Below, piece after piece: positions 1 through 32,000 of a DNA stretch of 32,000 nt; positions within the stretch are counted from its first letter, which is position 1, and each line of letters starts with the position of its first letter. A program made the position numbers and the translations under genes. Under the pieces are notes generated by a model. The model was not told the origin of the DNA. It saw nothing but the letters and a program-made list of their open reading frames with translations, and ran no database searches. Source of the DNA: Candidatus Saccharimonadota bacterium (GTDB lineage Bacteria; Patescibacteriota; Gracilibacteria; BD1-5; UBA6164); assembly GCA_965229705.1 (NCBI GenBank), contig OZ245922.1:270001-302000 (forward strand), in the 5' to 3' direction.

Positions 1-247
1 GTTTTTTTCCAAGTTCTTGAAGAAATGCTTCTTCTTGCTGACATTCGGGACGAGTCTTATGGTTAAAATAGCATGCGACAATATGCTGTTTATAAGAGCT
101 CTGCAATATATGGTAGAGCAAAAACATGCTATCTGCTCATGTAGAACACGCCAAAACAAGAGCTTCATCTTGCTGGTAGTATTTTTTGAGAAATGTTTCA
201 ATGTCTTGCACCAGTAGCTGTGTAAGGAGATTAGATATGAAAGTCAT
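1..247 (-). CDS. tilS: tRNA(Ile)-lysidine synthetase, N-terminal part (rest of gene lies beyond window start)
   Basis: Minus-strand ATG at 245-247. Table-25 translation is MTFISNLL...ALVLACST-G(TGA)-ADSMFLLYHIL...VACYFNHKTRPECQQEEAFLQEL. It shows the PP-loop SGGxDS-type motif and the downstream HxxR region typical of TilS. Confidence 0.75.
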
Positions 248-370
248 AATAGTAAAACTTCACTTTTTGTAAATGCTTTCGCGCTTGTTCCTGAAAAAAA
301 AGAGAGATAATTGCCAAGCAAGAAAAAATAGGTTACTATACTCAGAGACTATATCTTATTTATATCTTTT

Positions 371-841
371 ATGGCAAAAGAGAGCGATTTTTTTAGAACA
401 TTGATGCGAGTGATTGTGTCAGCTTCGATTTATACCCTAATGTTATTGGTTGCGGGCTATATCTTGTATATGACACTGTTTTTGGTATACAAAGTTATAT
501 CTGCTATCATGATCCATATTTGATACTTATGAGATTTTACAGAATCGGGATTGTCTCAGGCAAGTTCTATGAGTATTATCTTGACAGAGGAGATTTTGAG
601 TGTGGTAACGATTATTTTAGTATTGGTAAAGTCATTTAAGATACTGATTTCCTACTCAAAACATCATCATATAGAGATCAAACCTCTTGTCGAGATTGCT
701 ATTATTGCCTTACTGATGGAAGTGGTGTTCAACTTTGGAGCTCATTCTATGGAGATAAATTGGCTTTTCGCTGTTTTTGGTCTCGGGCTTTTAGTCATTT
801 ATGCAGTTTTTCCATACTTTCGTAAAAAGGTGAAGGCTTAG
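371..841 (+). CDS. small multi-pass membrane protein, PsiE-like
   Basis: ATG at 371, TAG at 839-841, two in-frame TGA codons, 156 aa. The hydrophobic core VLVKSFKILISY..HHIEIKPLVEIAIIALLMEVV resembles the PsiE family. The family call is from memory only. Confidence 0.5.
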
Positions 842-868
842 GGAAGTATCTTCCTGTATATGGGCTTT

Positions 869-973
869 TTAGGAAGCTCTGAAAAACAAAAAAATTCTAA
901 TCCTCTCTGACTCTATCGAGCCATCTCTCCTTTGAAAAAGGAGAGAAAAAGGTGTTTCTCAGAGCTTCCTTAA
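869..973. repeat. MITE-like palindromic repeat, type I
   Basis: Terminal inverted repeats TTAGGAAGCTCTGAAAAAC ... GTTTCTCAGAGCTTCCTTAA. Internal hairpin CTCTCCTTTGAAAAAGGAGAG. Near-identical core at 7998-8105 and inverted at 20281-20421. Confidence 0.75.
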
Positions 974-1054
974 CTACATTTTGTATTTTTGTTGTTACTA
1001 TATAAGAAAAAATATTTGCTAAAAATAAATATTTTATTAAAAATACATTTTTTT

Positions 1055-2227
1055 ATGGCAAATTATCTCATATCTCCTCAGTTAGAGGATAAGATACAAA
1101 GAAGTTGATTGACAGAAAAATATCCTGAACTATCAAAAAAACCTTATCTTTGAGGTCTCCTTCAAGATCAACTTGATGCAGAGATTCTTGATAATCCATA
1201 TGGTCTATCCTCTAGTACTCAGCAATATGTTTTTAGGCTTTTAGACCAAACTTTGTATTGGAATTTTCAAACACGGTGAGATGCTACAGACCTACTTTGA
1301 GATCCTGTATTTCAAAACTATAACTCGAAAGAAGCAGATATATATGATAAATGACTTTGAACATGATGCTTTCTTCCAGATCCTGATGATGAAGATATGG
1401 AATTTGATACAGCAGAGTTATGAAAGTGGGATCAATATGGATTCTCTTCTCAGCTAGAAATGGTAATGAGTTTATCAGCTTATAGAAGTCGGGAAATACT
1501 TAAACAGAAAGAGAATCAGTATGAGTGGAGAAATAGTCAATGAATACGGAGTATTATTACTGCTTGTGTTCATGGAGACCCTAAATTTTATCAGTATGAT
1601 GAAAATTTTTCAGATCGAGTCATTTCTCCCTTTTGAAATGAGGTATGATTCAAACCACAAAAACTCGTTGGAAAAATGTGAATGGTGCATCACTCCCACG
1701 AAATAGGATTTTTTTCTACATTTCTTCGATATGCATATGAATGTGGATATATGAGGAATATTATGTGAGAAAATGGAACAAGGTTTATAGAAGCTTCTCA
1801 AGACCTCCCATCATTTACTGGTTTCTTTTGAGATGCAGGACACTCTTCGTTTTATGATTTTTGAGACTCACTTTTTCGTATGTGTACTCCTATATGATGA
1901 AGTAAGAGTATGAGAAATGTTCATACTCATTCTTTTGCTTCTATATATAGGGGAAAAGACCAAGAAGGAAAATCATTTTATGAGTTTCAAATAGGAGAAA
2001 ACCAAGAACTACAACTCTATAATCATGTGACGGAAAGCATTGATATTACTTTTTATCCCGAGGACTGCGAACATCTTCTCAAGGGTATCTTACATCAATG
2101 TGCTCATTGACATGGAAGAACTATGAAAGAGCAAATGCTTGGTATTATAGAGTTTATATATTCAGACGCATTTACTCAAAAGGCTTTGGAAATAGGAATC
2201 CCTCAAGAAGATATTCCCCAACTATAG
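1055..2227 (+). CDS. hypothetical protein (390 aa), no family recognised
   Basis: Frame checked codon by codon and open from ATG 1055 to TAG 2225-2227 when the 18 in-frame TGA codons are read as Gly. Contains ...GMVHHSHEIGFF... and a C-terminal CAHGHGRT. No motif I can assign. Confidence 0.6.
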
Positions 2228-2572
2228 TTTCCCAAAAACCTCTATATTATCATCTGGAGCAAGTGTATTAGAAATACTTTTCCCACACTTGAGGCATTTA
2301 TGAATGACCATCCAACCCTTGTTTTTATGATAATCTTTTCACTCAGGTTTCATAAGTCCGTGACAAGGACTCTTCCTATCTCAGGGAAACTCTGCATCAA
2401 GATGCTTTGAGTATAGGCAATGGGGACAGTGATTGCGTGCACTTCCTTGAGGATGTTTACTGACTTTTACGCCACAATTTTCACAAATAAAAGACTCGTT
2501 TATCATTGTGAAGCGCTTTTGATGTGTGTTTCAATGGTTTCTCTCAGACGCTGATTTTTGTATGTTTTTCAT
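2222..2572 (-). CDS. RNHCP domain-containing zinc-ribbon protein
   Basis: Translation ...[37 protein letters not shown]...HKCLKCGK contains the literal RNHCP motif and CxxC pairs. The start could instead be the internal ATG near 2506. The stop (cta at 2222-2224) overlaps the stop of the convergent gene. Confidence 0.7.
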
Positions 2573-2605
2573 ATAATGAGGTACAAAGTTTTTCTCAGAT
2601 TTTTC

Positions 2606-2694
2606 TTAAGGAGGATCTGAGAAGGGCATTTTTATTTTCTCGAGACCGGTCTCTTTCTTACACAAGATTTTTCTATTTTTCAGAGGTTCCTTAA
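2606..2694. repeat. MITE-like palindromic repeat, type II
   Basis: TTAAGGAGGATCTGAGAAG ... central palindrome CTCGAGACCGGTCTC ... TTTTTCAGAGGTTCCTTAA. Other copies at 4830-4914 and 8102-8187, long variants at 14250-14363 and 29271-29386. Confidence 0.75.
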
Positions 2695-2936
2695 GGCTTA
2701 TACCCTCTCTCTATTCTTTCAGCAAGAGTATAGTCTTTTTCTGTAAGCGTATTTCACAGGTCATGCGTGGTAGTCGAGACTCTAACGTATTTATAGTTGT
2801 AGAGAGAGATATCAGGATGATGCTGAGATATTTCCGCAATATTTCCAACAAGATTCACAAAGGCAAGAGCATGTCAAAAGTGAGAGAACTCAAACTCTCC
2901 TACCAGCATATTATCCTTTTCTTGAAAATATTTCAT
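2691..2936 (-). CDS. pterin-4-alpha-carbinolamine dehydratase (PCD/DCoH family)
   Basis: 81 aa: MKYFQEKDNMLVGEFEFSHF-G-HALAFVNLVGNIAEISQHHPDISLYNYKYVRVSTTTHDL-G-NTLTEKDYTLAERIE. Shows the HHPD and TTH..G.T..D motifs of PCD. The stop TAA (2691-2693) lies inside the repeat end CCTTAAGG. Confidence 0.75.
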
Positions 2937-2937
2937 G

Positions 2938-3978
2938 CTATTTTGTTACTGTGTAAAATATCAGCCCCACAACAGATAAAATGAGCCCTACCAGCCATAA
3001 GCGAAACACAACTGTTTCTTCTGACCAACCACAAGCCTCAAGATGATGATGAAACGGAGCTATGATAAATACTTTTTTTCCATTTCTGAGTCTCTTACTT
3101 GTGAGCTGTATCATAACAGAGAGAGTTTCAAGAATGAATATCATACCAATAATGATAAGTACCATAACCGTATTTGTTAAAAGTGCCATGAGACCGAGAT
3201 TTGCTCACAGCGCGAGAGACCCAACATCTCCCATAAAGAATTTTGCAGGTTTGATATTGTACCAGAGAAAAGCCACGAGAGCTCCACAAATACTCACACA
3301 CAAAGTAGAAAGAAGAAAAAGTCACTGATCATAAGTGATAAAGCCGTATACTCCATAAGCAAAAAGCAAGAGTCCCCCAGCAAGTCAGTCAAGACCGTCA
3401 GTAATATTGACGCTATTTGCAGCTCAAATAATGATAAATACAAAAAGAGGGATAAAAAACATTCCTATTTCTACTCATCAAAATCCTGGTAAGAGCAACA
3501 GAACTTCTGACCAACCAAGTTTTTCATAAAACCACCAGGCTCCAGCAAGAGAAAACAGTAACAACCAAAACATTTTGAATCTTGCAGAGAGTCACTTGGT
3601 TTTTCCTATTCATTGGATATTCATCCAGTCATCAATAGCTCAGATAGCCCCCACAGTAAAAAGAGTAAAGATACTAAGATATGTTTCTTGTTGGTTCCAG
3701 AGAGAGTTATTTGTTATACCAAAATACTGTAAAAGAAAACTCGAAAGTACCATCAGAAATACGGTTCCAAGTATCACGGCTCATCACATGGTAGGTGTTC
3801 CAGCTTTTTTGGCGTGAAGTGTAGAAAAGTGAAATGCTTTTCACACAACGGCATTTTCTCGAATCTGTTTCCCCATTTTTGCATATTGCAAAAGAGATAT
3901 ATAAGAAGGAGTTATCATGAACCCCAGCAAGAAGGTTGCAAGTCAAAAAGCAAATATATCAACGAGATGAGCATCCAT
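2938..3978 (-). CDS. mraY: phospho-N-acetylmuramoyl-pentapeptide transferase
   Basis: 346 aa with TGA read through. Motifs [37 protein letters not shown] and [14 protein letters not shown] are classic MraY signatures. Confidence 0.93.
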
Positions 3979-4050
3979 GAGTGTATTTTTAAGGCATTAC
4001 TATGTTTTGCAAGTGTATGAAAAAAGGAGAAAAACATAAATTTTCTTTAC

Positions 4051-4088
4051 AAGTTTTCTCAGAAAAATAAGCTTTCTTGAGAGAACTT
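4051..4088. repeat. imperfect hairpin built from repeat-family TIR-like arms
   Basis: AAGTTTTCTCAGAAA-AATAAGC-TTTCTTGAGAGAACTT in the divergent mraY/mtnN spacer. The arms resemble the TTTCTCAGAG terminal motif of the MITE-like family. Confidence 0.35.
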
Positions 4089-4109
4089 ATATTTTTTTAT
4101 ATATATACT

Positions 4110-4799
4110 ATGCAGATAAATAAGGCAATTATTACTGCCCTTCAGGCAGAAGCAGACCGAGTTATAGAGAAATACTCTCTTTGAGAAACAAAGCAAGTCG
4201 GGAGCTTGAAGATATTTTCATGAACTAGAAAAAATACAGAAGATGAAGAAGAAAACATTATCCTCTGCGTCTGCTCAGAAGGCAAAATACAATCAGCATT
4301 TGCGACAACGTATCTGCTAGAAAACTACGAAGTAGAAAAAATAATAAACATAGGAATAGTTGGAAATCTCAATTCAGAACTCCTCAAGGTAGGAGATGTG
4401 ATCATGCCAAATACTTTTGTGCAACATGATTTTTATATGCCTGAAGATATAGATTTTCAGCAAGAGAGTCGAGCTCCGATATTTTTAGAGTATGCGATTG
4501 GAGAGGAGTATGATCTTGAGAAATTTTCTCTTCACCTGAGTGGTATATGCGCGACAGGAGATCAGTTTATAGATAAGATGGAACTCATGGAAGACATCAG
4601 AACAACTTTTGAGGCTGATATTGTTGATATGGAGGCATATAGCATTCTTTCTGTAGTGAGAAACTATAATATGCTCGATAAGTGCGTGGTGATAAAGTCT
4701 GTGAGCGATGGAGCAGATAGTGACGCGCAAAATGATGTGATGAATAATCTCGAGCTTGCTATGCAGAATGCTATTATTATTTTGGATTTTGTTCTTTAG
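4110..4799 (+). CDS. mtnN: 5'-methylthioadenosine/S-adenosylhomocysteine nucleosidase
   Basis: 229 aa. Contains NIGIVGNL..KVGDVIMP....HD, CATGDQFI, DMEAYSI and KSVSDGAD, the Pfs/MtnN motif series. Confidence 0.85.
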
Positions 4800-4829
4800 A
4801 GAAATGCGAAAAAACTTTGTATTTCATGG

Positions 4830-4914
4830 TTAAGGAGGATCTGAGAAAGGTATTTTTGTTTTCTCGAGACCGGTCTCTTACACAAGATTTTTCTATTTTT
4901 CAGAGCTTCCTTAA
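4830..4914. repeat. MITE-like palindromic repeat, type II
   Basis: TTAAGGAGGATCTGAGAAAGG...CTCGAGACCGGTCTCTTACACAAGATTTTTCTATTTTTCAGAGCTTCCTTAA, near-identical to 2606-2694. Confidence 0.75.
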
Positions 4915-5603
4915 CTATATTTCTCAAAAAAGATATTTTCCTCATCTACTCATAAAGTCTTGAGTCTTTCTTGACATGACTCTATCATTTCAGGTGCTCC
5001 ACAAAGATAATATTCCGAGTAATCACTGACAACTTTCTGAGAAAGAAAGTCGCTAACATATCATTTTTTGATAATTCACTCTCACTCATCTCGACTTACA
5101 ACAAGATGATAGTAAAAGGTTTGTGGGTAGAGAGATTTGAGTTTTTCAAATTTTTCGAGATACAACATATCTGTGAGATATCGTACTCAAAAAACGAGCT
5201 GATATTTCTCGCCCGTTCACTTCTGGAGTCATATAAGTATTTGATTATACAGTGGTACCAGACCTGTTCAGGTTCACAAAAAGAGTTTATTATTTGAGGT
5301 TTCTTGCAAGAGAAAATGCCCTGCTGGTCCTACAACTTGAAACGTATCTCAAACTTGCGCGTCACATAGAGCAATACTTCCTCATCTGCCTCCATGATTA
5401 GTTGACCACCTCTTGATAACCAGAACAGCTCTGTCTCAAATAAGCTCTAAGATAGAATACGACCGACCTCATATTCCCGCTAATATAAAGGTAATAAACT
5501 GCCCTGCAAGCATGGTTTTTGTCTCTGGGAGTTTGTAGTGAAGCTCAAAAACATCATGGGTCAAAGAGTGTTTTTCTATGAGTTCAACATTCATCATTCA
5601 CAT
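4911..5603 (-). CDS. FAD/NAD(P)-binding oxidoreductase, ferredoxin-reductase-like
   Basis: Frame scanned triplet by triplet, with no in-frame TAA or TAG. Motifs RSYSI (FAD RxYS), L-G-T-G-TGLVP (NAD(P) GTGxxP) and YLCGAPEM. The stop TAA (4911-4913) is contributed by the repeat end. Confidence 0.75.
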
Positions 5604-5667
5604 AAAAATGTTTTAGGATTTAGAGTATTCTCCCATATACTATAAAAAATATTTTTCAATCAAATTT

Positions 5668-6957
5668 ATGTCCAAAAAAATATATCTCATAGACGGAAAT
5701 TCTTTTATATATCGGATGTTTTTTGCGATTCCTGAGTTTACTACGAGCTCTGGAAAACCAGTGAATGCTACTTTTTGAATGGCAAAGTTTTTTATGGGAC
5801 AACTCAGAAAAGAATCTCCAGACTACCTTGTCTTCATTCGAGATGCAAAAGGAGAAAATTTTCGTCACAAGATATATAGTCAGTACAAAGCTACGAGAGA
5901 AAAAATGCCCGACAATCTCAGAAATCAAATGAAAGATATAGAGGAGATGATACAAAAAATGAATATACAAATAGTAGAAAAAATATGATATGAAGCTGAT
6001 GATATCATTGCCACACTGGCAGTCCAACTTTCCGAGCAAACTGATAATGAGATATATATTCTCTCCTGAGACAAAGATCTCTATGCTCTTGTCAGCGAAC
6101 AGGTCAAGATCTATGATACACAAAAGAAGAAGATTTCAGGACCAGAAGAAACCTTTGAGAAGTTTGGTGTTCCGGCCTCTTGCGTGAGAGATTACCTCGC
6201 TATATGTGGAGATAGCAGTGACAATATTCCGGGTATAGCTGGTATATGACCCAAAAAAGCAATCGTACTCTTAAACGAGTTTTGATCATTGGAAAAGATA
6301 TATGAAGCTCTTGACAGCTTGCCTGGTAACATATCTCCAGAAGCTCAAAAAATCTTTTCCTGAAAAACACTAGAAAAATTTCAAGAAGGAAAAGAAGATG
6401 CCTTCCTTTCTCAAAGACTCGCTACCTTAGAACTTTGAGTTGATTTATGAGGTTTTGATATAGGTGATTTTATATTTCATTGAAGTGATATATATACACC
6501 TGAAGTACAAGATTTTTTTACGACCCTTGAGTTTCATTCTCTTTTGGAGAAATCGCAGGAGAAAAAAAATACATGGGAAGATATGTGAAAAAAAGTGCAG
6601 ATTATTACTCATAGTGAGGACTTACGCAAGCTTGAAAAACAGATTCTCTCATCATCACAAGTCGTTATTGATACAGAAACAAGTAGTATTAACCCGAGAG
6701 AAGCCCAGCTCATTTGAGTTTCTCTCTTACTAGATGAGCAGCATATTTTTTATGTAAACCACCAACACAACTGAGAAAAAGTGAGGATGTGAGACTTACA
6801 AATATTTCTGAAAAATATTCTCAACTCACACGTCACGATTATCTGACACAACCTCAAGTACGACCTCCAGGTAATACAGTCTTTTATCAGTCAAAATCCG
6901 AGCGATACACAAGAAAAATTGTCGGGAGTTTTTTGACAAATGACACTGGAATTATAA
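5668..6957 (+). CDS. polA: DNA polymerase I N-terminal fragment: 5'-3' exonuclease plus partial 3'-5' exonuclease, no polymerase domain
   Basis: MSKKIYLIDGNSFIYRMFFA..., GYEADDIIATLA and CGDSSDNIPGIAGIGPKKA mark the 5' nuclease and H3TH. VVIDTETSSINPREAQLIGVSL is Exo I and TIIGHNLKYDLQV is Exo II. Frame verified codon by codon to TAA at 6955-6957. htpX starts 33 nt later. Confidence 0.85.
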
Positions 6958-6989
6958 AATACTTCTCATTATTTTTTATAAAATATCAT

Positions 6990-7895
6990 ATGCTTTTAAA
7001 AAGATTCGGGCTTCTTATTGTCACAAATATTGCGATAATTACTCTGCTTTCTCTGACGCTTTTTGCTATTGAGTATTTCTTCTGAATAGATGTTGCCGCT
7101 ATACTCGGTCAGAACTATCTTTGGATGTTTATCTATGCAGCGATTTTTTGATTTACGGGAGCATTTATTTCTCTCTTTCTTTCAAAATCAATGGCAAAGT
7201 CAGCCTATGGAATAGTACCGATTAGTCCTGATCAAGCTGCAAATTTACAATGAAAACAAAAACTCGTATACACGACCGTAGTAGAGATATCTGAGAGATT
7301 TCATATTCAGACTCCAGAGATAGGAATATATACTAGTCAAGATCCTAATGCTTTTGCTACTTGAGCTACAAAAAATTCTGCTCTTGTTGCCGTCTCTACA
7401 GGACTTCTCGATACGATGAGTGAGAGAGAAATAGAATGAGTAGTAGCCCATGAGATGGCGCATATTCTCAACGGAGATATGGTGACGATGACTTTACTGC
7501 AGGGGGTGATGAATACTTTTGTGATATTTTTTGCTCGTATTATCGCAGAGTTTATCAACTCACGCACAGAGGGAAAACTCTGATTTTTTTGATATATGGC
7601 AGTGTATATTGGTTTGCAAATTCTTCTGGGTATACTCGCAAGTTTGGTTATAAATGCCTTTAGTCGGTGGAGAGAATATCACGCTGATGCCTGAAGTGCT
7701 CGCTATGTAGGAAAAGAAAAGATGATCGCAGCTCTCGAAGCCTTGAAAAAGTTTCATGCTCCAAGTCAGAAAGACTCTGGAAACTTCGCAACAATGCAAA
7801 TCAATACATCTTCACAGTGATGATGGAAGCGCCTTTTTATGACACATCCAAGTCTTGATAAGAGGATTCGAGCTTTGGAGGATATGTTTTTGTAA
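6990..7895 (+). CDS. htpX: M48 zinc metalloprotease HtpX
   Basis: 301 aa. N-terminal TM segments, [21 protein letters not shown], the [10 protein letters not shown] zincin motif, REYHADA and a [13 protein letters not shown]-terminus. Confidence 0.9.
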
Positions 7896-7997
7896 AGAGA
7901 GTTATATTCACACACTACGTTCTTTCTTGAGTCAAGCAAAAATCCTGTAAGTCATTGAGTTTTCTTGAAAAAAGAGTATTTTTGTTTTGTGCATTAC

Positions 7998-8105
7998 TTA
8001 AAGGAGGTTCTGAAAAACAAAAAATTTCTCCTCCTCTCTGGCTCTATCGAGCTCTCTCTCCTTTGAAAAAGGAGAGAAAAAAGGAGTTTCTCAGAGCTTC
8101 CTTAA
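7998..8105. repeat. MITE-like repeat, type I
   Basis: Same TIRs and CTCTCCTTTGAAAAAGGAGAG hairpin as 869-973. Abuts a type II copy and shares the TTAA at 8102-8105. Confidence 0.75.
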
Positions 8106-8187
8106 GGAAGCTCTGAGAAACAAAAATTCTCGCGTATAAGAGACCGGTCTCGAAAACGAAGAAGTATATTTCTCAGAGACTCCTTAA
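8102..8187. repeat. MITE-like repeat, type II (short core)
   Basis: TTAAGGAAGCTCTGAGAAAC...GAGACCGGTCTC...TTTCTCAGAGACTCCTTAA. Confidence 0.7.
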
Positions 8188-8209
8188 GAGTCTTCTTAAC
8201 CAATATATT

Positions 8210-8818
8210 ATGAAACCTTTTATTACCTTTCTTTTCATTACCTGATTTTCGATACAAACTCTCTTTGCCTACACAGAGCAAAACATAGAGTCAGCAAACT
8301 TTTTAGCGCAAAACGGGATTATCAATGACAACTCAGATAATATCCTTGCTTACTGACTTGATAATAATATTACTCGCCGTGAAATGCTCAAAGTCATGAT
8401 GAAGCTCTCATGAAAAGAGGTCACAGAAAGCTGTCAGTGAGATTTTTCTGACCTTTCAGGAACTGACTGGTGATGTAAATATGCAGAAGCGGCTCTCAGA
8501 GAATGATTTATTGCTGCAAATGACAACTTTCGCCCAGGAGACAATGTCACCCAGATAGAGGCACTCAAGATGATTATGCAGGCAAAAAATACGCCTCGTG
8601 ATACCAATACAGATGACTGGAGAGCCGGATATGTCTCAAAAGCCCAAAGAGAAAATTATATCGATGAGGGGTATTTTAACTATGATGAGTTTGCACTGAG
8701 GGGATTTATATTTGACAGTTCAGCCAGAAGCTATGACGAGTTTTTGTATACCCAGTCAGACTGATGAACGATTGCTCCTGAGATAGAAGAACTCTTAGAA
8801 TCTATTTTTGATTTATAA
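8210..8818 (+). CDS. secreted SLH-like (S-layer homology) repeat protein, paralog 1
   Basis: 202 aa with a signal-like N-terminus MKPFITFLFIT-G-FSIQTLFA. SLH-like units: ANFLAQNGII...ITRREMLKVMMKL and DFSDLSGTDW-G-CKYAEAALRE-G-FIAANDNFRPGDNVTQIEALKMI. Confidence 0.7.
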
Positions 8819-8822
8819 AAAG

Positions 8823-9602
8823 ATGAAGCGTGTTTTTTGACTGTTTGTTTTTCTTGCATTTCTGAGCTTTGCAAGCGCCTCAGTAGACGACAACTACATC
8901 GTTGTTCAACAAGAGTCAAAACTCTGTGGAAACTTTATCAAGTGAGATAGCAAAAATCCTAATTGGCTCCAAGAGTGATGGCAAGCTCTGTATCTTGCAG
9001 GTGAGCAATATCCACAATACTCAAAAACTTCTGCATGTATTCAGTGAGATACTTTTTCCTGCTGTAGAGAACTGTGACTTCGCTATGCCGGTGTTCCCAT
9101 AGGGGTATCTTTTGTGAGTTCACACAGATTTTCTGCTGAATTTCTTGCAGGAAAAGGTATCATAACTGCTCGCTATCTCAATCCATCAGAGTATAAACTC
9201 CGACAAAATATTTCTCGAAAAGAGTTTCTCAAGATTATTATGACTACTTCATGAAAAGAAGTCACAGAAAACTGTCAGTGAGATTTCTCTGATCTTTCAC
9301 GAACTGACTGGTGATGTAAATACGCAGAAGCAGCTCTGAGAGAATGATTTATTGCTGAAAATGATACCTTTCGTCCAAACGCTCATATATGATATGCGGA
9401 GTCTCTCAAACTTATTTTTTGATCTCGTGATATTACCCAAACCTACACTGATCTTTCTTGGGAGGAAAACTATATTTTTTCAAGCTATTATAAGGGGTAT
9501 ATTGATACTATTCCTGAGTATTATCAGAGGGCTATGACTCGATGAGAAGTTTTTGAGATACTTGCGAGAACATATCCCGAATTTTCGTATAGAGATTTCT
9601 AA
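8823..9602 (+). CDS. secreted SLH-like repeat protein, paralog 2
   Basis: 259 aa with signal peptide MKRVF-G-LFVFLAFLSFASA and a Cys-rich N-terminal insert. Shares the CQ-G-DFSDLS.TDW-G-CKYAEAALRE-G-FIA block with paralog 1, about 90 percent DNA identity over about 124 nt. Confidence 0.7.
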
Positions 9603-9675
9603 GAGAGGAGATTTTCTTTTTCTTGGTTTTTTATACTATGTTCAAGCACTTTTTTAATTTTTTATATATTTTCCT

Positions 9676-10275
9676 ATGTCTAAAATATTTTCTGGAATAA
9701 GTCTTGTTTTTTTATGTCTTACTGTGAGCGTCACTTGAGTATTTTCGATGTCGTATAATGCATCTCAGATAGATGCAGCAAATTTTCTTGCAGAGAGGTG
9801 AATTATCGTAGATCAAAGTAGTAATCCCTCAGAATATAATCTAGATAGTTTTATAGAGAGAAAAGCAACTATGAAAGTGGTGATGAAGCTTTCGGGTGTA
9901 GATATACCTGATGTGTGTTATTGAGTTTTTTCTGATGTGCAAAGCGGTTGGCACTGCAAGTATATAGAACAAGCTTTAGCGCAGTGATTTATATCTCTCA
10001 ATACAACTTTTCGGCCTGATGATAATATTACAAAAACAGAGGCAATGAAGCTTGTTTTACAAGCAAAGGGAATTGAAAAAATAGCAAATACGGCTATATG
10101 GCAAGAAGATTATATGGAGACAGCGTATCATTATGGTATTATACAAGAAAAATACTATGACTACAATGCTCTTGCCAGTCGTGGTTGGATATTTGAAATA
10201 GCTACGGCAAGTATTAAAAGGCAAGAAGCGCAAGAGAGTATAAAAGAGGAACTGATGAGTGATGAAGCATTGTAA
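9676..10275 (+). CDS. secreted SLH-like repeat protein, paralog 3
   Basis: 199 aa. Signal-like N-terminus, then AANFLAER-G-IIVD...ERKATMKVVMKL and CY-G-VFSDVQSGWHCKYIEQALAQ-G-FIS..FRPDDNITKTEAMKLV. Confidence 0.7.
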
Positions 10276-10306
10276 AAAATACAGTATTTGAAAAGATAAA
10301 AAAAAT

Positions 10307-10334
10307 TTGACTTGCTTTTACATGCGAATATAAA
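10307..10334 (+). promoter_or_regulatory. sigma-70-type promoter upstream of the leu leader
   Basis: TTGACT (10307-10312), a 16-nt spacer, then TATAAA (10329-10334). The same TTGACT -35 recurs upstream of the sigma-factor and HD genes. Confidence 0.5.
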
Positions 10335-10364
10335 AGGACTATAGTTTTATTTTTCACAAAAGCT

Positions 10365-10436
10365 ATGAAAAGAATATTTACTCAAACTCTGCTGCTGACT
10401 CTTGGAATATTCCTGGAGGCAGTTTTTTTCGTGTAA
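10365..10436 (+). CDS. candidate Leu-rich leader peptide (23 aa)
   Basis: ATG at 10365 encodes MKRIFTQTLLLTLGIFLEAVFFV, then TAA. CTG CTG CTG at 10391-10399 plus two more Leu codons. Lies between the promoter and a strong terminator directly upstream of leuA. Confidence 0.4.
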   Translation: MKRIFTQTLLLTLGIFLEAVFFV

Positions 10437-10456
10437 ATTTGAAATATTTTTTCTAT

Positions 10457-10497
10457 AAACTCTCTTCAGGTATGAAAGAGAGTTTTTTATTTTTTTA
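10457..10497 (+). terminator. rho-independent terminator (candidate attenuator) ahead of leuA
   Basis: 10-bp stem AAACTCTCTT / AAGAGAGTTT with a 9-nt loop, followed by TTTATTTTTTT. The leuA ATG is at 10504. Confidence 0.65.
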
Positions 10498-10503
10498 CTT
10501 TTT

Positions 10504-12138
10504 ATGATGATGCAAGTACCTACAAATTCTTGAGAAATAATATGAGATGATGGAAGAAAAAAGATTATCTTATTTGATACAACGCTCCGAGACGGTCATC
10601 AATGCCCATGAGCAGCAATAGAGAACGATGAAGATTATTTTTGAGTTGTTCGGTGACTTGATAAGATATGATTTGATATATGCGAGGTATGATTTCCAGC
10701 GTCTTCAGCTCACGAAGCTTGGAGAGTTAATCAGGTCGCAGAGATGTGTAAAGCTGGAGAGATATCTACCATGGTTTGTTGACTCTCACAAATGGTGGAT
10801 TTTCAGGTTGATGCTTGTCTACAGGCATTGGCGTCAGCAATAGAAGTACAAAAAGGATTTTTTCATATATATTTCCCCGTTGACCCAAAACTGCGATCGG
10901 CAAGTATTTGAGACAAAGTTTCTGATCGTCAGGCAGTTGAAGATGTCGCAAAGTTTTCTAAAATGGCTTATGATATGTGAGCCATAGTCCAGTTTTCTCC
11001 TGAAGGGTATTCTCGAGTATGAGACAACTTTGATTTTTGCACAGATCTGCTCATAACAGCGGCTGAGAATGGGGCAACATATTTTAATATGCCTGATACT
11101 ATTTGAGGAGAGGATCAGGATAATACATCAAAAGAATACTATGTGAATACTATTATCCGACATAAAGCTATTCTTGATCAGAGATTTCCAGGAAATAATT
11201 TTATATGGTCAGTACATAATCATAATGACTTATGAAATGCTGTTCAAAACAGTATCAACGGAGTACGACAATGAACTGGAATTTCAAAAATGGAGACATC
11301 AATAAATGGAGTAGGGGAGAGAGCAGGAAACGCAGATGGATGCCAGATTATTACACGCATGAAGACGACGCTTGCAAACCAGTTTGATATAGATCATATT
11401 GTTGCCAAACATATAAGCGAGATATCAGGCTTAGTATCAAAAAGTATGCTCCCAACGCAAGCACATTATGCTATAGTGTGAGCTAATGCGATGAAACATA
11501 CTTCTTGATGACACGCCAATGCAATTTTACGCAATCCTACGGTCTATCAGCCGTTTGATCCAAGTATTGTATGATGAAAAATACGCTTGGTATATGGACC
11601 AAACTCAGGAGGGAACCTGGCAATAGATATTATAAAAAGACAATGATATGTATGCCCAAAAGAACATAAGCGAGATCTTGATGAGTTTTTAAAGCAAAAA
11701 ATGAAAGAAACATGAAGATACAAGTGAGTCACAGATGAAGAACTACTGGACCTATATAAAGAATTTCGAAGCCCTATTAAGATTATATGATACGAAAAAA
11801 ATAAAATAGATGAGTCAAACTGAGTAGAAATCACTTTTGATGGAAAACTGTTTTGAGAAGAGTCAGTGAAACTCAGAGGTGAAACAGCTTTTACAGTTCT
11901 CAAGGATTTTCTTTCTGAGAAAATCCCAGGTTATAGTGTGAAGAATTTTCGTTCAGGTTCAGTAGAACTATGATCAAGGTCAAAAGCAGTTACCACGGTA
12001 GAAATAGTAAACAAAGAAACAGAGGAAATGACGGTATGAGTATGAAGAGATAATGATATTGAAACTTCTTCTTTGAAGGCACTGGCAAATGCGTTTAATG
12101 AGGTTTTTATTGATAAGCATTTTAAGGAGAAAGAGTAG
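10504..12138 (+). CDS. leuA: 2-isopropylmalate synthase
   Basis: 544 aa. Motifs LFDTTLRDGHQCP-G-AA, GFPASS, HNHNDL-G-NAVQNS and SINGVGERAGNA mark the HMGL-like domain. The C-terminal V-G-V-G-RDNDIETSSLKALANAFNE resembles the LeuA regulatory domain. Confidence 0.9.
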
Positions 12139-12163
12139 TTTTTTTTCACAAAACTATTTTTTT
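12136..12163 (+). terminator. weak AT-rich hairpin plus T-run after leuA
   Basis: TAGTTTT-TTTTCAC-AAAACTA followed by TTTTTTT. Only 2 GC pairs in the stem. Confidence 0.3.
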
Positions 12164-12200
12164 AGATATCATAAAAAAAAATATTCACCATAAAATATAT

Positions 12201-12713
12201 ATGCTTGGTATAGAGATCACCGCGTTTATTGTATCACAAATACTGGTATGAATTGCGATTGTTACGGACTTTGTAAGTTTTCAGTTTAAGGACAGGAAGA
12301 AGGTTCTGATATGGCTAACAATATCTTCAACACTCATTACGATTCATTATTTATTGCTTGGTCAGATAAACGCTTTTTTCCTCCTGACAATCTCTACATT
12401 TTCGTTTCTTGTTTCTGCCTTCACGCATGATAAGCGAGTCATGTATCTTTTTTTTCTTTTTTACTTACTTCCTGTAGTTCTGAACTATCAAGAGGCTTCA
12501 GATCTGCTTATATTTGTATGATTATATATAATTCTTTTTGCAAAATTTCAAAAAAACGACAAGCACATAAGACTTTGAATAATGCTGTGAATTACATTTG
12601 TTATAGCTTATAATATTGTCATATTTACACCTATGTGAGTGTTGCTTGAGGTACTCTTTCTTGGGAGTAATGTGATATGATTTTACAAGCATTATTTGAG
12701 AGGGGAGAGATAA
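12201..12713 (+). CDS. YgjV-family inner membrane protein
   Basis: 170 aa, 6 TGA-Gly codons. DFVSFQFKDRKKVLIWLTISSTLITIHYLLLGQINAFFL matches my recollection of the YgjV SFQ.K.R...L core. Multi-TM. Confidence 0.55.
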
Positions 12714-12791
12714 ATTACATAAGTACATTATCAATAAACAACTTCTTTTTTTCACGAAATTTCATTTTTCCATTTGTCCCTGTAACAGGTA

Positions 12792-14231
12792 CTAACTCCT
12801 CACAAACCCCCCGTGAAATCCTGCCGTTATCCTTACGGGAAAATACGCTATAAACTCTTCTTTCATAGACTGAGCGTTTAGACCAAGGAGAAAGTTTTTC
12901 TCCTTTTTCTCATCAAAGCCATAACATAATAAAATTCCATCATCTTCACTTTTAGAATTTTTATTTTCTACAAAAACTGGTTCTCCAAAATAACAATGCT
13001 CTTTGGTAAAAATAAGTGATTTTTTATGTTCTAAGACATCAAGCTTTACGATATTTGTAAAAATATTATTTCCTTTCGTGTTCCTATTTAGGTTCCCAAC
13101 TCCATACACAAACCTATGTTTTTTATTGATATATTTTTCATTTATCCTTTGCAGTTCACAAGTATAATCTGCTACTTTCTCTTCCTGAATAGAACCACTT
13201 TTGAGATTCATAGAATATCTCATATATTTTGGAGGATAGATGGAGACTCCTCCTTTTTTTAGGTTTTCTATCATAAAATCTTTGAGTATCTGAGGATTAT
13301 CAAAAACAGGAAGTTCAAGAGTGATAGTATCATTTTCTTCATACGCATTTGTTGTGTGAAAAAAGAAAAAAGGATTTACTTTAAACGATTTAACTTTTTC
13401 TCCATTTGATTTTCTCACAATATGAATTTTTGTTTTCATAAAATTTCCAAACCATTGTATATTTTGAAAAAACGAGAAAGGTAAAAAAACAACTGCTGCT
13501 GGAAATAGTAATTTATAGGGCTGTTCAATTACTACCACATAGTTTTTTGTTTGAGCAAGTGAGTGAAAATAACTCGGACAAAGCCTAAAAAATCGTGTAA
13601 TAACTTCTCTTTTTTCCGTTGTAATATCCTGTCTTATAACTTTATGCTGTGAAATGAGGTTCATCTCAACAATTATGTTATACATATTTTTTCTATCAAT
13701 TTGTGGGTGAGCAGTGGTTATTTGCCCAAAAATGTTATTAAACTTATAATTTTGAAGTGTGTTTAAACATGTATCAAACTCCACATATTGAGTAGTTTCA
13801 GTTAGAGCCAAAAAGTTTTTATTTTTATTTTGAACAATATTCACATTACAATTATCCATATCTTTTTGAGAACTTTGAGGAATTTGTGGAAGCACACATT
13901 TTAATAATCTCAATAAATTAAATTTAGAAAATTTCTTTGGTCTTGTAGCAAACATAAAACCTTTATTTTTATTCTCTTCAATTGATTTTTTATAAGAATG
14001 GGATTGTAAAAATTTATTTTTAAAATAAATATTATCATTATCAAACTTTATAGAAAACAAATGTGAAAAACCATCAAACCAATGATTCAAATAGTCTTCT
14101 CCTGAATGAAATTTTCCAGGACCAATTCTCAGGAGTTGTCCGGTAATATCTTTTGGAATTTTCCCAGAAACTTTGAGCTCGGTCCAATCAGTCTCGGCTG
14201 ATACTTCATCAAAAAAGTTTTTGAATGCCAT
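12792..14231 (-). CDS. carotenoid cleavage oxygenase family protein (RPE65/CCD/lignostilbene dioxygenase superfamily)
   Basis: The only long standard-code ORF in the window (479 aa), ATG at 14231 to TAG at 12792-12794. The four iron-ligand His contexts are present: TTAHPQID, SYFHSLAQTKNYVVV, FFFFHTTNAYEE and AGFHGGF at the C-terminus. Zero TGA codons. Confidence 0.85.
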   Translation of the reverse strand: MAFKNFFDEVSAETDWTELKVSGKIPKDITGQLLRIGPGKFHSGEDYLNHWFDGFSHLFSIKFDNDNIYFKNKFLQSHSYKKSIEENKNKGFMFATRPKKFSKFNLLRLLKCVLPQIPQSSQKDMDNCNVNIVQNKNKNFLALTETTQYVEFDTCLNTLQNYKFNNIFGQITTAHPQIDRKNMYNIIVEMNLISQHKVIRQDITTEKREVITRFFRLCPSYFHSLAQTKNYVVVIEQPYKLLFPAAVVFLPFSFFQNIQWFGNFMKTKIHIVRKSNGEKVKSFKVNPFFFFHTTNAYEENDTITLELPVFDNPQILKDFMIENLKKGGVSIYPPKYMRYSMNLKSGSIQEEKVADYTCELQRINEKYINKKHRFVYGVGNLNRNTKGNNIFTNIVKLDVLEHKKSLIFTKEHCYFGEPVFVENKNSKSEDDGILLCYGFDEKKEKNFLLGLNAQSMKEEFIAYFPVRITAGFHGGFVRS

Positions 14232-14249
14232 ATTCGAAAAAGTGAAATT

Positions 14250-14363
14250 TTAAGAAAACTCTGAGAAAGTTCTTTTTATTTTCTCGAGACTGGTCTCAAG
14301 TTACTTATTTCAAGGAATTGAGACCGGTCTCTTACACAAGATTTTTCTATTTTTCAGAGCTTG
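14250..14363. repeat. MITE-like repeat, type II long variant
   Basis: TTAAGAAAACTCTGAGAAAG...CTCGAGACTGGTCTC-AAGTTACTTATTTCAAGGAATT-GAGACCGGTCTCTTACACAAGATTTTTCTATTTTTCAGAGC. Its reverse complement matches 29271-29386. Starts 18 nt upstream of the oxygenase start codon. Confidence 0.7.
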
Positions 14364-14629
14364 TTTATAGAGTAAGAAAAAAGGGAAGAAATAAAATTTT
14401 TTCTGATTCTCCTAGGGAAATGCGGAAAAACTTCGTATTTCATCGTCAAAGTGCAACATTGTCTTCAAACTCGTACAATGAGTACGCTTATTTCAGCCAA
14501 GTTGCATTTTCCTTGAACTACTTGTTTTTACACATTTCCTATTTTTCCGTGTTTCTCTATGGATAAATATTTTAATATCAGTATATTAGCGAGCAGAGAA
14601 TATATTCTTATTTTTATAATGTTTTTTGT

Positions 14630-15649
14630 ATGAAACATCCTTTTGTCGTATGACTCGTTATATCGTCTATACTCATAGGCCTTGCCTATTTTGGGAGAAG
14701 TATTTTACTTCCACTGATTTTTTCGTTTTTACTTTGGATTATTATCATTTCTTGGATGAGATTGTTTTCAAAAATATCTTTTCAAGGAAAATTTCTACCA
14801 GCAAGTTTGCGAAATATTTTATCATTTATCATATTTTGCGCGCTGATACTCTTTCTCTCAAATATCCTTGTACAAGACCTAAGAAACTTTAATGTTGTAT
14901 TGCCAGAACTCATTGAAAACGCAGAAGCAAAAGTCCAGGTGATCGAAGACGCAACAGGATTTGATATCACGAGCTTTGTACAAGAGTCGCTGTCAAAACT
15001 CAATGTGATCTGACTTGTATCGAGTCTTACAAACTCTCTTTCGAGCTTTGCAACCACACTCTTTATCGTGTTTATCTATCTACTATATATTGGAAATGAA
15101 CAAAGATATTTTCAAACAAAACTCAAAATAGTGAGTGGTTCTCGCTATAATACGCATTTCAAGCTTTTATTGGATATTGTTCAGAGTATCGAAAAATACA
15201 TTAGTGTAAAAACCGCTATTAGTGCCCTTACAGGAATACTCTCGTATATAGTAATGGTTATTATTGGCGTAGAGTTTGCTTTTGTATGGGCATTTATCAT
15301 ATTTGCGATGAATTTTATTCCAACGATTGGTTCTCTCATAGCTACGACACTTCCAGTGATATTTGCTCTTATCGCATTTGATACTTACTGGCAATCCTTT
15401 GCTCTATTAACACTGATTGGTGGGATACAACTCTATGTAGGAAATGTCCTAGAACCAAAATATCTTTGAAACAAGCTCAATGTCAGTCCTTTGCTACTTT
15501 TCTTTTCTCTGTATTTTTGGAATGCCCTTTGGTGAATAGCAGGAATGTTTATTGCTGTTCCTCTCACGGTAATTATTATGATTATTCTTCTGCATATTCC
15601 TGCAACAAAATCTATTGGAATATGGATGTCATGAGACGGTAAGGTATAA
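14630..15649 (+). CDS. AI-2E family transporter (PerM/UPF0118)
   Basis: 339 aa, frame followed codon by codon from ATG 14630 to TAA 15647-15649. Contains FIIFAMNFIPTIGSLIATTLPVIFAL and GNVLEPKYL-G-NKLNVSPL, typical of the family. Confidence 0.8.
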
Positions 15650-15659
15650 AGAATTACTC

Positions 15660-16457
15660 TTACTTTTTTCTCAAAAAACTACTGATAAGAAACACTCCTC
15701 ATAGTATCAAAACAATTGTTGCTCCAGCAGAAGTATCGAGATAATACGATGCAAAGAGTCATACGCTCACGGCAAATACTGACAGGATAGTAGCAATGAC
15801 AAATACTCCAAAAAGACTTCCAGAGAGAAGTTTTGCGGTGTTTCCAGGAAGAACAAGAAAAGCTCAGAGAAGCAGTACTCCAAATATCTTGAGGCAAACA
15901 GCAATAAAAACGGTCAGATAGAGAAGGTATCCAAACTCTATTTTTCCAGTATGAACTCCCTGACTTTTGGCAATTTCTTCTGAGAGAGCAATCTGAATCA
16001 GTTTTTTTCCAAAAAAGAAATATAAAATAGCTCCTAGTACGAGCATGACAGCTAGAAGATATATATCAAGTTTTTCGACAAAAAGGATATTTCCAAAGAG
16101 AAAGTTAAAAATATCTATTTGCATATTTCATAAAAACCCGACTCAAAAAACTCCTCCAGCAAGACCAATTTGTGAAAGTATTTCTTTGCTTGATTCACGA
16201 GAAGTATAAGTGTATTTTTCAATACAAGAGAGCAAAAAGACTCATATAATCGCTGCAATGATTCCAAAAAGGTAGTAGTTTCCCTGAAAGAAAAATGATA
16301 TCACGATTCCTACAAAAAATACATTTGCAATAGAGTGCGTAATGTTTGGTTCACGGCGGAGGACAACGAGGCTTCCTAGAGTTCCAGATATGAGGCATAC
16401 AAGTACTCAGGCGATGAGTGCTTCTCGAAAGAAAGAGTAGGAGAGTATTTCAAGCAT
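15660..16457 (-). CDS. znuB: metal ABC transporter permease (ABC-3 family)
   Basis: 265 aa. MLEILSYSFFREALIA-G-VLVCLISGTLGSLVVLRR..., FNFLFGNILFV and SEEIAKSQGV are the ZnuB/MntB pattern. Last gene of the zur operon. Confidence 0.8.
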
Positions 16458-16468
16458 AGTTTAGGAGT

Positions 16469-17197
16469 TTAGTGAGAAGGGTGATCATGTTTCTTGTGCG
16501 CGGTATGTTCATAGGGTCGTAAGTACTTTCAAAAAAGATGTTTCACATCTTCGTTTTCTAAAACTTCACTGGGTGTTCCATGACAGCAGAGATTATTTTC
16601 ATGCAGACATATGACTCTGGTCGAGTTCTTGTAAACCAGGTGCAGGTTATGTGACACAAGGATAATGGCCATTTGAGGATAGTTTTTTCTGATCTCAGAG
16701 ATATTTTTATAAAAAGCTTCCTCTCATATACGATCTATTCAACTAGTCGGTTCATCGAGTAAGATGATTTCAGGGTCTGATACAAGAGCTGAGACAATCA
16801 GTATTTTTTGAAACTCTCCTCCAGAGAGTGTATGTATATTGTTTTCCAGAAGATGATTTACAGAAAAGAGTTTTGCAAGAGACTCTATTTTTTGTATTTT
16901 GAGGTTTTGATGAAACATTGCAAAAAACTCTTTGACTTTTACGGGGAAGTTTTTTTCGAGTTGTATTTTCTGGGGAACATATGCTATTTTTTGAGTCTGA
17001 AGAGATATATTTCAGCAAAAGGGTTTTTGTATTCATGCAATAGTCTTGAGGAGGCTTGATTTTCAAGTTCCATTTTTTCAAATAATAGAAAGTATTTCTC
17101 ATGAATGCAAAGAAAAGCTTATATCCCGAAGGATAAAGCTTTTTCCTGAATCATACGAAATATCGATATGTGAGAGTTCGAGAAGTTTTTTACTCAT
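16469..17197 (-). CDS. znuC: metal ABC transporter ATPase
   Basis: 242 aa. Walker A G-KNGT-G-KSS with both Gly as TGA (17063-17080), signature LSGGEFQK, Walker B ILLDEPTS-G-ID. The start ATG (17195-17197) overlaps the znuA stop by 8 nt. Confidence 0.88.
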
Positions 17198-18317
17198 AGA
17201 CTTTTGCGAGATTCTCCAAATTACTTTTGAGGTTTTCTATATATCCTCCAGCGCTTGGGTTTGCTCAGAGAGGATCAAGTGTTCCGAGTTTGAGGCCGTA
17301 CTCATTTGCAAATCTTTTAATATTTCCTGTTGAAAACTGTGGTTCAGTAAAGCCATGAGAGATATTATGCTCTTGTACTTGTTCGACGAGCTCTGCAAGA
17401 TAGGCAGTTCCTGTATCATGCAATACATTTTCAGAGAAAGGGACTTTGAGATGCATATCCATTCATACTGACTGCATGAGGTAGTTGTATGCGTCATGAA
17501 ATACTATAAACTTTTTTGGAGATTTCCCAGCGGTAGTTTCAGCGAAGTTTTTGTAGGCAGATCGTACTTCGTTTTTAAAGTTTTCTGCGTTTTGGCTAAA
17601 GTATTCTGATTGTTCTGGGATTTCTTTTGAAAACTCGTCTCGAATAGTGTCAGCTATTTGAAAAATATTATCTTTTCCAAGCCATACATGAGGATCACTG
17701 CTATGATCATGTTCATCGCGATGTTCTCACTTATCGTGTTCATCATCATGGTACTCATCTGTATGAGTTTCTTCATCATGATGTTCATCAGAATGACCGT
17801 GATTATCGTGATGTTCATCTTCATGCTCATCTTCATGATGTTCCTCTTCTTCGTGGTGCTCATCATCACTATGACCATCGTGGTGATCATGTCACTCAAC
17901 TTCAATAAGTTTCATGCCATCGGCGAGATGTATTTGTTTACTTGTATCTACAGCTTTCTCAAGAAATCCATCTATATGTTCGAGACCAATCATGAATACT
18001 TTCTCACTTTTTGATATATCAGCCATCATTTTTGCTGAGAGATCAAAACCATGAGGAGAAACTCCTGCGGGAACAATATTTGTTACTACAGCGTAGTCTC
18101 CACCAATAGTCTTCACGAGTGATGATAAAGGAACAATAGAGCTACTCACATATATTCTATTTTCTAATATATCTTTTGGCATATAGTCAGTTGAATACTC
18201 CGGCTTGTTATCTAGGTTACGCTCTGAGAGAGGTATATACTCTTGCGTATCTGTTACTGCGCTTCCACATGATACAACAAGAAAACTCATCAGGATGAGA
18301 GTTATAACTTTTTTCAT
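17190..18317 (-). CDS. znuA: zinc ABC transporter substrate-binding lipoprotein with long His/Asp/Glu-rich loop
   Basis: MKKVITLILMSFLVVSC lipobox, then a cluster A-I SBP fold (VSPHGFD, DPHVWL, FHDAYNYL, FTEPQFS). A 69-aa His-rich insert maps to 17688-17894. The alternative upstream start at 18356 would overlap zur. Confidence 0.8.
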
Positions 18318-18343
18318 AATATTATGATTATAGAAATATGATT

Positions 18344-18745
18344 TTATCACTGGCATCTTTTACATACCCCAAAAATATTGATACAGTGCTCATGGATATG
18401 AAAACCAATTTTTTCTGCTTCTGCAAAAATTTTTGAACATACATCATGAGAGTCAAAACTGAGTATTTCTCAGCAAGAGTGGCACTTCATATGTTCATGG
18501 TGGCATTTTTTACAGCACTCAATTTCATAGCTTTCTCCATATGCTCAGAGGTGAACACGCCGAAGAACTCATATTTCTCAAAAGAGTTTGAGTGTTCGAA
18601 ATATACTTGCGCGACCAATATCAGGAAATGCCTCAATAATATCCTTACTTTGAAAAATGTGGAGACTCTGCATTTTTTCAAAAAGTTTCACTCTTTCGGG
18701 AGTGACTTTTTTGTTGTGGGATATGAGCTGTTTCTTGATTTCCAT
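18344..18745 (-). CDS. zur: Fur-family metalloregulator, Zur-like
   Basis: 133 aa. GRASIFRTLKLF-G-EI-G-VL winged helix, CCKKCHHEHMKCHSC-G and GVCKRCQ-G CxxC pairs. First gene of the operon with znuACB. Confidence 0.8.
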
Positions 18746-18900
18746 ATATTGAGACTCAGTATCAATTAGGGTAAGAGGAATATATGAGTCTTTATGGGGA
18801 AGTCAAAAAAAAATATGAATTTTCTTCTTTCAGAGATTTTTTTCTTTTTCCTGTAAAAACCAAAAAATAATCCCGGGGTATAAGTTCAAAAATCCCTATA

Positions 18901-18926
18901 ATCAGAGAGGATTAGAAAATATTTTT
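18901..18926. repeat. fragment of type I MITE-like repeat
   Basis: ATCAGAGAGGATTAGAAAAT matches the GTCAGAGAGGATTAGAAT end of inverted type I copies. The sigma-factor stop codon (18912-18914) lies inside it. Confidence 0.5.
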
Positions 18927-20165
18927 CCTAACTAAAGGTTGCATTTTATTTCTGAGCTTCTCTTTGACTCGTTCTATTATCTGCCGTATTCTTTCACGAC
19001 TTACTCACATATCGTCCCCAATTTTTTGCAGGGTATGTTCCTCTATGTTCCCAATACCATAGTATAAGCGTATTATTCGTTCTTCATGAGGATTAAGTTT
19101 TCTTAGTGCTTGGAGAATTATCTGCCGTTGTTCTTCAGATATCATAGCGATATCAAAACTTTCAATCTTTTGATCAGGGATAATATTTCTATACTGAACC
19201 CCATCAGGTATATCATCTCTCACAGGACCATCTATATTTACTCATTGAAATGTCTCTATTTCAAGAGCTATTTGTATCTTTTCTATTGATACCCCAGTTT
19301 CCTCTTTAATTTCACTGAGAGAGGGGAACCTGTTATAAAGAGTTTTATATTTCCTTTGTACTTGTTTTATTCTTTGCAGGTTCCGATATGCTTGTGGAGA
19401 AACTTTTATCATACTTTCTCTTCATCTGAATAATTGTAGTATGTATACCTTTATCCACCATCGAGTATAGGTACTCAGTAGATTTCCTGTTCTGTAGTCA
19501 TATGTTTCTAGAGCTCTCATAAGTCAGAGAGCTCCTTCTTGTATAAGTTCTTCTTTTTCTATATTTTCGCTCTTATACTTGCTTGCTATTTTTGCAACAA
19601 GACGGAGATGACTCCTTACCATAGGCTCTTTCTTCTGTCGTATTTCGCTCTCTTTTTTCAATATCTTTTTGAGAAATCATATAGTTTCGTCATAAGTTCC
19701 AGTAAATATTTCAGAAGTTTTTTCTGATGAATCACTCAGAAGGTTTTGGAGTGCTGTTTCGTAATGAGAAAAACATTTTTGGAGAAAATCTGTATGAAAT
19801 ATTACTTGCATACATATTGCTTGAAAATTGTTTATATTTTCTTGATTTGGAGAGTTTTGAGATATATGAACCGTGATATCTTTCAATTTTTTGAGAACTC
19901 ATAACTTTTCTTGTATATCTTGAGATACTTCTCCATTTTCACTATATATTTGAAAGAAGTAATTTTTGTAGCTCGGAGGATTATTTATAACGATATTACA
20001 CATTTTTATGACTGCTGAGAGAAACAAGGGGCTCTGAGCAAGTAGCTCAAATAGTTCATACTTGAGATTTTCTATTTGCATAAATGCTTCCCTTACTTTT
20101 TCATGAGGCATCTCTTTCATCTGGAATATTTTTGTAATATAATCGTGTGAGAGGGTGTTGTTCAT
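18912..20165 (-). CDS. rpoD: sigma-70 family RNA polymerase sigma factor (probably primary)
   Basis: 417 aa, frame verified across all pieces. Region 2: HLRLVAKIASKY...[33 protein letters not shown]. Region 4: EERIIRLYYGIGN..HTLQKIGDDM-G-VSRERIRQIIERV. The N-terminus is divergent. Confidence 0.85.
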
Positions 20166-20203
20166 AAGTTTTTTGAGAGGATCGTAAATTGTAATATGAG
20201 GTA

Positions 20204-20231
20204 TTTATATAAATTTATTTAATATAGTCAA
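20204..20231 (-). promoter_or_regulatory. sigma-70-type promoter for the sigma-factor gene
   Basis: On the minus strand: ATATTGACT, a 16-nt spacer, then TATAAA, about 35-60 nt upstream of the ATG at 20165. Confidence 0.45.
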
Positions 20232-20280
20232 TATATATTATATATAATATTTGATTTTAGTATTATATGATGTTTATCAT

Positions 20281-20421
20281 TTAAGAAAGCTCTGAGGAAC
20301 TCCTTTTTTCTCTCTTTTCAAAAAAAGAGAAGAATCTATTTTCCCCTCCCTTATCAAGGGAAGGGTTATATATTCTAGAGATGGCTCGATAGAGCTAGAG
20401 AGGATTAGAGAAATCGCTTAA
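20281..20421. repeat. MITE-like repeat, type I, inverted orientation with about 45-bp internal insertion
   Basis: TTAAGAAAGCTCTGAGGAAC...hairpin...GATGGCTCGATAGAGCTAGAGAGGATTAGAG is the reverse complement of the 869-973 core. An extra hairpin CCCCTCCCTTATCAAGGGAAGGG is inserted. Confidence 0.65.
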
Positions 20422-20452
20422 AAGAGGAGTCGTGAGAGATATATGATCATAA

Positions 20453-21091
20453 CTACTGGATTATTTCCTTTTGTAGAAAAGCAAGCGCGTTCATCAGATC
20501 AAGTTCTTGAGTAACTTCACTTGCATATTCGATATATTGTACTTTCTTGTCTTCATCAAGTATCATAATGCTGCGAGTCAGAAGTCCATACTCCTCTAAC
20601 AAGAGGCCATTTTGCTTTCAAAATTCTCTGCTTCTTGCATCACTCAGGGTATGAAGATTGCGAATCTTGTTTGCAGAACAAAATCTTTGCAGAGCAAAAG
20701 GAGTATCGTTGGATATCACGACAAAGTGTATATCTGTGAATTCACCAGCAGCAAACTCAAGCTGCTTTGTCTGCATAGTACACACTGGAGTATCCAGTGA
20801 CGGAACAGTCTCGAGGACAATAATTCAAGGAAAATTAGCAAGAGAAGTCGTCTCAACTTGATCAAAATAGTCAGCTCTTTTATCCAACACGGTATCCTGA
20901 ATATTATCTCATATTTGGAGCCTGTCTCATGATAATTGCACCTGTTTGCCAGAAACAGTAATAGGGTCTGTGTTATCAATAGTGACATAGTTATCTGGAA
21001 TAGCAAAAGACATCGGGTGCTCATCTGAAAACAAACTACATGATGCAAGAAATATTACTGATACGCAGGCAAGGAGTATTTTTATAGACAT
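20453..21091 (-). CDS. tpx: thiol peroxidase (Tpx, atypical 2-Cys peroxiredoxin) with lipoprotein signal
   Basis: 212 aa. MSIKILLACVSVIFLASC lipobox. VPSLDTPVCTMQTK peroxidatic Cys and ISNDTPFALQRFC resolving Cys, the classic Tpx motifs. Confidence 0.85.
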
Positions 21092-21281
21092 ATATATTAA
21101 AAATAAGAATTACAAGAATGAACTATAAGAATATAATCTTAAATTTTTATGAAGAAAGTTTTTTTTGAAGATGTTATTTGCAAATACAAATGTCATCTCA
21201 TCTGAAATTTTGAAATTTTTCATATTTTTTTACAATATTCCCCAGACACTCCTCGACTTTATATTTTTATGACTCTCTACA

Positions 21282-21614
21282 ATGGCAAATAGTCACGGTC
21301 TTACTTCTCGAATTATTAAAAAACAGGCAGCTGCAAGAAAGCTCGCAAAAAATAAAAAGAAATCTTTTCAGGTCTATATCTGAAATGAAAATCCCCAAAC
21401 ACGAAAAAACCAGAGCTATAAATCCCGCAAACACTATCTCGAAAACAAGCAAAATTTCCCAAAAAAGAAACTTAAGACAAAAAATCCAGAATCACTCATA
21501 GAGCAGGGAATTATTGATGAGAGAGGATTTTTTGTAAAAGGAAAAAAGAAAAATTTTCTCACCAAATCAATGGTAGATCAAAAAGGACTCGACTTTTACG
21601 GAATGCCAAGATAA
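21282..21614 (+). CDS. hypothetical lysine-rich basic protein (110 aa)
   Basis: ATG at 21282 to TAA at 21612-21614, one TGA. MANSHGLTSRIIKKQAAARKLAKNKKK... Ends 3 nt before rsmE. No family recognised. Confidence 0.45.
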
Positions 21615-21617
21615 GCC

Positions 21618-22349
21618 ATGCAACGAATCTATCTTCCACATATTCCTCTCAAAGAACATCTTGTTATACAAGAGAAAGATATATACCACCAAATAACTCG
21701 AGTAATGCGAGCAAAAGTTGGTCAAAAATATATCTTTTTTGATGGAAAAACTTTGAGAGATGTACTCTATGAAATACAAGATATAACTCGCAAGAATATT
21801 TCACTGAAAAAACTCTCTGAACAAAAAAAGAGTGCAGAGCCTAAGATCCATCTTACAGTGTTTCACGCTCTACCGAATAATATGTCAAAAATAGAGATCA
21901 TTATCCAAAAGTGTTCAGAACTTGGTTATAGAAAAATATGTTTTTTTTCTTCTCATAGAAGCCAAAAAATACATATTTCAGAAAACAAAAAACAAAGATG
22001 TTATAAAATCGCTATTGAAGCAGTAGAACAATGCTGAGGAAATATTATCCCCCAGCTAGAGTTTTGCTGAGATTTTCACGATATTCAAAAAAAGAGTTTA
22101 TATGATCTCTCTATAGTATGTCATCCATATGGAGAAACAACAAAAAAAATATCTCATATTTGAGATATTTCTTGAAAAAAACTAGCAATTTTTGTCTGAC
22201 CTGAATGAGGATTTACTCCCGAAGAAGTAGCAGAATTTTCTCTGAAAAATACTATTTTTGTATATCTTTGACCTCGAATTCTTCGTCTGGAGACGGTTGC
22301 TCTACTTGTTGCTTTTTTCCTCTCTGAGCGTGAGAATATTTCCCCGTAA
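21618..22349 (+). CDS. rsmE: 16S rRNA (uracil1498-N3)-methyltransferase
   Basis: 243 aa. MQRIYLP...HQITRVMRAKVGQ, LPNNMSKIEIIIQKCSELG, V-G-PE-G-GFTPEE and L-G-PRILRLET are RsmE hallmarks. Confidence 0.88.
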
Positions 22350-23430
22350 ACTTTGCCTGTTTCTTGGTTGTATGAAGAGTGTGTATACAAGATGTGAGGG
22401 AATGAATTTTTTTTCAAATGACACAGACAAATATATATATATCATAGAAAAAAGGAAATCTATACCCAGGAATATAGGTATTTCCCTGATGATAAAAAAG
22501 AGCAATAATGAGCAGAAGTATGACTCAAGGATTATATGATGAGAGTATAAATACGATAATTCCGATACTCACTATACTGATGATATTGATAAGAGAAGTT
22601 TGAGAAAGGGGCATTTTATTTTTTGATTTTGTCGCTGACGTTTTTTGTAGAGCTTGATATTGCTCTCTCTCATAAGATTTTTTCTCTTGGTATATGTCTT
22701 GAAAATATAAAAATTTTTGTTTTTTTGAAAAATAATGAACAGTATATGCACACAAAACTTGGCAATACAGGTGGATATCTTCTATACTTGGAATTTTATC
22801 AGACTTGATACTCGTAATACTTCCATCAAATACCAAACGCACACTTTGAAAAACCACATAGATAATATACAGGAGAAAGAGAAAACTAGAGAGAGAAACA
22901 TACCCAAAAGAAAAAATCGCAATACACAAAAGACTCACAAGAGTTTGCAAGACACATATGTCTCTATAATGAGGGAGTGAGAGGTTTTGCTGTGCATGGA
23001 GATATCAAATAGCAGGAATATGAGCGAATATGAGTTCCTTTTTCTGCTGTTCACTAAATTTTTCTCCATGAGAAAATTCTAAATGCTGTCCTGATGAGTG
23101 CTGAAAGAGTGACAATAAAGAGACTTTCCTTCACTTATGAGCTTGAAGCATAGACCATAAAATCATGGAGAATATTCACAAACACAGAGCAATAGTGAGT
23201 ATATCATTGATACTGTAGCTAAGAAATACTTTCTGAGTGAGAAATGAAAAGCTCATAGTATATAAGACCAGTAGTAAAACTGAGTGGAGTATCGTAGCGT
23301 TAAAAATATGATGCCTGACGAAACGATTTTGAAACTCTGGCTTGTTATTGATAAGAAAAAAGAGACATATACATACCATAAAATATGATACTACAGCGTT
23401 TCATATGATTTTTTTGTTGGGTGTTTCCAT
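22252..23430 (-). CDS. hypothetical multi-pass membrane protein (3' boundary uncertain)
   Basis: One table-25 frame is open from ATG 23428-23430 (alternative ATG at 23379) to TAG at 22252-22254. Segments FVRHHIFNATILHSVLLLV and LIFAHIPAI-G-YL vaguely recall DUF4870-type proteins. The last 98 nt overlap the rsmE 3' end. A TGA at 22525-22527 would give a tidier end. Confidence 0.4.
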
Positions 23431-23541
23431 AAAATCTTTTTGACAAAAGAGATAGATATTTAGAGTATAGCATACTCTTGAGGGAGAGACGAGTATTATT
23501 TCTTGAGTTTTTTCTGATTTTTTGTAGGATAATATATAATT

Positions 23542-24129
23542 ATGAAAATCAAAGATGCGTCTTTTGTAAAAGCGATTTCTATCAATGATAGTAAAGTATT
23601 TTTTGAGTCTCGAAATGAGGTGGTTTTTGTAGGGCGTTCAAATGTATGAAAGTCAAGTTTAATGAATGCGCTTATGAACAAAAAAGATCTTGTGAAGACG
23701 AGTAGTACTCCGGGAAAGACTCGTACGGCAAATATGTTTCTTGTAAATAAAAAATACTATTTTACAGATTTACCTGGTTATGGATTTGCAAAGCTTGGGC
23801 AGGAACTTCGAGAAGATCTTGATGCACTGATTTCTTGGTATCTTGAGGAAAAACAGCATAGTATCAAGCAAGTAGTACTGGTATGTGATGGAAAAATCTG
23901 ACCACAAGCATCAGATAGAGATATGTATGAGTATATTTCAGATTTAGGTCTTTGAGTATCTGTGATACTTTCAAAGGTTGATAGGCTCTCGAAAAATGAT
24001 ATTGCACAGTCCAAGTTTCACGCGGAAAAGACTTTTTTTGGTGCAAGGGTTATCCCTGTCTCTTCTTCAAAACTTATAGGTATTGGTGAGCTGAGTAAAG
24101 TTTTGGGAGAAGCTCTGAAAAGTTTATAA
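23542..24129 (+). CDS. engB: ribosome biogenesis GTPase EngB/YsxC/YihA
   Basis: 195 aa. G1 GRSNV-G(TGA 23647-23649)-KSSL, TPGKTR, DLPGYGFA and SKVD motifs. Confidence 0.9.
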
Positions 24130-24135
24130 GTTTTT

Positions 24136-25266
24136 TTATATCTTCAGAGGCATAATAACATGTCGAAATTCTCCGGGAAGTGGTTTTTTGCTTCCTTCAT
24201 CTGGAACAGGTAGGAGGAGAAGGGGAGCAAGAGGAGACTCAAATTGTAGAGAAATATGAGTGGTTTCTATTGCTCCAAGAGCTTCAAGGAAATAGGTGGA
24301 GTTTAGTCCGATAACTGCATCTTCTCCGTCAACACTTCCTGTAAGACGAACTTCGCCTTCACCAATTTGCGTTTCAGAAGTCTCGAGGAGTATCCCCGTA
24401 TCAGAGCTGAGACTCATCTTGATAGCATAATTATTTTCTTTTGAGATGAGGTTGATTCTTTTTAGGGCGCTCATAAGATCATTTCTATTCATCACTCATT
24501 TTGTTGCATATCCACTTGGAAAAAAGTTTTTGTAGTCTGGAAAGTTTCCGTTCAAGAGGCGAGAATACATTTTCACATTTCCAAAGAAGAATGCGATTTG
24601 ATTTTCTCAAGAAACAATTCTTACATGTTCCTCATCTGAAAGGATACTCTTAATCTCGAAACACGTTTTTGATGGGATAATTTGATCAAAGGGAGTGCTA
24701 CTTGGACTCTCTAAGAGAGTGGTATATTCAGAAAGACGAAAGCTATCTGTTGAGGCAAAAGCTGCCTGTGAATCGTGAATGTGTACATATATTCCCGCGA
24801 GCGTAGGTCTGATATTTCATTCTGCGCTGGAAAAAAGCGTTTTTTCTATAGAGTTTCGTAATACTTTTCCTGTAAGCGAAAGAGAGAGATCCTCCTTGAC
24901 TGAGGGTATGAGGGGAAATTCTTCGGCAGGGATTCCTTTGATCTTTGTTTTTCCGGTATCACTTTTTATCTCTACAGCGTCACTTCACTTCATTTCGATA
25001 CTGAGTGTATCATCATTTATGAGTCATACATACCCAGAGAAGAGTTTACTTGGGAGTGAGTAGGAACCTTCGGAAGTGATTTTTACATCTTCTTCAATGA
25101 CATATTCTATCGCCATCTCAAGGTTATTAGCAGTGAGGACAATATTTTTGTAGTGTACTTTGAGAAGGATATTTTCGAGAATAGGGGTAGTAGTGATACT
25201 GGCAGTAGCATGAGATACGACATTGAGTGCTTTTTGGAGGGTGCGTGTTTTGATTTCAAATTTCAT
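24136..25266 (-). CDS. dnaN: DNA polymerase III beta sliding clamp
   Basis: 376 aa, frame walked codon by codon. MKFEIKTRTLQKALNVVSHA...TPILENILLKV..., STDSFRLSE and a C-terminal RHVIMPLKI. Confidence 0.9.
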
Positions 25267-25342
25267 AGTATAAATAAGCAATATAAAAAAATACGATTGT
25301 ATTTTCTGCAGAGGAATAAAAAAATCAAGCAGGATTTTTTTT

Positions 25343-25374
25343 TGCTGTTAAAAAGTTGTGCAGGAAGATAAAAA
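25343..25374. repeat. 32-nt perfect direct repeat, copy 1
   Basis: TGCTGTTAAAAAGTTGTGCAGGAAGATAAAAA, identical to 26580-26611. Lies about 78 nt upstream of dnaN on the minus strand. Confidence 0.9.
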
Positions 25375-25445
25375 ATTGCATTTTTTTGAGAAAATAGTAT
25401 GCTTGTGGTTACGAAAACCAAAACTCAATGGTAAAGGAGTGAGTC

Positions 25446-25697
25446 ATGAAAAAGACTTTTTCTCAAACAGAAATCAAAGAAGCAACAAAATTTCTAATTC
25501 CACTTTTCTTAGGGACAATAATCCTTTCGTTTCTTGTAAATTTCTTGTTTATCCAGTTCACTGAAATAGAGGGATTTAAAGACTATTTCCCTGCAAAAGT
25601 AATTGCTACTTACTTTTCGCTAATAGCTTTCTTGTACACTTTTGTACCAAGAGCGAAAAACAGGCTACTTTCATTATATTACTATGATAGAGACTAG
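25446..25697 (+). CDS. small two-TM membrane protein (83 aa)
   Basis: Standard ORF with no TGA, preceded by AAAGGAG 7 nt upstream. This is the only clear Shine-Dalgarno sequence I found in the window. Hydrophobic helices LIPLFLGTIILSFLVNFLFI and VIATYFSLIAFLYTFV. Confidence 0.55.
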   Translation: MKKTFSQTEIKEATKFLIPLFLGTIILSFLVNFLFIQFTEIEGFKDYFPAKVIATYFSLIAFLYTFVPRAKNRLLSLYYYDRD

Positions 25698-25716
25698 CTG
25701 AAAACCTAATCTATAT

Positions 25717-25740
25717 AAAAGGGAGCATTCGCTCCCTTTT
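25717..25740. terminator. bidirectional rho-independent terminator
   Basis: AAAAGGGAGC-ATTC-GCTCCCTTTT, a perfect hairpin flanked by A4 and T4, between the convergent 83-aa ORF and the HD gene. Confidence 0.75.
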
Positions 25741-25802
25741 AGCTTTTGAAGAGTGGATGAGAAAATTCTTACTTCTCATACTCTTCTTAATTTTTATTAG
25801 CA

Positions 25803-26483
25803 TTAGTGTTTTCTCCATTTAGATATTTGAGGTTTAACTTCCATATCTCGCACTATTTCAACTAATTTTTGAGGATTTACTTCAACATCTCTTGCCAGTG
25901 TATCTTTATTTTTTGAAAAGTGAGGATATGCAACTCTTGCTTCATCTGTAAGGAATGGTGTTTCTTCTTTTCCACTTATATCAGTGAGATATTTAAAGAA
26001 GGCTGGTTGGGTATTTCTGAAAAAATCTTCAATCTCTGCATCTGTTATATCTCATTTCTCTTTTATTTCCAAGAAGAGTCTTACTGCACTTTTTACAAAT
26101 CAAGGATAATCTCATCATAGCTTTGATAAATCTGCATCTGCTATCAATTTTTGTTCTGGAATTACTAAATTTCACCTCTCTGTAAAAATGGTTCACATTA
26201 TCAATTCTTGAACTTTTGATATATAAGACTCATCAAATCATTTTTGAGAAAGATAATCTTGTGCTATTTTTGCTGCTCTCTCCTCATCATCTTCTTGTAA
26301 GTATCATTGATGATCTGCATCGTGAAAATATCAAGCTATTCTTCAAGGAGAGACAACATGTCTACTTCCTTCAAGTTTCATCATTGCATTTCAAACATGT
26401 TTTCAATGCACCCAATTATGGTATGGGATTTCTTGATAAGTTTTAGCTATATCTCTACGAAACATTTCGATTTGACTTGGCAT
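25803..26483 (-). CDS. HD-superfamily metal-dependent phosphohydrolase
   Basis: 226 aa. YHNWVH-G-KHV and IA-G-YFHDADH form the H...HD signature, with about 12 TGA-Gly codons. Both ends checked by coordinates. Confidence 0.7.
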
Positions 26484-26514
26484 AATGAATTATTTAATAA
26501 AGTAATGATATTAT

Positions 26515-26543
26515 ATATATTAGTATTATATTAAATAAGTCAA
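26515..26543 (-). promoter_or_regulatory. candidate promoter for the HD gene
   Basis: On the minus strand: ATATTGACT (-35 at 26538-26543), a 17-nt spacer, then ATATAT. The context is very AT-rich, so this is weak evidence. Confidence 0.3.
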
Positions 26544-26579
26544 TATTTTCTTAAGTTTTCTACTTTTTCTCGTTTCTCC

Positions 26580-26611
26580 TGCTGTTAAAAAGTTGTGCAG
26601 GAAGATAAAAA
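26580..26611. repeat. 32-nt perfect direct repeat, copy 2
   Basis: Identical to 25343-25374. Lies about 98 nt upstream of the HD gene on the minus strand and just downstream of the priA fragment. Confidence 0.9.
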
Positions 26612-26642
26612 TTTGTGTTTGCTCTCTTTTGTCTTGTATATT

Positions 26643-27704
26643 TTATGAGTTAAACGCAATACTCAGTCGTCACTCTCTGAGTATTAGAGGACGAATATTT
26701 TCCAAAAGTTCTCTCAGCCGAGGTCACTTGATAATCAAACTTGCATGATACTGATTGTTTCTCTTTTGACACGAAGTTCCTGCTAAAAACTGTATATCAT
26801 CATGAGCATACTCCTTGAGAGTTGTTTCAAGTTTCTTGAGGAAGGCAAGTGACTTCTGACTTTCCTTTGAACGATATTCGATTTTTACATATTCTCAGAA
26901 AGGAGGATATATAAAATCCTTTCTTTCCTGAAGCATATAAGAAAGAAAATCTTTAAAATTTCACTCAACAAGATATGAAATGAGTGTATTTTTGGGAATG
27001 AAACTCTGGAAGATGATGTCTGTTTTTTGACCCTTTCGGTTTCATCTCCCTACTAATTGCCGAAGATTACTATAGGCTTTTTCAAAGGCGTTATAGCTTG
27101 GATGCTGCAGCTCACTCTCAGCAAGTATTACTCCAATACATCATATCTTTTCAAAATCAAAACCTGTAGTAATCATCTTGGTTCCTATGATAATATCAGC
27201 ATTTTTTAGGTCTTGTATTGCAGAGCGTTTTTCGGAAATAGTTTTGATATTATCAGAGTCAAAACGGTAGATAATGGGAGCGTGTCTTCATGCACTTAAC
27301 TGCGTTTTTCAATCATGACTTTCATTGTTAAGGAAGCGGTGAGTATCATGAGAAAAATATTTTCTTAAGACATCTTCAATTTGCTGCGTTCCTACACCAA
27401 TATTTTCAAGATTATTTCCCTGACATTTTGGGCAAGAAAGCGGCAAGGAAAAACTGCTCTGACACATATGACACTTGAGATGATGAGGGTGTTGATGTAC
27501 ACATAGAGAACTGTCACAATTTACACATTCAAATAGATAGTGGCAGTCCTGACATACCAAACTTGAATAAGACCCACGCTTGTTAAGGTATAGAATCGTT
27601 TTTTCTCATCTTGAGAGTGACATTTCTATCCCGTCTAAGAGAGTCGATGAAATATAGGGAGATATTTCACAGCGGTCTTGAGAGAGATCAATAACAGAAA
27701 ACAT
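26643..27704 (-). CDS. priA: primosomal protein N' (PriA) C-terminal half only
   Basis: 353 aa (alternative ATG at 27746). ILYLNKRGSYSSLVCQDCHYLFECVNCDSSLCVHQH..LKCHMCQ...CPKCQG is the Cys-rich zinc region. GVGTQQIED, IIGTKMITTGFDF and RQLV-G-R-G-NR mark helicase lobe 2. No Walker A or DExH lobe. An in-frame TAA at 27750-27752 and dnaJ at 27779 bound it upstream. Confidence 0.8.
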
Positions 27705-27778
27705 TGTATTGCTTTTTAAAGGACTTTTTTTATACTTCGCGCGCATATTTTAGTAGATTATTTTTAAAAGAAAAATCA

Positions 27779-28882
27779 ATGTCACAAGACTTTTATGAGA
27801 TACTTTGACTACAAAAAGGAGCAAGTGAAGATGATATCAAGAAAGCGTATCGAAAACTCGCTATGGAGTACCACCCAGACAGAAACCAAGGAGACAAAGA
27901 AGCTGAAGCAAAGTTTAAAGAAGTAAACCAAGCATATGCAACTCTCTCTGACAGGGCAAAACGTCAGCAATATGATATGTTTGGAACAGCATGATCTTCT
28001 TGATGAAATCCTTTCTGATGATCATGATTTCAGGCAGAAGATTTAGGAGATATTTTTTCATCATTTTTTTGATGAGGATTTTGATGATCAGCTCGAAAAA
28101 CTCCCAGAGAAACACCATGAGAAGACCTCGAACATGATTTGCGCGTAGATTTGAAGACCAGTATTTATGGATGAAAAGAAACAATTACTTTTTATAAACG
28201 AGAACATTGTAGCTTATGTAATGGAGAATGATGAAGTGGAAAAAAAGAGTGTCACACTTGTAAGTGAAGGGGACAAGTGATTTATACTTCTCAGAGTCCT
28301 TTTTGAGTGATACAACAAACGCGAACATGTCCAGACTGTCAGGGATCATGAGAGGTATTTGAGAGTATATGTTCTGACTGTCAGGGAGAAAAAAGAAGAC
28401 TCATAAAAAAGAACCTTGATATAGATATTCCTGCGGGAATTGATGAGGGGATGATTATCAAGCTTCAGTGAGAAGGAAATGATGGAGTTGGGACAAAGGC
28501 TGCAGGAGACTTGTATATTCATTTTTCTGTAGAGCGTGAAGAAAAGTGACTCACAAGAGATGGAACAGACCTGCATTATGATATAGAGGTAGATGTAGTA
28601 GAGGCAGTACTCGGAACACAAAAAGATATACATATCCCTATTATTGGGAAAAGAAGTGTGAGTATTAGTCCAGGAACACAGGCAGAAAGTATTATGAAAA
28701 TATCTTGAGACGGAGTAAAGCATGTCAATAAAGATACAAAAGGAGACTTACTCATACATATTCATATCCCTATCCCCACAAAACTGAGCAAAAAACAAAG
28801 AGAACTTTTTGAAGAAATGGCAAAAGAGAAAAAACTCAATGTTTGTTCAAAAAAAGGAGTGTTTGAAAAGCTTTTTGGGTAA
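27779..28882 (+). CDS. dnaJ: molecular chaperone DnaJ
   Basis: 367 aa. J domain [33 protein letters not shown]. The G/F linker is encoded largely by TGA runs. Zinc-finger CxxCxGxG repeats (CSLCNGE-G-G, CHTCK-G-RG, CPDCQGS-G). About 21 TGA codons. Confidence 0.95.
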
Positions 28883-28940
28883 GAGTTGATTTTTATAAAA
28901 ATAGAATATAATTCTTATGAGTTTTTTATAAGAAAATATC

Positions 28941-29192
28941 ATGAGTACAGATTTTGAAAAAACGGTTTTACACTTTATTAAACAGCAACAGTCTTTTAAT
29001 AAAAGAATTGAGGAGAAGGTTGATAAGTCTCAATACTTTTTAGAAGAATCTATAGCATCTAATGCAAAATTACTTTTTGAGGAACAAACGAAGCATGATA
29101 GTGAAAATCGGGATCTTGACAATCAATTTACCTCTTTAGAAAGTGATATGAGAGAAATGAACTTACAAGTAGGCAAATTACAAGCAACATAA
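28941..29192 (+). CDS. hypothetical coiled-coil protein (83 aa)
   Basis: Standard ORF ending in TAA. A charged heptad-like sequence followed by a terminator. No family recognised. Confidence 0.4.
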   Translation: MSTDFEKTVLHFIKQQQSFNKRIEEKVDKSQYFLEESIASNAKLLFEEQTKHDSENRDLDNQFTSLESDMREMNLQVGKLQAT

Positions 29193-29210
29193 TACTTTCA
29201 AAAAAAATAA

Positions 29211-29249
29211 AAATAGCTAAGATGCAGATGTAATTCTAGCTATTTTTTT
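29211..29249 (+). terminator. rho-independent terminator
   Basis: 9-bp stem AAATAGCTA / TAGCTATTT with a 17-nt loop, then a T-run. Confidence 0.55.
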
Positions 29250-29270
29250 ATATTACAAGAAAATCATACA

Positions 29271-29386
29271 CTAAGGAGACGCTGAAAAATAGAAAAATCT
29301 TATGTAAGAGACCGGTTTCAAGCTCTTGAAATAAGTAACTCGAGACCGGTCTCGAGAAAATAAAAATGACTTTCTCAGAACTTCTC
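29271..29386. repeat. MITE-like repeat, type II long variant, inverted relative to 14250-14363
   Basis: CTGAAAAATAGAAAAATCTTATGTAAGAGACCGGTTTCAAGCTCTTGAAATAAGTAACTCGAGACCGGTCTCGAGAAAATAAAAATGACTTTCTCAGAAC closely matches the reverse complement of 14250-14363. Confidence 0.7.
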
Positions 29387-29435
29387 TCACTCAAAATTTT
29401 TGGCAAAATATCATAAGGTTTTTTGACATAGCTAC

Positions 29436-30470
29436 ATGAAACAAACAATACAATTTCTCGCAACACTTCTGCTATTTTTTGGAATTCTTGCTATTTCTTT
29501 TTGAGATGAGTACTTTGATTTTTATAAAGAGCAGAAACACCAAGAATATACTCCCAACTCTCAAGACTTTGAGACAGAATACATCCAAGATATTTCTGTA
29601 GATAGACTCTGGCATACTCCCGATAAACAGCTGAGAGATATCCTTGCACAAAGAATACGAGATGCTGAGAAAAGAGTCTATATATCAGCATATATTTTTA
29701 CTGAAAAGACTCTGAGAGATGCAGTGATATATACTCACGAGCAGTGAAAAGATGTACAAGTTCTCTTAGAAAATAATCCTTATAGAGCACCATACCTCAA
29801 TGATAAAATATACAATGCTTTTCAAAACGAATGATTACCCGTGCGATGGTCAGACCCACTCAACTATGCTCTCAATCATGCAAAATATATTATCATTGAT
29901 GATAGCGTGTATATTTCTACAGGAAACTTTTCCTACTCATTATTTACAAAAAACAGAGACCTTATTATTGAGACAAGAAATCCTGAAGTATTAGAAGTCC
30001 TTGAAGAAGTATTTCTTGCAGACTTTTCTCATAAAAAACGATTTTTTGCTCATGAAAATCTTGTGATTTCTCCAGAAACATCACGAAAACAACTCACAAA
30101 TCTTGTGCGTTCAGCACAAAATACACTCGATATATATTTTCCTTATGTTGCAGATGATGCGTTTCAATATGAACTTTTTTCTGCGTCTGATAGATGAGTG
30201 AGAGTGAGATTTATCACAGAAAAAGGATTTTATGAAGACGCAGAAAATGTAGTATTATTAGAAGAATTTTACAGAAAGGGGATAGAAGTCTTTCCTATAA
30301 AAAAATATAAACTCCACGTGAAAGCAATTCTTGCAGATGAAGAAGTCTTGTATATTGGGAGTATAAATTTTTCTCGTTATAGCTTTGATGAAAATCGAGA
30401 AATAGGAATACTCCTCAAAGAGCAGGAAATTATTTCTCAATTTCTTGAATTGTATAACAATGACTTGTAA
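29436..30470 (+). CDS. membrane-anchored phospholipase D family protein with two HKD motifs
   Basis: 344 aa. N-terminal TM segment FLATLLLFFGILAISF. HKD-1 is NHAKYIIIDDSVYISTGNFS and HKD-2 is LHVKAILADEEVLYIGSINFS. Confidence 0.8.
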
Positions 30471-30572
30471 ATATATTTTGTATTTTGACAAGTTTTTTTT
30501 CTTTCTTCTAGTGTTCATAGCGCTTTCATTTCGTACAATACGGAGAATATTATTTATTATTATCACGCTGGT

Positions 30573-32000
30573 ATGTTTATACGGATACTTTCGAGTATTA
30601 TTATATTTTTGTTTTTTATCTTTGTTATTTTTTTTACTTTCTTTCAAGAGAGTAGAGATATTGAGAGTATTGATATCTCTTTTCCTTGAGGTGTCTGAGA
30701 AATATATTTGAATGAAGATAAAGGAGCATGGGGGAAGAGCTTTTCTCTTTTTGAGACTCTTTATACCCCGAGCAGAGATACAGAGCTCACAGATTTGTAT
30801 GACGATGCAACAACGAGTATAAAACTTTCTCAGTCGCAGTGAGAGTTTGTGAGTTCACTCAGGGACTTACGAAAAAAGTATTATTTTATCACTGATGGAC
30901 TTATTGCAACACAGTCATGACCAGGAGAAGTATATTTCCGGAGGGAAGAAACAGGAGAAATATTGCTCTTTCCTCTCAATACGAGTCTTGATCTCAAGCT
31001 TGTTTCTTCTCAAGGAGAGACATATACCTCTATGTATCTGTATCCCCATATGTATTTGCGTTTTCATCCTCTGAAGTGAAAATTTCTCAAAAATGCTGAT
31101 AGAGTCCGTATAGAAACAGTTTATGAGTTATGATTTGTTGGAGATATTAGAGATATCGAAGAACTACCCGATCCGAATATACGGCTAGGAGAAAAACTGA
31201 TTCTTCAAAGTAGTTTTCTTCGAGAAGTACAGTCTTATATCCTGCAAGTACAAGACATATCTGAGCAAAAGCTTGCAGATATGTTGGAGGCAAGGATATT
31301 TTCTCTTAGGGGAATGTCTATGATACAAGACTATATGACGATTTTTCTTAATGAAGAAAAGAAGCTCATATATTATCAAAACCAGGCTCTCGCATCTTTT
31401 TTGAAAAGAATACGCTCAGACTCATACGATACTACTCTTATTCTCGCTGGAGAACGAGATGAAAAAATACTAAAAAAATATAGTGACGAATGATACCAGC
31501 AGCTCAAAGAAGTGCAAGATACTCTTCTCGCGCATATCTTTATGAGTCCAGATAAAGATATGATAAACTCAAAGCTCAACTTCCTTGGAGAAGCAACGGC
31601 AAATGGAAAATCATTTTTTCCTCTGTATACCTATAGCCTCTTTAAAACCTATCACAATACAAGTGTTCTTCAGCAGGAGATACTCAAGAAGTATTTTGAT
31701 GCTTTTCAAATATGGAGTCTCGATATGCCACCATTAGCAAGAGACTATTTTCTCTTCTTCCTCGAAGCTCAAATAACTCATCATCTTTCAGGGGAATATA
31801 CTACTGAAAACTTCGACTATATACGACTCCTATTATGAGAATATTTTGAAATATCATCTGAGTTATATGCTCAAGATAAAAAATCACGAATAACAGCGCT
31901 ATTTATCTATGAAACAATACTGAGAGAGGTTTCTCTATATTTGAGGAAAAACTTCTTTGAGGTGAAAAGAGATGGACAAATACTTCTTCTCAGTAGTGAT
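30573..32000 (+). CDS. hypothetical membrane-anchored protein (partial, continues past window end)
   Basis: Frame 0 is open from the PLD stop to the window end, with the first ATG at 30573. N-terminal hydrophobic anchor ILSSIIIFLFFIFVIFFTFF, then more than 450 aa with no motif I recognise. Confidence 0.5.

Follow-up and report, generated by a model that had tools for sequence, protein, structure and literature searches.

The insertion sequences of the IS5 group are autonomous elements of ~1.2 kb that encode a DDE transposase, and the target duplication of IS5 is a conserved YTAR tetranucleotide (PMC10359306). MITEPsy1 of P. syringae pv. phaseolicola is 100 nt long, has no ORF and carries an 18-nt end (GGAAGGTCTGAAAAAGCC); it duplicates 4 nt (CTAG or YTAA), was trapped while transposing and was attributed by its authors to the transposase of an IS5-type parent, ISPsy2 (Bardaji et al. 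2011, PMC3189936). BrickBuilt, MITE293 and MITE700 of Porphyromonas gingivalis and ATR of Neisseria are also IS5-family MITEs; they have only their terminal repeats in common with their IS5-family parents, contain modular interiors and are mostly intergenic (PMC4596501).

Here we analyse a 32-kb stretch of DNA (hereafter the window) from a Gracilibacteria genome in which TGA is recoded. Our results indicate that the short palindromic repeats of the window are, with high probability, IS5-group-derived MITEs that have multiplied in the spacers of this genome. They appear to be a known kind of element, of which the interiors and the occurrence in Gracilibacteria appear undescribed. Searches of the Patescibacteria literature on MITEs and insertion sequences, and of the Gracilibacteria literature on repeats and transposases, returned no description of such elements; the words Patescibacteria and 'candidate phyla' were absent from both prokaryotic MITE papers searched by text, and the end sequence itself occurred in the literature only in mammalian PCR primers.

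Several other repeat families are comparable in size and folding. Correia/NEMIS, RUP, ERIC and Rickettsia RPE are hairpin-forming repeats of 100-150 bp that make up a few percent of small genomes, and some of them influence transcript stability or processing. Correia and RUP elements duplicate TA, RPEs insert in frame within genes, and the ends of these families differ from those in the window; we know of no Correia/NEMIS, RUP, ERIC or RPE element with GGAAG…CTGA.AAA ends. TTAA is the target duplication of piggyBac, and elements of the IS1380 family make duplications of 4-5 bp, but the ends of both begin with CC…, compared to GGAAG… in the window. A link to either is unnecessary because the window ends match IS5-group elements.

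Host, genetic code and gene context

Under the standard bacterial code the window contains almost no long ORFs, because TGA is a sense codon here. Stop-to-stop frames of at least 150 aa amount to 41.8 kb when TGA is read as sense, compared to 4.5 kb under the standard code (six frames, overlaps included). TGA occupies required glycine positions in DnaJ (i.e. the Gly/Phe linker and the CxxCxGxG motifs) and in the DGLDGLAGG motif of MraY, which indicates code 25 (TGA = Gly). Homologues of DnaN and MraY carry the annotation Candidatus Gracilibacteria, which places the host in this group; the closest DnaN relative has 84% identity. The proteins of the window are on record for a contig of 1,006,762 bp, of which the 32 kb analysed here are a part. 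The remaining ORFs of the window read as housekeeping genes (e.g. DnaJ, DnaN, MraY, sigma-70 and PriA). None of the 20 window proteins scanned with Pfam contains a transposase domain, in agreement with the sequence-only reading that preceded this analysis.

Content and organization of the repeat family

That reading had proposed a dense family of modular, MITE-like palindromic repeats of two types in the long spacers. Profile searches (nhmmer) recover eight full copies and two fragments in the 32-kb window: three full copies belong to type I and five to type II, and the latter include two long copies and one divergent copy. Together with the 19-mer and palindrome searches, the profiles place the copies within a few bases of the coordinates first given for them. 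The listed copies are all recovered except for a mini-hairpin at 4051-4088, which had been included as a weaker member and is doubtful. The features are as follows.

868-973, plus strand: type I copy, 106 bp including its flanks (TTTA/TTAA); nhmmer E = 3.5e-34; arms 90% complementary; RNA fold of -38 to -51 kcal/mol, z -5.6 and -7.3; located between a membrane-protein gene (371-841, plus) and a 390-aa gene (1055-2227, plus)
2578-2609, no strand: solo end TTTCTCAGATTTTTCTTAA, the remnant of a truncated element; abuts the 2606-2694 copy on a common TTAA
2606-2694, plus strand: type II copy, flanks TTAA/TTAA; nhmmer E = 8.7e-25; its right TTAA is the source of the TAA stop of a pterin-4a dehydratase gene (2691-2936, minus), an 81-aa ORF assigned by Pfam PF01329
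4051-4088, no strand: mini-hairpin with TTCTCAGA and TCTTGAGAGAA motifs; marginal profile matches (E ~9-10); possibly a decayed end-to-end junction, of doubtful family membership
4800-4829, plus strand: 30-nt block (27-nt core GAAATGCGAAAAAACTTTGTATTTCAT), bounded by TTAG and TTAA
4830-4914, plus strand: type II copy, flanks TTAA/TTAA; nhmmer E = 1.1e-23; located at the meeting point of the convergent PNP (4110-4799, plus) and FNR (4911-5603, minus) genes
7998-8105, plus strand: type I copy; nhmmer E = 7.4e-34; 91% identical to the 868-973 copy; in tandem with the following copy within the HtpX-SLH spacer
8102-8187, plus strand: type II variant, flanks TTAA/TTAA; fold z -5.6 and -5.8; type II ends and 12-bp palindrome kept, rest of the interior different
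14250-14367, plus strand: long type II copy, flanks TTAA/TTTA; nhmmer E = 8e-22; fold z -4.9; two copies of the 12-bp palindrome with a 22-nt segment between them; start of an RPE65-family gene 18 bp away
14417-14446, plus strand: second copy of the 30-nt block, bounded by CTAG and TCAA
18897-18925, minus strand: internal type I fragment; nhmmer model positions 20-48, E = 0.097
20281-20421, minus strand: inverted type I copy, flanks TTAA/TTAA; nhmmer E = 6.1e-21, and alignment; internal hairpin-forming insert of ~50 nt; one end truncated
29271-29389, minus strand: inverted long type II copy; nhmmer E = 4.4e-24; 85% identical to the 14250 copy; left flank CTAA (still YTAR), right end decayed

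Each element consists of two inverted ends of ~15-19 nt, GGAAGCTCTGA(G/A)AAA, around a short non-coding interior, and the shared ends, together with the TTAA flanks, read TTAA-GGAAGCTCTGAGAAA…TTTCTCAGAGCTTCC-TTAA. The terminal 19-mer TTTCTCAGAGCTTCCTTAA has 12 matches in the window at up to three mismatches (0.05 expected), and the 12-bp palindrome GAGACCGGTCTC has seven (0.01 expected). There are at least two unrelated interiors (i.e. type I and type II), plus variants due to internal insertion or deletion. The hairpin core of type I is found at 925-945 and 8056-8076. The long type II copies (stretches 14286-14331 and 29308-29353) correspond to the short form plus 34 nt, namely the 22-nt segment and a second GAGACCGGTCTC, and a deletion between the two GAGACCGGTCTC copies would turn the long form into the short one. 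With a length of 85-141 bp, and overlapped by spurious short frames only, the elements have no coding capacity for a transposase. The description of the repeats as non-autonomous, MITE-like elements with terminal inverted repeats is borne out.

We then compared the positions of the copies with a gene map based on code 25. Intergenic DNA accounts for 13.8% of the window, and all eight full copies are located there, in seven spacers. Element sequence, fragments included, amounts to 913 bp; this is 2.9% of the 32 kb and 21% of the intergenic part. The copies occur in both orientations, and in co-directional, convergent and divergent spacers. Within a type they share 85-95% identity, their flanks are unique to each copy and several ends are decayed. 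Given this divergence and the unique flanks, the copies are neither assembly duplicates nor the products of a very recent burst.

The internal type I fragment overlaps the sigma-70 gene (18912-20165, minus) at its last four codons and stop, and the present C-terminus of this protein may be element-derived.

Element ends and target site

We extracted reference ends of the IS5 group from annotated elements in plasmid records. Their ends and target duplications are as follows.

ISPssy: TTAG-GGAAACTCTGAAAAAG…-TTAG
Achromobacter pEST4011 IS (IS5-family): CTAG-GGAAGGTCTGCAAAAC…-CTAG
IS5: CTAA-GGAAGGTGCGAACAAG…-CTAA
ISKpn26: TTAG duplication
ISEc68: CTAA duplication

The window end GGAAGCTCTGAGAAAC agrees with the ISPssy IRL at 13 of 16 positions, with the Achromobacter IS at 13 of 16 and with IS5 at 10 of 16, and has the same GGAA start. 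The likeness to IS5-group insertion sequences thus includes the GGAAG/GGAAA start, the …CTGA.AAA core and the 4-bp YTAR duplication. By contrast, the window elements are 85-141 bp long and non-coding. MITEPsy1 shares their small size (~100 nt) and lack of an ORF, its end is identical to the window variant GGAAGCTCTGAAAAAC at 14 of 16 positions, and its YTAA duplication covers the TTAA of the window, which fits YTAR and YTAA alike. It differs in its unrelated interior, in its host phylum and in its copy number (six per ~6 Mb genome, compared to eight per 32 kb in the window), and the window has several interiors on the same ends. Furthermore, MITEPsy1 was caught moving and co-resides with its putative parent, whereas the window elements are known from sequence alone. 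BrickBuilt, MITE293, MITE700 and ATR are similar in their modular interiors and mostly intergenic location, but they have ends of the GAGACCTTTGCA (ISPg/ISNme1) type, make duplications of variable length and sequence, and belong to another IS5-family subgroup. The sequence-only reading had not recognized the repeats as any described class; by their ends and their 4-bp YTAR duplication they belong with the IS5 group and MITEPsy1, and only the interiors are new.

The flanks of the window copies are strongly restricted. TTAA occupies 11 of the 16 flanking positions and CTAA one, so that 12 of 16 match YTAR, and TTAA occurs at only 76 positions in the 32 kb. The remaining flanks are one base or an indel off, save one decayed flank (CTCA). 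At two junctions, abutting ends have a single TTAA in common: the junction at 8102-8105, where the abutment of a type I and a type II copy had already been read as a sign of TTAA-targeted insertion, is confirmed, and the one at 2606-2609 is new. The common TTAA at 8102-8105 creates a perfect 36-bp palindrome (8086-8121).

An alternative reading is that the repeats are TA-duplicating MITEs of the IS630/Tc1-mariner type (like RUP/Correia-type elements), with a preference for a TTAA context and with true ends AGGAAG…CTTCCT. A TA duplication with A…T ends inside TTAA yields the same strings as a TTAA duplication; the window flanks agree with YTAR, while their strings alone fit both cases equally, and the 4-bp length is taken from the analogy with IS5 and from the CTAA-flanked copy. 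Some copies in other organisms (see below) have GTAA or TCAA on one side, which would suit a TA duplication. We nevertheless regard this alternative as unlikely: 13-14 of 16 end positions agree with inverted repeats of the IS5 group, with the same GGAA start, the matching IS copies have clean 4-bp YTAR duplications, CTAA flanks one of the window copies, and three YTAR 4-mers are present at the filled FNR/PNP site described below. No resemblance to IS630 ends was seen in the comparisons, which covered ends of the IS5 group.

For IS5-group-derived elements, the target also bears on gene ends. Only TAA and TAG are left as stop codons in code 25. Since YTAR consists of a pyrimidine plus one of these two codons, its duplication regenerates the stop. 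Two genes in the window have a T-TAA stop context, and both abut elements. An element flank is the stop of a long ORF at five of 16 independent loci, compared to a rough baseline of 14%, which is a trend only and not significant. The same coincidence of flank and stop codon is found in three independent loci of other organisms.

Empty and filled sites in related genomes

We compared the window with three relatives (L044, L045 and L046) that have 79-83% MraY identity and the same order of genes as positions 1-10 kb of the window; they represent other species, not strains. In both L044 and L046, FNR and PNP are convergent and overlap by exactly four bases, and both stops lie within one YTAR (TTAG at 7158-7161 in L044; CTAG at 1264-1267 in L046). 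This overlap is a compact arrangement that is, coincidentally, an IS5-type target.

In the window, the same junction is filled. In FNR sense it reads …GAGAAATATAG(TTAA)-type II element-(TTAA)-30-nt block-(CTAA)AGAACAAAATC…, and the native C-termini of both proteins are intact, with EKYS and LDFVL directly before the stops. The stop codon of FNR (assigned by Pfam) is the right-hand TTAA of the 4830-4914 copy. Three YTAR 4-mers around two inserts are the expected trace of two successive 4-bp duplications at one ancestral site.

The 27-nt block, previously noticed at 4801 and 14417 near type II copies, occurs exactly twice in the window (none expected), and L044 and L046 lack the 30-nt block that contains it at their orthologous junction with overlapping stops. 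Judged by this comparison of sequences, the block is a separate mini-insertion relative to these relatives. The left end of the block (GGAAATGCG) resembles the IS5 end GGAAGGTGCG.

Other spacers differ in the same way. The spacer between the pterin-4a dehydratase and RNHCP genes measures 3 nt in L045 compared to 118 nt in the window, where it consists almost entirely of the type II element and the solo end. The HtpX-SLH spacer measures 59 nt in L045 compared to 314 nt in the window, where the two-element tandem takes up 190 nt. No copies were found in ~100 kb of DNA from seven relatives (syntenic and DnaN-anchored loci), and the gene tables of this DNA contain no transposase. The absence of copies from the relatives indicates that the expansion of the family is lineage-specific. 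Dispersed copies with unique flanks in the window, and empty orthologous sites in L044, L045 and L046, are what characterizes MITEs. Together with the flank statistics and the shared-TTAA junctions, this comparison upholds the proposal of TTAA-targeted insertion.

The same ends in other organisms

A scan for the single-end 19-mer in 185,579 GTDB species genomes and a metagenome collection returned 29 loci, none of them from the source organism; the GTDB species-genome part contributed 16 loci, none from Gracilibacteria. A scan of viral contigs with the same 19-mer gave no matches, and a BLAST search of plasmids with the junction palindrome gave two marginal matches only. A second, inverted end lies 37-160 bp away in 10 of the 29 loci (chance ~0.005 per locus). 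This second end, which was not selected by the search, has a TTAA flank in seven of the 10 paired loci. The short elements with paired ends come from Gammaproteobacteria, Paraglaciecola, Neisseria, Nitrosomonas-type contigs and one contig of 23% GC.

The interiors of these foreign elements are related neither to one another nor to those of the window, and the GAGACCGGTCTC palindrome was not found in any same-end element of other organisms. A Halomonas copy, found by interior similarity alone, has TTAA on both sides, and a 17-nt stretch at the left end of the L009/L024 element equals the ISPssy IRL exactly. This combination of conserved ends, a conserved 4-bp flank and free interiors is what marks non-autonomous elements served by a single transposase family. 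No autonomous IS was found beside the single-end loci, where the adjacent ORFs look cellular (translations inspected by eye) and include cytochrome c-like, cardiolipin synthase-like and solute-binding proteins.

Two groups of foreign elements deserve separate description. An unannotated family of ~140 bp with the same ends is present in L026 (7041-7188), L014, L005, L009, L024, L033 (3001-3148) and L032 (3001-3111); its hosts are Nitrosomonas and other proteobacterial MAGs, a Halomonas replicon of 1.8 Mb and Pseudomonas plasmids. In P. tremae, the copy has altered ends between CTAG flanks, and an IS5-family element is located ~1.2 kb away. In a second, distant Gracilibacteria lineage (L031, 229-396), a 160-bp element has the same ends and TTAA flanks around an unrelated interior. 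The contig that contains it has 23% GC, shows open ORFs only with TGA as a sense codon, and encodes a MiaA that is 72-77% identical to Gracilibacteria proteins.

These loci also bear on the possibility, already raised with the first description of the repeats, that the copies are an assembly or chimera artefact of a metagenome-assembled contig. None of the public collections searched contains the source genome, which leaves no independent recount of its copies. However, the copies differ by 5-15%, have unique flanks and lie between intact conserved genes; the gene order is the same in three independent relatives; and the element architecture recurs in independent assemblies of other organisms. 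An artefact is therefore extremely unlikely.

Folding and possible function

RNA folds of the elements are stable hairpins, with z-scores between -1.6 and -7.3, and the best terminator-like sites in the window are the two end-to-end junctions only. Together with the intergenic location of all full copies, this would fit palindromes selected by the host (i.e. terminators, RNA-stability hairpins or protein-binding sites, comparable to REP/BIME) and spread by recombination, and a role in termination or mRNA stability had indeed been suggested from the sequence. However, both terminator-like junctions are on the strand opposite to the neighbouring genes, the copies occupy every spacer type in both orientations, conservation across phyla is limited to the ends and the interiors are unrelated, and syntenic relatives function without copies and with far shorter spacers. 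REP signatures (GTAG/CTAC) are absent from the sequence, the window contains no RAYT-like ORF, and the elements, at 85-141 bp with terminal repeats of 15-19 nt that start with GGAAG, are unlike REP/BIME. Rfam 15 yields no window matches at the gathering score, and only a tRNA in seven foreign same-end loci. We thus consider host-selected palindromes a very unlikely explanation. The antisense position of the junctions and the indifference to orientation and spacer type leave no evidence that the elements were selected to terminate transcription or to stabilise RNA, so that the earlier suggestion is unsupported; individual copies could have side effects.

Two specific functions were considered and rejected. 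As intrinsic terminators, the only two qualifying junctions are antisense to the flanking genes. As for a Shine-Dalgarno role, AAGGAGG occurs within some ends but no start codon follows at a suitable distance.

Proposed mechanism and implications

As IS5-group-derived MITEs, the elements would be bound at their ends by an IS5-group DDE transposase encoded elsewhere and mobilised in trans. Because no transposase was found in the window, beside the single-end loci or in the relatives, we infer this enzyme from the ends alone. Insertion would take place at a YTAR tetranucleotide, nearly always TTAA in the window, which would be duplicated on both sides, and selection would spare only insertions in spacers or exactly at stop codons. 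The expansion would have followed the split from relatives with about 76-83% protein identity. Current mobility is doubtful, since the copies are only 85-95% identical and several ends are decayed.

A broader scenario can be put forward only tentatively and is, in our judgement, rather doubtful. One IS5-group lineage might have crossed between standard-code Proteobacteria and TGA-recoded Gracilibacteria and then burst as MITEs, for which YTAR-matching stops, including overlapping convergent ones, would have been safe harbours where insertions pry compact genes apart. Proteobacteria could be hosts or prey of episymbiont Gracilibacteria. Transfer from Proteobacteria to Gracilibacteria is feasible, since a code-25 cell still reads through a transposase gene written in the standard code.

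Patescibacteria (CPR) have very small genomes, which are usually said to contain little mobile DNA. In this Gracilibacteria window, one MITE superfamily makes up ~3% of 32 kb and about one-fifth of the intergenic DNA. The ends tie the window elements to proteobacterial IS5-group transposons and so offer a concrete starting point for work on horizontal transfer into an altered-code lineage, and the FNR/PNP junction is a clean natural example of a 4-bp target duplication at overlapping stop codons. In practice, the repeats and code 25 will confuse gene callers and repeat-sensitive assemblers, and a profile of the family would aid binning and strain typing of the lineage. The general understanding of how MITEs work is unchanged by these elements.

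Other features of the window

An RPE65/carotenoid-oxygenase family gene (12792-14231, minus; Pfam E = 1.9e-94) is located in a region of ~28-32% GC. TGA accounts for none of its 23 Gly codons, compared to 43% elsewhere (P ~2.5e-6), and the gene looks recently acquired from a standard-code organism.

A 48-nt direct repeat (25336-25383 and 26573-26620; 88% identity) is unrelated to the MITEs. Its copies lie 70-140 nt upstream of two minus-strand genes, i.e. dnaN and an unannotated 226-aa gene (25803-26483) with no Pfam match, and may represent a promoter or operator common to both. DnaA boxes are not enriched near dnaN.

Three tandem paralogous genes occupy 8210-10275. The first has a Pfam match to SLH (S-layer homology), and the first two have a stretch of 171 nt in common with 83% identity. 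This gene trio is kept in L044 and L045, where genes 1 and 3 give faint SLH matches. A ZnuABC-type transporter cluster is located at 15660-18359, and its ZnuA homologue (17190-18359, minus) contains a long insert rich in His, Asp and Glu.

Follow-up and report, generated by a model that had tools for sequence, protein, structure and literature searches.

A carotenoid cleavage dioxygenase gene probably acquired by UGA=Gly Patescibacteria from a standard-code, AT-rich gene pool

The stretch of DNA analyzed here (32,000 nucleotides of a Patescibacteria genome, called the window throughout) raises a simple question: how did a 479-codon gene with no TGA codon come to stand among genes that use TGA heavily as a sense codon? 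A preliminary description, made from the letters of the sequence, took it for a carotenoid cleavage oxygenase gene that had recently come from a standard-code donor and had not yet ameliorated. The gene and its surroundings comprise the following features.

12792–14231, minus strand: coding sequence (CDS) of an RPE65-family carotenoid/apocarotenoid cleavage dioxygenase (CCD); 479 codons, ATG to TAG, no TGA
12201–12713, plus strand: native gene for a YgjV-family membrane protein, convergent with the CCD gene (PF10688, E = 9.4e-34; 6 TGA and 4 GGN codons)
14630–15649, plus strand: native gene for an AI-2E/PerM-family transporter, divergent from the CCD gene (PF01594, E = 1.3e-39; 5 TGA and 15 GGN codons)
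10504–12138, plus strand: native LeuA-like gene with 28 TGA codons; it closes a block whose synteny is kept in code-25 relatives that have no CCD gene at this place
14250–14367, no strand assigned: native palindromic MITE/REP-like repeat (core, GAGACCGGTCTC) that begins 18 nt upstream of the ATG of the CCD gene; also present in L006, a contig of another strain
14412–14420, no strand assigned: site, ∼185 nt upstream of the start of the CCD gene, that is interrupted in L006 by a 2.2-kb insertion sequence (IS) and intact in the window

The gene and the genetic code of its host

In the genome from which the window comes, TGA encodes glycine and not tryptophan (genetic code 25). TGA stands at Gly positions of the CxxCxGxG motif of DnaJ, the DGLDGLA motif of MraY, and the HNDLG motif of LeuA, and Pfam scores were higher with TGA translated as Gly than as Trp for every matched domain in all five proteins tested. 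Scans of the window for tRNAs and Rfam families gave no match. Under translation table 11, the 32 kb contain no other ORF longer than 155 aa, and the CCD gene is indeed the only long ORF that survives the standard code, as had been claimed.

Our recount of codons agreed with the preliminary one. The CCD gene has no in-frame TGA, and its 23 glycines are all encoded by GGN (12 GGA, 5 GGT, 5 GGG, and 1 GGC), while TGA occurs 6 times in the YgjV-like gene and 21 times in DnaJ. The accompanying estimate that about one-third of Gly codons are TGA proved too low: the other 28 genes of the window hold 251 TGA and 323 GGN codons, which puts TGA at 43.7% of Gly codons. None of these 28 genes is free of TGA; each has at least two, and the share of TGA among Gly codons differs greatly from gene to gene (17–86%). 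The probability of finding no TGA among 23 Gly codons is 1.8e-6 under a binomial model and 2.2e-4 under a beta-binomial model, which allows for gene-to-gene scatter in TGA use.

The gene also stands apart in composition. Its GC content of 0.295 is the lowest of any gene in the window (native mean 0.357, range 0.322–0.391; z = −2.9), in keeping with its earlier characterization as AT-rich, and the lowest 1-kb GC value of the window (0.279) falls inside it. The low GC is due mainly to an AT-coded amino acid makeup: the FYMINK fraction of 0.424 is the maximum for the window (z = +3.3), and GC3, at 0.227, is unremarkable (z = −1.4).

We compared the locus with L006, which is 96.4% identical to the window, has 4.5× coverage, and carries the same CCD gene between YgjV and PerM. 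Window positions 8209–14420 match L006 positions 9042–2862, and window positions 14412–15098 match L006 positions 687–1. Both CCD junctions are thereby reproduced in a second strain, which speaks against a misassembly at either flank, a concern raised in the preliminary description. The IS in L006 has two transposase ORFs, both containing TGA. The repeat upstream of the start codon lies where the preliminary description had put it, and four further copies occur in the window (2604–2693, 4830–4913, 8134–8189, and 29272–29384). Near the CCD gene, mobile-type DNA consists of this host repeat and, in L006, of the IS; no element with defined ends encloses the gene. A scan for promoters and terminators around it returned sites no more numerous than in shuffled sequence. 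In two other code-25 contigs (L010 and L011), the order FNR-PolA-HtpX-SLH-LeuA is kept, and no CCD, YgjV, or PerM gene follows LeuA; the synteny ends right after LeuA, making this no clean empty site and, with contigs only, a weakly informative comparison.

The predicted enzyme

The product matches the PF03055 profile over its full length (residues 9–477 of 479 and profile positions 3–468 of 469; E = 1.9e-94, 317.8 bits against a cutoff of 27), which bears out the family assignment. Its best sequence match in the PDB is 6vcf (NdCCD, E = 1.2e-67). An AF2 model (pLDDT 91.1, pTM 0.90) predicts a seven-bladed β-propeller, which Foldseek aligned to 6vcf with TM scores of 0.89/0.94 and an rmsd of 2.1–2.4; the top 50 Foldseek matches were all CCD, RPE65, NinaB, or ACO structures. 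The four iron-ligand His contexts had been reported as intact, and we located them as follows.

13707–13709, minus strand: codon of His175, iron ligand 1, in the context TTAHPQID; invariant alignment column, aligned to the NdCCD His
13563–13565, minus strand: codon of His223, iron ligand 2, in the context PSYFHSLAQ; invariant column, NdCCD alignment
13356–13358, minus strand: codon of His292, iron ligand 3, in the context FFFFHTTNA; invariant column, NdCCD alignment
12813–12815, minus strand: codon of His473, iron ligand 4, in the context TAGFHGGFV; invariant column, NdCCD alignment

All four histidines are invariant across a 60-sequence alignment, as are the second-shell residues E145 and E417; the third second-shell Glu, E359, is kept in at least 90% of the sequences. 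The window CCD is under purifying selection, with dN/dS values of 0.09–0.13 (0.087–0.238 over all CCD pairs). Lignostilbene dioxygenases match its sequence at E = 1e-8, far behind the apocarotenoid/carotenoid oxygenases (E = 1e-67 to 1e-22). These sequence features predict an active dioxygenase with non-heme iron that cleaves carotenoids or apocarotenoids. The substrate, a carotenoid or apocarotenoid, would most likely come from a host or prey, and the product would be an aldehyde, for instance retinal. The putative role offered earlier, in which retinal or apocarotenoids are made from scavenged carotenoids, is plausible. Rhodopsin, retinal, and carotenoid genes, including those for carotenoid synthesis, were absent from the window and from every CCD locus fetched, a search that covered loci rather than whole genomes. 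Hosts not expected to make carotenoids nonetheless keep the gene, which points to the use of host or prey pigment and suggests a link with the provision of rhodopsins with retinal.

In prokaryotes with rhodopsins, retinal is usually formed by the Blh/Brp β-carotene 15,15′-dioxygenases. They and the window CCD may be alike in cleaving a carotenoid to an aldehyde, but their folds are unrelated (integral membrane protein vs. seven-bladed propeller). By both sequence and structure, the closest match to the window CCD is NdCCD of Candidatus Nitrosotalea devanaterra (PDB ID codes 6VCF, 6VCG, and 6VCH), an apocarotenoid oxygenase with no cleavage activity on zeaxanthin (PMC11142922). [quoted passage not shown] They differ in that their identity is ∼32%, the window enzyme falls in a separate clade, and it occurs in a code-25 CPR bacterium, NdCCD in a thaumarchaeon. 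Synechocystis ACO/Diox1 (2BIW) has the same family and fold (E = 1.8e-26, TM 0.84) at ∼21% identity. ACO is a prokaryotic CCD precedent that makes retinal from apocarotenals, as Ruch et al. (2005) are cited in PMC7308576. The window CCD has no linked rhodopsin gene at the loci examined. A full-text literature search found no paper pairing "carotenoid cleavage" with Gracilibacteria or DPANN.

Relatives in standard-code genomes and the origin of the gene

Clustering at 90% identity places the window CCD in a group of 15 members. All of its closest homologues beyond the window's own species lie in standard-code genomes (L001, L008, L005, L007, and L060). The window copy shares 86–93% protein and 85.5–89.4% DNA identity with the standard-code copies; all close copies come from one European Nucleotide Archive (ENA) assembly, ERZ25074195, where cross-recruitment of reads in polishing could inflate similarity or create the mosaic of L006 described below. 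The genomes that hold the close standard-code copies have 23–28% GC. L008 is a circular 948-kb Nanoarchaeota chromosome that encodes TBP, aEF-1beta, and L34e, and its TBP is 80–83% identical to named Nanoarchaeia and Woesearchaeota proteins. L001 (Nanoarchaeota) is syntenic with L008, L005 has archaeal-type LeuRS, TyrRS, and Elp3, and L007 and L060 are probably archaeal, their NCBIfam scores lying below the curated cutoffs. TGA is a stop codon in these five genomes, and their CCD copies have no in-frame TGA. In L001, L008, L005, and L060, the GC and GC3 of the CCD gene fit the surrounding archaeal genes. Frameshifted CCD copies also exist (P0132 and P0134).

The similarity is limited to the gene. 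Cross-lineage homology stops at or within ∼45 nt of the CCD CDS, and we found no other similarity to the window in the fetched 15.7–21.4 kb of each locus, nor any sign of a vector. Deeper relatives at ∼50% identity (P0002 and P0003) occur in standard-code bacteria, and the clade P0001–P0005, which includes the window enzyme, has at most 36% identity to every other homologue found. A scan of JGI metagenomes returned only relatives with 23–44% best-segment identity (∼33% at most over the full length), and a scan of GTDB species representatives for a close CCD returned OZ245768.1 only. Apart from two short Logan contigs, the close clade appears to stem entirely from a single ENA study (ERZ25074195 and ERZ25074183). 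None of 2.9 million viral contigs, scanned with a single protein and with an alignment, carried a relative of the CCD gene, and none of the 15 cluster members was a plasmid-like or virus-like contig. Mobile-type genes do occur beside archaeal copies: in L005, a DDE transposase lies next to the gene, as does a fragment of a CCD 5′ end, L007 has a CCD 3′ remnant beyond a 1.3-kb insert, and a 389-aa ORF that adjoins the archaeal CCD genes matches the viral family phrog_4756, whose function is not known (E = 8e-14), with no Pfam or PDB match. Restriction-modification genes adjoin the CCD gene in L001, L002, and L003.

OZ245768.1 (L004; Patescibacteria, 1.49 Mb) is a second code-25 host, only distantly related to that of the window. 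TGA makes up 72% of its Gly codons, and its CCD gene, at a locus that differs from the window's, has 1 TGA and 25 GGN codons (P = 2e-13). The single TGA, at codon 23, aligns with GGA or GGG in all other copies (GGG in the window). The sole other code-25 homologue thus has one TGA, rather than the TGA-Gly codons at matching sites that the preliminary description had named as speaking against transfer. In DNA, this copy is 93.4% identical to that of L008. The CCD proteins of OZ245768.1 and the window are 88% identical, compared with 46–57% for host proteins (DnaJ 57%, PriA C-terminal domain 46%), and the two CCD copies grouped together in 5 of 500 neighbor-joining bootstraps. The OZ245768.1 lineage probably acquired its CCD gene independently of the window lineage.

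We think it likely that the CCD gene entered code-25 Patescibacteria horizontally from a standard-code, very AT-rich pool that is carried locally mostly by small-genome Nanoarchaeota. The identity of the closest homologues supports the standard-code donor proposed earlier; the direction of transfer and the immediate donor are what we infer from the comparison, and the gene may have travelled on a mobile element or have been taken up as DNA and then recombined. Because a standard-code gene cannot hold an in-frame TGA, the CCD gene would have arrived TGA-free; it is still readable in both genetic codes. After arrival, it would have been kept by purifying selection while drifting toward the higher GC of its host. 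In the OZ245768.1 lineage, the same gene would have been taken up separately and more recently, with exactly one GGA-to-TGA step since.

The split of the window clade from all other cluster members was recovered in 183 of 500 neighbor-joining bootstraps, and with a root this weakly supported, topology alone does not identify the donor and leaves room for a standard-code source of both groups outside the sample. An unsampled AT-rich organism or mobile element with the standard code could therefore have seeded Nanoarchaeota and Patescibacteria in parallel, making the immediate donor nonarchaeal. We regard this as possible, though on the unlikely side. It agrees with the weak root, with the occurrence of the deeper relatives in standard-code bacteria, and with the transposase, gene fragments, phrog_4756-like ORF, and restriction-modification genes beside archaeal copies; it sits poorly with the compositional fit of the gene to its archaeal neighbors and with the lack of any close relative on a viral contig or plasmid-like cluster member. 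Transfer in the opposite direction, from a code-25 bacterium that had the TGA-free gene first, would find some footing in the rooted neighbor-joining tree, where the window clade is sister to the other cluster members and could be read as basal. However, that split has 37% bootstrap support, and several observations make reverse transfer improbable: FYMINK values of 0.42–0.47 and 24% GC suit genomes of 23–28% GC and not a window of 35% GC, changes on the branch of the window and L006 run strongly from AT to GC and away from the state of the pool, a long-term code-25 resident would carry TGA, and a TGA-bearing copy, such as that of OZ245768.1 with its codon 23, would be truncated on arrival under the standard code.

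We give very little credence to the view that the gene is native and lacks TGA by chance or through selection (for translational accuracy or high expression). The wide spread of per-gene TGA shares would leave some room for it, but the beta-binomial probability stays low with that scatter allowed, and syntenic relatives have no CCD gene after LeuA. The gene is an outlier in both amino acid and base composition, and at the sequence level, the native reading is contradicted by phylogenetic evidence, since the CCD far exceeds host proteins in its identity to the OZ245768.1 copy and is similarly close to the archaeal ones. Mis-joining of an archaeal CCD gene into a bacterial contig seems hardly credible either. 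Many copies of 86–95% similarity in one metagenome are error-prone material for assemblers and polishers, and the frameshifted copies may be a sign of this; nevertheless, L006, which represents another strain and contains an additional IS, places the same CCD gene between the same flanks, and the window copy differs by 10.6–14.5% from every copy outside its own species, with changes biased toward host GC. Acquisition from the standard-code pool is, therefore, the reading that we follow below.

Amelioration and allele exchange after arrival

Shared derived changes in the lineage of the window copy comprise 58 from AT to GC and 9 from GC to AT, and 28 of 94 fourfold sites have changed. The window CCD is partly ameliorated, its base composition having shifted toward host GC. 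The earlier statement that the gene had not yet ameliorated, thus, stands for TGA, of which it has none, and fails for base composition; "recent" holds in a relative sense, dS to the archaeal copies being ∼0.5. The window copy has gained no TGA-Gly because such a codon arises only when the first G of GGA mutates to T, an event that is rare on this timescale: none of 27 third-position G sites had changed to T, from which fewer than ∼0.6 GGA-to-TGA events would be expected among ∼15 GGA codons. We also considered selection against TGA as the cause of its absence; with so few events expected anyway, it is unnecessary.

The difference in code would serve both as a one-way valve and as a clock. Genes written in the standard code are functional immediately in UGA=Gly cells, and each later gain of TGA from GGA would disable such a gene on return to a standard-code cell. 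The copies can be arranged as a series after the crossing, from the archaeal copies with no TGA, through OZ245768.1 with one TGA and little else, to the window copy, which is GC-ameliorated and has none. DPANN and CPR are the two large radiations of ultra-small symbionts, one archaeal and one bacterial, and this gene would be a particularly clear example of one that they have recently shared. In an earlier Gracilibacterium case, a gene common to archaea and a code-25 CPR bacterium was attributed to lateral transfer (PMC6851277). That case concerned the best-hit similarity of distant proteins, whereas the copies compared here share 85.5–93% DNA identity within one community, and their TGA content supplies a built-in direction and clock.

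Within the window's own species, the two strains differ far more in the CCD gene (dS 0.2) than in flanking genes (dS 0.03–0.05), and the CCD differences fall in discrete tracts, two of which are as follows.

13052–13320, minus strand: window-specific GC-enriched (ameliorated) tract, gene positions 912–1180; L006 has the allele of the low-GC pool
13732–14091, minus strand: candidate reciprocal recombination tract, gene positions 141–500; the window is 92.5% and L006 89.2% identical to the low-GC consensus

In the tract at gene positions 912–1180, L006 is 95.5% identical to the low-GC consensus, reaching 99% identity to L008 and L007 at positions 961–1080, and the tract holds 29 window-only derived sites vs. 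2 shared derived sites. We tentatively suggest that the CCD may be a community-shared gene that is still being exchanged between Nanoarchaeota (DPANN) and UGA=Gly Patescibacteria by DNA uptake and homologous recombination, an idea to which we attach limited confidence. If so, repeated replacement by standard-code alleles would by itself keep the gene free of TGA. DNA would then pass physically between two kinds of ultra-small episymbionts, and the driving force would be a common requirement for cleaving carotenoids of a host or prey, for example, for retinal supply.

As a separate observation, P0135 matches the LeuA of the window at 93% of protein and 98% of DNA positions; the collection probably translates TGA as Trp in recoded contigs.

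Genetic code of the host and an aberrant gene

Under the standard code (table 11), the 32-kb window contains 17 ORFs of at least 100 aa, and 16 of them are no longer than 155 aa. The sole longer one, at 12792-14231 on the minus strand, encodes the 479-aa RPE65/CCD-family protein (CCD), which the preliminary description had already singled out as the only long ORF in this reading. When stops were limited to TAA and TAG, long ORFs extended across the whole window, and with TGA read as glycine they gave clean Pfam matches to housekeeping proteins. The genes identified by Pfam were MraY, a purine-nucleoside-phosphorylase-family protein, the exonuclease part of PolA, HtpX, three SLH proteins, LeuA, YgjV, a PerM/AI-2E transporter, ZnuABC, Fur, a sigma-70 factor, Tpx, RsmE, EngB, DnaN, the PriA C-terminal domain, DnaJ, and a PLD-family protein. 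TGA occupies glycine positions of the DnaJ CxxCxGxG, MraY DGLDGLA, and LeuA HNDLG motifs. Replacing glycine with tryptophan at TGA in five proteins lowered the score of every matched Pfam domain (in LeuA, HMGL-like fell from 131.4 bits to 109.9; in MraY, the drop was from 105 bits to 81.3). TGA in the window is glycine, not tryptophan, which makes the host a code-25 bacterium. To our knowledge, this code is known solely from the Gracilibacteria/Absconditabacteria branch of Patescibacteria.

CCD runs from ATG to TAG through 479 codons with no TGA, and all 23 of its glycines are GGN, as previously described. The 28 other window genes together hold 251 TGA and 323 GGN codons (TGA, 43.7% of Gly codons); each has at least two TGA, the smallest share being 17%. 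A result of 0/23 has a binomial probability of 1.8e-6; a beta-binomial fitted to the between-gene scatter in TGA share gives 2.2e-4. The gene had also been called AT-richer. This is true of overall GC, which at 0.295 is the window minimum (native mean 0.357, z=-2.9), with the lowest 1-kb value of the window falling within CCD, but not of GC3, which is unexceptional (0.227, z=-1.4). The deficit lies mostly at codon positions 1 and 2, and the protein has the window's top share of AT-coded residues (FYMINK 0.424, z=+3.3).

Family and active site of the encoded protein

Pfam RPE65 matched CCD over its full length (E=1.9e-94). The best solved relative is NdCCD, from the archaeon Candidatus Nitrosotalea devanaterra (PDB 6VCF; E=1.2e-67), followed by NinaB, BCMO, RPE65, and Synechocystis ACO; lignostilbene dioxygenases matched much more weakly (E ~1e-8). 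Across a 60-sequence alignment, the iron-binding His175, His223, His292, and His473 are invariant, bearing out the earlier view that all four ligands are intact, as are Glu145 and Glu417; Glu359 is nearly so. An AlphaFold2 model (pLDDT 91, pTM 0.90) gave TM scores of 0.89/0.94 to NdCCD. Between pairs of close copies, dN/dS ranges from 0.09 to 0.24, which indicates purifying selection. By all sequence and predicted-fold criteria, the protein belongs to the CCD/RPE65 superfamily, as a putative enzyme within a divergent clade. NdCCD has been described as an oxygenase of apocarotenoids that leaves zeaxanthin uncleaved (PMC11142922), but at ∼32% identity the window enzyme is too distant for specificity to be read from sequence; our best guess is that its substrate would be a carotenoid or apocarotenoid.

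Near-identical copies in archaea and in a second code-25 bacterium

A protein search with CCD returned a single 90%-identical homologue and four more in the 48-53% range; all other hits were at 36% or less. The window copy, on a contig of 1,006,762 bp, belongs to a 15-member cluster (90% identity). We compared loci from eight contigs of other cluster members or their relatives, over the fetched parts only.

Hosts of the compared loci
L008: circular 948-kb chromosome, GC 0.23, standard code; TBP, aEF-1beta, and L34e adjoin CCD
L001: syntenic with L008, standard code
L005: 1.09-Mb contig, GC 0.28, standard code; archaeal-type LeuRS (above the NCBIfam cut-off), archaeal-type TyrRS, Elp3
L007, L060: GC 0.24, standard code; best matches to type II MetAP and FlaI, below curated cut-offs
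L002, L003: bacteria, ∼49% GC over fetched loci, standard code; deeper relatives P0002 and P0003
L004: OZ245768.1, "MAG: Patescibacteria group bacterium," 1.49-Mb chromosome, GC 0.23, code 25

In L008, TGA is a stop codon and is absent in frame, and its TBP shares 80-83% identity with proteins labeled as Nanoarchaeia, Woesearchaeota, or Nanoarchaeota. The window CCD is 85.5-89.4% identical in DNA and 86-93% in protein to the archaeal-type copies; between the window and the fetched parts of these loci, we found no similarity beyond CCD. Protein identities are understated for recoded contigs, since the protein collection seems to render TGA there as Trp: P0135, the LeuA of sister strain L006, is 98.3% identical in DNA to window 10504-12138 and 93% identical as stored protein.

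In L004, TGA makes up 72% of Gly codons across 14 flanking genes. According to the preliminary description, closest homologues in other table-25 genomes with TGA at the same sites would have refuted recent acquisition; the L004 CCD has one TGA and 25 GGN (P=2e-13). That TGA, at codon 23, is aligned to GGA or GGG in 6/6 other copies; it amounts to one G>T step and is direct evidence that TGA is glycine in this genome. L004 is only distantly related to the window's organism (DnaJ 57%, PriA C-terminal domain 46% identical), and its CCD neighborhood differs. Its CCD is 93.4% DNA-identical to the L008 copy, differs from the consensus of copies in low-GC genomes at 2/94 four-fold sites, and was grouped with the window clade in 5/500 bootstraps. 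Two code-25 lineages thus acquired CCD separately, L004 more recently.

Except for this one codon, the 90% cluster is TGA-free; its deeper relatives are standard-code, its composition matches genomes of 23-28% GC, and substitutions on the window branch move away from the low-GC state. These features favor transfer from the standard code to code 25, as had been proposed, and we consider it probable that a code-25 bacterium acquired CCD horizontally from a standard-code gene pool. The root split within the cluster was recovered in 183/500 bootstraps, and scans of viral contigs found no vector for CCD. This weak rooting and the missing vector leave room for a standard-code donor outside the sample, or a mobile element, having seeded both domains, which we hold to be unlikely. 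Lateral transfer between archaea and Gracilibacteria was proposed earlier for ATP citrate lyase from distant best hits (PMC6851277), whereas the CCD copies are near-identical and come from one community. Our literature search found no paper in which carotenoid cleavage enzymes are connected to either Gracilibacteria or DPANN. The interest of the gene lies in its being shared, within one community, by DPANN archaea and by two CPR bacteria that read UGA as Gly, and in the TGA content of its copies, which records direction and relative age.

A 389-aa ORF adjoins CCD in L001 and L008 (7131-8300) and in L005 (7634-8803), and is 71% identical in protein and 82% in DNA between archaeal genomes that are otherwise non-syntenic. 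Pfam and PDB searches gave no match; among viral families, phrog_4756 was hit (E=8e-14), along with a weak hit to an RNA-polymerase phrog. Polymerase-like motifs were seen by eye (...DLNAATLQF..., ...HDSFIT...). The ORF may belong to a mobile element and move with CCD. Restriction-modification genes (N6 methyltransferase, ResIII/HsdR, HsdS) occur at L001 14204-18983, L002 11487-15610, and L003 11608-19259, within ∼3 kb downstream of CCD in these three unrelated genomes and immediately adjoining it in L002 and L003. This suggests that CCD tends toward variable or defense-island regions.

Residence and possible exchange in the lineage of the window

A 14-kb contig of another strain, L006 (4.5x coverage), is 96.4% identical to the window across 6.2 kb spanning CCD and both flanks, and beyond a 2.2-kb IS ∼185 nt upstream of CCD the match resumes at 99.7%. 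Both junctions are thus independently confirmed, and a simple chimeric assembly, the artifact flagged in the preliminary description, is ruled out. The IS (L006 688-2861; none in the window) has two transposase ORFs (DDE_Tnp_1, Transposase_mut) with 7 and 5 TGA and is therefore native to code-25 hosts.

Relative to the low-GC consensus, 81 derived substitutions (58 AT>GC, 9 GC>AT) are common to the window and L006, and 28/94 four-fold sites have changed in the window copy; CCD has thus had time in its host to drift toward host GC. Third-position G has become T at 0/27 sites, so that fewer than ∼0.6 GGA>TGA events are expected among ∼15 GGA codons, and too short a time is enough to account for the absence of TGA. 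The earlier picture of an unameliorated gene therefore stands for TGA but not for GC. In code-25 relatives L010 and L011 (LeuA 64-67% identical), the order FNR/PolA/HtpX/SLH/LeuA is kept and no CCD follows LeuA, which is weak evidence of insertion because synteny stops there.

Between window and L006, dS is 0.03-0.05 for LeuA and YgjV vs. 0.205 for CCD. The 81 CCD differences are clustered, with none at gene positions 508-911 and 1205-1440 (longest identical run 404 nt; permutation p<=1e-5). At positions 912-1180, two derived changes are shared vs. 29 that are window-only; L006 matches the low-GC consensus there at 95.5% identity and, at 961-1080, L008 and L007 at 99%. Positions 141-500 show a weaker, reversed pattern. 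The mosaic may indicate ongoing exchange, with pool alleles entering by homologous recombination once the strains had diverged, or it may reflect mis-polishing of low-coverage L006 by reads of abundant relatives. Debris at the archaeal-type loci suggests repeated insertion or replacement and gives further signs of repeated arrival: L005 has a 5′ CCD fragment with a ∼40-nt leader and a DDE transposase (7176-7435, 8905-9816), and in L007 (12784-13020) the 3′ end of CCD, with the DNA downstream of it, is duplicated beyond a 1.3-kb insert with an Lnt-like ORF.

Dispersed intergenic repeats of the window
2604-2693, 4830-4913, 8134-8189, 14250-14367, 29272-29384: palindromic MITE/REP-like family, five copies in 32 kb
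14250-14367: the copy starting 18 nt upstream of the CCD ATG, with an extra ∼20-nt spacer
871-950, 8002-8081, 8068-8105, 20281-20318, 20377-20409: second family, ∼80 nt

The MITE-like repeat noted earlier beside the CCD start is thus real and one of five. This host family measures ∼55-120 nt; its core is GAGACCGGTCTC, and its ends are like TTAAGGAGG...CCTTAA. Copies of the second family are 90% identical, some partial and inverted.

The PolA-like ORF (5668-6957, 429 aa), with HtpX directly after it, has 5′-3′ and 3′-5′ exonuclease domains only, as does its 430-aa counterpart in L010, so the polymerase domain is encoded elsewhere or absent. Three tandem SLH-domain surface-protein paralogues (7955-10275), an array also kept in L006, L010, and L011, have an internal 171-nt repeat in common (8366-8536 and 9207-9377, 83% identical). 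The Fur-ZnuABC cluster lies ∼1.4 kb from CCD, itself an iron enzyme, and the ZnuA-like solute-binding protein (17190-18356) carries a long His/Asp/Glu-rich insert (HDHHDGHSDDEHHEEEEHHEDEHEDEHHD...) of a type common in metal-scavenging loops.
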